Assembly: GCA_049314455.1 (NCBI GenBank) | Contig: JBMOFC010000003.1 | Coordinates: 6,971-70,970, forward strand | Direction of reading: 5' to 3' | Length of the DNA stretch: 64,000 nt | Origin: Chthoniobacterales bacterium | Lineage (GTDB): Bacteria; Verrucomicrobiota; Verrucomicrobiia; Chthoniobacterales; UBA6821 | Part shown: piece after piece, positions 1-64,000 of the stretch | Layout of the letters: every line of letters starts with the position of its first letter | Numbering within the stretch: position 1 is the stretch's first letter | The notes under the pieces: model-generated | Told to the model about the DNA's origin: nothing | The model's database searches: none | Seen by the model: the letters and a program-made list of their open reading frames with translations, nothing else | Position numbers and translations under genes: made by a program

Positions 1-2
1 TA

Positions 3-2228
3 AGAACGCTTCATAAAGCAGAGCTCTTCGAGAATTTCTTACACACAACCTACGTCGGAAGTAAGCGCTTTTCGATTGAAGGAGGAGAATCGCTAATGGT
101 TGCTCTTTCTGAACTCCTTCGACGTTCTCCCGAACAAGGAATCAAAGAGATTGTCCTTGGAATGGCTCATCGCGGGCGTTTAAATGTCCTGGCTAATTTT
201 TTAAAAAAACCATTTGCCATTATTTTCAATGAATTTTCGGATGAATATCGTCCTGAAATTGGAGATGCGAGTGGTGATGTAAAATATCATCTTGGCTATC
301 AAACAACGCGAGACGACCATCCTGAGCATCCGGTAGAAATTTATTTAGCTGCTAATCCAAGCCATCTAGAAGCAGTCAATCCGGTGGTCATGGGAAAAGC
401 ACGTGCTCGCCAACGTATTTTAAATGATACCGAATCGCGTCGTGCTGTTGTGCCTCTTTTAATTCATGGAGATGCTGCCTTCATCGGACAGGGGATCGTT
501 GCAGAATGCCTCAATCTTTCGCAGCTTCCAGGATATCGTGTAGGTGGAACGATTCATCTTATCGTAAACAATCAAATTGGCTTTACGACCCTTCCTGCCG
601 ATGCTCGTTCTACGACACATTGTACTGATATCATGAAATTCATTGAGGCTCCGATTTTTCATGTGAATGGAGATGATCCACTCTCGGTGTGTCGTATGGC
701 TCGTTTGGCGCTCGCGTTTCGTCAGCAATTTAGCCGGGACGTTGTGCTCGATATTGTTTGCTACCGCCGCTATGGACACAACGAGGGGGATGAACCTTCT
801 TATACGCAACCTAATCTTTACAAAATTATTAAAGATCACCCTCGTGTAAGTGAGGTTTTTTTAAAGCAAACCTTTGCATTGGGGACCATCACTCAAGAAG
901 AAGCCTCAGAGAGCCGAGAAAGAACGACAAAGCATCTTCAAGAGGCTTTGCAGAAAATGAAAAAAGGATTAGCTGCTTCGGGATATGATAAAAATGCAGC
1001 TTTTGTGGGCTCCACAGCAGTTTTTCAACCAGCTTATAATTTTGATCCTGTGGAGACAGCTATTTCAGAAGAACAGCTTATTAACTTAGTCACTGGCTTG
1101 ACGACGATTCCTGAAAACTTTCGGATCCTTCCTAAAATTAAAAAAAATGTCGTAGAGCATCGTCGTAAACTTTTAGAGAAGGGAGGCTCTTTTGATTGGG
1201 CTTCTGCAGAAGCGTTAGCCTTTGCGTCATTGTTAGTAGAAGGAACACCAGTGCGTCTTTCGGGACAAGATAGTCGCCGCGGTACTTTTAGTCAGAGGCA
1301 TTCAGTTTTTTATGATGAAGTAACTCGTGAGCGCTATATTCCCTTATTGCACTTGGATCCACAGCAAGAAGAGTTTTGTGTTTACAACAGTCCTTTGTCA
1401 GAAGCCTCCGTACTCGGTTTTGACTATGGCTATTCAATGGATTTTCCAAAAATGCTCTGTATTTGGGAAGCGCAGTTTGGTGATTTTGCCAATGGTGCTC
1501 AAGTCATCATCGATCAATTTATTGCTTCCTCAGAAACAAAATGGCTACGTTCTTCTTCATTAGTAATGCTCCTTCCTCATGGTTACGAGGGAATGGGACC
1601 AGAGCATTCGAGCGCACGCTTAGAACGTTACCTTCAACTCTGCGCTGAAGAAAACATGCAAGTTTGTAACCTCACAACTTCTGCTCAATATTTTCATCTA
1701 TTGCGCCGTCAGATGCGAAGAACTTTTAGAAAGCCACTCATTATCATGACGCCAAAGAAACTCTTGCGCTCAGAAGATGCTCTTTCAAAAAGAGAAGATT
1801 TTACTAAGGGGCATTTTCAGGAAATTCTTTTAGGGCCAACGCCAACGGATGCTCACGGCGTAGAGCGTCTTATATTTTGCAGTGGCAAAATTTACTATGA
1901 TCTTTTTGCCTATCAAAAAAACGAAGGATGGGAAGATCGCGCTCTGATGGTCCGTGTAGAGCAGCTTTATCCATTACATCAAGAACTTTTGGAGCAACTT
2001 GTGAAACCCTATTTAACAAAAAAAACAGTTTTAGTCTGGTGCCAAGAAGAACCAGAAAACATGGGGGCGTATCATTTTATAGCTCCCTACTTAGAAAAAC
2101 TCTTTCATCAAAAAATCATCTATGCTGGCCGCGAAGCTTCTGCCAGTACGGCTGTCGGGGCACTCGCCATTCATCATCTGGAGCAGGCTGCTCTGGTAAA
2201 AACGGCTTTCGAAGTCGCCAAAGCGTAA
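3..2228 (+). CDS. sucA: 2-oxoglutarate dehydrogenase E1 component, 5' end cut by window edge
   Basis: The frame of ORF 96..2228 stays open back to nt 3 (..KAELFENFLHTTYVGSKRFSIEGGESL..). E1o-type motifs are present (GMAHRGRLNVL, HGDAAFIGQG, SGQDSRRGTFSQRH). The E2 gene follows 37 nt downstream. Confidence 0.93.
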   Translation, partial: RTLHKAELFENFLHTTYVGSKRFSIEGGESLMVALSELLRRSPEQGIKEIVLGMAHRGRLNVLANFLKKPFAIIFNEFSDEYRPEIGDASGDVKYHLGYQTTRDDHPEHPVEIYLAANPSHLEAVNPVVMGKARARQRILNDTESRRAVVPLLIHGDAAFIGQGIVAECLNLSQLPGYRVGGTIHLIVNNQIGFTTLPADARSTTHCTDIMKFIEAPIFHVNGDDPLSVCRMARLALAFRQQFSRDVVLDIVCYRRYGHNEGDEPSYTQPNLYKIIKDHPRVSEVFLKQTFALGTITQEEASESRERTTKHLQEALQKMKKGLAASGYDKNAAFVGSTAVFQPAYNFDPVETAISEEQLINLVTGLTTIPENFRILPKIKKNVVEHRRKLLEKGGSFDWASAEALAFASLLVEGTPVRLSGQDSRRGTFSQRHSVFYDEVTRERYIPLLHLDPQQEEFCVYNSPLSEASVLGFDYGYSMDFPKMLCIWEAQFGDFANGAQVIIDQFIASSETKWLRSSSLVMLLPHGYEGMGPEHSSARLERYLQLCAEENMQVCNLTTSAQYFHLLRRQMRRTFRKPLIIMTPKKLLRSEDALSKREDFTKGHFQEILLGPTPTDAHGVERLIFCSGKIYYDLFAYQKNEGWEDRALMVRVEQLYPLHQELLEQLVKPYLTKKTVLVWCQEEPENMGAYHFIAPYLEKLFHQKIIYAGREASASTAVGALAIHHLEQAALVKTAFEVAKA

Positions 2229-2265
2229 AAAATTTATTCCCTAATTCTCAAATCTCTCCATTTTT

Positions 2266-3369
2266 ATGAGCACTCATGTTAAAGTTCCTGCGGTTGGAGA
2301 ATCCATTTCCTCTGGCGTTGTTTCTGCATGGCATCAACAAGAGGGAGCCAGCGTTGCCATTGGTGATCTTTTATTTACTCTGGATACGGACAAAGTTTCT
2401 ACCGAGGTCACAGCCATAGAGGCTGGAATTCTCAAGAGATTAGTGGAAGAGGGAGCTGAGGTGAAAATTGGAGAGATTGTTGCAGAAATCTTGGAGGCTC
2501 CAGCATCAGCACAAGATGAAAAAACTCCTAAGAAAAAACATTCAGAGCCAAAAAAAGAAAAGACTCCAGAGCCACAAGTAGTCGAAGCAATTTCTTCATT
2601 TGTTGAAAAAGCTCCAGTTGTTGAAAAACAAAAAACTTCTGAGCCTGTTTTTTCTGCTAAGCCTTCTCCCGAAGGGCGTGTGACTCGTCGTAAACTCACA
2701 CCGCTCCGTCGTAAAATCGCAGCACAGCTTGTTTCTGCGCAGCAAACAGCAGCTATTCTTACCACTTTCAATGAAGTCGATATGGCTCCAATTATGGCTC
2801 TACGCAAAGAGATTCAAGAGTCATTCCAAAAAAGATATGGAGTCAAACTCGGCTTCATGTCTTTCTTCATCAAAGCGGTGGTGGAGGCTCTCCAAGCCGT
2901 TCCCAGCATTAATGCTCGCCTGGAAGAAGAGGAGCTTATTGAAAATCATTACTACGATATTGGCGTTGCTGTCGGCACCGAAAAAGGTTTGATCGTTCCT
3001 GTCGTGCGTGACTGTGAAAAACAATCGCTTGCAGCGCTCGAACAGCAGCTCATTGTCTATGCTGCCAAAGCTCGCGAAGGAAAAATCGCTCTTACTGATT
3101 TGCAAGGTGGCGTTTTTACGATTTCTAATGGTGGTGTCTACGGATCCCTTTTAAGCACACCGATCTTAAATCCGCCCCAGAGCGGCATTCTTGGTATGCA
3201 CAAAATTCAAGAGCGCCCCGTTGTTGTGGATGGGCAAATCGTGATTCGTCCTATGATGTATTTGGCCTTGAGTTATGATCATCGCCTTGTTGATGGAAAA
3301 GAAGCCGTTGCGTTTTTAATTAAAGTCAAAGAGGTGTTAGAAAATCCACTGCGTTTGTTTTTAGCATAA
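2266..3369 (+). CDS. sucB: dihydrolipoamide succinyltransferase (E2 of 2-oxoglutarate dehydrogenase)
   Basis: N-terminal lipoyl domain ([10 protein letters not shown]), a P/K/E-rich linker, and a C-terminal catalytic domain with [12 protein letters not shown]. Confidence 0.93.
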
Positions 3370-3376
3370 ATTTCCT

Positions 3377-4033
3377 ATGCGCGTGATTGTGACTTGTGGA
3401 CCTAGTTGTGAACCCATCGATCAGGTTCGTTTTTTAAGCAATTTTTCCACAGGAGAATTAGGCGTTCTTCTTGCGCGAGCATTTCAAGAGTGTGGCCTGG
3501 AAGTGATCTGTTTACGAAGCAGACTAGCCACCTATCCTATTGACTTCTCCATGGCTCAGGTGATTCCTTTTAGCACCAATGCCGATCTAGCAAGGTTATT
3601 CGAACGACTTTCACAAGGAGAACCGGTCGCTGCGATTTTTCATGCGGCAGCTCTTTGTGATTATCGTGTGGAAAAAGTCATAACTCTTGATGAAAAACTC
3701 CTCTCTTGCGGGAAAATTCCTACCTCTGCGGGTTCCTTGCAGATGACCCTGCACCCAACGATGAAAGTGATTTCCAAACTTCGCGAATGGTTTCCTGGGA
3801 GTTTACTCGTTGGGTGGAAATATGAAGTCGATGGGACGAAACAAGAAGCCATGAGGCATGCAGAAGATCAACTTATAAAATATCAACTCGATGCAATCGT
3901 TGCCAATGGACCAGCTCTTGAGAATGGCTTTGAATTTATCTCAACAGGGGGAACAAAGGAGTATTGTAATTCTAAAAGCGCACTTGCCTCTTTTTTAGCA
4001 ACATCGCTCTATGAGCTGATCGCCAAAAAATAA
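3377..4033 (+). CDS. coaB: phosphopantothenate-cysteine ligase-like protein (stand-alone CoaB domain)
   Basis: CGPSCEPIDQVRFLSNFSTGELG matches the CoaB GPTxEPIDPVRxIxNxSSGxxG motif. HAAALCDYRV and GKIP..L.L are also CoaB-like. No CoaC domain is present. Confidence 0.7.
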   Translation: MRVIVTCGPSCEPIDQVRFLSNFSTGELGVLLARAFQECGLEVICLRSRLATYPIDFSMAQVIPFSTNADLARLFERLSQGEPVAAIFHAAALCDYRVEKVITLDEKLLSCGKIPTSAGSLQMTLHPTMKVISKLREWFPGSLLVGWKYEVDGTKQEAMRHAEDQLIKYQLDAIVANGPALENGFEFISTGGTKEYCNSKSALASFLATSLYELIAKK

Positions 4034-4053
4034 TTCTTTGATAGAATCAGCTC

Positions 4054-4719
4054 ATGTTCACCGGAATTATTCAAAGTATTGCTACGATTGCCGCCATTCA
4101 TGATCAAGAAGATCTCCGTACTATCACACTCACTTTTGAAGAGGGTTTTTGTCATGACTTGACTCTCGGAGCGAGTGTTTCTGTAGATGGGGTTTGTTTA
4201 ACGGTTATAAAATTACATCATGGAGACCGTGCTGATTTTGATGTCATGCTTCAAAGCCTGAAGACAACAACGCTTTGTGAGGCTTCCTTGGGGTTACACG
4301 TCAATGTGGAACGAGCAGCTAAGCAAGGAGCTGAAATCGGAGGTCATCCTCTTTCTGGTCATGTCGATTTTTACGGAAAAATTAGTGATATTCGAAAGCC
4401 TCAAAACAACCATGTCCTCTACGTTGAAGTTCCTCTGCGATGGAGACGTTATATTTTTGCTAAAGGTTATATTGCACTCAATGGTACCAGTCTGACGATT
4501 AGTGAAGTGAATCACCATGAAGGATGGTTTGAAGTCTGGCTCATTCCTGAAACGCTACGCAGAACTACCTTCATCGAAAAAAAAATAGGAGACCTCATTA
4601 ACATTGAGATCGATCGTAAGACCCAAGTGATCGTGGATACGGTGCGATCCACTGTGGAGGAGCTCTGTACCGAAGGCGCTAAGTTAAGGGGTGTTGCGGA
4701 TGCTTGCTCAAGAAAATAG
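4054..4719 (+). CDS. ribE: riboflavin synthase alpha chain
   Basis: Canonical MFTGIIQ N-terminus. Two lumazine-binding repeats (GASVSVDGVCLTV / GYIALNGTSLTI). Confidence 0.92.
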   Translation: MFTGIIQSIATIAAIHDQEDLRTITLTFEEGFCHDLTLGASVSVDGVCLTVIKLHHGDRADFDVMLQSLKTTTLCEASLGLHVNVERAAKQGAEIGGHPLSGHVDFYGKISDIRKPQNNHVLYVEVPLRWRRYIFAKGYIALNGTSLTISEVNHHEGWFEVWLIPETLRRTTFIEKKIGDLINIEIDRKTQVIVDTVRSTVEELCTEGAKLRGVADACSRK

Positions 4720-4725
4720 GTTGCT

Positions 4726-4888
4726 TATAGTCTTTTAAAGAGAGAAGGGGGCGATAAGACGATGAAATTTTTCTTGATAACAAGGCCGAAGAGCGAGAGC
4801 TATCTTAAGATAACGTGAGTGATGAGAACGCTGTTATCAAGAAAAAGAGCAAGTTCAGATCGTGACCTTATGGATTTAAAAGACTATA
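4726..4888. repeat. Family A nested-palindrome element, copy A1 (163 bp)
   Basis: Perfect 14-bp termini TATAGTCTTTTAAA / TTTAAAAGACTATA. Inner arms CTTGATAACA / TGTTATCAAG. Central palindrome TATCTTAAGATA. Near-identical inverted copies lie at 9902..10065 and 34056..34218. Confidence 0.9.
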
Positions 4889-5053
4889 TTGTGAAGCGAT
4901 GAAAGTTTGAGTGCAATCAGTTTGAGTTCAAGTGGCGCTTCGCTTTTCAATATAAGAGAATGACGCGAAGTTGCGAAAGTGACTCAAACTGGTGGAGCAA
5001 TCAGCATGAGACTTCATTTTAACCTAGCACCATTCAGAGCGTTACCCGTTTTC

Positions 5054-5863
5054 TTAATCGGATGTCATTCTCGGCACTGCAGCCAGCAGCTCTTTTGTAT
5101 AGGGATGCTGAGGATGGTCTAGAACTTTCTTTGCATCCCCTGATTCCACAAGGTGTCCATGATGCAGAACAAGAACAGAGTCGCTGATATGTTTGATAAC
5201 AGCGAGATCATGACCGATAAAAATCATGGTGAGCCCTAACTCTTCTTGAAGATCTTGTAATAAATTAATGATCTGTGCTTGCACGCTCACATCGAGAGCG
5301 CTGACAGGTTCATCACAAATAAGTAATTCAGGTTCTACAGCTAGAGCCCGTGCGATGCCGATGCGCTGTCGTTGGCCTCCACTAAAGGCATGCGGATAAC
5401 GATGCATCATCGTAGGTTCTAAACCTACTTTTTTAAGTAAAGTAGCAACGCGATCATCACGTTCTGATCGCGACATTTTTAAAAAATGTATTTCTAGCGC
5501 TTCCCCAATAATCTTCCTGATGGTGAGTTTAGGATTGAGTGATCCATGAGGGTCCTGAAAAATCATTTGGATTTTTTTTCTCCATGGATAAAATTCCGAC
5601 TCATTCATGATGCCAATATTTTTTCCTTCGTAGAATATTTCTCCAGAAGTTGGCTTGATGAGTTTAACAAGAGTTCTTCCAATGGTTGTTTTGCCACTGC
5701 CACTCTCGCCCACAAGACCAACTGTTGTTCCTCGAGGAACGTTAAAGCTGACATCATCAACCGCACGCACTTCTCCATGTTTGCGATGTAGAATACCCTT
5801 AAAAATGGGGAAATAGACCTTGAGATATCGAACTTCCAAGAGGGGTGAGGGATGAAACTTCAT
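5054..5863 (-). CDS. ABC transporter ATP-binding protein, oligopeptide/dipeptide (OppF/DppF) type, with no permease or binding-protein partner nearby
   Basis: Walker A GESGSGKTT, signature FSGGQRQR, Walker B LLICDEPVSALD, and the Opp/Dpp C-terminal motif HPYTKELLAAVP. The ATG at 5863 is preferred; the ORF-track start at 5917 is a TTG overlapping the upstream gene. Confidence 0.85.
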   Translation of the reverse strand: MKFHPSPLLEVRYLKVYFPIFKGILHRKHGEVRAVDDVSFNVPRGTTVGLVGESGSGKTTIGRTLVKLIKPTSGEIFYEGKNIGIMNESEFYPWRKKIQMIFQDPHGSLNPKLTIRKIIGEALEIHFLKMSRSERDDRVATLLKKVGLEPTMMHRYPHAFSGGQRQRIGIARALAVEPELLICDEPVSALDVSVQAQIINLLQDLQEELGLTMIFIGHDLAVIKHISDSVLVLHHGHLVESGDAKKVLDHPQHPYTKELLAAVPRMTSD

Positions 5864-5885
5864 TAAAGAAAGTTGATAATAGTAC

Positions 5886-6347
5886 TCACTCTTTTTCCTT
5901 CTCGGAAAGAATCTCAATAAATTCTTCAGGAGAGGAGGCCAGCAGCAATTTTTCTACGGTGGTAGCATCGTTGCAGACGCGAGCAATCGAGCCCATAACA
6001 CGAAGGTATTCCTGATTGAGTGCATGAGGAATGGCGATGACAAAAATAAGATGAATGGGTGCCGTAGCATTTTTAAAAAAAATTCCTGCACTACTGCGTC
6101 CCGCAGCAATGACAAAGTCTCTGATGCTACTCGCACGTCCATGATAGAGCATCGCTACCATTTTTCCTTTACTAGAGAGAGGAAACGGTGAAGGCACGAG
6201 GATGGAATGATACAATTCTTGCCAGTTAGCGACACGATGATCTTCTTTCAAATGTTCTAACATTTCTTCCAAGACAGCTTCTTCTCTTTTGGAATTCAGT
6301 GAGAGCAACAGCGACTGTGGAAATAAAAAATGACTGAGGTCAGGCAT
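5886..6347 (-). CDS. ptsN: PTS EIIA type-2 (PtsN / EIIA-Ntr-like) regulatory protein
   Basis: About 150 aa. The layout is EIIA-2-like: a candidate phospho-His region (MLYHGRASSI), then IHLIFVIAIP, and a C-terminal LL..SPEEFIEIL. Confidence 0.55.
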   Translation of the reverse strand: MPDLSHFLFPQSLLLSLNSKREEAVLEEMLEHLKEDHRVANWQELYHSILVPSPFPLSSKGKMVAMLYHGRASSIRDFVIAAGRSSAGIFFKNATAPIHLIFVIAIPHALNQEYLRVMGSIARVCNDATTVEKLLLASSPEEFIEILSEKEKE

Positions 6348-6354
6348 AAAGTTT

Positions 6355-7287
6355 CTATTGTGAACTGCTCCATGCAGACTGAGGTGTTTTGAGATTACTT
6401 CCTATCCATTGAAGTTTCGCACACAGAATCTGAGCAAAAGTTGTTTCTGGGAGCATTGCTAAAGGAAGTTTTTGAGAGGAGGTTGAAAGGAGAAGGCTCT
6501 CTTCCGTTTTCAGAAGGCGAGCTTTATGGCCATCAAGACTAATAAAAACTTCCTGGGTGCCAGTAGCTTTAATCGTCATTTTACTTTGATCAGAAATGAC
6601 CATAGAACGATTACTAAAAGCGTGCGGACAGATGGGAGTAATGAGCAAGACGCGGCTATCAGGTATCACTACAGGGCCTCCTGCAGCGAGAGAATAAGCA
6701 GTCGATCCTGTAGGTGTAGCAATAATGAGACCATCAGCGTTATATTCAGTAAAAAAATGATCGTCGATAAAAATCGAAAGACTTACCAAGCGTGAACGTT
6801 CGCCACGGCTGATTACGACATCATTGAGAGCATTGCCGATGGGTTCTACGTGTTGCGATCTGTTAGTGATCGCAATTTCTAGAAGACTTCTCGGACTTAA
6901 AACATAACTCTGATCAGCCAAGCATTGGATAGCTCTTTTATACTCGTGAGCATTTAAACAGGTGAGAAATCCAAGAGAACCAATATTGAGTCCAAATATT
7001 GGTTTTAAATATTGGTTGCTTCGATGCATAGCACGGAGGATGCTTCCATCGCCTCCCATGACAAGAAGGAGATCGCACTGTTTCGCAAGAGAAAGTTCAT
7101 CTAGCGGTGAGCTTTCCCCAACGAGTTCGGCTGTCTTGTGTTCCATGAAAAAAGAGAGATGTTGTCGTTGAAGCTCTTCAATAACGAGTCGTACAGCAGG
7201 AGCTGCACCTTCTTTTTTTGTATGAGCAATAAGACCTATCGTTATGGGAACCTTAATGCCAATTTTGTGTGTGGGGGCAGTTTTCAT
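6355..7287 (-). CDS. nadK: NAD kinase
   Basis: Motifs GGDGSILRA, NDVVISRG and ADGLIIATPTGSTAYSLAAGGP. Confidence 0.92.
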   Translation of the reverse strand: MKTAPTHKIGIKVPITIGLIAHTKKEGAAPAVRLVIEELQRQHLSFFMEHKTAELVGESSPLDELSLAKQCDLLLVMGGDGSILRAMHRSNQYLKPIFGLNIGSLGFLTCLNAHEYKRAIQCLADQSYVLSPRSLLEIAITNRSQHVEPIGNALNDVVISRGERSRLVSLSIFIDDHFFTEYNADGLIIATPTGSTAYSLAAGGPVVIPDSRVLLITPICPHAFSNRSMVISDQSKMTIKATGTQEVFISLDGHKARLLKTEESLLLSTSSQKLPLAMLPETTFAQILCAKLQWIGSNLKTPQSAWSSSQ

Positions 7288-7300
7288 TTTATAAAAAATT

Positions 7301-7562
7301 GTAACTACTCATGAGTCTTAGGAAAATAAGATAACTTACTCAGCAATTATTACCGAGTTCCTTGTTTAGGGGTTTAGGAGGTTAGGGGAAAATTCTTGAA
7401 ATCATGAACACAATACGCAAAGTGATCTTCAGAAGTATTTATTCAAACAAGCTGCGTAGCAGCTTCTAGGGCATCCCCTAAACTTCTCAACCCCTAAACC
7501 TGGAAATAGACGATAATAACAAATTGAGATAGCTTGCTTTTTTTAGATACCTGAGCTGTTAC
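7301..7562. mobile_element. Family B MITE-like element, copy B1 (262 bp)
   Basis: Imperfect terminal inverted repeats GTAACTACTCATGAG / CCTGAGCTGTTAC. Flanked by perfect 8-bp direct repeats AAAAAATT (7293..7300 and 7563..7570). The second copy, 48154..48382, is inverted relative to this one. Confidence 0.8.
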
Positions 7563-7585
7563 AAAAAATTCTACAATACATTCGA

Positions 7586-8341
7586 TCACGGTATGCTGTT
7601 CGAGGGACGTAACAGTGCCAAGTATTCTATATTGCCAGTCATTCCAGGAAGTGGGGATTCCATGACTTTTTCAAAATGATGCCCCTCATTTTTTACCCAA
7701 AAGCGGATAGATTCAACGGCTTTTTCTCGGAGTAGTGGGTCACGTACAATTCCTCCGCGGCTAACTTCGTTTCGTGAGAGTTCAAATTGTGGTTTGATTA
7801 ACACAATCATGCGCCCTTGCGGCTTGAGGAGAGAAAAGGCAGCAGGAAGAACTCGTGTGAGTGAAATAAAACTTAAATCACCCACAATGAGGTCAAAGAG
7901 TTCGATGAAATCACTTGGTTGAAGATAGCGTGCATTGATTCCTTCGCGAATTTCTACACGTGAATCCTGACGTAAGGACCAAGCGAGTTGACCGACCCCA
8001 ACATCAATACCAGTTACCTTTTTTGCTCCATGTTGCAATAGGCAATCTGTAAAACCACCTGTAGAAGAGCCTAAATCGAGGCAATTGAGGTCAGTGGGAT
8101 TGATAGAAAAACCATCTAGTGCTCCTTCCAGTTTGTGTCCACCACGGCTCACGTAACGTTCACGCTTGGTGAGAGCGATATCGCTAGTGATCGGAACTTT
8201 TGTGCCGACTTTAGTCACCATCACTCCATTTACAAGAACCTGGCCAGCAAGAATGGAGCGCTGTGCCTTTTCTCGAGAGGCACACAATCCTTTTTCGTGA
8301 AGAAGTTGATCCAGTCGCAAACGATCTACAGCGGCACTCAT
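7586..8341 (-). CDS. tlyA: TlyA-family rRNA (cytidine-2'-O)-methyltransferase / hemolysin A-like
   Basis: N-terminal S4 domain (RLDQLLHEKGLCASREKAQRSILAGQVLVNG), followed by an FtsJ-like methyltransferase domain (LDLGSSTGGFTDCLLQHGA). Confidence 0.88.
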   Translation of the reverse strand: MSAAVDRLRLDQLLHEKGLCASREKAQRSILAGQVLVNGVMVTKVGTKVPITSDIALTKRERYVSRGGHKLEGALDGFSINPTDLNCLDLGSSTGGFTDCLLQHGAKKVTGIDVGVGQLAWSLRQDSRVEIREGINARYLQPSDFIELFDLIVGDLSFISLTRVLPAAFSLLKPQGRMIVLIKPQFELSRNEVSRGGIVRDPLLREKAVESIRFWVKNEGHHFEKVMESPLPGMTGNIEYLALLRPSNSIP

Positions 8342-9006
8342 GAGTGACTTATTTGCAAGGCAAGCAACTCTTCGGGTTGATGAAATAGAAAATCGGGTTC
8401 CATGGAAGCAAGTATGGAGGCCGAGTTGTAACCCCAGGTTACTGCTGCGATACGAATTGGAACAGCTTGTGTAGCCTCAATATCGCGTGTCTCATCTGCG
8501 ACGTAGATGATTTCTTCTGCTTTCAATTGATGCTCTTTCATAAGGCGACGTATCTCATAGCTTTTTCCAAAAAGTTTTGAAGAAGTATAAATAAAGTCGA
8601 AGAAATCAAGATGATGTTGTTTTAAAAAAGTAATGACGTTGGCTTCTGAATTCGAAGTTAAAATAGCAAGGCGAAAACCACGTGCTTTGAGCTCTGCAAG
8701 CACTTGAGGTATTTTGGGGATCGGTTGGACTTCTGCAATAGATGCTTGAAATTTGAGCAAACCAGATCGTGTAATCATAGGAAGACGCCAGTGGCTCACC
8801 CCCAAAAAGCGAAGCAACTTTTGCGTCGTCATATCACGGACTTCCTGGACTTCTTCTTCAAGGACAGCCCGAAAATGAAACTCTTCGGAAAGCTCATTGA
8901 GAATCCGCAACGCAATAGCGCGTGTGTCGGCAATCGTTCCATCAAAATCGAATAAGAGAATTTTGGCAGAAACGTGGAAGGCGTGAGAATTAACGGCAGG
9001 TATCAT
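8338..9006 (-). CDS. HAD-superfamily hydrolase (phosphoglycolate phosphatase-like)
   Basis: HAD motif I FDFDGTIADT, a motif II region LAILTSN, and a motif III/IV region YVADETRD. Confidence 0.75.
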   Translation of the reverse strand: MIPAVNSHAFHVSAKILLFDFDGTIADTRAIALRILNELSEEFHFRAVLEEEVQEVRDMTTQKLLRFLGVSHWRLPMITRSGLLKFQASIAEVQPIPKIPQVLAELKARGFRLAILTSNSEANVITFLKQHHLDFFDFIYTSSKLFGKSYEIRRLMKEHQLKAEEIIYVADETRDIEATQAVPIRIAAVTWGYNSASILASMEPDFLFHQPEELLALQISHS

Positions 9007-9082
9007 TAGAAACTATTCTAAGGAGTCAAAAAATAAGGTCAACAGAAGGAAAGGGGAGTAGATCGGCATGGAATATTCGGAA

Positions 9083-9793
9083 CTAGCCTCCAAGATATCC
9101 TGTACGAACTTTTGGATTGACCAGGAGTTCTTCTCCAGTACCAGCAAGAGTGATGACTCCCAGTTCGATCAGATAAGCGTGATGTGCAATTTTAAGAGCC
9201 ATTGTCGCATTTTGTTCCACTAGGAGAATAGTCATTCCTTCGGCGTTGATTTTTTTGATAATGGAAAAAATTTCTCGAATGAGTAGTGGAGCCAATCCCA
9301 TAGAAGGTTCATCGAGCAAGAGTAATTGAGGCTCTGTCATCAAGGCTCTTCCAAGGGCTAACATCTGTTGTTCTCCACCTGAAAGTGTTCCTGCGATTTG
9401 TGATAACCGCTCCTGGAGTTTTGGAAAGAAATGGAAAACACGATCCAGATTTTTTTGACGCTTTGCAGAATCATGCGTACGCCAAGCTCCTAGCATGAGA
9501 TTTTCTGAAACTGTAAGGTTGCCAAAAATAGAACGTCCCTCAGGAACAAGGTTAATCCGATGAGAAGCTCGTTTTTCTGGCTCTTCCTGATTTAAAAGTG
9601 CTCCTTGAAAAAAAAGTTTTCCTTCGTAAGAAGTGGCTCCAGCAATGGCGCGCAGTATGGAGGATTTACCAGCACCATTGGAGCCAATAAGCGTGACAAT
9701 ATTTCCCATAGGAACTTCAAAAGAAATACCGCGAACAGCTTTTATTTCACCATAAGAAACAGATAAGTGATCTGCTAAAAAGAAAGAATTCAT
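9083..9793 (-). CDS. livF: branched-chain amino-acid ABC transporter ATP-binding protein LivF
   Basis: GSNGAGKSS, LSGGEQQMLALGRAL, LLLLDEPSMGLAP, and the LivF-type C-terminus (V..AYLG). Confidence 0.88.
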   Translation of the reverse strand: MNSFFLADHLSVSYGEIKAVRGISFEVPMGNIVTLIGSNGAGKSSILRAIAGATSYEGKLFFQGALLNQEEPEKRASHRINLVPEGRSIFGNLTVSENLMLGAWRTHDSAKRQKNLDRVFHFFPKLQERLSQIAGTLSGGEQQMLALGRALMTEPQLLLLDEPSMGLAPLLIREIFSIIKKINAEGMTILLVEQNATMALKIAHHAYLIELGVITLAGTGEELLVNPKVRTGYLGG

Positions 9794-9901
9794 GTTGTAA
9801 GAACAAATATCCTAGTTGAATGACGCCATAATAGATAGGGTCTTTTGAATACTTGAATTTCTAAAATAGATAGGCTTTATTTCAGCAACTTTCTTTCAAC
9901 A

Positions 9902-10065
9902 TATAGTCTTTTAAATCCATAAGGGCACGATCTAAACTTGCTCTTTTTCTTGATAACAGCGTTCTCATCACTCACGTTATCTTAAGATAGCGCTCGTTCT
10001 TCGGCCTTGTTATAAAAGAAAAATTTCATCGTCTTATCGCGCTCTTCTCTCTTTAAAAGACTATA
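9902..10065. repeat. Family A element, copy A2 (164 bp), inverted relative to A1
   Basis: Same TATAGTCTTTTAAA termini. Hand alignment to the reverse complement of A1 shows only a handful of substitutions and one 1-nt indel. Confidence 0.9.
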
Positions 10066-10079
10066 AACCAATTTTTAAA

Positions 10080-10607
10080 ATGAAACTGTATAAAATATTC
10101 CTCTTCACAAACATTCTTTTTTTTGTTTTTTCTTTTTCTCTCTTTTCTATGTCATCTTCAGAAGTCCAAATTCCTTTACTTCATGCGCATGATCTCAATG
10201 GTAAAAGCCTGGTCCTGCCTAATGATCTCTCTGCTCAGAAAACGCTTCTCCTTGTCGCTTTTGAGCGACAACAGCAAGAGGCTGTCGATTCTTGGATAAC
10301 TGCTCTAGAGCTTCGCTCTCCTAAAAATCAGATCGCCTGGGTTGAGGTCCCTCTTTTACAACGACCTTGGAAGCTAGTTGCTTCCTGGATTGACCATGGA
10401 ATGAGACGCGGTATCACCGAAGAAGCTTTTCGAGCGCATGTTTGGACGATCTACACCAATCGATCTTCTTTTTTAAAAGCATTAGGACTTACTGGAACCA
10501 AGTCGATTGTGGTTTTGGTTATTAATAAAAAGGGAGTTATTTTAGAAAAAGTCTCAGGTGACTATACTAAGGATAAAGCTCCATTAATTCTAAAAGCTCT
10601 TCATTGA
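10080..10607 (+). CDS. hypothetical secreted protein
   Basis: N-terminal hydrophobic signal-like segment (IFLFTNILFFVFSFSLFS). I recognise no catalytic motif. Coding potential rests on ORF length and its position ahead of co-directional genes. Confidence 0.55.
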   Translation: MKLYKIFLFTNILFFVFSFSLFSMSSSEVQIPLLHAHDLNGKSLVLPNDLSAQKTLLLVAFERQQQEAVDSWITALELRSPKNQIAWVEVPLLQRPWKLVASWIDHGMRRGITEEAFRAHVWTIYTNRSSFLKALGLTGTKSIVVLVINKKGVILEKVSGDYTKDKAPLILKALH

Positions 10608-10621
10608 GAAAGCTCATTTTT

Positions 10622-11416
10622 ATGAATTCTCCATCCATAACAATCAACAATAACAGTGCAACTGATCGTCCCGTAGCCTTGGTTATTGGGGCTTCAGGAG
10701 GCATTGGCTCTTCTGTTGTAGCCTCCCTTCTTTCCAAAGGATGGGATGTTATTGCTGCTGCTCGCGATCATGAAAAATTGGAGTCAGCACTTGCTCCTCT
10801 TAACAATCAATCAGGGCGACTTAAAATAGGTGTGTTAGATGCCTCTAATAGTAGTGAGGTCACTTCTTTTTTTGATTCTACAGTCACTGAATGTGGGCGC
10901 CTCGATGGTGTGGTGAACTGTGCTGGGTCGATTCTTCTGAAACCGGCCCATTTAATCAGCAATGAAGAATTTGAAGAGACCTTATCTTTAAATTTAAAAA
11001 CAGCATTTTATCTTCTGCGCCCTTCTGTACGTCTCATGATGAAGCAACCTACAGGTGGTAGTATCGTCTTTTGTTCTTCGGTTGCAGCGCAGCGGGGACT
11101 GATCAATCATGAGGCTATTGCTGCTGCTAAGGCTGGTATCGAGGGGATGGCTCTTGCTGCTGCTGCCACCTATGCATCCTACAACATTCGGGTCAATTGT
11201 GTAGCACCAGGATTGATCCGCACTGGCTTAACTCAAAAATTCACAGAGAACGAAGCGATCCTCAAAAAATCAGCAGCCATGCATCCGCTTGGTCGTATCG
11301 GAGAGCCTACAGAGGTAGCCTCAGCTATTACCTGGTTTTTAGATCCTATACAGTCTTGGGTTACAGGTCAGGTGCTGAGTGTGGATGGGGGACTAGGTAA
11401 TCTTCAAGCTCGTTAA
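10622..11416 (+). CDS. short-chain dehydrogenase/reductase (SDR)
   Basis: GASGGIGSSV cofactor motif and an NCAG/SS..Y...K-type catalytic region (AATYASYNIRVNCVAPG). The ATG at 10622 is preferred over the TTG at 10604. Confidence 0.85.
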   Translation: MNSPSITINNNSATDRPVALVIGASGGIGSSVVASLLSKGWDVIAAARDHEKLESALAPLNNQSGRLKIGVLDASNSSEVTSFFDSTVTECGRLDGVVNCAGSILLKPAHLISNEEFEETLSLNLKTAFYLLRPSVRLMMKQPTGGSIVFCSSVAAQRGLINHEAIAAAKAGIEGMALAAAATYASYNIRVNCVAPGLIRTGLTQKFTENEAILKKSAAMHPLGRIGEPTEVASAITWFLDPIQSWVTGQVLSVDGGLGNLQAR

Positions 11417-11439
11417 CACTAACTAAAAAAACTACTACT

Positions 11440-12060
11440 ATGTCTCGTCTACTTGTCGTCAACAGCAGCGCTCGGGGAGAGGGCTCCGTCAGCCGTTCCT
11501 TGGTCAAAGAATTCCTCTCTCTGCGTGTTAAGAACCATCCTGAGGAAGAAGTCACTCAACGTGATGTGAGTAAGGAACCATTACCAATCGTTACCGAAAG
11601 TTGGATTATCGGAGCTTATGCACCCGAAGAGCATCAAACTGTTGAAACAAAAGCTGCCATTGCGGTTTCTGATGCTCTCGTCGATGAATTTCTCGCAGCA
11701 GACCGTTATGTTTTCGGAGTGCCAATCTACAACCTAAATGTTCCTGCCGCTTTCAAAGCCTACATTGATCAGATTGTCCGCGTACGAAAGACTTTTGGAG
11801 TAGGCCCCAACGGATACGAAGGATTGGTTAAGGGAAGGAAAGCATTGGTGATCGCAGCTTATGGAGGCGTCTTCTCACCTGGATCTCCTTACGCAGCTTA
11901 TAACTTCCATGAGCCCTATCTAAGGGCTATCTTCGGATTTATTGGAGTCACTGACATCCAATTCATTGTCGCTGACGGTCAGAATATCGGAGACGAAGCA
12001 GCTGCTGCCTCAAAAGCCAAAGCACAAGTCGAAATCAAGGCTCTAGCTGCTAACTGGTAA
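11440..12060 (+). CDS. azoR: FMN-dependent NADH-azoreductase / NAD(P)H quinone oxidoreductase-like flavodoxin-fold protein
   Basis: [20 protein letters not shown]-terminus, [18 protein letters not shown], about 200 aa. Confidence 0.8.
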
Positions 12061-12074
12061 TCCTCGAAGAAACG

Positions 12075-12662
12075 ATGAAGACTCAAATGCTTCAACGTTC
12101 ACTCTTCTTGATGCTTTTGCTCTTCATGAGCTCCTGCACATTAAGAGCACTGCCTACAGAAACCACGGTAAGCAATAAAATGAATAACTCGAATAATTAC
12201 TCCTACCCAATCCCACCACAAGAACGGAGAAAAAAGTTAACTTCTATTCAGTATGAGGTGACTCAGAATGCCGCGACGGAGCCGGCTTTCCACAATGAAT
12301 TTTGGAATAACCATCAGCCAGGTATCTATGTTGATGTGGTTTCTGGAAAGCCTCTCTTCAGCTCGTTGGACAAGTTTGATTCGGGTTGTGGATGGCCAAG
12401 TTTCACAAAGCCCGTCGATTCTAAGGAAATAGTCGAAAAGAAAGATTTCTCTTTTGGAATGGAGCGAACCGAAATTCGCTCCTCTTCTGCAAACTCTCAT
12501 TTGGGCCATGTCTTTGATGATGGTCCTGGTCCTACGCACCAGAGGTATTGTATCAATTCCGCCTCACTGAGATTTATTCCCGTGGATCAGATGGAAGCAG
12601 CGGGTTATGGTAATTTGCTGGCACCTTTTGTTGCTGCGGGACTGGTGAAATCTTCTCATTAG
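12075..12662 (+). CDS. msrB: peptide-methionine (R)-S-oxide reductase with N-terminal lipoprotein-type signal
   Basis: SelR domain motifs [31 protein letters not shown] and RYCINS. The N-terminus is LLLFMSSC. Confidence 0.9.
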
Positions 12663-13981
12663 AGCGTTTTAAAATTTTTCTCAAATCCAGCACCATATCC
12701 CGTTAGCTCGAGAAAAGCCGAACCAACTTCCTGATTGTTACCATCAAGAACACGACAGGCACCTTCCCAATAGCTCAGGCCGTTATTCCCGACGAGTTCT
12801 TGATTCTCTGCAAGTGGAACTAACAAAAAAGTGACGGGTTGATTATTCTTAGGATCCATGGTATGAAGCCGCATGCTAATAGGATAACGGATTTGCGTGG
12901 TTGGGCTTTTCCAATAACTAACAGGTTCCATTGAAAATTCTTTTCCACTGTAAGCAGTCAGTTTTCCCTGTGGGTCAATCCAAGTCAGTGTGGAAAAAGG
13001 GTCCTGGGTTCCATCAGCACTGCGCATGCGATAAGCCATGATTTCGTATCCCTCTTTCACTTGAAGTGAACACCAATCCCAGCCTGTTTGATTGGAATCA
13101 AGCCGTCTTGTGCTAATTTCATGGTCCATCCAAGCTTCTCCATGGACCTGTTCTTCTTGAGTTCCATTAAGAAGCGTTCCTTCTACTTGAAGTCGTGGAA
13201 AGGTCATATAGTAGCTCAAATTTTCGGGATCCTTTCCTTTCCTTAGGATAGAATTTTTGCCAAAGATAACGAGTGGCTTGAGTGGTTTTAATGTGAGTTC
13301 TAAGGAAACCTCCCCTCGAATAGAGCCAGAGAGATGGATTGTTTTTTTTATGGGATCATTCATCACAAGTGACCAATTGCCATTACGTAGATCGAGTTTT
13401 TCAGAAGAAGCAGAGGCATCCCACCCATTACGGTTCCAACGTCGCTGAAAAAGAAACTTTTTTTTCTGCACATCTAAAAGCGCTATATCTGCAAAGAAAA
13501 TAGTTTGAAAACCAAAATCACTTTGTATTTCAAGAAGCTCTTCAGAAAAAGGATTGAGTGCTGTTGCAAAAAAAGTGGATTCAAATCCAAAGCGCTTTCC
13601 TTTTTTGGTAAAAAGATGACCTGTGATGTACCACCATTCGATTTTAAAATCATCATGACTTCCATAGTCCCTGGGAAAAGAGAAATGATGCCCTTCTTGT
13701 GGAATCGAAAAGCCATCTTGAGTGACTAGCCCAGATATTTTCTGTTGAGGAGCCGCTTGGAGTTGGAGTGACAGAAATAGGAAGAAAAATGAGAGAATGA
13801 GCTGTTTATTAGACTTCTTGCATGACTCTACTGCTACTACGAATTGCTGTGTCGCTCCGAACATTATCCCCGCAGGGGAGGGAATCGCATCCTCAAGTAC
13901 CTCATGTACACTGCGTTTCTGCGAGCCGGAGGCTCCTTTTACTTCATCACCAGCAGCGAGTTTTGTAAGAAGTCTATTCAT
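12659..13981 (-). CDS. AttH/CrtC-like secreted protein (hydroxyneurosporene-synthase-like N-domain plus lipocalin-like C-domain)
   Basis: [13 protein letters not shown] motif near the N-domain. A hydrophobic signal segment ([16 protein letters not shown]) lies about 55 aa in, so the true start may be internal (for example the Met at 13864). It is the last gene of an ATPase-FtsX permease cluster. Confidence 0.65.
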
Positions 13982-16526
13982 GATGATCTACATTGAGTTG
14001 CGAGCATTTAAAAGCCACTCCGTAGGCAACGCTAACACCTGAGATCACGACAGCAATTCCGAGAAGTGCTAGGGAAAAATAGGGGAGTGTGAATTGTAGG
14101 GTCCACCCAAAGCTTTGTTTGTTGATCACGTAGATGAGGATGGAGCCAATACCAAGACTACTCATGATTCCAACAACGGCACCACTCATTGCCAGAATTC
14201 CCCCTTCTAGAGCGGTTGCCAGAGCGATGGTGTGGTAGGAGCAACCCAGAGCTCGAAGAGTTGTGATCTCTTTAGTGCGATCCATGAGAATATTAGAAAG
14301 AGTCATTCCGAGCCCAATAATAGCAACAATGATTCCAATAAGCTCTAGGGCATAGGTGATCGAAAAAGTCTGATGAAAAACACGTAAAATTTCTTCACGC
14401 AGATTTTTGTTAGTGAGAATAGTGAGTCCAGGAAAGCGAGAAGCGAGTTGCAGTCTTAATTCTTCGGCATCCACACCAGAGCGTAGCATAACAATTAAAA
14501 TCGTTGCCAAGTTATCATCAAAATAAGTGATGAAATGACGTCGATCCAAAAAGAGAGATCCTTGTTCATTACCGTAATCAGAAAAGACCCCAGCAATGGT
14601 CATTTCTTGAGTTCCCGAGGGGGTAGGGATCATGAGATGATCTCCAAGCTTGACGTGAAAACGTTCTAAAAAACTTTCGTTTGCCAGAAGGAGGTGTGCA
14701 TTTTTTTCTTCATGAAAGAAATTATCATTTATAGGATGTTGTTTCCAGAGGATATTGTGATGACGCTTGAGAAAATCGATATCAATGCCACTCATCATCG
14801 TTGGTAGCTTGTTCAGTATGATCGTATGTGATGCGATTACTTGAACATCAACAACAGCTGGGTCATGAGCAATCTCCTGCCAGATTGGAGGCGCAATTTG
14901 ATGCTCCAGAGAGTTGCCTTGATAATCAGCGCTACTGATGTAGAGGTCTGCTTGAAAGGTGACATCGATCCAACGATGGAGTGTTGTTTCAAAGCTTTCG
15001 ATGAGGATGAGCATTCCAGCTGCCATTGTAACACCACAGAGAATTCCGGAGGCAGCAAAGTAATGGCGTTTTGAAAGGGGATGTAGATGGCTCATGGCTA
15101 ATCGGAGCATGGGAGAAAATTTCCCAAAGAATGAAAAAAGAGCGCCCAACTTTTCTATGAAAGCACCACAAAAAATACCTCCCCCTAAAATTAAAAAGAA
15201 TGTGGCCACATATCCACCAAGTGGAAGACGTGTGGTTTTAAAAAGAGTTACCACAGGTGCTAAAGACAAACATCCGCTTAGGAGTAGGAAAAGAAATCCT
15301 AATTTCATCGATTGTAGCAACCCATTGGGCCGCTCACGATCATATTCCTGCGAGAGTATTTGAGCTGGAGGTGTCCGTGCTGCCTGACGTGCGGGCCACC
15401 AGCCAGTAAGTAACGCAGAGCCAATGGCAAGGATCATAGCTAATAAGAATTCTCCGCCATCTAAATGAGCAGCCTCAACGGTTGTGGTGTAATAAAGAGC
15501 ACTCACCACGGCAGCAACAGAGCGCACCGCAAGCTGAGCAGCTCCCCAACCTAGAAGACTTCCTACGATTCCACCACAGAGTCCCAATAAGAGAGCTTCG
15601 ATCAGCCAATGATGGTGGATCATTTGCTCTGTAATCCCAAGCGAACGCAAAATAGCAATTTCACGACGCCTCCTGACCACCGCTCCATCAAGAGCTTGAA
15701 AAATAAGATAGAGACCAGCTAAGAGTGCAATAAAAGAAAGGATCGTAAGGTTTGTCCTAAAGGCTTTTGTCATGAGCGCTGTTTTTTTGCGTTCATCCTG
15801 AGAGGTGGTAATTTCAAAATGCCCTCGACTATTTTTCTTCAAAATTTCTAAAAGTTCCTTTTTCTTCTCCTCTCTCAGTGGGCCTTCGGGAAGAAGACAT
15901 CCTATTTGTGATATTTTCCCTTCATGATGTGTGAGGGATTGTAAGAACGGCAGATCCACCATAATTAGGCGGGAAGAGACTTTAGGATGTGATGGTGTTT
16001 CAGGAATCCATCCAGCAATGTGGAAATCAATCATCTCATCCTGAACCACCAATGGAAAAAGATCTCCAATCTTTAAATGTTTTTTCAATCCCAATTCATG
16101 ACTGATAAAAAGACCAGCTATCTTTTGATTTGGTGCTGAAGAACTATTTTCTAACTCTTCGGGAGACCTCAAGTTTTGCAAAGCAACTAAATCTAAACCG
16201 ACAAGTTGAAAAAGAGGGCGAGAAACAGCATGTTCATTTGGAACGAAGGGCTCTGTTGCAGTGAGATCTAAAATAGGAATCAATTCAACCGGCATCGCCC
16301 CTAAAGATTCTCTCAACTCTTTTAGGATGCTTGTGGAGAGCTCTCCAGTAGTTGCCTTGAGTTGATAGTCACTTTCTTGATGGAGGAGCGTTGTAAAATG
16401 TTCAAAGCTACTCAAAGCAGCCTTATTGGCAAGGCGTATAGAAAAGAAGACAGCAATCCCCAAAGAGAGTATAAAAATTTGTAGAAATGTCTGCCTTGGG
16501 GTCTTGAGCCAATGACGCAACGTCAT
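13974..16526 (-). CDS. ABC transporter permease, fused double FtsX-domain type (AttF/AttG-like)
   Basis: Two FtsX-like 4-TM modules. The N-terminus MTLRHWLKTPRQTFLQIF is typical of the family. The ORF is open to 16658, but that extension overlaps the ATPase gene by 65 nt. Confidence 0.8.
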   Translation of the reverse strand: MTLRHWLKTPRQTFLQIFILSLGIAVFFSIRLANKAALSSFEHFTTLLHQESDYQLKATTGELSTSILKELRESLGAMPVELIPILDLTATEPFVPNEHAVSRPLFQLVGLDLVALQNLRSPEELENSSSAPNQKIAGLFISHELGLKKHLKIGDLFPLVVQDEMIDFHIAGWIPETPSHPKVSSRLIMVDLPFLQSLTHHEGKISQIGCLLPEGPLREEKKKELLEILKKNSRGHFEITTSQDERKKTALMTKAFRTNLTILSFIALLAGLYLIFQALDGAVVRRRREIAILRSLGITEQMIHHHWLIEALLLGLCGGIVGSLLGWGAAQLAVRSVAAVVSALYYTTTVEAAHLDGGEFLLAMILAIGSALLTGWWPARQAARTPPAQILSQEYDRERPNGLLQSMKLGFLFLLLSGCLSLAPVVTLFKTTRLPLGGYVATFFLILGGGIFCGAFIEKLGALFSFFGKFSPMLRLAMSHLHPLSKRHYFAASGILCGVTMAAGMLILIESFETTLHRWIDVTFQADLYISSADYQGNSLEHQIAPPIWQEIAHDPAVVDVQVIASHTIILNKLPTMMSGIDIDFLKRHHNILWKQHPINDNFFHEEKNAHLLLANESFLERFHVKLGDHLMIPTPSGTQEMTIAGVFSDYGNEQGSLFLDRRHFITYFDDNLATILIVMLRSGVDAEELRLQLASRFPGLTILTNKNLREEILRVFHQTFSITYALELIGIIVAIIGLGMTLSNILMDRTKEITTLRALGCSYHTIALATALEGGILAMSGAVVGIMSSLGIGSILIYVINKQSFGWTLQFTLPYFSLALLGIAVVISGVSVAYGVAFKCSQLNVDHHE

Positions 16527-16593
16527 TCGTTTGAGGAGCAGAAGAATCAATGAGAAGCGTTTCACTTGTTTTTTGGTGGATACATATCTCCAC

Positions 16594-17274
16594 TCATTTC
16601 TCCAGCATTTTTCCATCACACATTTCAAAAATATGATGACAGATGCGAGCTGCCTCATGACTGTGAGTTACCATTAGCGTGGTTATTTGATATTCTTCAG
16701 AGAGCTCTGCGATAAGGTCTAATATTTTAGTACCGTTGACGGAATCTAAGTTTCCTGTCGGTTCATCAGCTAAAAGAAGAGAAGGGCGATGCACTAATGC
16801 TCGAGCGATAGCAACGCGTTGCATTTCTCCACCGGAGAGCTCCGTTGGTAATGCTTTGAGTCGATGCTGTAAACTGACTCGATTTAACAATTCCATCACT
16901 CGCTCTTGGCGCTCGGAGACCTTGATTCCAAGGAGCTGTAGTGGAAATTCGATATTTTCAAAAACGGATAGGGTAGGTAACAAATGGAAAAATTGAAAAA
17001 TAGTTCCAATGCATTCTCGTCGCATCTTAGTGAGCTCTTGGCTGGAAAGGTCTTCTAGTTTTAATCCATTCACCTCAATGGATCCACGATCACCACGATC
17101 GATACCTCCTAAGCAATTAAGCAGAGTTGTCTTACCACATCCAGAAGGTCCTACTAGAGCAATTCTTTTTCCACGCTCCAAAGAAAAAGAGAGATCACTT
17201 AAGACAGGAGACAATCGATAACTTTTACTTAAATGAGTGACGCGTACGATGTCTTGTTGGTTGGAAGGCATCAT
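16594..17274 (-). CDS. ABC transporter ATP-binding protein (LolD/MacB-type)
   Basis: [36 protein letters not shown]. Confidence 0.88.
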
Positions 17275-17287
17275 TAGGAAAAATTCT

Positions 17288-17698
17288 TCATTTAGATCCT
17301 ACGTTACAGTGACCAGAATTGCACTGAGTGCGGCCAAAAAGATTTCCAAGAGGCACCCGATAACGCGCAAAAATTTCATAAGCAACATTGGCTATAGGAT
17401 GAATCAGTGGCCACGAGAGTGGGGCCACCAAGCAACCGAGGCCTAAGAGTCGATATGCTTCGATGAAAACTTCTACTTTTTTAATGATCCGACCATCATA
17501 AAAAACCCCATGAATGACTCCCATTACTTTTTTATGAGTGAGGCCATAACAAGCTGGGTCGAAATGGGGCGAAGTAATATCTTCAAAAGCGAGGTTTCCT
17601 TTTTTGTCATGCTTAGCCATCCAAGCAATCTCACGTTTACAAAAAGGACATTCTCCATCATAGAGGAGTTTTAGTTTCCAGGCTGAAGATTCATTCAT
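17288..17698 (-). CDS. DCC-family thiol-disulfide oxidoreductase (DUF393)
   Basis: LLYDGECPFCKREI motif at the N-terminus, about 136 aa. Confidence 0.75.
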   Translation of the reverse strand: MNESSAWKLKLLYDGECPFCKREIAWMAKHDKKGNLAFEDITSPHFDPACYGLTHKKVMGVIHGVFYDGRIIKKVEVFIEAYRLLGLGCLVAPLSWPLIHPIANVAYEIFARYRVPLGNLFGRTQCNSGHCNVGSK

Positions 17699-17718
17699 GA
17701 AATACGACCTTATTCTTT

Positions 17719-18732
17719 TTATCGATAACTAGCAATTTTTTTGACTGTATCGATAGCTTCTTCACAAGAAGAGAGAAGGGTTACTTGATTTTCAAAATGA
17801 GTGTCTTGGGCTATTTTTAGTAAAAGTGGCCAGACTGGCTTTGTTTTCTCTGGATAATCACCATGAATATTCGGCTTAGGATTCCAATATTCTTTATTAA
17901 ATAAAATAAGAGGACGTTTTTTTCTGGTAGTGTAGTGATGGTTTTGTGCAGCTGCATCAAAAACCTCCTGAACTGTAGCAACAGATCCTTCAAAGAAAAT
18001 AATTCCCTGCTCGCAAATACTTAATAAGACTGTCTCACGATGAGCGTTATTAAAGAATTTTGCAATACTGGTTGCAAAGACATTGGTGAGTTCATGTGGA
18101 TAATGCCATGTCGGAATCGCCAGACTTCGCCTTTGATGTTTTTCATATGAGGAAAGCGTTTGCAAACGAAGATTCCATGCCTCTTGTAACAAAAACTGCT
18201 CCTGATTATTATTAGCTCTCGGAAGCGTGATATCTTTAATAGCTTCTGGAAGAGCCGAATCATCTAGAGGTGCTAACCAAGCTCCAAGATTAGCTGCTTC
18301 CATAACTCCTGGACCACCCCCAGTAACAACAAGGTATTTTTCTCGCGTCAGCTGTCGGGCGGTTTTTGCTACTTCAAAATATAATTCTGAGCTTCTTGGA
18401 ACTGCATGGCCCCCCATGATTCCTATCAATCCATGGCACCCTTCATGAGGCAGCGCCTGGAGCGACTCCAAATATTTTTTTATTTCCACATCAAGGAAAT
18501 AATCGTGAAAATATTTTTTTAATTTCTGCTTTTTTGAAGATCTTACGAGATCTTTTGGTTTTAGAGATTCTGCTTTAATAGCCTCTTCTTCATGGTCACT
18601 TTGATTTTCGAGAGAAATCCTCCAATCAAGGGTTGTTTTATAGCTCTCTTGAATTTCTGGATTGTATCCCTCAAAAAGTTCTTCGACGGTGTATAAGTTT
18701 TTACGATGGTATAAAATGTTTCCGTTGTGCAT
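17719..18732 (-). CDS. LOG/TIGR00730-family Rossmann-fold nucleotide-binding protein with N-terminal extension
   Basis: VVTGGGPGVMEAANLGA matches the LOG GGGxGxM motif. The second LOG motif is divergent. Confidence 0.6.
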   Translation of the reverse strand: MHNGNILYHRKNLYTVEELFEGYNPEIQESYKTTLDWRISLENQSDHEEEAIKAESLKPKDLVRSSKKQKLKKYFHDYFLDVEIKKYLESLQALPHEGCHGLIGIMGGHAVPRSSELYFEVAKTARQLTREKYLVVTGGGPGVMEAANLGAWLAPLDDSALPEAIKDITLPRANNNQEQFLLQEAWNLRLQTLSSYEKHQRRSLAIPTWHYPHELTNVFATSIAKFFNNAHRETVLLSICEQGIIFFEGSVATVQEVFDAAAQNHHYTTRKKRPLILFNKEYWNPKPNIHGDYPEKTKPVWPLLLKIAQDTHFENQVTLLSSCEEAIDTVKKIASYR

Positions 18733-18745
18733 ATTTTTTTTACAC

Positions 18746-19546
18746 CTATTTTTCTTCTTCTCCTAAATAAGCCTCAATAACGCGCCTGTTTTGACGAATT
18801 TCTCCAGGAGTTCCCTCAGCAATGAGCAGGCCAAAATCAAGTACTAATAAGCGATCGCACAGTTCCATCATGAAGGGCATATGATGTTCAATCAGCAGCA
18901 TGCTGAGGGAAAATTCTCTTTGAACCCAGCGAAGTAATTCCATAAGTTCGTGCATTTCTGAATCATTCATGCCCGCTACAGGCTCATCTAAGAGAAGTAG
19001 GCGTGGACGAAGGGCGAGTGCTCGTGCAATTTCTAAGCGACGTTGATCGCCATAGGAGAGGTCGCCTGCAATGCTGTGAGCAAGAGAGGTCATCTTAAAT
19101 AAATTAAGGAGCTCCATGGCTATTTTGTGAGATTTTTTTTCTTGAGCACGTGCTGTTGAGGTTCTTAAAAATGCATCCAGTGGGGTATAGTTTAGGTGCC
19201 TATCACAAGCGATACGGACATTTTCAAGAACGCTTAGCTGTTTAAAAAGTCGTATATTTTGAAATGTTCTTGCAATTCCTAAGCGTGTTATTTGAGCGGC
19301 GGTTTTAGTATGAATTTTCTGACCTAGCCAAGTGATACTGCCAGAACTAGGAGCAATAATACCTGAAAGAAGATTAAAAAAAGTCGTCTTGCCTGCTCCA
19401 TTGGGTCCAATAATTCCGAGACATTCATCCTTCTTGAGCTGAAAAGAAAGATCAACAATGGTACGCATTCCTCCAAAATTTTTGTTGAGGAGAGTAACCT
19501 CTAGGAGAGGGGAATCGACAGCAATGTTGTGAAATTCAAGATCCAT
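18746..19546 (-). CDS. livG: branched-chain amino-acid ABC transporter ATP-binding protein LivG
   Basis: GPNGAGKTT, LSYGDQRRLEIARAL, LLLLDEPVAGMN. The ATG at 19546 gives a LivG-like N-terminus; the ORF-track start at 19600 is a GTG lying deep inside livM. Confidence 0.88.
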   Translation of the reverse strand: MDLEFHNIAVDSPLLEVTLLNKNFGGMRTIVDLSFQLKKDECLGIIGPNGAGKTTFFNLLSGIIAPSSGSITWLGQKIHTKTAAQITRLGIARTFQNIRLFKQLSVLENVRIACDRHLNYTPLDAFLRTSTARAQEKKSHKIAMELLNLFKMTSLAHSIAGDLSYGDQRRLEIARALALRPRLLLLDEPVAGMNDSEMHELMELLRWVQREFSLSMLLIEHHMPFMMELCDRLLVLDFGLLIAEGTPGEIRQNRRVIEAYLGEEEK

Positions 19547-20516
19547 GTTTTTGTGAGGAAGGGCGCAACCAGGGCCATTCTTGTAATCCCATAATACCAC
19601 GTGGACGGAAGATCATGAGAAGTACTAGTAAGAGGGGCATGATCACCATACGCCAGACCCCCAAAGGTTGTAGCAGCTGATAGAGGAGTGTAAAAACTCC
19701 TGCTCCTACGAGTGAACCTGAGAGAGAGGCAACACCGCCAAGATAGACCATCACAAGAATGTTGGTCGATTTTAGGATATCAAACGAACTGGGGTTGATG
19801 AATTGAATTTGTTGTGCAAAAAGTGCTCCAGCCACTCCTGCAAAAAAAGAGGAAATCACAAAAACCATCATTTTTGCAGAGCGTGTTGAGACGCCCATAG
19901 CCTCAGCTGCTATTTCATCTTCACGAACAGCTATGATACTGCGTCCCCATTTCGAGTAGATAAAATTGCGTAATATCCAAAAAGTAACCACAGCCCAAAA
20001 GTAAGCCCAAGGCAATGTGGTGAGTTGAGGAATCCCCAAAAATCCACGAGGGCCACCGACATAGGGAATATTTTCCAAGCCTGATTTCACGATCATTAAA
20101 AGGGCTAGTGTAATGACGGCAAGATAGTCACCACGGGTTTTAAAAGAAAGTAGTGCTAGCGGTATTCCCACAAGTGCAGCAACACAACCACCAGTGATAA
20201 TGGCCAACGGAAAAAGTAACAGGGGAGGAAGAGTGGGTACTATTTTAACAGTGATGATAGCAGAACTATAGGCCCCAAGAGCCATAAACGCAGCATGCCC
20301 AACAGAAAACTCTCCCATGTATCCATTCACAAGATTCAGGCTGACGCAGAGAATGGCATTAATAGCTAACGTAATGAGCACAAAAGTAACATAGCCATTA
20401 AAAAAGTGAGGGATGATGAAGGAGAGGGCTCCGCCAAGAATCAGGAGGATATGGAGGACCAGGCTATTACTAGGCAAGGTCAGTTGTCTTTTGTATTCAG
20501 TTCGTTCTTCCATCAA
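19536..20516 (-). CDS. livM: branched-chain amino-acid ABC transporter permease LivM
   Basis: Polytopic membrane protein with LivM-type conserved segments (GQLSxGHAAF-like: GEFSVGHAAFMALGAY). Confidence 0.85.
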   Translation of the reverse strand: MMEERTEYKRQLTLPSNSLVLHILLILGGALSFIIPHFFNGYVTFVLITLAINAILCVSLNLVNGYMGEFSVGHAAFMALGAYSSAIITVKIVPTLPPLLLFPLAIITGGCVAALVGIPLALLSFKTRGDYLAVITLALLMIVKSGLENIPYVGGPRGFLGIPQLTTLPWAYFWAVVTFWILRNFIYSKWGRSIIAVREDEIAAEAMGVSTRSAKMMVFVISSFFAGVAGALFAQQIQFINPSSFDILKSTNILVMVYLGGVASLSGSLVGAGVFTLLYQLLQPLGVWRMVIMPLLLVLLMIFRPRGIMGLQEWPWLRPSSQKHGS

Positions 20517-20735
20517 AAAAAGTAGAGTTTAGATTCAGCGCAGATTTAAATAGGTTGAAAAGTAGAAATTTGACGCAAGCTTCACTTTCATTGGGGCTAT
20601 AAAACAACAAACCATTATTAGATGAATTAGCGAACCAATTATTTTCTAATACCAGGCTAAATGCCGCTGAGAAACAGCTGACGACGGAATGTCCGAAGTT
20701 ACAAAGAATAAAGCAATCAAGATAATCGCCAACAA

Positions 20736-21215
20736 CTAAACTTTTAAAGAACGCACAGGTTCTTCTTCATCATCAACTGTTCCTTGTCTATTTTTTTGAT
20801 TTGGATTTTCTTTTTTCCCTTCAACTACCGGCACTTTTGCCATATCTGTATGATTTCTTTGTATTGTTCTGTCAGTGTTTGCAAATGCATCTTCGCTTAT
20901 ATCGATGCGATTAAGTGTATTTTTTTCAAGTTTTTTCTTATCCTTGCGATTTTCATCTTTATCTTCCTCTTTGCCTGCGTCATATTCAGCAACATAAAGG
21001 TTAAAATTATCATGTGGAGTGATGCTTCCGGATGTTGAAATGGGATCGCTTGTAGAGGGATCATCTACGATCAGAATTGGTTTATTTAAAGAGCTTATAA
21101 TGGAATTAGAGGTGTTTGGGGAATTAAAGGTATTTTGGACAGGATCGTTCTGTTTCGTGAGATCTTCTTGAGGTAAGTAAGCTGCTGAATCTTGGGTTGA
21201 GATTGTGTTAGACAT
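20736..21215 (-). CDS. orphan hypothetical protein, acidic/polar, predicted disordered
   Basis: 159-aa ORF co-directional with its neighbours. S/T/N/D-rich N-half and a K/E/D-rich C-half. No signal peptide or recognisable domain. Confidence 0.5.
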   Translation of the reverse strand: MSNTISTQDSAAYLPQEDLTKQNDPVQNTFNSPNTSNSIISSLNKPILIVDDPSTSDPISTSGSITPHDNFNLYVAEYDAGKEEDKDENRKDKKKLEKNTLNRIDISEDAFANTDRTIQRNHTDMAKVPVVEGKKENPNQKNRQGTVDDEEEPVRSLKV

Positions 21216-21285
21216 ATTGTTAGAAGTTTTTAGGTTAGAGCGCTATTTCTTTCTCGAGTGCATTTCAGATAAATATGTATTCATT

Positions 21286-22566
21286 TTATAGCTGAGTTAT
21301 TCCTCGGAAATTAGTTTGCTTTACAGTAAAGTCTAAATATTTACGACAGCAAGCCAAAGAAAATAAGGCGATGCACGCTATAAAGAGCACCCAAAGAAAG
21401 GGGGCAGTATATGGCATGTGTGTCCATTTTATCATCGATGTAACCACAGTAGGAGTTAGCCCTCCAAAAAACGCATTAGCCAAATTGTAAGATAAGGCAA
21501 CACCTGACAAGCGAATCTGTGGAGGAAAAAGATAACTTATTAAGATTGATGGCAAGCAAATGGGTAGTCCTGAAAATAAGGCGAATATTACTAATGTTAG
21601 GGTAAGATTATGTCCTTGAAAAAGCATGAAATAAAAAGCTGCTGAGCCCACGATCAGTAGGAGTGTGAAGTTTCTCATGAGCACGTAAGGAGAGAATCGA
21701 TGACTCAATAAGCCCATGGCATAGATCACTGGAACGTAAAGCACCGTGATGAAAAAAATGCTATTACTAGCGTGAGTCGGATTCAGTTTGAGAATATTAG
21801 TTAGATAGGTTGGCATAAAAATGACCCCTAAAACAATCAATGGTGCTGTCATTGATACCAATCCAAAGCCGATAAATACGTTACTCAAATGATTCCTCAG
21901 TAATTCACCTAGGGGGAAGGAAACACGTTTTTTGAGATTATTAAAAACAGCTGTTTCATGTAGTTTATTTCTGATTTGATAACCAAAAAAACACAAAAAG
22001 CTGCCCAAGATAAAGGGAATGCGCCATCCATAGTTATAAATTTGAGAATGTGTTAAATAATGGGTGATTAAAAAATTGATACTCATTCCTGGAATCAATC
22101 CTCCAACAGTACCAACAAGAAGTGCCCCGATGGCAATACCACGTTGTTTGGGGAGTGATTCTGCGATATAGACAATCATGCTTGGTAATTCTCCGCCTAT
22201 AGCCAAACCTTGAACTAATCTTAACAAGAGTATTAATGTAGGAGCCCAGAATCCAATAGAAGCGTAGGTGGGCAAGAGTCCTAATCCTAAAGAAGCAAAC
22301 CCCATGAGGAGCATGGTGACAACCATGACTGTTTTACGACCTATCTCATCTCCAATATGACTGAAGAGGATTCCTCCTAATGGGCGGACAATATAACCCA
22401 CGGAAAAAACAGCATAGCTAGAAATAATCGCTGTAAGATTGTTGTGACTCGGGAAAAATTGTTCTGCAAAATAAACAGAAAATAACCCGTAGATCGTAAA
22501 GTCGTAAAACTCTAACATTCCACCAACAGAGGATAAAAAAATAATCCTTTTTTCTTCTTTATTCAT
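21286..22566 (-). CDS. MFS transporter, metabolite:H+ symporter (MHS; ProP/KgtP-like) family
   Basis: GGMLEFYDFTIYG N-terminal MHS signature, GDEIGRKTV loop, 12 predicted TM segments. The start overlaps the livH stop as ATGA. Confidence 0.85.
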   Translation of the reverse strand: MNKEEKRIIFLSSVGGMLEFYDFTIYGLFSVYFAEQFFPSHNNLTAIISSYAVFSVGYIVRPLGGILFSHIGDEIGRKTVMVVTMLLMGFASLGLGLLPTYASIGFWAPTLILLLRLVQGLAIGGELPSMIVYIAESLPKQRGIAIGALLVGTVGGLIPGMSINFLITHYLTHSQIYNYGWRIPFILGSFLCFFGYQIRNKLHETAVFNNLKKRVSFPLGELLRNHLSNVFIGFGLVSMTAPLIVLGVIFMPTYLTNILKLNPTHASNSIFFITVLYVPVIYAMGLLSHRFSPYVLMRNFTLLLIVGSAAFYFMLFQGHNLTLTLVIFALFSGLPICLPSILISYLFPPQIRLSGVALSYNLANAFFGGLTPTVVTSMIKWTHMPYTAPFLWVLFIACIALFSLACCRKYLDFTVKQTNFRGITQL

Positions 22567-23438
22567 ACTTTCCGTAGAGGAGTTTTTCCTAAAAGTCCAT
22601 ACGGTTTGATAATTAAAATGAGCAGGAGCAGTGAATAGGCAATGAGGTCACGGTAGGTAGAAGGAAGGATCGTCACACTGATCACTTCCGTTGCTCCAAG
22701 AATAAAGGCTCCCAAGACTGCCCCCCGCATGTTTCCAATACCTCCAATCACCGCGGCCACAAAGGCTTTCCAACCAATTAGCATTCCCATCGAGGAAGAA
22801 ATAACGGGATAGGCTAAAGCATAAAGTAGTCCCGCGGCACCGCCCAGAGCTCCTCCCAGAGCGAAGGTGAGTGAGATGATTCTATTTGCTGGAATACCAA
22901 GGAGAGAAACCATTAGCTGATCGTAGGAAAGAGCACGAATAGCCATCCCAAAAGAAGTGAAACGAATAATAAAATCCAACAAGAGCATGAGGATGAGTGA
23001 AATTCCAATCACGACGATTTGAAGAGATGAAAGGGTGAGTCCATAAAAATGAAGAGTGCTATTTTGAAGCAATGTTGGCATATGCTTCGGATAGGGACTT
23101 AAGGCTAATACGACATTTTCAATAACGAGCCCACACCCAAGAGCGGTGATAATTGCAGAAACCCGAGGAGCAGTTCGAATAGGACGATATGCAAGGCGTT
23201 CGAGTAAAGAACCTAGAAAGGCTATGGCCAGCATGGTTACAAGAAGTGCAAGCCAAAAAGGAACAGGAATAATGGTTTCTAATAAAAAGCAAAAAAAAGC
23301 GCCCACCATGAAGAGATCACCATGAGCAAAATTGATCATGCTCAACACGCCATAAACCAAACTATAGCCCAAAGCAATCAGGGCATAGATCGAACCAAGT
23401 TGGATTGCATTGATCATCTGTTGAACAATGTAATCCAT
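22563..23438 (-). CDS. livH: branched-chain amino-acid ABC transporter permease LivH
   Basis: N-terminus QQMINAIQLGSIYALIALGYSLVYGVLSMINFAHGD is typical of LivH. Confidence 0.9.
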   Translation of the reverse strand: MDYIVQQMINAIQLGSIYALIALGYSLVYGVLSMINFAHGDLFMVGAFFCFLLETIIPVPFWLALLVTMLAIAFLGSLLERLAYRPIRTAPRVSAIITALGCGLVIENVVLALSPYPKHMPTLLQNSTLHFYGLTLSSLQIVVIGISLILMLLLDFIIRFTSFGMAIRALSYDQLMVSLLGIPANRIISLTFALGGALGGAAGLLYALAYPVISSSMGMLIGWKAFVAAVIGGIGNMRGAVLGAFILGATEVISVTILPSTYRDLIAYSLLLLILIIKPYGLLGKTPLRKV

Positions 23439-23445
23439 TTCTTAA

Positions 23446-24597
23446 TTACGGTTTCAGAGTCGTCACGTAGACGAACTTTCCATCTTTGATGGTGAGTATG
23501 ACAACGCTTTTTGCAGGATCATGACTTTCCTTGAGGTATTGAAAAATTCCTGTTACGCCAGAAAATGTTTTGATTCCCGCCATCGCATTGCGTATCGCGG
23601 TGCGGTCAAGAGAACCAGCTTTCGTGATTGATTCAGCAAGCAGTGACATCGTGTCATAAGTAAGTGCAGCAATATCATCAGGAAGCTGACCGTAGGTTGC
23701 TGTGTAAGCTTTAATAAAATTTTTGACTGTAGGAAGATCTGATTCTGTTGAAAAATGATTTGAAAAATAGGCATTTTCCAAATAATGGCCCGAGTCGAGT
23801 TTGACAATGTCTGGAGTGCTCCATGCGTTGTATCCTAAAAACTGTGCTGTGATTCCCAACCGCCGTGCTTGTTGAGCAATCAGTGGTACATCGTTGTAGT
23901 AAGCTGGAATAAAAAGGATATCAGGTGCTGTTGATTTGATTTTTGTTAGTTGAGCACTAAAATCACGATCTCCTGTGGTGTAGGTCTCCATAGCAACAAC
24001 CTTGCCTCCTGCCTTGATGAAGGCTTCTTGAAATCGGTGTGCAGCACTATTGGGCGATTCACTCGAGATATCGTAGAGAATTGCTGCTGTTGAGAGGTGA
24101 AGATGGTTGATTGCAAATTGAGCTAAAATGGGTGTCTCTTCATGTTCAGTGAAACAACTTCGAAAGACATTTTTCTTAAAAGAGCTATTACTATTACGTG
24201 TGGTTCGTGGATTGGTAGACCAAGGTGAAATCATGAGGCAACTGAGACTCTCTGCGATTTCGGAGGAGGGGACAGAACAGGAGCTCACATTCGGACCCAC
24301 CACGGCCACGACTCCATTTTGAGCAATGAGTCGCTGTGAGACGGCGACAGACTCATCTGGTTTAGAGCCATTATCACCAACAACAAGTTCTATCGGTATT
24401 TTTTTTCCTCCAACATCCAAGCCTCCTGCTTGGTTCACTTCACTTACAAATAACTTTGCCGCATTAACAGAAGATGCTCCTACAGCTGGCACTTCACCAG
24501 TGAGTTCTACATTAAGACCAATTTTAACGACGGGCTTCGTTGGCTGGCAGCTGCACAAAAAAAAACAAAAGAAAAAAACAAAAGACAAAACATTCAT
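23446..24597 (-). CDS. livK: branched-chain amino-acid ABC transporter substrate-binding lipoprotein (LivK/LivJ family)
   Basis: Lipobox (FFLCSC), then KIGLNVELTGEVPAVG and VAVVGP, typical of type I periplasmic binding proteins of the Liv family. Confidence 0.85.
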   Translation of the reverse strand: MNVLSFVFFFCFFLCSCQPTKPVVKIGLNVELTGEVPAVGASSVNAAKLFVSEVNQAGGLDVGGKKIPIELVVGDNGSKPDESVAVSQRLIAQNGVVAVVGPNVSSCSVPSSEIAESLSCLMISPWSTNPRTTRNSNSSFKKNVFRSCFTEHEETPILAQFAINHLHLSTAAILYDISSESPNSAAHRFQEAFIKAGGKVVAMETYTTGDRDFSAQLTKIKSTAPDILFIPAYYNDVPLIAQQARRLGITAQFLGYNAWSTPDIVKLDSGHYLENAYFSNHFSTESDLPTVKNFIKAYTATYGQLPDDIAALTYDTMSLLAESITKAGSLDRTAIRNAMAGIKTFSGVTGIFQYLKESHDPAKSVVILTIKDGKFVYVTTLKP

Positions 24598-24607
24598 AGG
24601 AGTAAAA

Positions 24608-25072
24608 CTAAAAACTCATCAAAAGTTCTTTTGATGAGGATTTTTTTTGCATTAGGCGTGACATGGAAGAGAGAATAGAATCGTTTTCTTTGTTATTGAG
24701 ATCGAAGGAAACGGGCTGCTCTTCACTTGGTTGAATGATCGGTGAAGAATAATAATGAATAGCTGAAAAATTTTCAGAGCAGAGCGGAGTTATTGTGGGG
24801 TCATTATTTTCTTGACTCGATTTATTGGTTTGAATAATGAGAAGGCTGCAAAAAAGAGCCAAAAAAGTCGCTCCGACATAGGCCATCCTAGGTATTTGAA
24901 GATCGGAAAAGAAAAAAACTAAATGCCTTTTGAGATCTTCAATGAATGAGCTAGAGGAGGGATGTAACTCCTGGCGACAATGGAATTCTGAAATAAATTC
25001 CTCCAGCATTTCGGCAGTGGGATGTTCATAGCTTTTGAGTTGAAGCAGGTGATGCATTTTTTGATCATCCAT
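24608..25072 (-). CDS. putative anti-sigma factor (single-pass membrane protein)
   Basis: Sits immediately downstream of the ECF sigma gene. One central TM segment (MAYVGATFLALFCSLLIIQ). The call is positional only. Confidence 0.4.
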   Translation of the reverse strand: MDDQKMHHLLQLKSYEHPTAEMLEEFISEFHCRQELHPSSSSFIEDLKRHLVFFFSDLQIPRMAYVGATFLALFCSLLIIQTNKSSQENNDPTITPLCSENFSAIHYYSSPIIQPSEEQPVSFDLNNKENDSILSSMSRLMQKKSSSKELLMSF

Positions 25073-25098
25073 AGTGGTTGCCTTCAGTTTTTTTAAAC

Positions 25099-25827
25099 CT
25101 ACTTTACAATAAACTCTTTTAAATAATTTTGCAACTGGCGGTGAGCATAAAAAAGTCGTGAGCGTACCGTTCCTTCGGTTGTTTTGAGAATCTTGGCGAT
25201 TTCTACTTGAGGGATTCCTTGAATATCAAAAAGAGTGACCACAGCGCGATGTTGTGCTGAAAGCTGTAGCATGGCTTTAGTCAGTTTTTTTTGAAGCTCT
25301 TGATTATTCATTAAGGCTGCTGGATCTTTCGCTGCCTTGCTTTTTGTAGCCTCAATAAATTCAGGATCATTCTCAATAGGGTTATCGTCATCATCAATGC
25401 TTGTGTAATATTGCCGTTTTTGTTTTTTGATAAAATTTAATGTCATATTAACGGCAATCCGATAAATCCATGTGTAGAAACTCGATTTTCCATGGAAGTG
25501 CTGAATCGATCGATAAGCTTTTGAAAAAATATCCTGAAGAAGATCATTGGTATCTTCATGATTTGAAGTCATGTGATAAACAAGTCCGTAGAGACGAGAA
25601 TGGTATTTTCGAATGAGATTATCAAAAGCCTTGGAGTCACCACCTTGTGTTTTAGAAACAAGACAGTTATCATCAACGACAGTGTTGCTTTCTTTATCTA
25701 CTTCTTTTTGAGGCAAGACGACAAGTTTGTCTACGGCCGGCGTTGAAACGCGAAGGGAGTTAAAACAAATAGAACGCAAACAGGAAAACGAAGGCCTCGA
25801 TCCTATCGAGAAAGAAGAAACAGTCAT
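25099..25827 (-). CDS. ECF-type RNA polymerase sigma-70 family factor with about 60-aa N-terminal extension
   Basis: Region 2 (AFDNLIRKYHSRLYGLVYHMT..DLLQDIFSKAY..FYTWIYRIAVN) and region 4 (IPQVEIAKILKTTEGTVRSRLFYA). The true start is uncertain. Confidence 0.85.
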   Translation of the reverse strand: MTVSSFSIGSRPSFSCLRSICFNSLRVSTPAVDKLVVLPQKEVDKESNTVVDDNCLVSKTQGGDSKAFDNLIRKYHSRLYGLVYHMTSNHEDTNDLLQDIFSKAYRSIQHFHGKSSFYTWIYRIAVNMTLNFIKKQKRQYYTSIDDDDNPIENDPEFIEATKSKAAKDPAALMNNQELQKKLTKAMLQLSAQHRAVVTLFDIQGIPQVEIAKILKTTEGTVRSRLFYAHRQLQNYLKEFIVK

Positions 25828-25985
25828 AAAGAGGAGCTTTATTACTATCAGAGAAGTTCCTTTTTGGGAAATGATATAGTGTATTAAATTGAGAAAGGGG
25901 CTTCTACCGCGCTATTATTGATCTAATACACCACTATATATAGACAAAAGCTTCACAAAATCACAACAGTAGCTATCTTTTGAGA

Positions 25986-27074
25986 ATGTTTGAGACTCTT
26001 GCAAAATTTTTAATTCGTGCACTTCTGCTGCTCGTTCTTTTTATCTTTCTCTTCACCGTTGGCATTAATACTTATCTTGCGCTCTCTGGAATCAAAGAGC
26101 AGGTCGTTTTGAAGGCTCAGGAAGCCCTTGGAAAAAAGCTCTACGTGGGATTTGTTTATTTTCTTCCTTGGTCAGGTCTTCACATAGAAAACATCACTAT
26201 TACTAATCCAACTGATCCTTTCATCGTACGTATTTCTTCGATTTCTTTTGGGACTTTAAGCATTTTACACGTATGCAAAAATAGCGAGGATTGGAAAGGG
26301 GAGCTTCGAGTAAAAAAAATCCTTGTGAATAATCGTCCCATTTTGAAAAAAATTGTAGCAGGAGTAAGTAGGAAAAATGATATTTTTTCCATCGATCCCT
26401 TGATCGCAAAATTTTTTGGGGGAACACTACAAGGATCTTTTCTCTTTCAAAAAAATGATCGCCTCTTTTTTCCGCATCAAGGAAGTTTCTCTTTTTTAAA
26501 TATACCATTTAAGGAGTCACTTTCAGAAACAGCTTTTCAAAAACACGTAAGTACTGGCCTTGTTCAGGGGAGTGTTCGTTTTACAGGGATGGCTGGGAAG
26601 CCTGAATCGCTGCAGGGTTCTGGCACTGTCGAACTTTTGGGTGCAGAATTAAAAACAGCCGACTTTTTTGGAACTTTGAGTCGTCTTTTTCCGATGGAAG
26701 AACTACAGCTTTTGAAGCTCTATGAAGCTAAAGCCAGTTATTCATTCTCCTTGGATACCCTTCGTATTGATTCAGCATATTTGAAATCAGATAATATGGC
26801 GCTTGATGCTCATGGGACTGTTTCCTCCAAAGGAGCGGTGGCTCTCGACGCTCAGCTAGTGCTTCGTGGAAAATTAGCAAATTATATGGCGAATGTTCTT
26901 CCTGTTAATATTTCTTCTCTGATAGCTCAACGTGGCTATTGTGAAATTCCCTTTAAAATTTATGGCTCCATGGCACATCTCCAAACTAATTTTTCAGAGA
27001 AAATTTTCACGCAACAAATACCAAACAACGTTAACGGAGTTTTACAGCAGTTGCTTAATAAGGCATTAAAGTGA
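25986..27074 (+). CDS. AsmA-like membrane-anchored protein
   Basis: N-terminal TM anchor, then a beta-rich region with an AsmA C-terminal-like segment (LQGSGTVELLGAELKTADFFGTL). Confidence 0.5.
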   Translation: MFETLAKFLIRALLLLVLFIFLFTVGINTYLALSGIKEQVVLKAQEALGKKLYVGFVYFLPWSGLHIENITITNPTDPFIVRISSISFGTLSILHVCKNSEDWKGELRVKKILVNNRPILKKIVAGVSRKNDIFSIDPLIAKFFGGTLQGSFLFQKNDRLFFPHQGSFSFLNIPFKESLSETAFQKHVSTGLVQGSVRFTGMAGKPESLQGSGTVELLGAELKTADFFGTLSRLFPMEELQLLKLYEAKASYSFSLDTLRIDSAYLKSDNMALDAHGTVSSKGAVALDAQLVLRGKLANYMANVLPVNISSLIAQRGYCEIPFKIYGSMAHLQTNFSEKIFTQQIPNNVNGVLQQLLNKALK

Positions 27075-27117
27075 ATTTTTCTTTAGCATGTAGTCTCTAG
27101 TCTGTAGCCTGCTTCGC

Positions 27118-27675
27118 ATGCGTATCATTGCAGGATCAGCAAAAGGAATTCTTCTGAAAAAGCCAGCATCTCTTGTGCGGCCAACAATGGATCGAGTCCG
27201 TGCTGCCATTTTTTCGATTCTTGGAGAACGTCTCCCTCATGCTACGGTCCTTGATCTTTTTTCTGGAACAGGAGCTATGGGAATGGAGGCACTGAGCCGT
27301 GGAGCAGCTAATGCCACCTTGGTTGATAATAACACCCAATCTATTGAGGCCATTAAAAAAAACCTCGTGGCAACACGACTTCATGCTCAGGTCCAACAGA
27401 TGGATGCGCTTGCTTATCTCAAACGTATTGCGGGAGCTTTTACTTTTGATCTTATTTTTGCAGATCCTCCTTATGCTGATCAGGAGGGAAATAATTTGGC
27501 TGCATCATTGCTCACATCTCCCTTTCTTCTAAGTGCTATGGCTCCAGAGAGTCTTCTTATATTGGAGTGTGAGCGGAGACAGTTGTTACCAGAGCGATCT
27601 GAATTAGAAATAATTGTTGATCGTACTTATGGAATCACACGGATCGTCGTTATGCGAAAAGTTGAGGCTTGTTAA
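27118..27675 (+). CDS. rsmD: 16S rRNA (guanine966-N2)-methyltransferase RsmD
   Basis: MRIIAGSAKG..RPT.DRVR, LDLFSGTGAMGMEALSRGA, FADPPY. Confidence 0.9.
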   Translation: MRIIAGSAKGILLKKPASLVRPTMDRVRAAIFSILGERLPHATVLDLFSGTGAMGMEALSRGAANATLVDNNTQSIEAIKKNLVATRLHAQVQQMDALAYLKRIAGAFTFDLIFADPPYADQEGNNLAASLLTSPFLLSAMAPESLLILECERRQLLPERSELEIIVDRTYGITRIVVMRKVEAC

Positions 27676-27687
27676 TATTTTATTTTC

Positions 27688-29031
27688 ATGAAGCAACATT
27701 GTAAATCTGCACCACGAGTTAAAATAACGACCTTAGTCCTTGTTTTTTTATACAACTTTTTTTTTCCGCTCATTTTCATATTGATGTTGCCAGGTTATCT
27801 ACCACGAATGTTTCGTCGTGGTGGGTATCATGATTCTTTTTTTCAAAGATTCGGGATTTTTGATCACAAAACAGAGGAGCGCATCGGACGTCAACGCCTT
27901 TGGGTACATGCGGTGAGTGTGGGGGAAGTTTTCATTGCCTTGAAATTCATTCGCAATTTCCACGAACGTCATCCTGAGATTCGCTTTCTTCTTTCTGTAA
28001 CTACCACAACGGGGCTTGAGATAGCACGTGGAGAAGCTAGTGACTGGTTAGAGCCCATTGCCAATCCACTGGATTTCTTTTTTATCATCAATCCAGTGCT
28101 AGATCACTTTCAACCATCTGCCCTTATCATGGTGGAGGGAGATCTCTGGATTCAACGATTGTGGCATTGCAGAAAAAAAGGCATTCCTACGGCCATTATT
28201 TCTGCGCGTCTTTCTCCACGCTCAGAAGAGCGATTTAGAAAGTTTCGTAGCATCATTGCTCCTGTTTTTAATCTTCTCGATTTCATCGGCTTTCCTTCCA
28301 AGGGCGATCAAGAGCGGTGGCATCGACTTGGTATCTACGCTCAACATTCTTCCGTGACTGGCAATATCAAATTTGATCAAGTTGCAGCTGCGCGTGTGAT
28401 GCCACCTCACGATCGTGCAGAAATTTTTTCTCAACTCCGGTGGAACCCTCAAGATCCTCTGTTACTTGCGGGAAGCACTGCGGACATCGGTGAGGAAGAA
28501 GAAGTCTTGAAAGCCTGGTTGTTACTACGTTCAGAGTTCAAGAGTCTTCGACTTGTCATCGTTCCACGACATGTAGAACGACGTCATGAAACGAGTGCTC
28601 TTTTTCAAAAATATAATATTCAGCTAACGCTTCGTTCTTCTAATTCGCTCACACCTGCAGATGCTCTGCTCTTAGATACGACTGGCGAGCTAAAATCATG
28701 GTATAGCTTGGCAACAATTGTTTTTATTGGAAAGAGCCTGGGAACGGGTTCCGCGCGTGGTGGACAAAATTTAGTAGAGCCCCTGCTGCTAGGGCGTCCT
28801 GTTTTGGTAGGTCCTTTCATGGAAAATTTCGAACCATTGACTTCCCGTCTTCTTCGTGCTCACGGAATCATGCTTGTTCACCATGGAAAAGAAATCGCAG
28901 CGACGACAAAACAATTGCTACTCTATCCAGAAGAAGCTGCCAAAATGGTTGCACGTGCTTGCAAGCTTTTAGAAGGTGACCAAGGTGCCACAGAGAGGAC
29001 ATGCTATTGTATTGAAACATTGCTTTCTTGA
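27688..29031 (+). CDS. waaA: 3-deoxy-D-manno-octulosonic acid (Kdo) transferase
   Basis: LWVHAVSVGEV motif. A GT-B C-terminal half with the GGQNLVEP-type motif. Confidence 0.9.
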   Translation: MKQHCKSAPRVKITTLVLVFLYNFFFPLIFILMLPGYLPRMFRRGGYHDSFFQRFGIFDHKTEERIGRQRLWVHAVSVGEVFIALKFIRNFHERHPEIRFLLSVTTTTGLEIARGEASDWLEPIANPLDFFFIINPVLDHFQPSALIMVEGDLWIQRLWHCRKKGIPTAIISARLSPRSEERFRKFRSIIAPVFNLLDFIGFPSKGDQERWHRLGIYAQHSSVTGNIKFDQVAAARVMPPHDRAEIFSQLRWNPQDPLLLAGSTADIGEEEEVLKAWLLLRSEFKSLRLVIVPRHVERRHETSALFQKYNIQLTLRSSNSLTPADALLLDTTGELKSWYSLATIVFIGKSLGTGSARGGQNLVEPLLLGRPVLVGPFMENFEPLTSRLLRAHGIMLVHHGKEIAATTKQLLLYPEEAAKMVARACKLLEGDQGATERTCYCIETLLS

Positions 29032-29060
29032 TGCTATACCTTTTGCATAGTCAAGCTGTT

Positions 29061-29268
29061 TTAACCCGGATTTTTCATGCTGATCGTGACGAGGAGACCG
29101 CGAAGGCTGATGGGGTAAGGCGGGCGAGCATTTTGATGTTCCCGCTTTCGCGTGAATGACGTGGTCTGTATGTGTGCATATACTGCCCAAGTCAAAGTGT
29201 AAGTCTAACGTAGCATTCATTTGGCTTCTCGGTCTCCGCAGTAGATCAGTATAAAATATCCGTGTTAA
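29061..29268. mobile_element. Family C MITE-like element, copy C1 (208 bp)
   Basis: Termini TTAACCCGGATTTTTCATGCTGATC / GATCAGTATAAAATATCCGTGTTAA. Inner pairing GGAGACCG / CGGTCTCC. Shares both arms with 35310..35577. Confidence 0.8.
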
Positions 29269-29298
29269 CCCGAGTCTTTCTGAAACAATCAATGCTCC

Positions 29299-30024
29299 AT
29301 GTCTAAAAAATTGATCGATCTCGATGCTCTTGATCAAAACAGATCCATTAGCAAAGAAGCTTTCTTAGAAAAGCTGAAACAGTATCAACTCGGTCTTCTG
29401 AAATATCAGCTCCAGCTCAAAGAGAGTAAACATTCTGTGATTGTCGTGGTTGAAGGCCCAGATGCAGCAGGTAAGGGAGGGGCCATTAAGCGCATGGTCG
29501 AATTTTTAGACCCGCGTCTTGTTCGAGTTTATTCGATTATAAAACCAACGCAAGAAGAGCTGGATCATCACTATCTATGGCGTTTCTGGAGCAAGATTCC
29601 ACCTCGAGGAAATCTAGTGATTTTTGATCGCTCTTGGTATGGGCGTGTTCTTGTGGAGCGTGTAGAAAAATTTGCTGCAGAAACTGAATGGCAAAGGGCC
29701 TATCAAGAAATTAATAATTTCGAAAAAACCTTAACCGATGGAGGTGCTATCATCATTAAAATATTTATGATGATCACTAAAAAAGAGCAGCTGAAGCGCT
29801 TTCAAGAAAGACAATCCGAACCATTCAAGCATTGGAAAATTAACGAAGAGGATTGGCGTAATCGTCGCAAATGGAAGCAGCATAATGAAGCTGCTTCCAT
29901 CATGTTTAAAAAAACATCTACTAAAATTGCGCCATGGACAGTGATCCCTGCTAACTACAAATGGTATGCTCGTGTGAAATTTGCTCAGACAGTTTATGAG
30001 ACTATTGCCAAACGCTTGAAATAA
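29299..30024 (+). CDS. ppk2: polyphosphate kinase 2 (single-domain PPK2)
   Basis: Walker A-like EGPDAAGKGGAI, then YLWRFW..P.RG....FDRSWY, typical of PPK2. Confidence 0.9.
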   Translation: MSKKLIDLDALDQNRSISKEAFLEKLKQYQLGLLKYQLQLKESKHSVIVVVEGPDAAGKGGAIKRMVEFLDPRLVRVYSIIKPTQEELDHHYLWRFWSKIPPRGNLVIFDRSWYGRVLVERVEKFAAETEWQRAYQEINNFEKTLTDGGAIIIKIFMMITKKEQLKRFQERQSEPFKHWKINEEDWRNRRKWKQHNEAASIMFKKTSTKIAPWTVIPANYKWYARVKFAQTVYETIAKRLK

Positions 30025-30031
30025 TTTTTCT

Positions 30032-30442
30032 ATGCACTTTTTTGTCTTTCGTGCCCTGCTCATGAGCTTTTGTATGTTAGTAGTTGGGTTGCTATGCCAC
30101 GGTTGCAATTATGAGAGCTACTGGTCCTTAGCAAAGGTTTCCTTTTTCTTTGGAATCATGAGTAGTGCTATTTATTATTTTTCTATCATGCCCCGCTTTG
30201 AACCTGTTGTGAAAAAAATTCTTTTCTTCAATGTTTTCATGAATACATTTGCAATTTTAATTCTATGGAAGTTTATTCCTGGGTTTCATTTAGCAAGTTC
30301 CACAACTGCTTTATGGATGAGTTTTCTTATCTCAATGATGTTTGCAGCAATGAGTTTTTTTTCTTTTTATGGCAAAGTTCGCTCTTCGCAACAAAGCACA
30401 AAAATAAAGCCAGCAAAGGCAAGGGTCATCTCTGCCGATTAG
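30032..30442 (+). CDS. hypothetical membrane protein (about 4 TM)
   Basis: Four hydrophobic segments. Begins 8 nt after ppk2 on the same strand. Confidence 0.55.
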   Translation: MHFFVFRALLMSFCMLVVGLLCHGCNYESYWSLAKVSFFFGIMSSAIYYFSIMPRFEPVVKKILFFNVFMNTFAILILWKFIPGFHLASSTTALWMSFLISMMFAAMSFFSFYGKVRSSQQSTKIKPAKARVISAD

Positions 30443-30481
30443 GCTTGATATCTTTCAACAATTCAGTTTTAAAGAGTCTCT

Positions 30482-30922
30482 ATGAAAACACCAACACTCT
30501 TTCTTTTTTCATTAATGGCGATTTTGTCAATGCTTCACGCTGATGGCACTTGGACGACTGATTATCAAAAGGCGCTACAACAAGCGAGCAAAGAGAAAAA
30601 AGAAGTCCTCCTCGATTTTACGGGAAGTGATTGGTGTATCTGGTGCCAAAAATTGCAAAAGGATGTTTTTTCTCAACCTCTTTTTAAAGAATTCGCCAAA
30701 AAAAATCTTATTCTCGTAGAGATCGATTTTCCTCAAGGCAAAGAGCAGAGTGATGATCTCAAGAAGCAAAATGAATCATTGCAAAAGCAATATAGCGTGG
30801 AAGGTTTTCCAACCCTGATCTTGCTAGATCCAAAAGGGAACGTGATCAAAAAATCTTCTGGCTACCTTCAAGGAGGACCCGAAGCTTTTATTGCATGGGT
30901 GGGCAACGTGAAAGAAAAATAG
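30482..30922 (+). CDS. secreted thioredoxin-fold protein (CxxC)
   Basis: Signal peptide (LFLFSLMAILSMLHA). Active-site-like DWCIWCQ. GFPTLILLD, typical of the thioredoxin fold. Confidence 0.8.
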   Translation: MKTPTLFLFSLMAILSMLHADGTWTTDYQKALQQASKEKKEVLLDFTGSDWCIWCQKLQKDVFSQPLFKEFAKKNLILVEIDFPQGKEQSDDLKKQNESLQKQYSVEGFPTLILLDPKGNVIKKSSGYLQGGPEAFIAWVGNVKEK

Positions 30923-30991
30923 AAAAAGTAGAAATGTGATTAGCCGTAGGACGAACGGCATCAGAGTTAGCATACAAACTTAAAAACCAAA

Positions 30992-31768
30992 ATGTATTCC
31001 TCAATTAAATCAATAATATCAGTAGCTACTAATTATTTTAGCACTACTTCTGGAACAAAAAGCTCTACATCGAATTCCTCAGCTGCTCCAACTGATGTTA
31101 CTGGACAAGCCCATTCAAGTAAAAATAGTTTTTTAAACTTATTTAATAAATGGAACTTTTTTGCTACTCCTTCATCATCTTCAGTACAACCTGAACCTAT
31201 TGAAATGGTTTCATGTGTTAGGAACAGTGAATTCGATGCAACTAACCAGAGGAGTCAATCTGATATAGATGCAAGGATTAGACACCTTGATTCAGATAAA
31301 AATAAGATTGCTACTTCTTCATCATCTTCAGTACAACCTGAACCTATTGAAATGGTTTCATTTGTTAAGAACAGTGAATTCGATGCAACTAACCAGAGGA
31401 GTCAATCTAATATAGATGCAAGGATTAGACACCTTGATTCAGATAAACATAATATGTCTTTAAGATGCGCTGTAGATAAAGCGCTTATTTACCTTCAAGT
31501 TAATAAAGATGATAAAGCTAGGGAATGTCTTACTGAAGCAGTTGAAACCGTATTTAGTCAGAGCTCATATGATAAAGGAAAAGATCCAAAACAGCTGGTA
31601 GATGTTGTCCTAGATATTTTAAAACGACAAAAACCGCTTCCAGATGATGAGTTAAATGGAAGCAAGAGTACTAAAGGTGAATTAGGACGTAAGAACACGG
31701 TGATGAAGGAAGTTCTTGAGATTATTATTGCCTCAAATCATTGGGAGACTATCAATCTAAACAAATAG
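30992..31768 (+). CDS. orphan hypothetical protein with internal 49-aa tandem duplication
   Basis: 258-aa ORF. S/T-rich N-terminus with no signal peptide. Duplicated block SSSSVQPEPIEMVS.V.NSEFDATNQRSQS.IDARIRHLDSDK. Helical C-terminal part. Confidence 0.6.
   Translation: MYSSIKSIISVATNYFSTTSGTKSSTSNSSAAPTDVTGQAHSSKNSFLNLFNKWNFFATPSSSSVQPEPIEMVSCVRNSEFDATNQRSQSDIDARIRHLDSDKNKIATSSSSSVQPEPIEMVSFVKNSEFDATNQRSQSNIDARIRHLDSDKHNMSLRCAVDKALIYLQVNKDDKARECLTEAVETVFSQSSYDKGKDPKQLVDVVLDILKRQKPLPDDELNGSKSTKGELGRKNTVMKEVLEIIIASNHWETINLNK
31163..31456 (+). repeat. 2 x 147-bp in-frame tandem duplication inside CDS 30992..31768
   Basis: Units 31163..31309 and 31310..31456 differ at only a few positions until the last ~12 nt. 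Confidence 0.95.
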
Positions 31769-31801
31769 TTGAAGCCCTAATATTGACGGATCTTTTTTCT
31801 G

Positions 31802-32275
31802 CTAAGATTGAGCCAAAAGATCCAAGTTCTCACCATCTACACGATAGAGGATCCATTCATCCATAGAAATTGCCCCTATTTTTAAATAAAAATCGATCGC
31901 TTTTTTATTCCAATCGAGTACGCGCCATTCAAGACGACCGCAATCGCGCTCTTTTGCTAACTTGGCAAGAAAAGTTAGCAAGTCTTGAGCAATTCCTCTA
32001 CCTCGATAGGCGGGTTTGACATAGAGGTCTTCAAGATAGAGGCCTGGTTTTGCCAAGAACGTTGAAAAATTATGAAAGAATAAGGCGAAGCCAATGGGAA
32101 TATTTTCTTCATAAGCAAAAATCACTTCTGCGTATTTCTTATCACCAAAAAGTTTTTCTCGGAGCAATTCTTTGGTGGCGACTACTTCATGGAGTAATTT
32201 TTCGTAATCGGCTAACTCTTTGATGAATTCGAGAATCAAGGGGAGGTCGTTTTTCGTAGCAAACTTTATTTCCAT
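31802..32275 (-). CDS. GNAT-family N-acetyltransferase (diamine/polyamine acetyltransferase-like)
   Basis: Acetyl-CoA binding motif YRGRGIAQDLL and LEWRVLDWNKKAIDFY. Confidence 0.85.
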   Translation of the reverse strand: MEIKFATKNDLPLILEFIKELADYEKLLHEVVATKELLREKLFGDKKYAEVIFAYEENIPIGFALFFHNFSTFLAKPGLYLEDLYVKPAYRGRGIAQDLLTFLAKLAKERDCGRLEWRVLDWNKKAIDFYLKIGAISMDEWILYRVDGENLDLLAQS

Positions 32276-32374
32276 AATTTAGGAGAGAGAGGGTGGTTCA
32301 GTGTAAATTTGATTGATCATTGTATCAAGAAAGAGTTAGTTTTTTAAAAAATTATCATTAAACATCGCTCTAGT

Positions 32375-33094
32375 ATGACCGTTAACAATCTCAATCAAAA
32401 TCCAAGTCAACCAAGCTATCGAAATAATCCAAACTATAGAATTACGAATCCTTATAGTTTATCTGCAGACTATCCCGAGGCTTCTGAGTATAAAAAATTT
32501 GCTGATAATAGAGAAAATCAAGGTAAAGTTATTTCCGGAACAACAGGTAACTCTATCCATTCCATTTTTCAAGTTTCTACTTCTGAAGGGAGATCAACAA
32601 TAAACAACCAAAAAATTATTGATGATTTTAAAAAAGTACTGCGAAGAGAATATGAAGATGAAGCTATTGTAAATTACTTTGCCGCTAATCATGAACAGAG
32701 TGCCTTGGAGCATGGATTAACTCCACAAATTCTCAAACATGTCTTTGCACAAGGAGTTGCCCTTTATGTGAGAACCCCTATAGGGCGTTTTATTCCCCGT
32801 TCTTCTGAAAAACACTCCCTCACTACCGGAGATTCTCGAAAAACACACGAAGAGACTATTGAAAAAGCAGTGATTCAAAGTCGCAAACAGATAACGGATC
32901 AGTTTGAGCAGAAAATTCGACATGACTATGGTTTTCACGGAGATTTAGCTTGCCGTTTTTTCCGAACTCATTTTAAGCAGCAAGCACTTGAGCATGGACT
33001 AACAGAGGAGATGGAAAAAGCTGTTGAAGACTTCGTAAATCAATATTCAATAAGTCATGGCAGAAATGTGTCTTGGGGAGACTCGAGAAAATAG
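32375..33094 (+). CDS. orphan hypothetical protein with two internal '..F....ALEHGLT' modules
   Basis: 239-aa ORF with an N/Q/P/S-rich N-terminus and no signal peptide. Repeated modules YFAANHEQSALEHGLTPQILKHV and FFRTHFKQQALEHGLTEEMEKAV. Confidence 0.55.
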   Translation: MTVNNLNQNPSQPSYRNNPNYRITNPYSLSADYPEASEYKKFADNRENQGKVISGTTGNSIHSIFQVSTSEGRSTINNQKIIDDFKKVLRREYEDEAIVNYFAANHEQSALEHGLTPQILKHVFAQGVALYVRTPIGRFIPRSSEKHSLTTGDSRKTHEETIEKAVIQSRKQITDQFEQKIRHDYGFHGDLACRFFRTHFKQQALEHGLTEEMEKAVEDFVNQYSISHGRNVSWGDSRK

Positions 33095-33139
33095 ATTGCC
33101 CTGCTTCAAAACAGCTTCACTTTTAGTAAAAATCAAAAA

Positions 33140-33913
33140 ATGCGCATAGGAATCATGGGAGCAATTCCTGAAGAGGTTGACTTGATCAGGAGTGAAATGA
33201 AGGTGAGGGAAATAGTGACTGTTGCAAGGCGAGATTATTATTCTGGTGAACTACATGGAAGTGAGGTTGTTTTAGTATTTTCTCACTCGGGAAAAGTGGC
33301 CTCTGCAAGTACAGTGACGACCCTCTTTAATCTCTTTGATGTTGATTTTCTATTGTTCGTAGGTCTGGCTGGGGGAGTGCATCCTGCTCTAAATGTGGGC
33401 GACATTGTGATTGGAGAGAGATTGTACCAACATGATATGGATAGACGGCCTCTTTTTCCAAAATTTCAAATTCCGTTAACCGAGAGAGATTATTTTTCTC
33501 CTCATGAAATACATCTGGTATGTGCAGAAAACGCCATCAATCATTTTTTGAAGGAGATTGAAGAGCATATTGCTCCAAATGTACTAGCAGAGTTTTTCAT
33601 GGAGTCTCCTAAAGTGGTAAGAGGAACGATTGCCACTGGTGATCAATTTATTTCAAATCCTGAACTTCATGACAACCTGATTTTCAAAGGAGAAATAGCC
33701 CATGCTGTCGAAATGGAAGGAGCCTCTGTGGCTCAAATCTGCCATGAATACAACAAGCCTTATCTAATCATCAGGACCATTTCTGATAAAGTCGACCAAA
33801 CTGCTTCTATCGATTTTAAGAAATTTAGAGAATCAGCCTCAAATTTTTTTTCTAGAGGAATTATTCGAAAACTGCTGCCTGATTTGATGAAGGTTTTAAA
33901 AGACTATGTTTGA
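33140..33913 (+). CDS. mtnN: 5'-methylthioadenosine/S-adenosylhomocysteine nucleosidase
   Basis: MRIGIMGAIPEEV, GLAGG, AVEMEGASVAQIC, IIRTISD. Confidence 0.88.
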   Translation: MRIGIMGAIPEEVDLIRSEMKVREIVTVARRDYYSGELHGSEVVLVFSHSGKVASASTVTTLFNLFDVDFLLFVGLAGGVHPALNVGDIVIGERLYQHDMDRRPLFPKFQIPLTERDYFSPHEIHLVCAENAINHFLKEIEEHIAPNVLAEFFMESPKVVRGTIATGDQFISNPELHDNLIFKGEIAHAVEMEGASVAQICHEYNKPYLIIRTISDKVDQTASIDFKKFRESASNFFSRGIIRKLLPDLMKVLKDYV

Positions 33914-34055
33914 TTTTCTATCATTGCTGTCAAAAATAAACACGTTATAGAAATAAGACATCAGAGGTTCATTGATTGCTAAGTGTCAAGTTTATGGGTT
34001 AAGAGCTTTTATCACATCTAGCACTGTTTATGACCCTGTTTCATTTCTGTCTAAG

Positions 34056-34218
34056 TATAGTCTTTTAAATCCATAAGGGCACGATCTGAACTTGCTCTTT
34101 TTCTTGATAACAGCGTTCTCATCACTCACGTTATCTTAAGATAGCGCTCGCTCTTCGGCCTTGTTATCAAGAAAAATTTCATCCTCTTATCGCGCCCTTC
34201 TCTCTTTAAAAGACTATA
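34056..34218. repeat. Family A element, copy A3 (163 bp), same orientation as A2
   Basis: Same termini and internal arms. A handful of differences from A2 by hand alignment. Confidence 0.9.
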
Positions 34219-34494
34219 TTCGTTCAAGGAAGCGGAACGTACCCGTTCAGGGAACAGCTAATGCTGAAGACGAAAGGGCAGAAAGTCGAATACTCGATGA
34301 ATAAATTGATCTGCGATTATCAGCATTAGATTCAAACGATTGTTTCTTCCTTCTGAAGTGAATTTGCCTACAGCCTTATCCGTTCCTGTGAACGGATACC
34401 TGACTACCCCCCTAAACTTCTAAACCTCTAACCGTCTCATTCTCCATACGTCTTGCAATGGAACTAAATTTTTATTTTGGACAAGAGTAATTTT

Positions 34495-35073
34495 CTATAT
34501 TTTGGATTTTGGCCAGGTAATATCTCCTCCTGTTCGTGTCCAAACAGAGAATCCAAGTGGAGCACTCAAAGGGAGAAGAAGTGTTCCCTCATGGAGCTTT
34601 TCGCCGATTGCTTGGCGGAGATGGTAGGAATCGAGATGTAATGCTGATGACGGCAGCTGTGGTTCGTATATTCGAATACGTCGTCCTCCTATGCCAGCAC
34701 TATCCGTGGGATCTTTTTCAGCTGTGATGAGTTCATAATGAAGAAAAAGATATTTATCATGATAACGAGGATCAGGCGAAAGAGATTGGAGAGTGAGGAA
34801 CTTCACATTTCCAACACGTGAGATCCACCCTTCAAATTCCCAAGGCTGAGCACCACTCTTGTCCTTATCAAAAAAAGTGACATGGTAGTGGGTGCCGTCG
34901 AGGGGAGCTATGGTGGCTTCAAAAATTTTTCCACTTTTATCTTGAGTGATCCATTGCCCTAACAGAAACGTATCAATTTGGCTGATAGGTCTGCTTGGTG
35001 GGGCATCGTAGAGACAACCTGAAAGGAGAAATGTTGCTAGAGAAAGAAGTATGATGAGGGAGAAATATTTCAT
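34495..35073 (-). CDS. hypothetical lipoprotein
   Basis: Lipobox LLSGC after a hydrophobic N-terminus. 192 aa, no recognisable domain. Confidence 0.6.
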   Translation of the reverse strand: MKYFSLIILLSLATFLLSGCLYDAPPSRPISQIDTFLLGQWITQDKSGKIFEATIAPLDGTHYHVTFFDKDKSGAQPWEFEGWISRVGNVKFLTLQSLSPDPRYHDKYLFLHYELITAEKDPTDSAGIGGRRIRIYEPQLPSSALHLDSYHLRQAIGEKLHEGTLLLPLSAPLGFSVWTRTGGDITWPKSKI

Positions 35074-35091
35074 AGGGCTGTTAAGAAAGCA

Positions 35092-35253
35092 GTAAAGAAT
35101 AAAGGGTAAAGAGTAAAGGTTGAAGAGCCATTTTGCTTATTATCCTAAAACTTCATCATACATAACAAATTTGCTATTTCTCAGTTTCATTTTGCCGCAT
35201 GTAACAAATGAACTCCTTGACCCTTCACACCTTACTCTTTGACCTTTTCTTTA
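35092..35253. repeat. Palindromic element E: ~37-bp imperfect inverted arms around an ~85-bp core
   Basis: The left arm GTAAAGAATAAAGGGTAAAGAGTAAAGGTTGAAGAG (35092..35128) roughly matches the reverse complement of 35214..35253. Confidence 0.6.
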
Positions 35254-35309
35254 TAAACAGGTAGCACAAGGCTTCCAACGTAATACCATTAAAATGCACT
35301 AATGGCTCT

Positions 35310-35577
35310 CTAGCCCGGATATTTCATGCTGATCGTGACGAAGAGGAGACCGCAAAGTCTTATGAGGCAAGGCAGGCGAGCATTTTGATGCCAGGCTGTA
35401 TGTGTAATATTGACTTGCTCGATCCTGCTCGGCTCGCCCCTTCGGTGCTTTCCTTCGGAAAGTCTATCCAGCGCCCTCCCGGACAGCTGTATTGCCCAAG
35501 TCAAAATATGACTCTAACGCAGCATTCATTAGGTTTCCCGGTCTCAGTAGTAGATCAGTGTGAAATATCCGGTCTAG
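35310..35577. mobile_element. Family C MITE-like element, copy C2 (268 bp)
   Basis: Termini CTAGCCCGGATATTTCATGCTGATC / GATCAGTGTGAAATATCCGGTCTAG. Shares left and right arms with C1 but has a different, longer central segment. Confidence 0.8.
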
Positions 35578-35583
35578 GACAGG

Positions 35584-36879
35584 CTAAATCCTCGTTCCCG
35601 CAGGAATGATGGCATTTTTTAAAATCACCACAATGCCATCGCGAATGAAGTAACCGGGTCCTTCAAGGTCGTTCTCTTTTCCTTGAGGCGAAATAGTAAC
35701 GTTATTTCCGATGCGTGCATTTTTATCGATGATGGCATTTTCAATGACACAACCCTCTCCGATGCCCATAGGAGGGACATCCCCGAGTTGGCCCTTGAAT
35801 TCTGATTCGTAATAGTCAGCTCCCATCATGATGGTGTTTGTTAGTTGTGTTCCCGGTTTGATAATGCTGCGGATACCAATAACACAGCGATCTAGTGAAG
35901 TAGCATTGATGATGCATCCATCAGAAATGATAGCCTTATGAATCGTGGCTTGCTCAATCATGCTAGCTGGCAAGAAGAGAGATCGTGTGTAAATAGGAGC
36001 TCCAGATTCATAGAAGCTGTAGGAGGGATTGGAGTCAGTGAGTTGAAGATTGGCATTAAAAAAAGCACGGATGGTTCCAATGTCTTCCCAATAGCCACGA
36101 AAAATAGTGGTCCTAACATCATATTCCTTAATGGCCTCAGGAATAATATTTTTTCCAAAATCTGGAAGTTCATTATCCAAACAATCAATGAGAACCTGGC
36201 GATTAAAAAGATAGATTCCCATGGAAGCAAGATAGAGACTTTGATTAGGGCTCTCTCCCATTTTTTCAAGTAAGGAAGGCTTAATACGTAGCTCTTCAAG
36301 AACCAGGGGATCGCTTGGTTTCTCGACGAAACGTGTGATACGAAGATCATCATCTGTTTCCATAATTCCAAATCCTGGCGCGGCCTGATGATCTACGGGA
36401 ATACATGATATGGTGAGTTCTGCACCAGTGCGGATGTGTTGACTTAAAATCGTCCAATAATCCATGCGGTACAGCTGATCTCCGCTTAAGATAATAAAAT
36501 AATCATAGTCTCGTTCCAAAAATGTGCGCAGATTTTGACGAACAGCATCCGCCGTGCCCTGGTACCAATCGGAGTGTTGATGTGTCTGCTGTGCTGCGAG
36601 GATTTCTACAAAACTATGATTGAAGGGATCAAACTTATAGCTCTCGTTAATATGACGATGTAACGAAGTGCTATTAAACTGAGTCAGCACATAGATGCCA
36701 CGAATACCAGAGTTGAGGCAATTGCTAATGGGAATGTCGACTAAGCGATATTTTCCGCCGATTGGGACAGCTGGCTTAGCCCGTTCTTGGGTGAGGGGAA
36801 AAAGTCGTGTACCAGCTCCTCCTCCCATAATAATAGCCAAGGTTCTTGATTTAGCTGAGGTTATTCTCGGGTCATCCAT
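35584..36879 (-). CDS. glgC: glucose-1-phosphate adenylyltransferase
   Basis: GGGAGTRLFPLT, KPAVP.GGKYRLVDIP.SNC, and a C-terminal left-handed beta-helix region. Confidence 0.93.
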   Translation of the reverse strand: MDDPRITSAKSRTLAIIMGGGAGTRLFPLTQERAKPAVPIGGKYRLVDIPISNCLNSGIRGIYVLTQFNSTSLHRHINESYKFDPFNHSFVEILAAQQTHQHSDWYQGTADAVRQNLRTFLERDYDYFIILSGDQLYRMDYWTILSQHIRTGAELTISCIPVDHQAAPGFGIMETDDDLRITRFVEKPSDPLVLEELRIKPSLLEKMGESPNQSLYLASMGIYLFNRQVLIDCLDNELPDFGKNIIPEAIKEYDVRTTIFRGYWEDIGTIRAFFNANLQLTDSNPSYSFYESGAPIYTRSLFLPASMIEQATIHKAIISDGCIINATSLDRCVIGIRSIIKPGTQLTNTIMMGADYYESEFKGQLGDVPPMGIGEGCVIENAIIDKNARIGNNVTISPQGKENDLEGPGYFIRDGIVVILKNAIIPAGTRI

Positions 36880-37149
36880 GGTTTTGATGTGAGGTTTTTG
36901 GATTGCAAATTATAGAGTGAAGATATTAGGAAAGCAATCCATCGGTTTGTTAAAAAAAGAAATTATTTTTCAAGGTGATTTCAGATTTTTATTCTGATCT
37001 ACTCCGGAAGTCGGAAGAGCTGATCGATACTGCGTTGAGCTCGAGTTCTTCCTAGCCCCAATGCTGTTTACTTTAGGCAAACAGCTTTTGTTGAAGTGTT
37101 GAAAGGAGTCATTCTCTGAAATAAAGAGCTTGATTAGGAAAGAACTCTA

Positions 37150-37276
37150 AGTAACCGGCATGGGTGGGTAGCCACGTCATTCCCGCGAAGGCGGAAATTT
37201 CAGACTCCATTGTTCGCCTTACCCCATCAGGTTTTGCTGGTTACTCTTAACAATCAGTATGAAATATCCAGATTAA
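37150..37276. repeat. Family C partial copy C3 (one arm plus hairpin module), inverted relative to C1
   Basis: The reverse complement aligns to the C1 left half: TTAATCTGGATATTTCATACTGAT, CTGATGGGGTAAGGCG, and the ..TTCCGCCTTCGCGGGAATGACGTGG module. The left boundary is uncertain. Confidence 0.6.
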
Positions 37277-37326
37277 CAATATTTTTCCGGACGAACTTGA
37301 CTGATTGCATCATGTTTGTCAGCTTC

Positions 37327-37484
37327 TTAGCCCGCCTATTTCATACTAATTCTGCTACAGCTTACGACAGCCTTATGTATACTGTGTCAGGCTCGAATTA
37401 CTGTGCTCATAAAGCCTTTGTCGCAATCCATCGCTTTTTTGTCTACATAAGGCTGCACGACCAATCAGCATGAAATAGGCGGGC
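37327..37484. repeat. Family C-related element C4 (~158 bp)
   Basis: Termini TTAGCCCGCCTATTTCATACTAAT / ATCAGCATGAAATAGGCGGGC share the ATTTCAT.CT.AT core of family C. The interior is unrelated. It ends 30 nt before the glmS ATG. Confidence 0.6.
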
Positions 37485-37513
37485 CAGCGTGTTAAAAAAC
37501 GAATTATAAAACT

Positions 37514-39364
37514 ATGTGTGGAATTGTAGGATATGTTGGAGCAAAGAATACGGTGCCGATCTTGTTAGAAGGATTGTATCGTTTGGAATATCGTGGCTAT
37601 GACTCTTCGGGAATCGCTGTTGTTGATGATGGCAAACTTTCCATTCGAAAAACACCGGGTCGCATTCAAAATCTTCGTGATCTCATTGTCAAAGAACCGC
37701 TACAAGGTCATGTTGGTATTAGTCATACACGGTGGGCCACGCACGGTGAGGTCACTTATGAGAATGCTCATCCGCATCTAGATGCCTCTGGCCGTCTGGC
37801 TCTTGTTCATAATGGCGTTATTGAAAATTATACCAAACTGCGTGCTCAGCTTGAAGAGGAAGGACACATATTCCAGTCGCAAACGGATACGGAAGTCTTA
37901 GCCCATCTTATAGGGCGCGCTTTTGATCTTCTGGGTGAAAAAACGGAGAAGGCTCTTATTGCTGCTGTGCGTGAAGCGTTACGACGTGTTGATGGAACCT
38001 ATGGCATTGCACTTCTTCATATAGATGTTCCAGAACTGATCATTGGAGCGCGCCGGGGAAGTCCCTTAGTCCTTGGTATTGGCGTAGGTGAACATTTTCT
38101 GGCAAGTGATGTTAGCGCCATTGTGATGCACACACGGGATGTCGTTTACTTAAACGATTATGAAATTGTGGCCCTGCGACGCGACGGTTTTACTATTTCT
38201 AATCTTCAAGGAAATGGAACGCCTTACAATATTACCACGGTTGATGACTTGGTTCATGACATGGATAAAGGAATCTATCCTCATTACATGATCAAAGAAA
38301 TTTTTGAGCAGGCTCATACTGTCCATGAAGCCATGCGAGGGCGTCTTTCGCTAGAAGAAGCAACTGCGAAATTAGGTGGCCTAGAAATGTCGAATGCTGA
38401 GCTGCGTAGCATCGAGCGCATTGTCCTGAGTGGTTGTGGTACGGCTATGCATGCGGCAATGGTGGGTGAATATTTGATCGAGTCGCTCGCGCAAGTGCCC
38501 ACAGAATGTGAGTTCGCGAGTGAATTTCGTTATCGTAATTTACCAATGACGAAAGACACACTTGTCTTCGTTTTGAGTCAAAGTGGAGAGACTGCCGATA
38601 CGCTTGCTGCTCTCCGAGAAAGCCAGCGCAAAGGACACCGTACGCTTGGTATTTGTAATAACGTTGCGAGCACTATTGCTCGTGAAAGTAATGGTGGCGT
38701 TTATATGCACGCTGGACCAGAAATTGGGGTGGCAGCGACAAAGAGCTTTACCTCACAGGTGACTATCCTGACATTGATTGCGCTTTTGCTAGGTCGTATT
38801 CGCAATCTTTCAAGTTCTGAGGGAACAAAGATTATTGCCGAGTTAGAGGCTCTTCCTGAAAAAATTAAAAAAACCTTAGAGCTTAATGAGCAAATTGCGG
38901 CGATTGCTCGTTGCTATGCCACTTCCAAAGTAATGCTTTTTATGGGACGTCAATTTAATTATCCCGTCGCTTTGGAAGGAGCGCTCAAACTCAAAGAAGT
39001 CAGCTACATTGCTGCTAGTGGCTATCCCAGTGCGGAGCTCAAGCATGGAGTAATTGCGCTTGTTAATGAAGAGACCCCTTCTCTTTTTATTGCTCCCCAT
39101 GATGCTGTTTTTTCAAAAAATGTGAGCAGCATTCAAGAAGTAAAGGCACGCAAAGGACCGGTGATCGCGATTGGCACGGAAGGACATAGCAGCGAGCTCG
39201 AGGCAATCTGTGACCATGTGATTACTATTCCTGCAGCTCCGGATTATTTAACACCAATCCTCTCAACAATCCCATTGCAATTTTTTGCCTACCATACGGC
39301 TGTGACTCTTGGGTGTGATGTTGATAAGCCACGCAACTTGGCCAAAAGCGTCACTGTGGAGTAA
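37514..39364 (+). CDS. glmS: glutamine--fructose-6-phosphate aminotransferase
   Basis: MCGIVGYVG N-terminus, two SIS domains, C-terminal NLAKSVTVE. Confidence 0.95.
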   Translation: MCGIVGYVGAKNTVPILLEGLYRLEYRGYDSSGIAVVDDGKLSIRKTPGRIQNLRDLIVKEPLQGHVGISHTRWATHGEVTYENAHPHLDASGRLALVHNGVIENYTKLRAQLEEEGHIFQSQTDTEVLAHLIGRAFDLLGEKTEKALIAAVREALRRVDGTYGIALLHIDVPELIIGARRGSPLVLGIGVGEHFLASDVSAIVMHTRDVVYLNDYEIVALRRDGFTISNLQGNGTPYNITTVDDLVHDMDKGIYPHYMIKEIFEQAHTVHEAMRGRLSLEEATAKLGGLEMSNAELRSIERIVLSGCGTAMHAAMVGEYLIESLAQVPTECEFASEFRYRNLPMTKDTLVFVLSQSGETADTLAALRESQRKGHRTLGICNNVASTIARESNGGVYMHAGPEIGVAATKSFTSQVTILTLIALLLGRIRNLSSSEGTKIIAELEALPEKIKKTLELNEQIAAIARCYATSKVMLFMGRQFNYPVALEGALKLKEVSYIAASGYPSAELKHGVIALVNEETPSLFIAPHDAVFSKNVSSIQEVKARKGPVIAIGTEGHSSELEAICDHVITIPAAPDYLTPILSTIPLQFFAYHTAVTLGCDVDKPRNLAKSVTVE

Positions 39365-39389
39365 CAAATTTAGAAACTAAAAACATTTA

Positions 39390-40382
39390 ATGGCTCTCCC
39401 TCTTCTCCGTCGTCCTCGGCGCAATCGCCACACAGCCTCGATCCGAGCTCTTGTGCAGGAGACAAAGTTACATCGTGAAGATTTCATTCAGCCTCTTTTT
39501 TTTCATGCTGGAAGTGGTGAGTCCGAGAAAATCGCATCGATGCCTGGGATTGTCCGTCACACACTCGAATCACTTGTAGAGGAGTGTCACACTCTTGCCG
39601 GCCTTGGAATGACTGCCGTGGCTCTTTTTCCCTGTATTGAGCCTTGTTACAAAGATCCTACAGGTACGCATGCTACGACATCAGAAAATATTCTCTACCG
39701 TGCCATTCGAGAAATCAAAAAAGCCTCTCCTGAGCTTGTTGTGATTGCTGATATCGCCTTAGATCCTTACACGAGCCATGGACATGATGGTTTGCTAAGT
39801 GATACCGGATATGTGGAAAATGATTCAACGGTAGAAGTCTTAACCCAGCTTGCTCTTATGGAAGCTGAGGCAGGAGCTGATATCGTGGCCCCCTCCGACA
39901 TGATGGATGGAAGGGTGAGGGCGATTCGAAATATTCTAGATGATGCCGGCTTTCAAGATCGAGGAATTATGGCCTACTCGGCAAAATATGCTTCGGCCTA
40001 CTACGGGCCATTTCGTGAGGCATTAAAAAGCAACGTGGGACCTACTCCTCTCAATAAAAAAAGTTACCAAATGGATCCTGCTAATCTTCGTGAGGCACTC
40101 CTCGAAGTGAAGCTAGATGAGGAAGAGGGAGCTGACATTGTTATGGTCAAACCTGCTGGAACCTACCTCGATGTCATTAGAGCTGTGCGAGAAGCAACGC
40201 TACTTCCCGTGGCTGCTTACCAAGTTTCCGGTGAATATTCCCAGATCTGTGCTGCTGCTCAATGTGGCTGGCTTGATTATCGTGCAACACGGGACGAGTC
40301 TCTCCTCGCCATCAAGCGAGCAGGGGCTTCGATTATTTTGAGCTATTTTGCAGCAGAGGTGCTCAAAGAATTAAAGGGTTAA
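39390..40382 (+). CDS. hemB: porphobilinogen synthase (delta-aminolevulinic acid dehydratase)
   Basis: RRPRRNR N-terminus, active-site Lys regions (MVKPA, YQVSGEY), about 330 aa. Confidence 0.93.
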   Translation: MALPLLRRPRRNRHTASIRALVQETKLHREDFIQPLFFHAGSGESEKIASMPGIVRHTLESLVEECHTLAGLGMTAVALFPCIEPCYKDPTGTHATTSENILYRAIREIKKASPELVVIADIALDPYTSHGHDGLLSDTGYVENDSTVEVLTQLALMEAEAGADIVAPSDMMDGRVRAIRNILDDAGFQDRGIMAYSAKYASAYYGPFREALKSNVGPTPLNKKSYQMDPANLREALLEVKLDEEEGADIVMVKPAGTYLDVIRAVREATLLPVAAYQVSGEYSQICAAAQCGWLDYRATRDESLLAIKRAGASIILSYFAAEVLKELKG

Positions 40383-40433
40383 GCATGAAATATTTTTCCT
40401 TGTCGAATCAAAAAATCTTTTCATGATAATGAG

Positions 40434-41633
40434 ATGTCCTTTCTTCCACCGATTAAAAAGCAACATTTTTCGTCAGAAACTCCAGATGTATCTTCCATAG
40501 AGAAGAATCAAAACAATCAGAGATTACGGCCCTTAAATCAGGGGGCTGAGCCTCCTTCTTTTGTTCAGGTCGATAGTACTACTGGTATAGCATCGCAGAG
40601 AAAATATCCTTATTTAAAGCCAATCAATCCCAATAACATTTCCCCAATTTCTGTAGAGAAAGTTACTGAAGATCCCGTTTTTAAGACGCCAAAGAGCAAT
40701 GCTACAGTATTGCCTTCACTCTCTCAGTTGGATGAAGGAACAAAGCAACGTAATAATAAAAGCGGCATAAGTTCTTCAGCAAAAAGAACAGGTTATGGTA
40801 ACGCACTACCACCTAAAAATGCTCCTATTGATTCTGCAGATGAATCTGTTGATTCTCTTTTTAACACAGGTGTTTCAAGTCACTATGCAACAGATTTATT
40901 TCGAGAATCAACTACGAATTCAGTAAGTCCAACTTCATTATCAGTTGTTTCACATTCTGAAAACAAAGAACAAGTTTCGTGTTACGATTTGCTAGAGAAG
41001 TCACGTGACACCTTCGATGCCGCCGAAAAAGAGTCTGGTTATAAATCTCTTCCTCTTTGGCATCAATACATCGAAGAAGCGAAACAGGCTAACACGGCTT
41101 TACTTCGAACACTCAAAGAGATCGATGAAAATAATTCTTCCTCTCAAGACACTATTGCTGACATTCAAGAAATTCAAAAATATTTAGCCGAAAACGTGAG
41201 TCTTGCTATTACAAGAATTGAAAAAGCTAGTAATACTATTACTCGCAAGCTATCTAAGCTTGTTGATGATGCTAACAAAAAAAGCATTAAAGCTAAAAAT
41301 GCTTTTGATATTGCCAAAGTTAAAAGCGGAACAGAAGAAGCAGTTTCTTCTTGGGAACATGCACTCACTCTGGTGCAAGAAGCTCATAAGGATTGGGAAA
41401 GCATTTGGATAACTTTAAAAGCAGAGCGAGATTATCATTCAGCGCCACCTAATGAAGGTGATCTTGATGAACAAAAAAAGGGAATGGGTATACAGAAATG
41501 GAAAGAGGCAGATGGTCGCGAAAGGATTTTTACTGCAGCTGACTTCGCAAAGTCAAATTTTTTGGAGGATATTCAAGAAGCAAAAGAAGCACTCAAGAGT
41601 GAAGCAGAAAAAACACTCGAGAGTACCGGATAA
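40434..41633 (+). CDS. orphan hypothetical protein: long disordered N-half, helical/coiled-coil C-half
   Basis: 399-aa ORF with no signal peptide. The first ~190 aa are S/P/N/T-rich. The C-half is rich in heptad-like K/E/A/L segments. Confidence 0.6.
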   Translation: MSFLPPIKKQHFSSETPDVSSIEKNQNNQRLRPLNQGAEPPSFVQVDSTTGIASQRKYPYLKPINPNNISPISVEKVTEDPVFKTPKSNATVLPSLSQLDEGTKQRNNKSGISSSAKRTGYGNALPPKNAPIDSADESVDSLFNTGVSSHYATDLFRESTTNSVSPTSLSVVSHSENKEQVSCYDLLEKSRDTFDAAEKESGYKSLPLWHQYIEEAKQANTALLRTLKEIDENNSSSQDTIADIQEIQKYLAENVSLAITRIEKASNTITRKLSKLVDDANKKSIKAKNAFDIAKVKSGTEEAVSSWEHALTLVQEAHKDWESIWITLKAERDYHSAPPNEGDLDEQKKGMGIQKWKEADGRERIFTAADFAKSNFLEDIQEAKEALKSEAEKTLESTG

Positions 41634-41761
41634 CCTGCCCATTTATAGCAGAAAGAGAAGACGGGGATTAAAAAGTAGATAGTCAAAAGTTTTTTTCAAA
41701 AAAAATATTTGGGCTAAAGTGATGTCATGATAGTCTCATCTTTACTTTTTTTATAGTATCC

Positions 41762-43168
41762 ATGTCTCTTTCTTCTTCCTCCCCTCAATCTTCTTCTAAT
41801 AAACGCAAAGTTGGCTTGATTAGCCTTGGCTGCGCCAAAAATCTCGTTGATGCAGAAATTCTTCTTGGGGATGCTGCACGTCACGGGTATGAGCTAACTC
41901 AAGAACATGAAGAGGCTGATGTGGTGCTCGTGAACACCTGTGGCTTCATCGATCTTGCCAAAGAAGAGAGCATCAATGCGATCTTAGAAGCGCATCGTCG
42001 TCGCCTTCACGGTACCAAAGCGGAACAGAAGCTCGTTGTTGGGGGGTGCCTTTCACAACGTTATTCTGCAGACTTAGCCAAGCAGCTTCCCGAAGTGGAT
42101 GCTTTTTTGGGACTCGATGAGATTTCACGTGCGGGAGAAATTTTCAATCGTCTTTTTGAAGAAGAAATTTCTGAGGAAAGCCGGATCACCGTTTCCAGAC
42201 GAGCTGCTTACATTCCTGACTTTGACACACCGCGTGTTCGTCTCACAGCCTCTCATACGACTTATGTAAAAATTGCAGAAGGATGCAATCATCCTTGCTC
42301 TTTTTGTGTGATTCCGCGGATGCGTGGACGCCATCGGAGTCGCTCGATTGACTCCGTTGTTAAGGAAGTGGAGTCCCTGGTGGCTTCAGGAGTCAAAGAA
42401 ATCAATTTGGTGAGTCAAGATACGACTTATTTTGGAATGGATCAGTGGGAGGAAAAAGCAGGACCACGTCAGCAAGTTGACGAGACTCGCGGTCCGAGTC
42501 TCATCGGGTTGCTCGATGCTCTGGGTAAGATCGAGGGTGATTTTTGGATTCGACTTTTGTACACGCATCCTGCGCATTGGAGTGATGATTTGATTGCGGC
42601 TATTGCACGCAATCCCAAAGTTGCTCGTTACGTCGATATGCCATTGCAGCATATTCACGAGGAGATGCTCAGTGCAATGAAGCGTGAGACAGGTCGTCAA
42701 CACATTGTTGATCTCATCTCACGTCTTCGTGCTGGCATTCCAGACCTAACGATCCGGACAACCTTTATTGTCGGATTTCCGGGAGAAACCGAAGAGCATT
42801 TTACAAGCTTGCTCGATTTTATTCGTGAAACACGATTTGAAAGGCTAGGGGTTTTTGCGTATTCACGAGAAGAAGAGTCCCGTGCCGCTAAGATGCCCAA
42901 CCAGGTTCATGGAAATACCAAACAACGTCGTCTTCGTGAAGCGATGCTCCTGCAGCAGCAGATTGCACGTGAGTGGGCTGAAGCACAAATCGGTAAAACG
43001 CTCAACGTTGTGGCTGACACAGCGCTATTAGGACGTACCGAAGGAGATGCTCCTGATGTTGACTGTCGTGTTCATTTTGTGAAGCCCGTCACTCCAGGGG
43101 CTTTCGTAACCTGTAAAATTACAGGGACACGCGACTATGATTTGGTTGGAGAGGCCTTAGGTAATTAA
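41762..43168 (+). CDS. rimO: ribosomal protein S12 methylthiotransferase RimO
   Basis: UPF0004 domain (VGLISLGCAKNLVDAE..NTCGF), radical-SAM CNHPCSFC, C-terminal TRAM domain. Confidence 0.9.
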   Translation: MSLSSSSPQSSSNKRKVGLISLGCAKNLVDAEILLGDAARHGYELTQEHEEADVVLVNTCGFIDLAKEESINAILEAHRRRLHGTKAEQKLVVGGCLSQRYSADLAKQLPEVDAFLGLDEISRAGEIFNRLFEEEISEESRITVSRRAAYIPDFDTPRVRLTASHTTYVKIAEGCNHPCSFCVIPRMRGRHRSRSIDSVVKEVESLVASGVKEINLVSQDTTYFGMDQWEEKAGPRQQVDETRGPSLIGLLDALGKIEGDFWIRLLYTHPAHWSDDLIAAIARNPKVARYVDMPLQHIHEEMLSAMKRETGRQHIVDLISRLRAGIPDLTIRTTFIVGFPGETEEHFTSLLDFIRETRFERLGVFAYSREEESRAAKMPNQVHGNTKQRRLREAMLLQQQIAREWAEAQIGKTLNVVADTALLGRTEGDAPDVDCRVHFVKPVTPGAFVTCKITGTRDYDLVGEALGN

Positions 43169-43241
43169 TCTTCTTTTTTTTTAAAAAAAATTTCTGTTAT
43201 GAGAAAAACAGCTTTCATGATCAATCACTACATTAAAAAAA

Positions 43242-44005
43242 ATGAATATTACAAAAAAATCTGAGCACTCTGTTTCTGATAGTAACAACCTTAATCTCCC
43301 TCCTTCTGCTTCTGAAAAAAACAAGAGGCTCCTTTCGTTCCTGTTTCTTCAAGTCATGAAAAGATCAACTCAGCGGAAAAATTTTCTACTCCCTTCAATA
43401 GAAAACCGTCATCTCAAAGTCATTTAGTAGACAGTGATGATGAAGCGAACTATTTTGATGCCGAGCAGGGTTTGTCGGCTCTGGATGCTCCTCCACACGC
43501 TTCTGCGAAAATGAAAAAAGCATCTCATGAAATTGCTTCTGGTTCCTGTTTAGAGAAGATCCACGCTCTTAATGAAGAGGTTGCTCCATTAATTCAAACT
43601 ATCTCCGACTCGTTGACCGCAGCGAAAAATAAATTTTGGAAAGAAGAAACCATCGTTCGTTCTACAACTATTCCTTCTGTGAAATATAACTTTAAGAATA
43701 AACGTTCTGGAGAGGATATTATTTCTGATAAAGGCCATATTTCTTATCAACACAGTCGACCTGTTGTTGAGCTCAGGTCTCTCACAGCAACCGAAAAAGG
43801 AGCATTGCAGACCATTCTAGAAACGCTATTTCCTGAGATCCAAAAGGCTAAGAACCTCTCTCAAGCGGCACTCTCTCTTATTCAAAAAAATAATCTTGAT
43901 GAGAGTGACATGCCAGAAGTCAATATCGCTAAGAGTCATCTAGATCGTATTTCAGCATTAGAATTTTTTGAGTTTCAAGAGCTAGGATCTCTTTTGAAAA
44001 AATAA
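43242..44005 (+). pseudogene. orphan polar protein gene interrupted by a -1 frame change at an A7 tract (pseudogene, phase-variable gene, or slippage-dependent gene)
   Basis: Frame 0 (ATG at 43242) reads MNITKKSEHSVSDSNNLNLPPSASEK up to the A7 run at 43315..43321. The -1 frame opens directly after a TGA at 43313..43315 and runs to 44005 with matching polar composition. Frame 0 after the tract reads as junk and stops at 43427. Confidence 0.65.
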
Positions 44006-44064
44006 GTTTGCCAGAAAAAAGCCAGTGATTGCCAAAGGAGCGAAGATTTTTCATCATAGAACGA

Positions 44065-46554
44065 ATGTCCCCATCATCTCGTCGTACTTGGAATGAAATC
44101 GTCGGTCTCTTGCTCATGGGCGGAGGCATTTTATTACTGCTTGCGTTGCTTTCGTTTGAACCGCGCGATGTCCCTTCGTGGCTTTTTTATGCAAAGTATT
44201 CTTCAACATCCTCAATACCGCTCAATTTTGTAGGTCGTTTTGGTGCTATCATGGCGGGACTTTGTTTTTTTCTTTTTGGAGGGGCCTCTTTTTTTGCCGC
44301 AGCAGCGTTACTAGGACTAGGATTTTCTCGATTTTTTGTAGGAGAATCACCATTGGGCATTCGTCTTGGCTGGTCCTTGATTTTTGTATTGAGCTGGGCT
44401 TATTTCCTCGATTTCCTGGATCATTTTAAATTTTTTTCTGCGACTTGGAAACAGACACTAGCACTTCCTGGTGCTGGGGGATGGTTTGGCCATGCCCTTG
44501 GCATTGCTATCGGGAAAAATACCATGGGGGTGGTTGGTTCTCTTTTTCTCTTTTTCATGGTAGCACTTACGAGTTTGATTTTGGCAACAGGGTTACATCC
44601 CATTACTGCTACAAAACGCACTATTGCGATGCTAGGAAAATTATTTCTTCAAATATGCACCCTTCTTAAAAATCAGTTATTACAAAAAAGAGATCTTTCT
44701 TTTAACAAAAAAGAACACACTTCTACTTCTCACGAGTCTAAGAAAATCTCTTCACGCCGCCGCAAGAAACTACTTGAAGAGCTCGCCCTAGAAGAATCTT
44801 CCCAAGAGGCAAACAATGTTCTTCTTCCCCCCAATATTCCTCTTCCAAAAATTATTGATGCTAGTGTTCCTGCTAAAAAGCCAACACTTGCTGAGGTAAT
44901 GAAGTCGAAACCCAAACAGACGGCTGGAGTGAGTACAGAAGCAGGATTACTCTCCAATGTGGCTTTAGAAAACTACACGCTTCCTGCATTAGATTTATTA
45001 GAAACCCATGAAAACAAAGATCAGCAACCTGCTGATCCAGCTTTGCTGCAAGGAGTGCAGCGCATCTTGATTGAGACGCTTGCTCAGTTTGGTATTGAAG
45101 CAGCACCTGGGGATATCACCAAAGGTCCTACCATCACGCGCTACGAACTCTACCCTGCTAGTGGCGTTCGTGTTGATCGGATTTCAAATTTGGAACGCGA
45201 TTTAGCACGTGCTACAAGTGCAGAGCGCATCAATATTTTAGCTCCCATTCCAGGCAAAGATACGGTTGGCATTGAGATTGCTAACAGCAATAAAGTTACC
45301 GTAGCCATTCGCGAACTTTTTGAAAGTGATAGCTGGCATAGTTCCAAAGCAAAACTTCCACTAGCTCTTGGAAAGGATGTTTATGGAAATGCCATTATTG
45401 CCGATCTTGCACAGATGCCCCATCTCTTGGTAGCAGGGGCTACGGGAAGTGGTAAGAGTGTTTGTATCAATTCCATCATTACAAGTCTTATTTTCAAGCA
45501 TACGCCAGAGACACTTCGTTTTATCATGATCGATCCGAAGGTCGTGGAAATGCAGATGTACAACAAGCTTCCGCATTTAGTGACCCCTGTGGTAACTGAT
45601 CCTAAAAAAGTCTTGCTCGCCCTTAGATGGGTCATTGATGAAATGGAGCTACGTTATAAAATTTTTGCAAAAACAGGGGTTCGCAATATCAGTGGATTTA
45701 ATGCACGTCCTAAGAACCAGGATTCACCTTCTGTAGAGCCTTCTCAGGAAAGTGCCTCTACGCTGGAACCAGAATCTCTAGATTCTCTTTTAGAAGAAGA
45801 ATCCTCCGCGCTCCAAGTCGAAGAAGCCTTGCCTCAAGCCCAAGCAGTACCACATCAACGTTCTCGCGAAGAAGAAATCATCATACCAGATCAAATGCCT
45901 TTTATAGTGGTAATTGTTGATGAGTTGGCTGACCTTATGCAAACAGCTCCTGCGGATGTCGAGTCTGCTATTGCGCGTATCACTCAGATGGCTCGTGCTG
46001 CAGGAATTCATATGATTGTGGCCACACAAACACCACGTGCTGACGTTGTCACCGGCATTATTAAAGCAAACATCCCCACACGCATCGCCTTCCAAGTGGC
46101 TTCCAAGCTGGATAGCCGGGTCATTCTTGATCAAAACGGAGCTGATCGTTTATTAGGCCAAGGTGATATGCTCTACTTGCCGCCTGGAAGCGCTAAGGTT
46201 ATTCGTGCACAGGGAGTCCTTGTGACCGATGAAGAGATAGGACGTGTGGTTGATTTTCTAGGAGCGCAAAGCCAACCGGTATTTGAACCAAGCATTGCAG
46301 CAAAGCTTTCTAATGCGACCATGCCAGAGGAAGACATCACGGAGGAGGAAGAGGAACTGGTGACAAAATGCCTGGAAATCATTCGTCAAGAAAAGAAAGC
46401 TTCCACTTCGATGCTACAACGTCGTCTTCGTCTCGGTTACACACGTGCGGCACGTGTGGTCGATATTTTAGAACAACGTGGCATCTTAGGGCCCAAAGAT
46501 GGAGCACGAGATCGAGAAATTTTAATCGATTTGGAAAGCGTCACGACACTCTAA
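44065..46554 (+). CDS. ftsK: DNA translocase FtsK
   Basis: N-terminal 4-TM domain, a low-complexity linker, the motor domain (HLLVAGATGSGKSV, VVIVDELADLM), and a C-terminal gamma domain (ASTSMLQRRLRLGYTRAARVVD). The start is ambiguous between the TTG at 44029 and the ATG at 44065. Confidence 0.92.
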   Translation: MSPSSRRTWNEIVGLLLMGGGILLLLALLSFEPRDVPSWLFYAKYSSTSSIPLNFVGRFGAIMAGLCFFLFGGASFFAAAALLGLGFSRFFVGESPLGIRLGWSLIFVLSWAYFLDFLDHFKFFSATWKQTLALPGAGGWFGHALGIAIGKNTMGVVGSLFLFFMVALTSLILATGLHPITATKRTIAMLGKLFLQICTLLKNQLLQKRDLSFNKKEHTSTSHESKKISSRRRKKLLEELALEESSQEANNVLLPPNIPLPKIIDASVPAKKPTLAEVMKSKPKQTAGVSTEAGLLSNVALENYTLPALDLLETHENKDQQPADPALLQGVQRILIETLAQFGIEAAPGDITKGPTITRYELYPASGVRVDRISNLERDLARATSAERINILAPIPGKDTVGIEIANSNKVTVAIRELFESDSWHSSKAKLPLALGKDVYGNAIIADLAQMPHLLVAGATGSGKSVCINSIITSLIFKHTPETLRFIMIDPKVVEMQMYNKLPHLVTPVVTDPKKVLLALRWVIDEMELRYKIFAKTGVRNISGFNARPKNQDSPSVEPSQESASTLEPESLDSLLEEESSALQVEEALPQAQAVPHQRSREEEIIIPDQMPFIVVIVDELADLMQTAPADVESAIARITQMARAAGIHMIVATQTPRADVVTGIIKANIPTRIAFQVASKLDSRVILDQNGADRLLGQGDMLYLPPGSAKVIRAQGVLVTDEEIGRVVDFLGAQSQPVFEPSIAAKLSNATMPEEDITEEEEELVTKCLEIIRQEKKASTSMLQRRLRLGYTRAARVVDILEQRGILGPKDGARDREILIDLESVTTL

Positions 46555-46567
46555 ACAAAGGAATTTT

Positions 46568-46732
46568 ATGCATATTTCTCATGCAACACCTGTATCTCTT
46601 CCAGAGTTTAGTGCGATTGTTCACAATAACTGGGATGATAAAACTTGTGGGCTTTTTACAAAAGCTGAGTTTAGGGAGTTTTGTAAAAGACATCATATTT
46701 CTGTTCCAAATCCCCATGAACCCTCAACATAA
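46568..46732 (+). CDS. possible small protein (54 aa)
   Basis: ATG preceded by AAGGA 5-6 nt upstream, immediately after the ftsK stop. Non-repetitive composition (MHISHATPVSLPEFSAIVHNNWDDKTCGLF..). Followed by a weak hairpin plus T-run at 46782..46801. It is below the ORF-track length cutoff. Confidence 0.3.
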   Translation: MHISHATPVSLPEFSAIVHNNWDDKTCGLFTKAEFREFCKRHHISVPNPHEPST

Positions 46733-47060
46733 GTACGGTGTCTAGCACCAAGGACGTGAACGGCCTTTCAAACTCTTCCCGAAAATCCTTATGGATTTTT
46801 TGGCGCTCGGCAGCTGTCAGTCTATCAAATTATTTTGGTAGGCTGACAGCCCATCTTACCTTAAGGCTGGCTGGTAGACTTCCCCTCCGACGAGCTGTCA
46901 GTGCCCATTCTCGGGGAGCCTACCAGCCAGCTTTAACGCTCTATCTCTAATTTTTAGAGATATCATTTTTTAACATATAAGGATGCGATCCCCGCCTTCG
47001 CGGGGATGACGTTCGGAGTGACACCACAAGGCGCGGCTACAGAATTTTTTAAAATGCTCT

Positions 47061-47204
47061 AAATTGAAAAGGGCACGCCATAAGCTTGCTCTTTTTCCTT
47101 AGGACTGCGTTTTCAGATCTTGCGTTATCTTCAGATAGCGCTTCGATCTTCAGCCTTATCCTAAGAAAAAATTTCTGCGCTTCTAATGCGCCCTTTTCAA
47201 TTTA
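47061..47204. repeat. Family A-related variant element (~144 bp) with different but still complementary arms
   Basis: Shares the core blocks of A (AAGGGCACG, CTTGCTCTTTTTC, CGTTATCTT.AGATAGCGCT, AAGAAAAATTTC). Termini are AAATTGAAAAGGGC / GCCCTTTTCAATTT. Inner arms are CTTAGGA / TCCTAAG. Confidence 0.75.
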
Positions 47205-47317
47205 AGGCGCTATAGATAAAAAGGAGAATAATTCTTGTAAGAGAGCTTTGATCCTATCTTCCATCTTCAAACTTCTATCTTCTTACTCGTTCCTGTGAAC
47301 GGGTAAGAAGAAGATTT

Positions 47318-48058
47318 TTACGTCTCCTTGCTTGCTGTATAAATCGTAACGATGCCACCTGTCAGCGCTGTCGATCTGGCATTTTCAAAGCCACACTGTG
47401 TTAGAAGAGCACACATTGCTTCACCTGATGGAAAAGCTTCAATCGAGCCACCCATGTATTCATAGGCACTGGCTTCTCCTGTTACTAGACCTGCAAAATG
47501 TGGCAGCACATGATGGAGATAGAAGCGGTAAAATGGGCGGAGCAGGGGAGAAGTAGGAATGGAAAAATCTAAAATTAAAAGATGACCTCGGGAGCGTAGG
47601 ACACGATGCATTTCACGCAAACCTTGTTCCCAAGAGACCATGTTACGTAGTCCAAAAGCTACTGTAACAGCATCAAAAATTTTTTCTTCGAACGGCAGCT
47701 CTAATCCATCAGCTTCGAGAAAGGTGATCATAGGCGTCTTAAAACCTATATTCGCATTCTCACTAGAGTATGAATACAAGTTCTTACTTTTTACTTGTGT
47801 AAGTCTTGCTTGCTCCAACATTTCGTGACAAAAATCTACAGCAGTGGTCTGTACTGTTGGTATTTTTTTAGCAATGGCAAAAGCCAGTTCTCCATTTCCA
47901 GTAGCCACATCAAGAAGTGTTTTAGGATTCCATTGCTGAATTTTTTTTGCAACACAACGACGCCACCAAAAGTCCATTCCACAGGAGAGAAGGTGGTTTG
48001 CTAGTGCGTAGCGCCCTGCAATCGAGCGAAAGAGATTTTTGACGTATTCGGGATTCAT
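47318..48058 (-). CDS. ubiE: demethylmenaquinone/ubiquinone C-methyltransferase
   Basis: N-terminus VKNLFRSIAGRYALANHLLSCGMDFWWRR, SAM motif LDVATGNGE, FGLRN. Confidence 0.9.
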   Translation of the reverse strand: MNPEYVKNLFRSIAGRYALANHLLSCGMDFWWRRCVAKKIQQWNPKTLLDVATGNGELAFAIAKKIPTVQTTAVDFCHEMLEQARLTQVKSKNLYSYSSENANIGFKTPMITFLEADGLELPFEEKIFDAVTVAFGLRNMVSWEQGLREMHRVLRSRGHLLILDFSIPTSPLLRPFYRFYLHHVLPHFAGLVTGEASAYEYMGGSIEAFPSGEAMCALLTQCGFENARSTALTGGIVTIYTASKET

Positions 48059-48153
48059 TAATCAAAAAACAGGAATAGAAGGGATGAAAGAGATGCAATT
48101 AAATAAAGAAAAAAGAATGACCCATAAAAACACAAACAATCAAAAGAAACTAT

Positions 48154-48382
48154 GTAACAGCTCAGGTATCTAAAAAAAGCAAGTGATCTCAATTTATTAT
48201 GATCGCCTATTTCTAGGTTTAGGGGATGTCCTGAAGCTGACATGCAGTTTGCTTGAATAAAGTCTTCTCAAAATCGCTTTGCGTATTATGTTCATCATCT
48301 TAAGAATTCCCCGCTAAACAAGGAACTTGGTAATAATTACTGACTAGGTTATCTTATGTTTCTAAGACTCCTAAGTAGCTAC
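48154..48382. mobile_element. Family B MITE-like element, copy B2 (229 bp), inverted relative to B1
   Basis: Aligns end to end with the reverse complement of B1, except for two ~16-nt segments missing from both arms. Flanked by the direct repeats GAAACTAT (48146..48153) and AAAACTAT (48383..48390). Confidence 0.8.
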
Positions 48383-48466
48383 AAAACTATTTCTTCAAAT
48401 TTTTATTCCTCTATTTTTTCTTCATCTCTTTGATCTATTCCATCCCTGTGAATAAAATTCTTGGTC

Positions 48467-48548
48467 TGCTCACGAGAGGACTCGAACCTCCATGGAATTA
48501 CCCATACGCTTCTGAGACGTACGCGTCTGCCAATTTCGCCACGTGAGC
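48467..48548 (-). tRNA. tRNA-Leu (anticodon CAG)
   Basis: Hand-folded cloverleaf. Acceptor stem GCTCACG/CGTGAGC. Anticodon arm TACGT-CTCAGAA-GCGTA. Long variable arm (class II). T arm GGAGG-TTCGAGT-CCTCT. Discriminator A. CCA is not encoded. Confidence 0.9.
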
Positions 48549-48750
48549 TTAACCCGGGACTATCAACGTTCCGTTGGTAGTAAGATGATAGACATTAACC
48601 CGAATATTTCGATTGTGTCGAAAACACAAGGTTTGATACTCTCGCGAACTCACACAAAAATGTAAATCTTCAAAACAAAGTTTTACATTTTAAAAATTTT
48701 AAAAATTCTACTGGCGCTTTTGTTCATCTCGTGGCACTTATTTACTACTT

Positions 48751-50085
48751 ATGAAGTCTAAAAAACATATCACACTACTCACAATCATCGTTACACTTCC
48801 TTTTGCAGCTTCCCTTGTGCAAGCTCAGATAGCACCACCCACAACGACTGCAGCAACTCCTGCGGAGTCGTCATCCCCAAGTAGTTCGCCTGCCAGTGTC
48901 ACAGAAAAAGCACTGACGAAGGCCAAACAAGCAGTAGCTTCTGCAACGGAAAAACTAAAAACTCGTAAGGCCAAGGAGGCGGCAGCAAAAGCTCAAGAAG
49001 TAGCAACAAAGATACCAGGAGCTACATCAACGGTCATTGCTCTGAAGGATCCTGTAGCGATTGTTGATAGCACATCAATTTCTAAAGCTGATTTAGAAAA
49101 AGCGTTTAAAGAAGCAGTAGCCTCAAGCAATGTGAATCCAGCTACACTCACTGCTGATCAAAAAATTCAAGGATACCATCAGATTTTAGATGCGCTTATC
49201 ATGGAAAAACTCGTTGATAAAAAATCAGTGGGAACAGAAGTCTCAGATGCCGATGTGAACGCTGAGATTGAAAAAATTAAAAAACAATTTCCAACTCCTG
49301 AGGCTTTCAATGCTGAATTAAAAAAGTCGGGCCAAACGATGGACCAATTCACGATAAATCTGAAAAAATCGATGCGTCAGACTAAATGGATGAAGGCTCA
49401 AATTCAGGGTAAAGATGTAGTTACAGATGCTGATGCCCAAAAATTTTATAATGACAATATCAAAAAATTTGCTAACCCAGAAATGGTAAAGGCAACCCAT
49501 ATTCTCTTCTTAGTTCCTCAAGGAGCTCCTGATTCTGTTGCCAAGGCAAAAGAAGAAGCTGCTAAGGCTGCTATTGTAAGAGCTAATAAAGGAGAAGATT
49601 TTTCTAAATTAGCTGTAGAACTTTCTGAAGAGCCAGGTGCTAAACAACGCGCTGGCGACCTCGGTTTCTTTAGCAAAAATCAAATGGTCCCTGAATTTGC
49701 AACAGTAGCTTTTGCACAAAAAGTTGGTTCTGTAAGCGAGACTCCTGTAAAAACAAAATTTGGCTATCATGTGATTAAAGTTACTGAGAAAAAGCCTGCA
49801 GGTACTGCAACCTTTGCTGAAGTAAAGCCTAATATCATTGCCTATCTTCAAAATCAAAAACGCCGTGAAGCTTTCAAAGCAGAAATGCAACAACTTCGTC
49901 AGACTGCAAAAATTGAAAACTTCCTTCCTGCTCCAGCAGTGATTACTCCTGAAACGATGAAGCCATCAACTGTTCCTGGAAAACCAGCTGCTACTTCTTC
50001 TTCTGGAACAACAACTCCTGTATCTGCTGCTCCAGTAACCACGCCAGCTGCATCGCCTACTCCAACAACTCCAAGTAAAAGTTAA
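48751..50085 (+). CDS. secreted parvulin-type peptidyl-prolyl isomerase (SurA/PrsA-like chaperone)
   Basis: Signal peptide. SurA-N-like helical region. Parvulin domain (ATHILFLV..GDLGFF..FGYHVIKV). A/T/P/S-rich low-complexity tails. Confidence 0.85.
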   Translation: MKSKKHITLLTIIVTLPFAASLVQAQIAPPTTTAATPAESSSPSSSPASVTEKALTKAKQAVASATEKLKTRKAKEAAAKAQEVATKIPGATSTVIALKDPVAIVDSTSISKADLEKAFKEAVASSNVNPATLTADQKIQGYHQILDALIMEKLVDKKSVGTEVSDADVNAEIEKIKKQFPTPEAFNAELKKSGQTMDQFTINLKKSMRQTKWMKAQIQGKDVVTDADAQKFYNDNIKKFANPEMVKATHILFLVPQGAPDSVAKAKEEAAKAAIVRANKGEDFSKLAVELSEEPGAKQRAGDLGFFSKNQMVPEFATVAFAQKVGSVSETPVKTKFGYHVIKVTEKKPAGTATFAEVKPNIIAYLQNQKRREAFKAEMQQLRQTAKIENFLPAPAVITPETMKPSTVPGKPAATSSSGTTTPVSAAPVTTPAASPTPTTPSKS

Positions 50086-50115
50086 TTTAAAGAGCTCGTT
50101 GCTTTGTAGTCGCGT

Positions 50116-50991
50116 ATGAAACAAAAAGGTATTCCGATTACAAAGCAACAAAAACTTTCTGTAGGTATTCTGGGGCTTGGTATCATTGGCACCCGTGTTG
50201 CAGCTATTCTGCGGCGTGAAGAGAGAATTCAAGTCTTGGTTTGGAATCGCTCCTCACGTCCTGAGCCCCATTTTTTACCATCTCCCTTGGAAGTTGCAGC
50301 GTCAGCAGAAATTCTTCAGATTTTTGTGCGAGATGGTACTGCTTTATTAGAAGTTGTTGAGCAGATCGTTCCAGCATTAACAAAAAAGCATCTTGTATTG
50401 AATCATGCAACGGTTTCTCCTCAAGAAACACTTAAAGCTGCAGCACTCGTAGAAAAAAAGGGAGCTCAGTTTTTAGATGCACCTTTTACAGGAAGCCGTG
50501 ATGCTGCTGCAGAAGGAAAATTGGTTTATTATGTGGGAGGTTCTGATGAGGCACTTGAAAGAGCCATCCCTATTTTGAAACTTTCTTCAAAAAAAATCCT
50601 TCCTATGGGTGCTATAGGAACAGCAACCTATATTAAAATTGCCACCAATCTTATTGCAGGAGTTCAAATTCAAGTCTTAGCGGAGGCATTGGAATTTTTA
50701 AACTTAGGGGAAATTCCATTCCAATATCTTCATGAAGCTCTCCAACATAATGCTGCTTTCTCTAATACAATTGGCATGAAATTGCCACTGATGTTGCAAG
50801 GTAATTTTGAGCCACATTTTTCCACGAAGAATATGCTTAAAGATCTCCAATTTGCACTGAATCTTGTTGAGGATCATGGGATCGCACTTCCTGCAACAGC
50901 TGCCACGGCAGCTTCTTTACGAGATCTTGTAGCCTTAGGACTAGGTGATAAAGATTATTCTGCTCTTGCAGCTCGTTATGATTATCAATGA
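50116..50991 (+). CDS. NAD(P)-dependent beta-hydroxyacid dehydrogenase family protein (3-hydroxyisobutyrate dehydrogenase-like)
   Basis: Rossmann motif VGILGLGIIG, DAPFTGS, and a catalytic-region K (STKNMLKDL). Confidence 0.8.
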   Translation: MKQKGIPITKQQKLSVGILGLGIIGTRVAAILRREERIQVLVWNRSSRPEPHFLPSPLEVAASAEILQIFVRDGTALLEVVEQIVPALTKKHLVLNHATVSPQETLKAAALVEKKGAQFLDAPFTGSRDAAAEGKLVYYVGGSDEALERAIPILKLSSKKILPMGAIGTATYIKIATNLIAGVQIQVLAEALEFLNLGEIPFQYLHEALQHNAAFSNTIGMKLPLMLQGNFEPHFSTKNMLKDLQFALNLVEDHGIALPATAATAASLRDLVALGLGDKDYSALAARYDYQ

Positions 50992-51911
50992 GCCCATTAG
51001 AAAATAATAAGCACGTATTTCTCTCAAATGCTCGCACGGAAGGTGGCGTTTTTTTTGTTCCTTCACGTCTTTTGTTGCGTGTAAGTGGCAAAGATTCTCT
51101 TCGTTATCTCAATGGTCAAGTAACAGCTGATCTTCGCAAGATTTCTCCAGAAAATGCATTGCAGGCTTGTTTGCTGACCCCCAAGGGACGACTTGTTGCA
51201 TTGCTTGCGATCACGATAGAACACGATACCTTTTTGATTGAGACTGATGCCTTACTTCAAGATAGCGTCATAGAACGTCTCGAACGTTATCTTGTTGCTG
51301 ATGACGTCACCATAGAAGTGATCACTCCTCCTGAAATCATTCACTGTTTTGGAAAATTTTCTGAGGTTCCCGAGATTCAACGTGCTCATGGAGTAGTCAC
51401 TTCACGTCTTGGCTTTTCTGGAAAAGATCTGGATGCAGCTCTATTTTCTTCTTTATCTGTGAGTACTCAAACAAAGCCACTCTCCAATCAACTTGTAGAA
51501 CTTCTCCGGATAGAACAAAAAATTCCACGCTGGGGTTTTGAGCTTACAAATGAGACCTTACCTCCGGAAGCTAGACTGGAAGAGGATTGCATCAATTATG
51601 AAAAAGGATGCTATCTTGGCCAGGAGGTTATTTCGCGTTTGAAAAGTCTAGGTCATGTCAATCGGTTGCTCTACGGCTTTATTTCCCAAGAGGAAATCAA
51701 ACCTGGAATGGAAATTTTTTCAGAACAAGAACCATCACGTGTTCTTGGAACATTGACTAGTACGGCACTGCAGTATGACTCCGGACGCTGGATTGCGCTT
51801 GGCTATTTACGTCGAGGAAGTGAGAATGCTCTGTCCTTGTTTGCCAAGAACCCTGAAACTGGGGATGTCGCACAACTACATGTAAGGAAGTCGACTAGCA
51901 GAAAAAATTGA
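50988..51911 (+). CDS. ygfZ: folate-binding YgfZ-family protein (GcvT-like)
   Basis: KGCYLGQE signature and a GcvT-like fold length. ATGA overlap with the upstream gene. Confidence 0.8.
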   Translation: MSPLENNKHVFLSNARTEGGVFFVPSRLLLRVSGKDSLRYLNGQVTADLRKISPENALQACLLTPKGRLVALLAITIEHDTFLIETDALLQDSVIERLERYLVADDVTIEVITPPEIIHCFGKFSEVPEIQRAHGVVTSRLGFSGKDLDAALFSSLSVSTQTKPLSNQLVELLRIEQKIPRWGFELTNETLPPEARLEEDCINYEKGCYLGQEVISRLKSLGHVNRLLYGFISQEEIKPGMEIFSEQEPSRVLGTLTSTALQYDSGRWIALGYLRRGSENALSLFAKNPETGDVAQLHVRKSTSRKN

Positions 51912-51925
51912 ATCCTTTGACTCCC

Positions 51926-51995
51926 GTCACGTTATCTTTGCATTGCGCTCCGTCTTTGGCCTTGCTCTTTCTAAAAATTCTTGCGTTCTTTCATA
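51926..51995. repeat. Family A half-element remnant
   Basis: CACGTTATCTTTGCATTGCGCTCCGTCTTTGGCCTTGCTCTTTCTAAAAATTC aligns to the A right half (CACGTTATCTTAAGATAGCGCTCG.TCTTCGGCCTTGTTAT.AAGAAAAATTTC). Confidence 0.6.
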
Positions 51996-52016
51996 TAATT
52001 TCAACGTAATTTGACT

Positions 52017-52679
52017 ATGCCTTCTCTACTAAACAATTTCTCTTTCTTAATGAAAAATTATTTTTTCTTTTATACCTCAGTTATCCTAATCACTTTTTTT
52101 TTAACGAGCTGTGCAACACAACCTCTTCCTACAACAGGCCCACAAGAAGCTGTAATGTTAATTCGTATTGGACATGAAAAAAAACCACGCCGTGTGGTCA
52201 TTGCATTACGTGAAAAAGAGGCACCACAAACGGTCGCTAGTTTCAAGCAACTAGTGGAACATCACTATTATGATGGGCTTCTTTTTTATCGAGCATTTCC
52301 ACATTCTCTCGTCCAGACGGGAGATCCTAATACGCGCTATCGCGAGCACGATAACTCGGGAACAGGTGGCCCAGGATATACGATTCCTGCAGAAATAAAA
52401 TTACCTCATGTGAGGGGATCAGTAGCCACTTCACGTCTACCTGATAAAATTAATCCGCTTCGCGCTTCTAATGGGAGCCAGTTTTATATTTGCATAGAAC
52501 CGATGCCGCAACTCAACGGTCAATACACGGTTTTTGGCCAAGTCACAAAAGGTATAGAAGTTTTAGATGCCGTTAGCACGATTCCTACGAACAGCAATAA
52601 TTTCCCAATAGAGAAAGTGGTGATTGTATCGTTGACACTTGAACCGATGTTAGACAAAAAATCAAACAATCCGTCGTGA
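52017..52679 (+). CDS. cyclophilin-type peptidyl-prolyl isomerase, lipoprotein
   Basis: Lipobox FLTSC. Cyclophilin motifs (FYRAF...VQTGDP, GTGGPGYTIPAE, GSQFYI, VFGQV.KG..V.D). Confidence 0.85.
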   Translation: MPSLLNNFSFLMKNYFFFYTSVILITFFLTSCATQPLPTTGPQEAVMLIRIGHEKKPRRVVIALREKEAPQTVASFKQLVEHHYYDGLLFYRAFPHSLVQTGDPNTRYREHDNSGTGGPGYTIPAEIKLPHVRGSVATSRLPDKINPLRASNGSQFYICIEPMPQLNGQYTVFGQVTKGIEVLDAVSTIPTNSNNFPIEKVVIVSLTLEPMLDKKSNNPS

Positions 52680-54220
52680 AGCTTGTTTGGTTCAAAAGAG
52701 ATTTACGTGTTTATGATAATGCTGCTTTATGCATTGCAGCACAGAATGGTCCGATACTTCCACTCTATATTTTTGAACCCGAACTATGGCGCCAGCCGGA
52801 TATGAGCCATCGTCATTTTTTGTTTCTGCTTGAGAACCTCAGAGAGTTACATGCAGCACTTGATCATTTAGGTCAGCCGCTGATTGTTAAAATAGGAGAG
52901 GTTGTTCCTATATTAAAAGATCTTATCAATCGTTATTCGATAACTGAGGTTTATTCCCATCAAGAAACTTGGAATGAGTGGACTTACCAGCGCGATGTTC
53001 AGGTAGGTGAGTATCTTAAGAAAAAAAATGTGCCTTGGCATCAACCGGTCCAAAATGGAGTAATCCGTCGCCTCCGTGATAGAAATAGATGGTCTCATAG
53101 GTGGTATCAAACAATGTCTCAAGTATTGATTGTTCCTCCCAAGCGTTTGTTTTTTATAGGAGAATCTTCTGATCCCTGGCCAATGCCAGAAGATTTCGGA
53201 TTGCAACGAGATGGATGTCACCAACGTCAAATTGGAGGTCGCCAGGCCGGACTGTTACTTTTAAAAACTTTTCTACAAGAACGAGGTCTTCACTATCAAA
53301 AGGCAATGTCTTCTCCAGTCACAGCCTTTAAACAATGCTCTCGTCTCTCAGCACATATTGCATTTGGGACTCTCTCTCTAAGGGAAATTTTCCAATCGAC
53401 AGAAACTCAGTTCTTGTTTTTAAAAAAAAAATCTTCTTTGAAGCTTCCTTTGCTTGATCCTTTAGAATGTCTTAGCTGGAAACGCTCCTTACGCTCTTTT
53501 TCGGGACGCTTACGATGGCATTGTCATTTTATTCAAAAATTAGAAGATGACCCACGTCTAGAAAAAGAAAATATGCATTCTGCTTATAACAGCATTCGAC
53601 AAGACTCTTGGGATGTTAAAAAATATCAAGCCTGGGCCACAGGAAAAACCGGATACCCTTTTATTGATGCATGTATGCGTGCGCTTATTGCAACTGGCTG
53701 GATCAATTTTAGAATGCGAGCCATGCTACTGAGCTTTGCCAGCCAACACCTTTGGCTCGATTGGCGTTACACAGCAACTCATCTAGCTCGTTTGTTCATT
53801 GATTATGAACCAGGTATTCATTACAGCCAATGTCAGATGCAATCAGGCACTACTGGCATGAACACACTACGGATCTACAATCCGATCAAACAATCATATG
53901 ATCATGATCCTGAAGGAGGTTTTATACGTCGTTGGGTCCCAGAGTTAAAAGAAGTTCCACTCTCTTATCTTCATGAACCATGGAATAGTCCGATTCCACT
54001 TCATTACCCTTATCCTCTTGTTGAAGAAAAAACAGCTCGTCTTAAAGCCGCAACAACTCTTTACGAGCTACGTCGCTCTCACCAGCATCATCAGGAAAAA
54101 ATTGTTTTAATTAAAAAACATGCCAGTCGTAAGAAACTCATTCCAAAAAAGAGTGTAAAAAATAAACTAAAAAAAGCTCAGCCCATTGATAAAAATCAGC
54201 TTAACTTCTATTTTCATTGA
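52676..54220 (+). CDS. cryptochrome/photolyase-family flavoprotein
   Basis: N-terminal photolyase domain LVWFKRDLRVYDNAAL. A C-terminal FAD-binding helical domain (GYPFIDACMRAL..TGWINFRMRAM, IDYEPGIHYSQCQMQSG). GTG start overlapping the upstream stop (GTGA). Confidence 0.85.
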   Translation: MKLVWFKRDLRVYDNAALCIAAQNGPILPLYIFEPELWRQPDMSHRHFLFLLENLRELHAALDHLGQPLIVKIGEVVPILKDLINRYSITEVYSHQETWNEWTYQRDVQVGEYLKKKNVPWHQPVQNGVIRRLRDRNRWSHRWYQTMSQVLIVPPKRLFFIGESSDPWPMPEDFGLQRDGCHQRQIGGRQAGLLLLKTFLQERGLHYQKAMSSPVTAFKQCSRLSAHIAFGTLSLREIFQSTETQFLFLKKKSSLKLPLLDPLECLSWKRSLRSFSGRLRWHCHFIQKLEDDPRLEKENMHSAYNSIRQDSWDVKKYQAWATGKTGYPFIDACMRALIATGWINFRMRAMLLSFASQHLWLDWRYTATHLARLFIDYEPGIHYSQCQMQSGTTGMNTLRIYNPIKQSYDHDPEGGFIRRWVPELKEVPLSYLHEPWNSPIPLHYPYPLVEEKTARLKAATTLYELRRSHQHHQEKIVLIKKHASRKKLIPKKSVKNKLKKAQPIDKNQLNFYFH

Positions 54221-55287
54221 TGAACCGGCACCTGCTGAGTAAGGCAATGAAATGCCCCAAGCCCCCAAATAAGCTCACGGCAATCAATGGGAAGCACTGT
54301 TCGCGTTGGAAAAAGAGTGGATAGAATATCAACTGCTATGGCATCAGAAGCGGCTTTGAAAATGGGAAGTAAAACAGAAGTATTCGTAATATAAAAATTA
54401 GCGTAGCTAGCAGGAAGCCGTTGACCTTCTCTCTCGAGGTGAGGGGGCATTGGCAACTCTACGATACGAAGTGGTTTTCCTGAGGGGAGAAAAAATGTTT
54501 TTAAGCGTTCGCAATTTTTTTGCAGAGGAAGATGATTAGGATCAGCATGATTATTTTCAATCATTGTTATCACGGTCTCTTCATTCACAAAGCGCGTGAT
54601 ATCGTCGATGTGTCCATCGGTATCATCCCCCTCAATTCCATCACCGAGCCAGTAAATATGAGTGACTCCTAAGTAGCATTGAAGTTTCTCTTCGATTTGC
54701 TTTTGTGTGAGATGAGGATTTCTATTTTTATGAAGCAGACAAGATTGAGTTGTGAGTAACGCTCCAGCACCATTAACGTCGATGGAACCACCTTCTAGGA
54801 CCATCTCAGGCTGAATGGAAGGAAGTTTCAATATTGCTGCAACGGTTCTGGGAACAGCATTATCGAGATCATAGGGAAGATATTTTTTACCCCAGGCATT
54901 ATAATCCCAATCCAAGATGGCAAGAGAAGAGGTGGTATTAGGTGAATGGGGTCTCACAAAAATCGGACCATGATCGCGACACCATGGCTCTTGTGTGGGA
55001 ATGTGATAAAATTCGAGATGTTCTTTCGGAATACGTGGCTCCAGCAAGAGCCGGACACTTCTCTCTTCAGCAGTATCGAGAACATTGATGCGTACTATTT
55101 CAGAAGCACCAATAGCTTCTGCCATCGCTACAAATGTTGGAATGACTTCGTTGTACCGCCCTGGAAAGCTGACTCCTTGGGGATGTGGCCACGAAATCCA
55201 AGTCGCCTCATGAGGCTCCCATTCAGCGGGCATGTGGAAGGCACTTTTAGGCTGGAGGCTGGAGGCTAGGGGCTGGAGAGAATTCAC
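54214..55287 (-). CDS. aguA: agmatine deiminase (Porphyromonas-type peptidyl-arginine deiminase family)
   Basis: FHMPAEWEPHEATWISWPH, DDTDGHIDD, C-terminal catalytic Cys context GAFHCLTQQ. Confidence 0.9.
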   Translation of the reverse strand: MNSLQPLASSLQPKSAFHMPAEWEPHEATWISWPHPQGVSFPGRYNEVIPTFVAMAEAIGASEIVRINVLDTAEERSVRLLLEPRIPKEHLEFYHIPTQEPWCRDHGPIFVRPHSPNTTSSLAILDWDYNAWGKKYLPYDLDNAVPRTVAAILKLPSIQPEMVLEGGSIDVNGAGALLTTQSCLLHKNRNPHLTQKQIEEKLQCYLGVTHIYWLGDGIEGDDTDGHIDDITRFVNEETVITMIENNHADPNHLPLQKNCERLKTFFLPSGKPLRIVELPMPPHLEREGQRLPASYANFYITNTSVLLPIFKAASDAIAVDILSTLFPTRTVLPIDCRELIWGLGAFHCLTQQVPVHQ

Positions 55288-55493
55288 AAAAAAAGTTGAC
55301 GTTAATAGTTAAAGTTGAAATCAATTCTCGCCTATATTCGTTCACTCAATGGGGGATCAATTTAAGAAAATCACACCAATAAATCGATTTCATGAGGTAA
55401 GTTGGGAGGTATCGGTTCGAAGCAACGGATAGAAAAGTAGAAAATTTCAATAGAAGAAAATTGAATTACTAGCATCATTTAACCTCCACTAGT

Positions 55494-55660
55494 CGTCATC
55501 CTCGTGAACACGAGGATCCAGCAGACAATCAAATTAAATCAGTATTTATTTTGGATTAGACCTCTAGTGAGAAATTTTTTTCTACTGAGGTAAAAGATTA
55601 GAAGCACCTGATAATCTCTTTTCATCTGTCTCCTGGGTCCCCGTGTTCGAGTGGATGACG
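55494..55660. repeat. Palindromic element D (~167 bp) bounded by inverted GTCATCC..hairpin modules
   Basis: The left end GTCATCCTCGTGAACACGAGGATCC (itself a hairpin) is matched by the right end GGGTCCCCGTGTTCGAGTGGATGAC. Confidence 0.6.
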
Positions 55661-55743
55661 GTTATAGGAAGTCGCTTTCTCAATAGACGTTTTCTTGCTG
55701 CTTCAACTTAAACTAAAAACTTCAACTCTTGTAAAGTTGTTAT

Positions 55744-56061
55744 CTATTGCAGCTTTGAAAGCAGCGCTGCCTTCGAAGCAAGACCTGTAGAACGATCAGC
55801 AAGTTGTCCATCACGGAAAATCATGAGTGTTGGAATTGCTGAAATACGATGTTCTGCAGCAATAGCAGGGCAATCATCTACATTCACCTTAGCTACCGTA
55901 ACTTTTCCAGCAAGTTCTTCAGCAATTTCATCGATGATAGGACCAATCATCTTGCAAGGGCCACACCAAGGAGCCCAGAAGTCGACAAGGAGTATTGGTG
56001 ATGATGCCACTGTTGGGTTAAACGATGTATCAGTAAGGTGGAGGACATGTTCAGAAGCCAT
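55744..56061 (-). CDS. trxA: thioredoxin
   Basis: WAPWCGPCKMI active site, about 105 aa from the ATG at 56061. The ORF-track start at 56100 is a TTG overlapping the upstream gene. Confidence 0.92.
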   Translation of the reverse strand: MASEHVLHLTDTSFNPTVASSPILLVDFWAPWCGPCKMIGPIIDEIAEELAGKVTVAKVNVDDCPAIAAEHRISAIPTLMIFRDGQLADRSTGLASKAALLSKLQ

Positions 56062-56086
56062 AGTAATGTTGTGTGATGGTGAGAAT

Positions 56087-56551
56087 TTATTTATTAACAA
56101 AAAAACGAAGCTGAGTTAATAAAGCAAAAAGAGCAATCAGGAAAAATAAAAATGCGAGAGGAAGCGTTATAAAAAACTTTTTTTGAGAAGTGTTTTCTTC
56201 TTTGAACTCTGTAGAACCCAATGGTATCTCGAGCGTTGAGGAAAGTTCAGAAGATGAGGAGGAGGGCATGCTCGAAGGATCTTGAGTTGAAGAGGAAGAA
56301 GAAGTTTTAGTAAGAAAATCTGCTGCTGGTGGCACAAGAGTGCTTGCTAAAATGGGTTTAGGAGGCAGGTTAAGCTTCACCGGGTTTTGTTGAACAACAG
56401 AAACAGCGACTTCTTGAGGAGTAGGTTCGGAGACCTCAGGAGCACGTTCAGAGACCTCAGGGGCTGACTTGGAAGCTTCTTGAGAAGTGGCGGGGGTATT
56501 TTTTTGAGAAGTTTCTAAAGGAATTTCTTCGAGAATGTTGGCAGGGTTCAT
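56087..56551 (-). CDS. hypothetical S/P/E-rich protein with C-terminal TM anchor
   Basis: 154 aa. Tandem APEVSE motif. Ser-rich tract. C-terminal hydrophobic segment (ITLPLAFLFFLIALFALL). The start lies 1 nt after the prc stop. Confidence 0.5.
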   Translation of the reverse strand: MNPANILEEIPLETSQKNTPATSQEASKSAPEVSERAPEVSEPTPQEVAVSVVQQNPVKLNLPPKPILASTLVPPAADFLTKTSSSSSTQDPSSMPSSSSSELSSTLEIPLGSTEFKEENTSQKKFFITLPLAFLFFLIALFALLTQLRFFVNK

Positions 56552-56552
56552 T

Positions 56553-58898
56553 TTATTTTTTTTCTATCGAGATTGAGAGACTTGCTGTGTGCGTGGTTTG
56601 GCGTAGATTTTTGAGATCTTGAACAATTGCGATAGCTTCACGCTTCACAGGATCAATAAAGCTGGGATCGTCGCTAGTATCACTATTTTCATCTTCTAAG
56701 TCGAGCTCACTATCAGGATTAACGGCTTTTTTTGATTTTATCGAATCAGTTTTAGCAATTTTTTTCTTTTTGGGAATCACTTTTGAAAGAATCGGATTAT
56801 CAACGGTATCTAGTGTGACGGCATATTCTACAAGAGGAGGTTCTTTGGCAAGAGTGCGCTCTGCTTTGTGTTGAACCGTACGTTTTTTTTCATCAGCGAG
56901 TTCTTTTTTGCGAATCTCTTCATTCAATGAAAGAGAATTGTTTTTTATCTTTTCCATGAGGATTTTTCTTCTTTCTTCAAGATAACGGAATTCAAGATCC
57001 TTTTCGACGCGTGCTTGAGAATGTTGTTTTAACATGTCGATAAAAAGATCACTTTGAGGAAATTGATGGAAGGGTTGAGGATCGACCTCATCGTAGATGA
57101 GGGGATTTGGGAGCATTCCTTCGCCAATATCGCTTGTATCTGTAAGTGAGGGAAGGACGATGTCAGAAAGGACTCCTTTGTGCTGCGTTGAACCGCCAGA
57201 GACGCGATAGAACTTTTGAATGGTTAATTTTAAGGATCCTGCTTCTTGTGATCCTTGAAAAAGAGGCATGAATTTTCCAACATCCAACACGGTCTGCACC
57301 GTTCCTTTTCCAAAGGTGCGTTGATCTCCGACGATCACAGCTCGATGGTAATCTTGGAGTGCTCCCGCAAAGATTTCGCTAGCAGAGGCGCTTAATGTGT
57401 TGGTGAGCACAATAACGGGGCCATCATAGAAGGGAGCTGGCTCATGGTTAAAGGAAATGGTGATATTTCCATTGGAATCTTTAGCTTGAACAACCGGACC
57501 TGCTCCAATGAAGAGGCCGGTCAGATTGATCGCCTCTTCCAAAGAACCACCACCATTGCGGCGCAAATCAATAACCAGTCCTTGAATGTTCTCCTTTTTA
57601 AGGCGCGCAAGGAGGCGACGAACATCTTTTGTCGTGCTCTTTGCATCGGGCGCTCCATGTCGATCCATTTCGGAATAAAACGCAGGAATCGTGAGCCATC
57701 CAAATTTCTCCTCCTTTTGATCAGCATTTGGAATAGTAATGAGCTCCGCTTTCACCTCGGATTCTTTTAATTTCACCTCATCACGGGTAATCTCAATAAT
57801 GACACGCTTCGAGGGGTCTGTAGCATCTGCTGGAATGACTTGCAAGCGCACTTGAGATCCCTTTTTCCCACGCACTTTTTCCACAACCTTATCAAGTCTA
57901 AGATCGATGACATCTTCAAATGGTCCAGATCCTTGTGCCACAGCAGTAATACGATCATTTTCCTTCAGTCTTCCATCGCGATCAGCAGGACCTCCAGGAA
58001 CGACTTCTACAATGCGCGTGTAGCCATCATCTGAACGCAATACCGCACCAATGCCAATTAACGAGAGGCGCATCTGAATATTGAAATTTTCCATATCAGA
58101 GGGGCTCATATATTCCGAATGAGGGTCATAGCTTTCAGAGAGAGCTATTAAAAATGCGCGTGCAACATCTTCATCTTTCTGTTCATGGAGTGTCTTGAGC
58201 ATTTGATCATAACGATGTGTGATGATTTTCGTAGGAGAATCCGTAGAATTTTTATTAAGCTTCTCTTGTAGTAATTCAGCCTCAATACGGTCGTCCCAAA
58301 GCTGGTCAGCAGCTGCACCATCACGAGGCCACTCAGCTTTTTGACGATTTACTTCAATTGTATGGTTGCTTGAAAAATCATGCTTAGCCGCTACAAGGAT
58401 TTTATTCTTGGCAACACGTTCTTCAACACGCTGTCGGAATCGGTCGTAGATTATTTTGGCATCTGTTAAATCACCTCGCAATAGGTCTGCACTAATCGTT
58501 GGTTCGTACTTTTGCTCAAATTCACTAATATCAGCCTGTGTGAAGTAAAGATGGTTGTAATCTAAAAATTGAAGGTAATTTTTCAATACCCGCTGAGGCA
58601 TGTTGAGAGCTGGTGTTGCTGGATCATGAGGTGGATTAGGATCATTCAGCGGAAGGCGCAAAAAATGTCCTTGTTCTAAAATACGTCCAACCGTTGCTGC
58701 AACAGGACCCATTTCTGAAAGCGAAAGTGGAGAGGGGGTCGGCGTTACGGAGGGAAGAGGAAATGCAACTGGAGAGGTATCACTTTTAGGAGACGGCTCG
58801 CCCCAAGAAAGCGAGGGAGCAAAGAAAATTCCTAGTATAAAAAGAGAGGAAAAAATTTGTTGTTGAATTTTTTTTAAAAAAGAAGATCGATAACGCAT
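56553..58898 (-). CDS. prc: tail-specific (C-terminal processing) protease
   Basis: Signal peptide, PDZ region (IGIGAVL..GYTRIVEVVPGGPA), S41 catalytic region (VLTNTLSASASEIFAGALQDY; KGTVQ), long C-terminal extension. Confidence 0.9.
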   Translation of the reverse strand: MRYRSSFLKKIQQQIFSSLFILGIFFAPSLSWGEPSPKSDTSPVAFPLPSVTPTPSPLSLSEMGPVAATVGRILEQGHFLRLPLNDPNPPHDPATPALNMPQRVLKNYLQFLDYNHLYFTQADISEFEQKYEPTISADLLRGDLTDAKIIYDRFRQRVEERVAKNKILVAAKHDFSSNHTIEVNRQKAEWPRDGAAADQLWDDRIEAELLQEKLNKNSTDSPTKIITHRYDQMLKTLHEQKDEDVARAFLIALSESYDPHSEYMSPSDMENFNIQMRLSLIGIGAVLRSDDGYTRIVEVVPGGPADRDGRLKENDRITAVAQGSGPFEDVIDLRLDKVVEKVRGKKGSQVRLQVIPADATDPSKRVIIEITRDEVKLKESEVKAELITIPNADQKEEKFGWLTIPAFYSEMDRHGAPDAKSTTKDVRRLLARLKKENIQGLVIDLRRNGGGSLEEAINLTGLFIGAGPVVQAKDSNGNITISFNHEPAPFYDGPVIVLTNTLSASASEIFAGALQDYHRAVIVGDQRTFGKGTVQTVLDVGKFMPLFQGSQEAGSLKLTIQKFYRVSGGSTQHKGVLSDIVLPSLTDTSDIGEGMLPNPLIYDEVDPQPFHQFPQSDLFIDMLKQHSQARVEKDLEFRYLEERRKILMEKIKNNSLSLNEEIRKKELADEKKRTVQHKAERTLAKEPPLVEYAVTLDTVDNPILSKVIPKKKKIAKTDSIKSKKAVNPDSELDLEDENSDTSDDPSFIDPVKREAIAIVQDLKNLRQTTHTASLSISIEKK

Positions 58899-58972
58899 GG
58901 GGTTTAACCTTAAAATGAAAATTCCGTGAAAGGAATCTTGCAGAGGTTCACAAGAAAAGCAAATCTCGTCTG

Positions 58973-59611
58973 ATGAAAAATGAAACTCTTTCTAACCGTG
59001 CTAACCATATTACTTCCTTCACTGGGGGGCCGGTTGAAACAAACTCCTACCTAGTAGCACTGCCCGAGGGAAACCTTCTTATTGATGCTCCAGAAGGGGC
59101 TGCTGCTTATTTTAAGGAACACTCTATTGACTTGCTTTTGCTCACGCATGGACATTTTGACCATGTCATGGATGCTGCAAAAATTGCTCGCCAACATGGT
59201 TGTCCTGTAGTGATGCATCAAACAACCGAAGAAATTATTGCCGATACGGGGCTGCTACGACGGTATGGTCTCGATTTTGAAGTGGAGCCTGTTAAAGTTT
59301 CACAGTATCTTGTGGAAGTGCCCAGCCAACTATTACTGGGACATTCTTTTACTATTCTTGAAGTTCCAGGACACTGCCCTGGGAGCATTTGCCTCTATGA
59401 TCCTACCGCCGGCTTACTTTACGGAGGTGATGTCTTATTTGCAGGAGGTGTTGGACGTTGGGATTTGCCAGGAGGAGGTCGAGAATTGCTCTTAGATGGA
59501 ATTCGAAAAAAATTACTCCCATTACCGCAAGAGACACGCGTACTCTCAGGTCATGGCCCTGAAACGACCATCGGTGCAGAGGCACGTTCCAATCCATATT
59601 TGCAGTTATAG
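58973..59611 (+). CDS. MBL-fold metallo-hydrolase (glyoxalase II-like)
   Basis: THGHFDH motif, a downstream PGHCPGS, and a GD..F..G.GR region. Confidence 0.85.
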   Translation: MKNETLSNRANHITSFTGGPVETNSYLVALPEGNLLIDAPEGAAAYFKEHSIDLLLLTHGHFDHVMDAAKIARQHGCPVVMHQTTEEIIADTGLLRRYGLDFEVEPVKVSQYLVEVPSQLLLGHSFTILEVPGHCPGSICLYDPTAGLLYGGDVLFAGGVGRWDLPGGGRELLLDGIRKKLLPLPQETRVLSGHGPETTIGAEARSNPYLQL

Positions 59612-59720
59612 TCAAATTTTAGAAAGAGCAACGCCGAAGACCAAGTTGCTATCCAAAGATAACGCGACGGAACGAGAACAAAGCTATTTCCTAAAAAGAA
59701 CAAAGTATGCTTTAGCCCTA
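59607..59720. repeat. Family A internally deleted variant (~114 bp), same orientation as A1
   Basis: Starts with TATAGTC. Contains CGCCGAAGACCAAGTTGCTATCCAAAGATAACGCGACGGAACGAGAAC, which aligns to the A core GGCCGAAGAGCGAGAGCTATCTTAAGATAACGTGAGTGATGAGAACG. The right boundary is approximate. Confidence 0.55.
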
Positions 59721-60482
59721 CCTTAACATACATCCAACAAAGGTATCTATAAACCTCTATTCATATTCTGTAGCACTAGTGAACGAAGAGATGCCAAAGT
59801 AAATACGACTTTAATTATTCATGACATATATTATCTTAAGTTATTAGAGTCCGGCCGAATTATTAGAATGAAGTCCAGTATACGCTCCTTACCTTCTTAT
59901 TTAATAGATTGTAGAATGAATTAAAAATTCAGTGCTGGCAAAATTTTCCAGAAAAAATCTGACATGCCATAACACAATCAGCTACGAACTGTAGCAATAA
60001 AATCAAGACTCAAATTATTAATAGAACTCACTGAATCTAAGAAAAATTTTACTTTATCTTTGGGGACATAGTAAATTCCAAAAATTCCGGAAGAAGATCC
60101 TATTATGGTGTCCATTTTTTGTATCGTAATCGTAAGCATGCGATCCGGAGACATAAAAAACAGCTCCTGACTCATCTTTAATTTGATTAGTTATTTTTTT
60201 CTTAGTCCTTCAGTAATATTTCGCCCTAATGTCTTGAGAGTTTTGTAGATAACTTGTATCGGTTTGGTTTTATCTGCTTCCGTACTAAAAACAGAACTAG
60301 CATAATTCTACTTGAGCTAGTTTGCAGGTTTTTTTCATCTCAGCTCCTCCATTCACTGAGTCTAATTTCTGATTTCCTTGTTTCTTATTTGGACCCTAAG
60401 AAAATAAGCCTGACATATAATTTCTTATCGTATTTACATTGAATCCGTTCATGGTTTTTTAATATTTTGAAGATCACAATAG

Positions 60483-61034
60483 CTAGCCTCGCTCATTATT
60501 CTCAATTTCTCTCCACATTCCAGCAGAAAGACTCCCAAGCTGGAATTCTCCAATGCTCACCCGCAGTAAGCGCAAGGTAGGATGACCAATGGCGGCGGTC
60601 ATATGACGAACCTGGCGATTTTTTCCTTCGATGAGTTCTAAGGCAATCCAGCAATCAGGAACTGTTTTTCTAATACGAATGGGTGGATCACGTGGTGGAA
60701 GAGTCGGTTGTGGGTCAAGCAACCAAGCCTTTGCAGGACGGGTGTGATAATTTTGAATCCAGAGTCCCTCTTCTAATTTTTGTAACGAGCTTGTCGAGGG
60801 TATCCCCTCCACTTGGGCCCAATAAGTACGACGATGCGCGTTTTTGGGATCTAGAAGTTTTGAATTAAGCCCAGGTTCATCGCTGAGCAGAATCAATCCT
60901 TCCGAGTCTGCATCAAGGCGTCCTATTGGATAAACTCCTGCTGGAAATCCAAAATTTGCTAAGGTACCATGGGAGGAACCATCAGGGGTGAATTGAGAGA
61001 GGCAGCCGTACGGTTTGTGAAACGCAAGTAGCAT
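60483..61034 (-). CDS. rluE: RsuA/RluE-family pseudouridine synthase lacking the S4 domain
   Basis: Catalytic motif GRLDADSEGLILLSDE, RRTYWAQVEG, GKNRQVRHM. Confidence 0.85.
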   Translation of the reverse strand: MLLAFHKPYGCLSQFTPDGSSHGTLANFGFPAGVYPIGRLDADSEGLILLSDEPGLNSKLLDPKNAHRRTYWAQVEGIPSTSSLQKLEEGLWIQNYHTRPAKAWLLDPQPTLPPRDPPIRIRKTVPDCWIALELIEGKNRQVRHMTAAIGHPTLRLLRVSIGEFQLGSLSAGMWREIENNERG

Positions 61035-61072
61035 TCTGCTATTTCCTCTTAGCTTGTTGCCTCTCGCAAGCC

Positions 61073-61522
61073 TTATCGTGAATTAAAATTGGCAATAGCC
61101 GTATCATCGAGTCTCCACATAGCCCCGGTCAATGGATCAACGATCAACATGCCAGCGATAATTCCCCAAGAAATAAGGTTGCCAAAATACCAACCGTTGA
61201 TACTCGCTTCTAGTGGGATGCTCTGAGTAATGCCGTTGTGTGTGAAGTCGATAATATATTTTGCTGGCTGAAAATAACCAAAGGAGGAACGAAGTTTTAC
61301 CGTGTTGGGAGTGATTCCTTGGGAGACAAACATTCCATTGCTTTTCTTGATGGTATAGAGTGCTCCAGAAGGATTGCTGGAAATAGTAACCGGATATTGT
61401 GTTTTGCTTACAATGCTCGCGCACGAGATAAAGCCCAAGCAGGTGCAGGAAAGAGCGAAGCGGACAAAGGGTGCCCTCATTCTGGAGAGTAGAGAAGGTG
61501 ATTTTAGCATGGGTCTGTTCAT
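61073..61522 (-). CDS. hypothetical lipoprotein
   Basis: Lipobox-like GFISC after a hydrophobic segment, plus a C-terminal hydrophobic segment. No recognised domain. Confidence 0.55.
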   Translation of the reverse strand: MNRPMLKSPSLLSRMRAPFVRFALSCTCLGFISCASIVSKTQYPVTISSNPSGALYTIKKSNGMFVSQGITPNTVKLRSSFGYFQPAKYIIDFTHNGITQSIPLEASINGWYFGNLISWGIIAGMLIVDPLTGAMWRLDDTAIANFNSR

Positions 61523-61660
61523 AAAAAAGAGAAATTAGTGTACCATGTTTGGGACAAAGCCAGCATCTATTCGTTCAATTTATTCTTGTGAATGAATTAC
61601 TGAGCTTGGAGGTTGACATTTTCCCCCAATGCATTGATAGTGTCGCCCCTTTTAATTTTT

Positions 61661-63499
61661 ATGGAATCAACTTTAGAATCAATTCGCAACATCGCCATCA
61701 TCGCTCACGTGGATCATGGCAAAACCACGCTGGTCGACCAGCTCCTCAAGCAAGCGGGAACATTCCGCGCCAATGAGGCTAAGGCTTCTGAGGAACGGAT
61801 CATGGATTCCATGGATCTAGAGCGTGAAAAAGGAATTACGATCAAGGCCAAGAATGCAGCGTTTCATTGGAAAGAATATCATGTTAATATCGTCGACACT
61901 CCGGGTCATGCTGACTTTGGTGGCGAAGTAGAGCGTATCATGAAGATGGTGGATGGTGTGCTTCTAGTGGTCGATGCACATGATGGTCCTCAAGCGCAGA
62001 CTAAGTTTGTTTTGAAGAAGGCTCTTGAAAATGGCGCCAAGCCGATCGTCGTGATCAACAAAATCGATCGTGATAACGCTCGACCTCATAAGGTGCTTGA
62101 TATGGTTTTTGAACTCTTTTTGGAGCTTGGAGCCAACGATCAACAACTTGACTTCCCAGTTGTCTATGCCAGTGCTAAGCAAGGCTACGCCAAGCAGGAG
62201 GTCGATCAGGAGAGTAGCACAATGGAGCCACTCTATGAATCCATCATCAAACATATCCCCTGCCCTAAGAAAGCCGATGTTTCCTACTTCCAGATGCTCG
62301 TTTCTAATTTGGATTGGAGCGACTACCTCGGACGTATCGCCTACGGCCGTATCATCAGCGGCAAAGTCAAAGTGGGTGATCAGATTGTTTGCATTCACAA
62401 AGATGGGAAGGCAGAAAAGAAAAATGTGACCGCCATTTTTGGACATCAAGGCCTCGCTAAAATCGAACTTAAAGAAGCCTCCGAAGGGGATATTATTGGC
62501 CTTGCAGGCTTTGAAGATGTCTTTATTGGGGAAACCTTGACCGATAGTGATGAGCGTCCAGCATTGACCTTTATTGACATTGATCCTCCAACGATCACGA
62601 TGAAGATTTGTATCAACGACGGCCCTCTTGCTGGAAAAGAAGGGAAGCTGGTCACTGCACGCCAGATCAGCGAACGACTCATTCGTGAAACACGGACCAA
62701 TGTTTCGATCGAGGTCAAAGACACGGATACTGCCGGACATTTTCAGATCAAAGCCCGTGGAGAAATGCAAATCGCAGTCATCGTGGAGCAGATGCGTCGT
62801 GAAGGCTTTGAACTTCTGGTTTCGCGGCCTGAGGTTATTTTCAAGCGTGATGCTGAGGGAAATCTCATTGAACCGCTCGAAAGCGTCTACATCGATGTTC
62901 CCAAGGATAATCTGGGTGATATTTTACAAAGCCTCGCAGGTCGTAAAGCTGATATCATCTCGATGGACCATCAAGCTCATAGCGTCACCGTTGAGGCTGT
63001 TGTGCCAACACGTGGGTTGATTGGTTTTGAAACCGATCTCGTCAATGCGACCAAAGGTCACGGCATCATGTCCCATCTTTTCAAGGAATATGCTCCCTAC
63101 AAAGGCGAGATACCCACACGTAACAACGGTGTCCTTATTTCCATGGAAAATGGAACCAGCATGGCCTATGCCCTTGATACGATTCAAGAGCGTGGTCGTC
63201 TCTTCATTGGACCCCAGGAAGAAGTCTACGTCGGCATGGTGATTGGTGAAAATGCTCGTCCTGATGACATGCCGGTCAATCCCTGCAAGGCTAAGAAACT
63301 TTCTAACATGCGTAGTACGGGAGACGGAAAAGGAATTTCTTTGACCCCTCCCCTTAAGATGACACTTGAGCGTTCCCTTGAATATATCGCCAATGATGAA
63401 TATGTCGAAGTGACCCCTCTGAGCCTTCGTCTTCGCAAGAAAATCTTGGATGCCACCGCACGCAAGCGGATGAGTGCAACTCCGGTTGTTGCCGAGTAA
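61661..63499 (+). CDS. typA: translational GTPase TypA/BipA
   Basis: IRNIAIIAHVDHGKTTLVD, DTPGHADF, NKID, EF-G-like domains. The ATG at 61661 gives the canonical N-terminus; the ORF-track start at 61613 is a TTG. Confidence 0.93.
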   Translation: MESTLESIRNIAIIAHVDHGKTTLVDQLLKQAGTFRANEAKASEERIMDSMDLEREKGITIKAKNAAFHWKEYHVNIVDTPGHADFGGEVERIMKMVDGVLLVVDAHDGPQAQTKFVLKKALENGAKPIVVINKIDRDNARPHKVLDMVFELFLELGANDQQLDFPVVYASAKQGYAKQEVDQESSTMEPLYESIIKHIPCPKKADVSYFQMLVSNLDWSDYLGRIAYGRIISGKVKVGDQIVCIHKDGKAEKKNVTAIFGHQGLAKIELKEASEGDIIGLAGFEDVFIGETLTDSDERPALTFIDIDPPTITMKICINDGPLAGKEGKLVTARQISERLIRETRTNVSIEVKDTDTAGHFQIKARGEMQIAVIVEQMRREGFELLVSRPEVIFKRDAEGNLIEPLESVYIDVPKDNLGDILQSLAGRKADIISMDHQAHSVTVEAVVPTRGLIGFETDLVNATKGHGIMSHLFKEYAPYKGEIPTRNNGVLISMENGTSMAYALDTIQERGRLFIGPQEEVYVGMVIGENARPDDMPVNPCKAKKLSNMRSTGDGKGISLTPPLKMTLERSLEYIANDEYVEVTPLSLRLRKKILDATARKRMSATPVVAE

Positions 63500-63574
63500 T
63501 GGTGTTTTTTTAATAGAAACAATATCTTTCAGAGACACTCAATCTAGTTGACCCCAAAAACAATAACCCCAAAA

Positions 63575-64000
63575 ATGAAACTTCAAAAATTCGTTCCTTG
63601 TTGCTTAGGCCTTCTTCTCTTATCAACGAACCTCTTAGCAAAATCAGATAACATCAGCTCTGCTATCCAAGAACACTTACAAGTCGAAAAAATAGTCATA
63701 AAACTCGAATGTAAAAACGAGGGAAATCTCATGCTTAATTCTGACTTTAAGGTTACAACGGAAACAATAAATCTTCGAGTTGGCCAAAAGATGTATCTTC
63801 TTGTTGATTTTAACAGTGATATGGGTAGTGGTAGAACTTGCAATTTTAATAAAATTACTTGGGATCAAGATAGCAGCTTAAAGAATAATCCTACATTGAG
63901 CTATGAGTATGATAAGCTCGGGTGGAATTTTTGGAGTAGCCCAGGGCCCATCATTTTTGAGGCAAAAAATTCAGGAAAAATTAATGTTCCATATCAAGTA
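63575..64000 (+). CDS. hypothetical secreted protein, 3' end beyond window
   Basis: From the ATG at 63575 there are 142 codons without a stop up to the window edge. Signal-peptide-like N-terminus (MKLQKFVPCCLGLLLLSTNLLA). Absent from the ORF track because it is open-ended. Confidence 0.6.
   Translation, partial: MKLQKFVPCCLGLLLLSTNLLAKSDNISSAIQEHLQVEKIVIKLECKNEGNLMLNSDFKVTTETINLRVGQKMYLLVDFNSDMGSGRTCNFNKITWDQDSSLKNNPTLSYEYDKLGWNFWSSPGPIIFEAKNSGKINVPYQV

Follow-up and report, generated by a model that had tools for sequence, protein, structure and literature searches.

Correia elements of Neisseria, also referred to as CREE or nemis, are small, non-coding repeats present in multiple copies, which duplicate a TA target, would form a long hairpin when transcribed and are located mainly between genes (PMC2229807, PMC2649163). 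The enzyme that mobilises them has been reported as undetermined (PMC2649163). RUP, a repeat of Streptococcus pneumoniae, has terminal repeats that resemble those of IS630-Spn1, inserts at TA and inactivates transposase genes by insertion into ISs (PMC2229807). ISY100 has been characterised biochemically and, judging from its oligonucleotides, has ends of the form TA-TAGT (PMC2170065). IS630-derived MITEs that insert at TA form a category that is already well established. New is the family explored here, a Correia-like, putatively IS630-mobilised MITE family of Chthoniobacterales that includes a young subfamily. The host lineage is an uncultured, freshwater-type verrucomicrobial one.

The window, by which we mean the complete stretch of 64 kb that was analysed, contains three copies of what will be called the A subfamily. 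With Correia elements their family shares the long terminal inverted repeats round a conserved core, the TA duplication, the hairpin and the intergenic position, which makes Correia, next to RUP, the closest described analogue. The copies and the landmarks of the first one are as follows.

4726..4888, + strand: A1, family-A MITE of 163 bp, starting 6 nt past the ribE stop codon, between convergent ORFs
~4726-4753 and ~4861-4888: terminal repeats of A1
~4782-4831: conserved core of A1
4726-4727 and 4887-4888: presumed TA target duplication of A1
9902..10065, - strand: A2, family-A MITE of 164 bp with one extra base and one inner arm mutated, in a divergent gap
34056..34218, - strand: A3, family-A MITE of 163 bp, nearest to the subfamily consensus, between convergent ORFs

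All three had been placed at these positions by the original prediction, which estimated about 5-10 differences per pair. The number found by blastn is slightly lower, 4-8, with A1 being 97.5% identical to A3 over 163 nt and 95.1% identical to A2 over 164 nt including one indel. In an alignment of A1, A2 and A3 that includes 10 nt on either side, the identity is delimited exactly by TATAGTC and GACTATA, and the sequences beyond are unrelated. The 14-nt terminus that had been described as perfect, TATAGTCTTTTAAA, indeed occurs six times without mismatch, at both ends of each copy. Allowing for at most two mismatches it has ten matches in the window as compared to 1.02 expected, and none of 100 shuffles reaches ten. 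The central palindrome TATCTTAAGATA is likewise intact in A1, A2 and A3. The inner 10-bp arms CTTGATAACA and TGTTATCAAG, predicted for each copy, are perfect in A1 and A3 but not in A2, where one arm has mutated and reads TTTTATAACA in the aligned orientation. Left and right A-type ends match at 23 of 28 positions and form imperfect terminal inverted repeats of ~28 bp. Since the only ORFs overlapping the element encode 27 and 34 aa and both cross its ends, it has no coding capacity.

The intergenic contexts reported earlier are correct for all three copies, with the addition that A1, which lies behind ribE (ORF 4054-4719), is also between convergent ORFs. A2 is found in the gap between ORF 9083-9793 (-) and ORF 10080-10607 (+), and A3 in the gap between ORF 33140-33913 (+) and ORF 34495-35073 (-). 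The distance between A2 and the ATG of ORF 10080-10607 is 14 nt, which means that the ribosome-binding region and any promoter of that ORF either lie in A2 or read through it. The RibE protein of the window is 70-76% identical to those of Chthoniobacterales MAGs and 91% identical to that of a JGI contig; the host hence belongs to this order as a so far unsampled member. A syntenic contig of a relative (L077, 85-89% nucleotide identity) has a spacer of 178 bp without the element, as compared to 401 bp in the window including A1. This spacer is too diverged for a base by base alignment, and a base-exact empty site was recovered for none of the A copies. The empty sites are predicted to read GGTTGCT-TA-TTGTGAAG for A1 (also listed as GGTTGCT-TA-TTGTGAAGCG), CTTTCAACA-TA-AACCAATT for A2 (also listed as CTTTCAACA-TA-AACCAATTTT) and TGTCTAAG-TA-TTCGTTCA for A3 (also listed as TGTCTAAG-TA-TTCGTTCAAGG).

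Three diverged relatives had been proposed to accompany the A copies. Relatives do exist, but blastn and an nhmmer profile identify more than three.

47050..47214, - strand: D-type copy of 165 bp, the best nhmmer hit in the window
25875..25939, + strand: mini element of 65 bp, an internally deleted D-type derivative, in a divergent gap
~51913..52019, - strand: E-type remnant with the conserved core and left end (CATAGTCAAATTAC) preserved, its right part being lost or diverged
~59607..59703, + strand: E-type remnant with a subterminal deletion, in which TATAGTC is joined to AAATTTTAGAAAGAGC and followed by the conserved core
33892..33908, - strand: solo A-type terminus CATAGTCTTTTAAAACC, with one mismatch in the 14-mer, 148 bp from A3

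This brings the family to at least eight insertions in 64 kb. Copies from other Chthoniobacterales MAGs have 88-90% identity with the D-type copy at 47050-47214. Both termini of the latter have decayed (TATAGCGCCTTAAATTG ... CAATTTAGAGCATTTTA), which indicates an old and probably immobile copy. The mini element has a perfect left end, TATAGTGTATTAAATTG, and a right end that reads TAATACACCACTATA. The solo terminus overlaps the final codons (..KVLKDYV*) of ORF 33140-33913, and the C-terminus of the encoded protein may have been replaced by an old insertion. That the A copies have perfect ends and a mutual identity of 95-97.5%, while the D and E copies of the window are decayed, fits successive amplification waves of A, D and E types of which A is the youngest. 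From the same perfect termini and high identity we infer that the A subfamily is currently or was recently active, which is as far as the word active in the original prediction can be taken.

When one genome per species was searched with a pattern of the shared core, at least 73 loci were obtained. Among the matches listed all but one derive from four Chthoniobacterales/Spartobacteria MAGs; the lone match in a non-verrucomicrobial genome (L061, Hyphomicrobiales) was rejected as a chance match inside a coding region. Alignment of 51 copies from the four MAGs reveals the same architecture, sharp ends of the form TATAGTGTATTAAATTG...CAATTTAATACACTATA and unrelated flanks. The spacing of paired termini shows a sharp peak at 165 bp (44 cases), accompanied by two cases of 164 bp and three of 166 bp. 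When the window is compared with these MAGs, it is the elements alone that match. Many of the MAG contigs terminate within an element, as expected of a high-copy repeat. Scanning viral contigs for the core pattern gave no match, and no similar DNA was found in plasmid and phage collections. Searching metagenome contigs for the A-type end gave four chance matches, none of them with an element behind it. The A subfamily is so far known from this window only.

The sharp boundaries, conserved in several Chthoniobacterales genomes, bear out the proposal of a discrete element. They also bear on the idea that the copies are the product of local segmental duplication or recombination, for which one could point to the clustering of the three A copies in 30 kb and to the fact that none was found beyond the window. 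This explanation has a negligible probability: the flanks diverge right outside the TA, so that the boundary alignment in effect refutes it, one A copy is in opposite orientation to the other two, and four other genomes contain the same architecture, with the same boundaries, at unrelated loci that number in the dozens.

The intergenic restriction seen in the window applies to the family as a whole, since each of the 41 full-length copies for which long flanking ORFs allow a placement is intergenic: 13 occupy convergent gaps, five divergent gaps and 23 tandem gaps. With respect to the flanking genes of the tandem gaps 15 copies are in opposite and eight in the same orientation, which is not a significant bias. 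Since they break MAG assemblies and adjoin the starts and ends of genes, the elements matter for assembly and annotation and possibly for gene regulation.

Two of the Chthoniobacterales genomes with the family also contain an IS with D-like terminal repeats (L074 and L048). The IS of L074 (1174-2091) has 918 bp, terminal repeats TATAGTCAATTAAATTGAAAAGGGCACT and two overlapping ORFs that are joined at an A8 run. The reconstructed transposase contains the DDE_3 (7e-34) and HTH_Tnp_IS630 (1.5e-27) domains and is 40-60% identical to those of other phyla; homologues in databases carry the annotation IS630 or ISFtu1 transposase. Homologues are mostly called as a second ORF of ~190 aa, which makes a layout of two ORFs typical of this group. 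The split between the HTH ORF and the DDE ORF falls at a conserved A8 run (ACCTATAAAAAAAACC) in both L074 (~1520-1540) and L048 (~6095-6110), and removal of a single A restores one frame. The pattern looks less like decay than like programmed frameshifting or slippage during transcription.

The L048 locus is also informative as regards the target site. Here two termini ~1 kb apart enclose an IS (5743-6788) that has inserted in the right end of a MITE. The junction reads CAATT-TA-[TAGTC...GACTA]-TA-ATACACTATA, where the consensus without interruption, CAATTTAATACACTATA, has only one TA. The original prediction had suggested that the outermost TA is a target duplication of the type made by IS630/Tc1-mariner transposases; comparison of the nested insertion with the uninterrupted consensus demonstrates this for the family. 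It follows from the duplicated TA that the true ends of the element are TAGT.../...ACTA. All copies, including A1, A2 and A3, are flanked by TA. The complete locus (L048 5589-6798) is a three-level nest, with the IS inside the MITE at a TA and the transposase gene of the IS itself interrupted at a TA. What interrupts this gene, within the LPPY codons, is a family member of 128 bp whose left end is a variant (TA-GAGGGTG...). The L048 transposase gene has two stop codons as well.

The D-type MITE end matches the end of the ISs that reside in the same MAGs (L074, L048) at 18 of 20 and 24 of 28 positions, the A-type end matches the Chthoniobacterales IS end at 21-22 of 28. This similarity is confined to the terminal repeats. 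Since the interiors are unrelated, the MITE cannot be a simple deletion derivative of the IS. ISs with a homologous transposase from Legionellaceae and other metagenomes (L082, L084-L087, L089-L090) have 916-945 bp and all end in TA-TAGT; the first 11 nt of the Legionellaceae IS end TATAGTCTTTTGATTTCAAAAGG are those of the A-type end. The ISs of homologue groups P0013 and P0023 were considered as partners of the A and E subfamilies and rejected, as they have neither A- nor E-type ends. As had been noted for the window, no IS630-type transposase is encoded in its 64 kb according to tblastn. An IS with A-type ends was found neither by this search nor by the scan of metagenome contigs for that end.

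Taken together we consider it very probable that the element is a non-autonomous MITE that depends on an IS630-family transposase for mobilisation in trans, with TA as its target. The MITE option of the original prediction thus stands, given the discreteness, the IS partner with nearly the same repeats and the TA duplication; the outcomes that would speak to the contrary were not encountered, as there is no Rfam match, no membership of Correia, RUP or REP, and the boundaries are conserved genome-wide. The enzyme would belong to the IS630/Tc1-mariner family, and within it to the small ISY100/ISFtu1-like transposases, known here from ISs of ~915-945 bp, with an HTH domain at the N-terminus and a catalytic DDE_3 domain. 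It would bind the ~28-bp terminal inverted repeats that begin with TAGT, excise the element and insert it at a TA dinucleotide, and duplication of that TA would lead to the constant TATAGT...ACTATA appearance. An IS630-type enzyme would also move the A subfamily. In such a scenario the A, D and E waves would have colonised Chthoniobacterales genomes in succession, A being the youngest, with the ~50-bp core and the full-length hairpin common to all. The MITE family is herewith paired with its likely IS630-family partner, which makes it a testable system, as ISY100 was.

A palindromic, intergenic, high-copy repeat could also be a REP/REPIN-type sequence moved by a RAYT, an IS200/IS605-like tyrosine transposase, or a MITE of the IS5/PIF type, the more so since a different GC-rich hairpin repeat is found nearby, at 46990-47060. 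We regard this as very improbable: the unit measures 163-166 bp and has terminal inverted repeats of 28 bp, unlike a palindrome of 20-40 bp, the target duplication is the 2-bp TA rather than 3-4 bp, and the IS that provides the matching autonomous element belongs to the IS630 family. Membership of REP/REPIN proper is rejected on the 163-bp unit, the 28-bp repeats, the TA duplication and the associated gene, which is an IS630 transposase rather than a RAYT.

As for the partner, the IS630-family IS resembles ISY100 (ISTcSa) of Synechocystis and ISFtu1 of Francisella in its size, 918 bp as compared to 947 bp for ISY100, and in its ~280-aa HTH plus DDE transposase. It has the same TA-TAGT ends and target TA, close homologues are labelled ISFtu1 transposase, and in the partner the transposase is split at an A-run. 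The transposase of ISY100 is a single ORF (PMC2170065) whereas the partner IS has two. A further difference with the ISY100/ISFtu1 elements is that the window holds non-autonomous derivatives only.

RUP, as well as Nezha in cyanobacteria and MITEEc1/ERIC, is similar in that the MITE ends resemble those of an IS630-family IS of the same genome and in that insertion is at TA. The nest in L048 extends this likeness to RUP, as a family member interrupts an IS630-like transposase gene and an IS in turn interrupts a MITE. There is however no sequence similarity, RUP has 107 bp as compared to 163 bp, and the elements described here pair over their full length. They also differ from RUP in comprising several subfamilies with one common core and different terminal repeats.

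The resemblance to Correia elements extends to the sequence of the ends. Between the D-type end TATAGTGTATTAAATTGAAAAGGGCATG and the Correia repeat TATAGTGGATTAAATTTAAACCGGTACG, 18 of 20 and 22 of 28 positions are identical (Correia sequences from PMC5039591, PMC9778887), which makes the D-type end about as close to the Correia repeat as to its own IS. Over its first 20 nt, the Correia repeat has 17-18 positions in common with the ends of the D-type MITE and of the Chthoniobacterales IS. The A-type end is more distant, with 13-14 of 20 positions shared with the Correia repeat (TATAGTGGATTAA..., 26-28 bp). Differences are nevertheless plenty. Correia elements reside in Neisseria rather than Verrucomicrobiota and come in length classes of 104-108 or 153-157 bp as compared to 163-166 bp. 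Their core sequence is unrelated, and their long forms contain an IHF site, CTTCAGCACCTTA, which is lacking here. In addition, the family described here has a matching IS630-family IS in the same genomes. The TA duplication is shared; the exact repeat, core, IHF site, length classes and host are not, and we place the element among the IS630-family MITEs, outside the Correia elements. The end resemblance suggests, as a lead, that Correia elements belong to the ISY100/ISFtu1-like group. If true, the IS-MITE pair described here would be a model for how Correia elements were mobilised.

The original prediction proposed that the whole unit can fold into one long interrupted hairpin, and the predicted fold agrees, with -51.4 kcal/mol (z = -6.9) for one strand and -45.1 kcal/mol (z = -8.4) for the other. 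Covariation was analysed in a 45-sequence alignment of all subfamilies, with shuffles and slid partners as controls. Standard pairs make up 96.6% of the pair cells, and 24 of the 46 pairs show changes on both sides as compared to 7.7 +/- 2.0 in shuffles and 5-10 when partners are slid. An example of a covarying series is GAAC/GTTC, GGAC/GTCC, GGGC/GCCC. This covariation shows that the symmetry of both halves is maintained, which could reflect hairpin formation or, at the ends, the binding of both ends by one transposase. The hairpin may affect neighbouring transcripts.

These results could also be explained if the element were primarily a structured module of RNA or DNA that is under host selection and has spread because of its function. 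Such a module might serve as a 3' stabiliser or terminator-like hairpin, or be a site recognised by RNase III or bound by a protein. Besides the very stable predicted hairpin and the covariation above both controls, the conservation pattern would fit such a module, since the ~50-bp core is what is best conserved between subfamilies: A and E share 45 of 51 positions in the core but 12-14 of 27 in the terminal repeats. This also counts against the MITE account, as it is unusual in a purely selfish MITE that the core rather than the terminal repeats is best conserved. The positions of A1, 6 nt past a stop codon, and of the 13 out of 41 placed copies between convergent genes would equally suit such a module.

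Other evidence does not point to a host function. The terminal repeats, TA duplication and matching IS account for the spread without one, and covariation of inverted repeats is also expected if one transposase must bind both ends. Changes that occurred after insertion are not depleted in the core within subfamilies, the VHCR copies having 0.013 changes per site in the core and 0.003-0.007 in the arms, which means there is no evidence of host selection on each inserted copy. Orientation, at 15 versus eight, shows no significant bias. Scans for sigma-70 promoters and intrinsic terminators gave hits that do not exceed the shuffled background, and the element has no T-tract terminator. A single -10-like TATATT is formed at the A1 junction; it was given no weight, promoter-like hits at the junctions being at background level. 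G-U versus A-C asymmetry favours neither strand, and inspection of the central stem shows wobble pairs on both. Of the IHF motifs neither CTTCAGCACCTTA, allowing for three mismatches, nor the generic WATCARNNNNTTR is present. As to the Rfam comparison that had been recommended, no family matches the element: permissive scans of A1 and a D-type copy yielded chance-level hits of at most 20 bits. At the gathering threshold the window gave a single match, a tRNA gene at 48467-48548 (-). That the element is primarily a host-selected module is therefore judged unlikely. The alternative posed by the original prediction, an active MITE or a selected structure, is decided in favour of the MITE as the best explanation, and the tests lend no specific support to a selected structure on top of it.

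The conservation of the core might be understood within the MITE account. Among the A, D and E subfamilies 76-88% of the core is common as compared to 44-81% of the ends. In addition, an element at L010 ~4400-4600 is chimeric, being D-type on the left and E-type on the right with the junction in the shared core, which suggests recombination between subfamilies at the core. Based on these two observations we tentatively put forward, as a possibility that is far from established, that the ~50-bp core (AAGGCCGAAGA...GCTATC-loop-GATAACG...GAGAACGC) is a functional module that was kept while terminal repeats were swapped in order to exploit different IS630-type transposases. The absence of protection after insertion points to selection on transposition-competent master copies rather than on each inserted locus. 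By analogy with the IHF site proposed for Correia elements, the core may be a host-factor or synapsis site.

The MITE family accounts for the dense palindromes between genes in an uncultured verrucomicrobial lineage that has been little studied. It offers two side leads, the core that is conserved across subfamilies with different repeats, and the D-type and IS ends that are nearly identical to the Correia repeats of Neisseria.

The decayed D-type copy adjoins a second, unrelated repeat. This consists of AGAGCATTTTAAAAAATTCTGTAGCCGCGCCTTGTGGTGTCACTCCGAAC followed by a GC-rich hairpin, CCCCGCGAAGGCGGGG, and is found in the window at 46990-47060 (-) and also at 13849-13893. The first 47-61 nt of the repeat recur with 83-93% identity in several Chthoniobacterales loci (L089 1433-1493, L020, two sites in L037, L044, L010, L059, L008 and L034), sometimes beside MITEs or the IS630-family IS.

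Follow-up and report, generated by a model that had tools for sequence, protein, structure and literature searches.

Introduction

Prokaryotic MITEs are characterised in section 2.1 of PMC10969869 as elements shorter than 500 bp with inverted ends and flanking direct repeats, which are AT-rich, lie in intergenic DNA and give a stable stem-loop transcript. QMITE2 of Coxiella burnetii, as drawn in Fig. 2 of the same article, has direct repeats of 7-9 bp, inverted ends of 23-29 bp and a core of 113-145 bp, and its transcript forms a stable hairpin. Among the insertion sequences, IS66 has inverted ends of 20-30 bp starting with GTAAGCG and 8-bp direct repeats (PMC11946415), one example of such an end being GTAAGCGTCCGGCGAACTCACCTT (PMC12888890). 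In the IS481 family, the target duplication of most members is 6 bp long; IS481EU, a group of related eukaryotic elements, ends in TG..CA or TGT...ACA (PMC10045372). REP units are given a length of 20-40 bp in the description in PMC3733652.

In our study, a repeat family designated B was analysed in a 64-kb stretch of DNA from an uncultured member of the Chthoniobacterales (Verrucomicrobiota), which is referred to here as the window. The initial annotation had described B as a small transposable element with inverted ends and locally duplicated target sites, and this description is supported by our analysis, as the flanking repeats are statistically solid and the corresponding spacers of relatives lack the extra DNA. 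We consider B, with a probability of about 0.8, to be a non-autonomous DNA transposon (MITE) which was moved in trans by a transposase encoded outside the window.

Results and Discussion

Copies of the element and their boundaries

Sensitive blastn has identified exactly two copies of B within the window, B1 and B2, which are placed 41 kb apart in opposite orientations, both in gene spacers. The copies and the repeats flanking them are as follows.

7301..7562, + strand: B1 element, 262 bp under the GTAAC...GTTAC parse (pairwise alignment, blastn, six-frame stops)
48154..48382, - strand: B2 element, 229 bp, reversed relative to B1 (pairwise alignment, blastn)
7293..7300, unstranded: left flanking repeat of B1, AAAAAATT; AAAAAAT or AAAAAT if the element begins at T7300
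7563..7570, unstranded: right flanking repeat of B1, AAAAAATT
48383..48390, unstranded: flanking repeat of B2, AAAACTAT on the + strand and ATAGTTTT on the - strand
48146..48153, unstranded: flanking repeat of B2, GAAACTAT on the + strand and ATAGTTTC on the - strand; a 7/8 match to the other side, with its first 7 nt on the - strand (ATAGTTT) perfect

The B1 locus reads, in order, AAAAAATT (7293-7300), GTAACTACTCATGAG ... CCTGAGCTGTTAC (7301-7562) and AAAAAATT (7563-7570). On the - strand the B2 locus reads ATAGTTTT (48390-48383), GTAGCTACTTAGGAG ... CCTGAGCTGTTAC (48382-48154) and ATAGTTTC (48153-48146), and its flanks on the + strand are GAAACTAT and AAAACTAT. The sequence thus agrees with the ends, coordinates and perfect flanking octamers earlier proposed for B1 and with the 7/8 match of the B2 flanks. 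The GTAAC termini proposed for the family hold for the left end of B1, but the left terminus of B2 reads GTAGC. The end consensus of the family is GTAAC(T/A)(A/G)CTCA.

In B1 coordinates, the homology of the two copies was found by pairwise alignment to cover 7299-7563. Over 229 ungapped columns the identity is 84.3%, so the copies are approximately 16% diverged, and they also differ by two indels of 16-17 nt each. The right ends are identical over 31 nt including A7563 (CTTGCTTTTTTTAGATACCTGAGCTGTTACA). Alignment and blastn have shown that the homology stops sharply at the termini and that the flanking DNA is unrelated between the copies. The alignment also places a TT ahead of the left end and an A past the right end in both B1 and B2, hence the boundary between element and duplication can be moved by 1-2 nt. 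The element has no coding capacity, with stops in all six frames and a longest stop-free stretch of 38 aa across the two copies, and its G+C content is 36-37% (37.4% in B1) as against 42.1% for the window.

Flanking direct repeats

Depending on the placement of the boundary, the flanking repeats can be parsed in three ways.

GTAAC...GTTAC: 8-bp duplication, 8/8 in B1 and 7/8 in B2
TGTAAC...GTTAC: 7-bp duplication, perfect in B1 (AAAAAAT) and in B2 (ATAGTTT)
TGTAAC...GTTACA: 6-bp duplication, perfect in B1 (AAAAAT) and in B2 (TAGTTT)

The last of these gives symmetric TGT...ACA ends. The 8-bp repeats earlier attributed to both copies are therefore borne out for B1 at all eight positions and for B2 at seven, but the shorter parses are perfect in both, which changes the candidate transposase families. 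The duplication length is 6, 7 or 8 bp, between which two copies cannot decide. The single mismatch of B2 under the 8-bp parse is also expected from 16% divergence. As to composition, the B1 repeat AAAAAATT is a low-complexity A/T run and the B2 repeat ATAGTTT is not of low complexity.

The chance of such repeats was measured inside the window itself at a spacing of 225-285 nt. When both octamers were required to be AT-rich, a perfect 8-mer occurred with a frequency of 4.6e-4 and a match of at least 7/8 with 5.8e-3. With only the left k-mer AT-rich, the values were 1.7e-4 for a perfect 8-mer and 3.6e-4 for a perfect 7-mer. The joint chance for both loci, at identical element boundaries, is approximately 1e-6 or less, and the flanking repeats are far beyond chance.

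These values bear directly on the explanation in which B is a REPIN/BIME-like or other hairpin repeat whose spread, by recombination or by a tyrosine transposase (RAYT, IS200/IS605-type), makes no target duplication, its flanks being chance matches in AT-rich DNA. B is indeed a long imperfect palindrome in intergenic DNA, the B1 repeat is of the low-complexity kind just described, and B2 is situated at the apex of another palindrome, which recalls the hairpin-targeting elements. However, the composition of ATAGTTT and the occurrence of repeats at identical boundaries at both loci do not agree with chance flanks, and B has no G+C-rich stem and is far longer than the REP units described in PMC3733652. 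We regard this explanation as very improbable.

Inverted arms and mirrored indels

Internally, B has two long inverted arms, and the following features were located in B1.

7301..7389, + strand: left arm, inverted repeat of 7474-7562, carrying GTTTAGGGG (7364-7372) and GTTAGGGG (7381-7388) (inverted self-match; arm alignment z ~8)
7474..7562, + strand: right arm, carrying CCCCTAAAC twice (7475-7483 and 7491-7499)
7366..7381, + strand: 16-nt block of the left arm which is missing in B2 and mirrors a 17-nt block of the right arm (~7471-7487) (alignments)
7449..7465, + strand: central 7-bp stem-loop AAGCTGC-GTA-GCAGCTT in the apex region (minimum-free-energy structures)

The inverted match of B1 to itself extends over 91 nt at 69% identity (blastn, E = 2.7e-5), and the arm similarity reaches approximately 90 nt into the element. 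The arm-alignment score was 58 for B1 against -9 +/- 8.2 for shuffled sequences, and 23 for B2 against -7.5 +/- 8.0. Two pairs of the central stem-loop are broken in B2.

The GTTTAGGGG / CCCCTAAAC motifs are present twice per arm in B1, 16 nt apart, and once per arm in B2. Each of the 16-17 nt indel blocks is flanked by short direct repeats (TTAGGGG / CCCCTAAAC), and removal or doubling of the DNA between these repeats yields, in each arm, the B2 or the B1 form. The mirrored indels would be sufficiently accounted for by two slippage events in parallel or by descent from two different master copies. The demand for two events or for a diverged master copy counts against the transposon reading. 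It may be speculated that the motifs are candidate subterminal transposase-binding sites.

Orthologous sites in relatives

The genes which border the two copies are all on the - strand.

6355..7287, - strand: nadK, with its ATG 13 nt from the left end of B1 (Pfam NAD_kinase; NCBI name NAD(+)/NADH kinase, MFZ4115282.1; N-terminal MKT common to relative L003)
7586..8341, - strand: tlyA-like rRNA methyltransferase gene, with its stop codon 15 nt past the right flanking repeat of B1 (Pfam S4 and FtsJ; synteny HAD-tlyA-nadK-EIIA-ABC in relatives)
47318..48058, - strand: ubiE/menG methyltransferase gene (MFZ4115322.1), with its ATG 95 nt from the right end of B2 (Ubie_methyltran; NCBI name)
48467..48548, - strand: tRNA-Leu(CAG), 84 nt from the left end of B2 (also upstream of ubiE in relatives)

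For the B1 site, the comparison was made with contigs carrying NadK homologues of 75-77% identity from the protein database. All the fetched relatives keep the order HAD hydrolase-tlyA-nadK, and in most of them PTS-EIIA and an ABC ATPase come next. Between tlyA and nadK there are 6 bp in L003 and 76 bp in L007, and the two genes overlap in L010, in comparison to a spacer of 298 bp in the window. When B1 and one repeat are taken out, the junction reads TGA-TCGAATGTATTGTAG-AATTTTTT-ATAAA-ATG, a 28-bp spacer that is in line with the relatives.

The B2 site was compared with contigs of UbiE homologues of 64-68% identity. The SurA-tRNA-Leu(CAG)-ubiE-FtsK neighbourhood is retained in the two relatives that are closest (L013; L014/L015), and a third (L016) keeps ubiE-FtsK, without the tRNA and without SurA. 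The spacer between tRNA-Leu(CAG) and ubiE measures 111 bp in L013 and 98 bp in L014 and L015, in comparison to 408 bp in the window. The extra DNA is thus absent at both orthologous sites, in three relatives at the B1 site and in two (three contigs) at the B2 site. This comparison is one of spacer length, as the distance of the relatives precludes aligning the spacers base by base. The predicted empty sites are ...GTATTGTAGAATTTTTTATAAAATGAAAAC... for tlyA-nadK and ...TTGAAGAAATAGTTTYTTTTGATTG... for tRNA-Leu-ubiE.

Neighbouring genes and the promoter question

The initial annotation had stated that the copies must contain or displace the promoters of nadK and ubiE. This does not follow from our results, since tlyA and nadK are tightly spaced in relatives, the two copies are oppositely oriented to their downstream genes (the left end of B1 faces nadK and the right end of B2 faces ubiE), and a search within and next to B1 and B2 gave no sigma-70-like promoter. 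As the spacers of relatives are 6 or 76 bp or replaced by an overlap, nadK is probably co-transcribed with tlyA, and there would then be no dedicated nadK promoter to displace. At the other locus, the 95 nt between B2 and ubiE leave room for a native promoter. The search for terminators gave one match, in the left arm of B1 on the - strand, with no excess over shuffled sequences (1 vs 0.6 +/- 0.7). A reading of B as a promoter or terminator cassette was dropped, as neither consensus is associated with the element.

B1 is probably situated inside an operon junction and, assuming read-through, is transcribed as part of the tlyA-nadK mRNA. In this mRNA it would form a predicted hairpin of approximately 260 nt, the base of which would juxtapose the tlyA stop and the nadK start.

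Folding and the possibility of a selected RNA

B1 is predicted to fold into one long hairpin on either strand, with -80.8 kcal/mol (z = -6.3) on the + strand, and the whole tlyA-nadK spacer in mRNA sense gave -88.8 kcal/mol (z = -6.3). The fold of B2 is barely above that of shuffled sequences (z = -2.2). Each of the 85 pairs in the B1 hairpin was examined for differences between B1 and B2. In B2, 48 pairs are unchanged, 4 are kept after a one-sided change, 12 are broken and 21 fall inside indels; compensatory changes number 0. These counts are those of a palindrome in neutral decay and not those of a selected RNA structure. With Rfam 15, no match was obtained over B1 even at E <= 1, and at gathering thresholds the window gave tRNA-Leu alone; the reading of B as a known RNA family was dropped on this null result.

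A selected structured RNA (a small RNA gene, an attenuator or an mRNA-stabilising hairpin), duplicated to two loci and with only incidental flanking repeats, was nevertheless weighed, as B1 folds far better than shuffled sequences on both strands, each copy occupies the 5' region of a gene, and the 16-17 nt indels occur at mirror positions of the two arms so that the arms stay paired. What speaks against such an RNA is the set of broken pairs, three times as many as those conserved by change, together with the lack of any compensatory substitution, the opposite orientations of the copies to their downstream genes and the Rfam result. Further, the fold of B2 is weak, no promoter or terminator consensus accompanies the element, B is missing from relatives with the same gene order, and the flanking duplications would be left unexplained. 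A selected RNA has, in our estimate, very little probability.

Search for further copies and for a parent element

Pfam scans of the non-nested ORFs of at least 120 aa in the window revealed no transposase or integrase domain, in agreement with the earlier statement that the window holds no transposase with matching ends; the precomputed Pfam hits cover NadK, TlyA, UbiE, FtsK and a SurA-like protein. For the conserved right end, an exact 19-mer had 0 matches in genome_contigs (185,579 species-representative genomes) and 1 match in metagenome_contigs (JGI), which lies within an unrelated coding region. A degenerate 23-nt end pattern, spanning three of the four observed ends (the left end of B2, with GTAGC, was left out), matched genome_contigs twice, in Brocadiia and Fusobacteriaceae MAGs, with no further similarity. 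The same pattern had 8 matches in viral_contigs (IMG/VR), 6 of them in one conserved phage gene and none B-like.

Blastn of B1 against plasmids and phages gave no match, nor did blastn of B1 and B2 against contigs L001-L011 (~140 kb, of which ~130 kb are from the NadK relatives L003-L011). At the protein level, a 61-aa ORF starting in B2 had low-complexity matches only, among 1.84 billion representatives, and the concatenated six-frame stop-free peptides of B1 and B2 had no match among 5.8 billion proteins. By these sequence searches, the B family has no relative in the public collections covered; the DNA collections among them evidently lack the source species. A link of B to repeat family A was dropped, the ends of family A (TATAGTCTTTTAAA) being unrelated.

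Exact-protein look-ups retrieved two short Logan contigs of run SRR30676221 with identical nadK and tlyA; the look-up of UbiE retrieved no Logan contig. The two contigs, which are of the same organism, end 50 nt and 24 nt inside B1, an effect that repeats in multiple copies have on assemblies. Several differences between B1 and B2 fall within the first 50 nt of the left arm, hence the break in the left arm of B1 is not explained by B2. The breaks suggest that the genome has additional copies which are closer to B1; low coverage could also account for them.

These breaks are also of relevance to the proposal that B1 and B2 go back to a non-mobile spacer sequence which was copied by segmental duplication or gene conversion and not by transposition. 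The number of copies seen, only two, and their age (16% divergence) would allow such an origin. However, their homology ends exactly at the inverted termini, each copy has its own local duplication, and they lie in opposite orientation, 41 kb apart, among unrelated flanks. The relatives have shorter spacers at the two sites, and the assembly breaks in the left arm of B1 suggest copies beyond these two. The proposal is thus extremely unlikely.

Proposed origin of the copies

The B copies are real MITE copies which almost certainly arrived by transposition. The chemistry of this transposition, and the existence of a transposase acting in trans, are inferred. The inverted ends (T)GTAAC(W)(R)CTCA would have been bound by a DDE-type transposase whose gene lies in another part of the genome or has since been lost. 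This enzyme would have opened the target by cuts staggered by 6-8 nt and linked it to the element ends. Repair of the gaps would then have given rise to the short direct repeats which now flank each copy. By such events, B1 may have landed in the tlyA-nadK spacer of approximately 28 bp and B2 in the tRNA-Leu-ubiE spacer. In view of their divergence of ~16% and of a hairpin with no sign of selection, B1 and B2 are most likely old, decaying insertions and not functional RNA genes. On the other side of the balance, the transposon reading has against it that only two copies, 16% diverged, were examined, that neither a transposase in the window nor an autonomous element with matching ends was found, that the B1 repeat is of low complexity and that the relatives compared at the two sites are distant.

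A more elaborate reading brings several of these features together. B would be a MITE family moved by a transposase whose type is unexpected or has not been recognised, the mirrored GTTTAGGGG modules in variable number would be those expected of binding sites, and the element would perhaps prefer palindrome apexes or very short intercistronic spacers. In addition, its RNA hairpin of 260 nt could process or insulate the transcript and so uncouple nadK from tlyA. We consider this combination unlikely.

Significance for annotation and assembly

B is an ordinary kind of bacterial repeat, with a sequence family not seen elsewhere in the collections searched, from a poorly sampled phylum. Its relevance is chiefly to annotation and assembly, and nothing about it challenges the current understanding of MITEs. 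Elements of this type break short-read assemblies of uncultured Verrucomicrobiota, as in the Logan contigs, and the operon junctions which they widen would be misread by gene callers and promoter predictors. If the partner transposase were discovered, B would offer a way to study the activity of transposons in Chthoniobacterales. Moreover, the position of B1, 13 nt upstream of the nadK ATG in a normally tight junction, provides a natural experiment on the effect of a long hairpin on downstream expression.

Comparison with known systems

REP units are G+C-rich and make no target duplication. B resembles the multi-copy REP/BIME/REPIN repeats in being intergenic and hairpin-forming, with two copies in the window, and differs from what defines REP and REPIN elements in its length of 229-262 bp, its 36-37% G+C and its flanking duplications.

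Under the GTAAC...GTTAC parse alone, the ends of B would begin with GTAA and its duplication would be of 8 bp, as in IS66. Unlike IS66, B matches the consensus at 4/7 terminal bases and one of its two 8-bp duplications is imperfect, and its window carries no tnpA/tnpB/tnpC genes. An IS66 origin was at first favoured on the basis of the GTAA ends and the 8-bp length, and this preference was given up once the 6- and 7-bp parses were found to fit both copies perfectly.

Prokaryotic IS481 elements have TG..CA (TGT...ACA) termini. Under the TGTAAC...GTTACA parse, B would resemble these and other TG...CA-ended DDE elements (e.g. IS3, IS21), as it would have TGT...ACA ends and perfect 6-bp duplications in both copies. 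With one more base per side both copies read TGTA(A/G)C...GTTACA, and with two copies a target preference would have the same look. This parse rests on one shared base per end of two copies; the window has no IS481-type transposase, and B gave no sequence match to a known element. The IS66-like and the IS481-like readings of the partner family both fit, and membership in neither can be claimed.

In relation to prokaryotic MITEs, no autonomous insertion sequence with the same ends was found among the window ORFs of at least 120 aa or in the collections searched. B likewise has no sequence similarity to anything in these collections, from which no parent insertion sequence was identified. The arms of B, at ~90 nt, make the element almost a foldback, unlike QMITE2-type MITEs, and each arm carries one or two GTTTAGGGG-containing modules. 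All the structural features of MITEs listed in section 2.1 of PMC10969869 are nevertheless present in B, with a weaker fold in B2. Like the prokaryotic MITEs of which QMITE2 is an example, B is a non-coding, AT-rich element of 229-262 bp which is located in AT-rich spacers, has inverted ends and direct repeats of 6-8 bp, and has a transcript predicted to fold as one long stem-loop.

Repeat families in the window

Beside B, the non-coding hairpin-forming element of 229-262 bp, a second repeat, family A, is found in the window at the following positions:

4726-4888: family A copy, 163-164 bp class
9902-10065: family A copy, 163-164 bp class
34056-34218: family A copy, 163-164 bp class
about 47038-47190: diverged family A copy, just 3' of ubiE
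51927-51979: family A fragment

The three copies of 163-164 bp share perfect 14-nt inverted ends (TATAGTCTTTTAAA), and the diverged copy lies about 1 kb from B2, the B copy in the tRNA-Leu-ubiE spacer. If TAGTC... is taken as the reading of the family A ends, TA bounds every copy at both sides, which suggests a TA target like that of IS630/mariner-type MITEs. As family A repeats occur beside B, this is therefore a genome with at least two MITE-like families. A short B-like match is also present:

34408-34432: B-like short match, CCCCCCTAAACTTCTAAACCTCTAACC

In a search within the window it was found to be similar to the right-arm module CCCCTAAACTTCTCAACCCCTAAACC of B1, the copy in the tlyA-nadK spacer (23 nt, 91%, E = 0.001), and it is either a stray B-like arm fragment or an independent short heptamer-like repeat.

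Surroundings of the two B copies

48059-48153 and 48383-48466: DNA flanking B2

After subtraction of B2 and one flanking repeat, the tRNA-Leu-ubiE spacer measures 171 nt and forms an imperfect palindrome with 51-nt arms of 74.5% identity and a folding energy of -43.7 kcal/mol, B2 being positioned at its apex. Because this B2-less spacer is 60-70 nt longer than those of the distant relatives with the same gene order, B2 may be nested within a third hairpin element, of which the window holds a single copy.

7288-7311, minus strand: mini-ORF directly 5' of nadK

The left end of B1 supplies, in CTCATGAG, the ATG of this 7-codon mini-ORF (ATG AGT AGT TAC AAT TTT TTA TAA), whose stop lies 1 nt ahead of the nadK start codon. 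Since the ATG is absent from B2, the mini-ORF is probably a coincidence of sequence.

L001 1-50 and L012 1482-1505: ends, inside B1, of Logan short-read contigs from run SRR30676221

These contigs stop 50 nt (left) and 24 nt (right) into B1, showing that the B repeat fragments short-read assemblies; their source appears to be the same organism as that of the window.

Other duplicated sequences

31161-31454: tandem duplication of a 147-nt unit, within ORF 30992-31768
29062-29270: direct repeat, one copy
35311-35573: direct repeat, other copy

The tandem units are 96% identical and keep the frame; the ORF lies in the portion of the window with the lowest G+C (36-38%), and a Pfam search assigned it to no family. 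One copy of the direct repeat is directly 5' of a PPK2 gene and the other lies beside a glgC-like gene, at the gene's 3' end. In this repeat a variable middle, whose length differs between the copies, separates two conserved blocks, one about 80 nt and one about 85 nt long, with 84-91% identity. Such an arrangement is reminiscent of structured RNAs in which one stem varies, but comparison of the repeat with Rfam gave no credible match.
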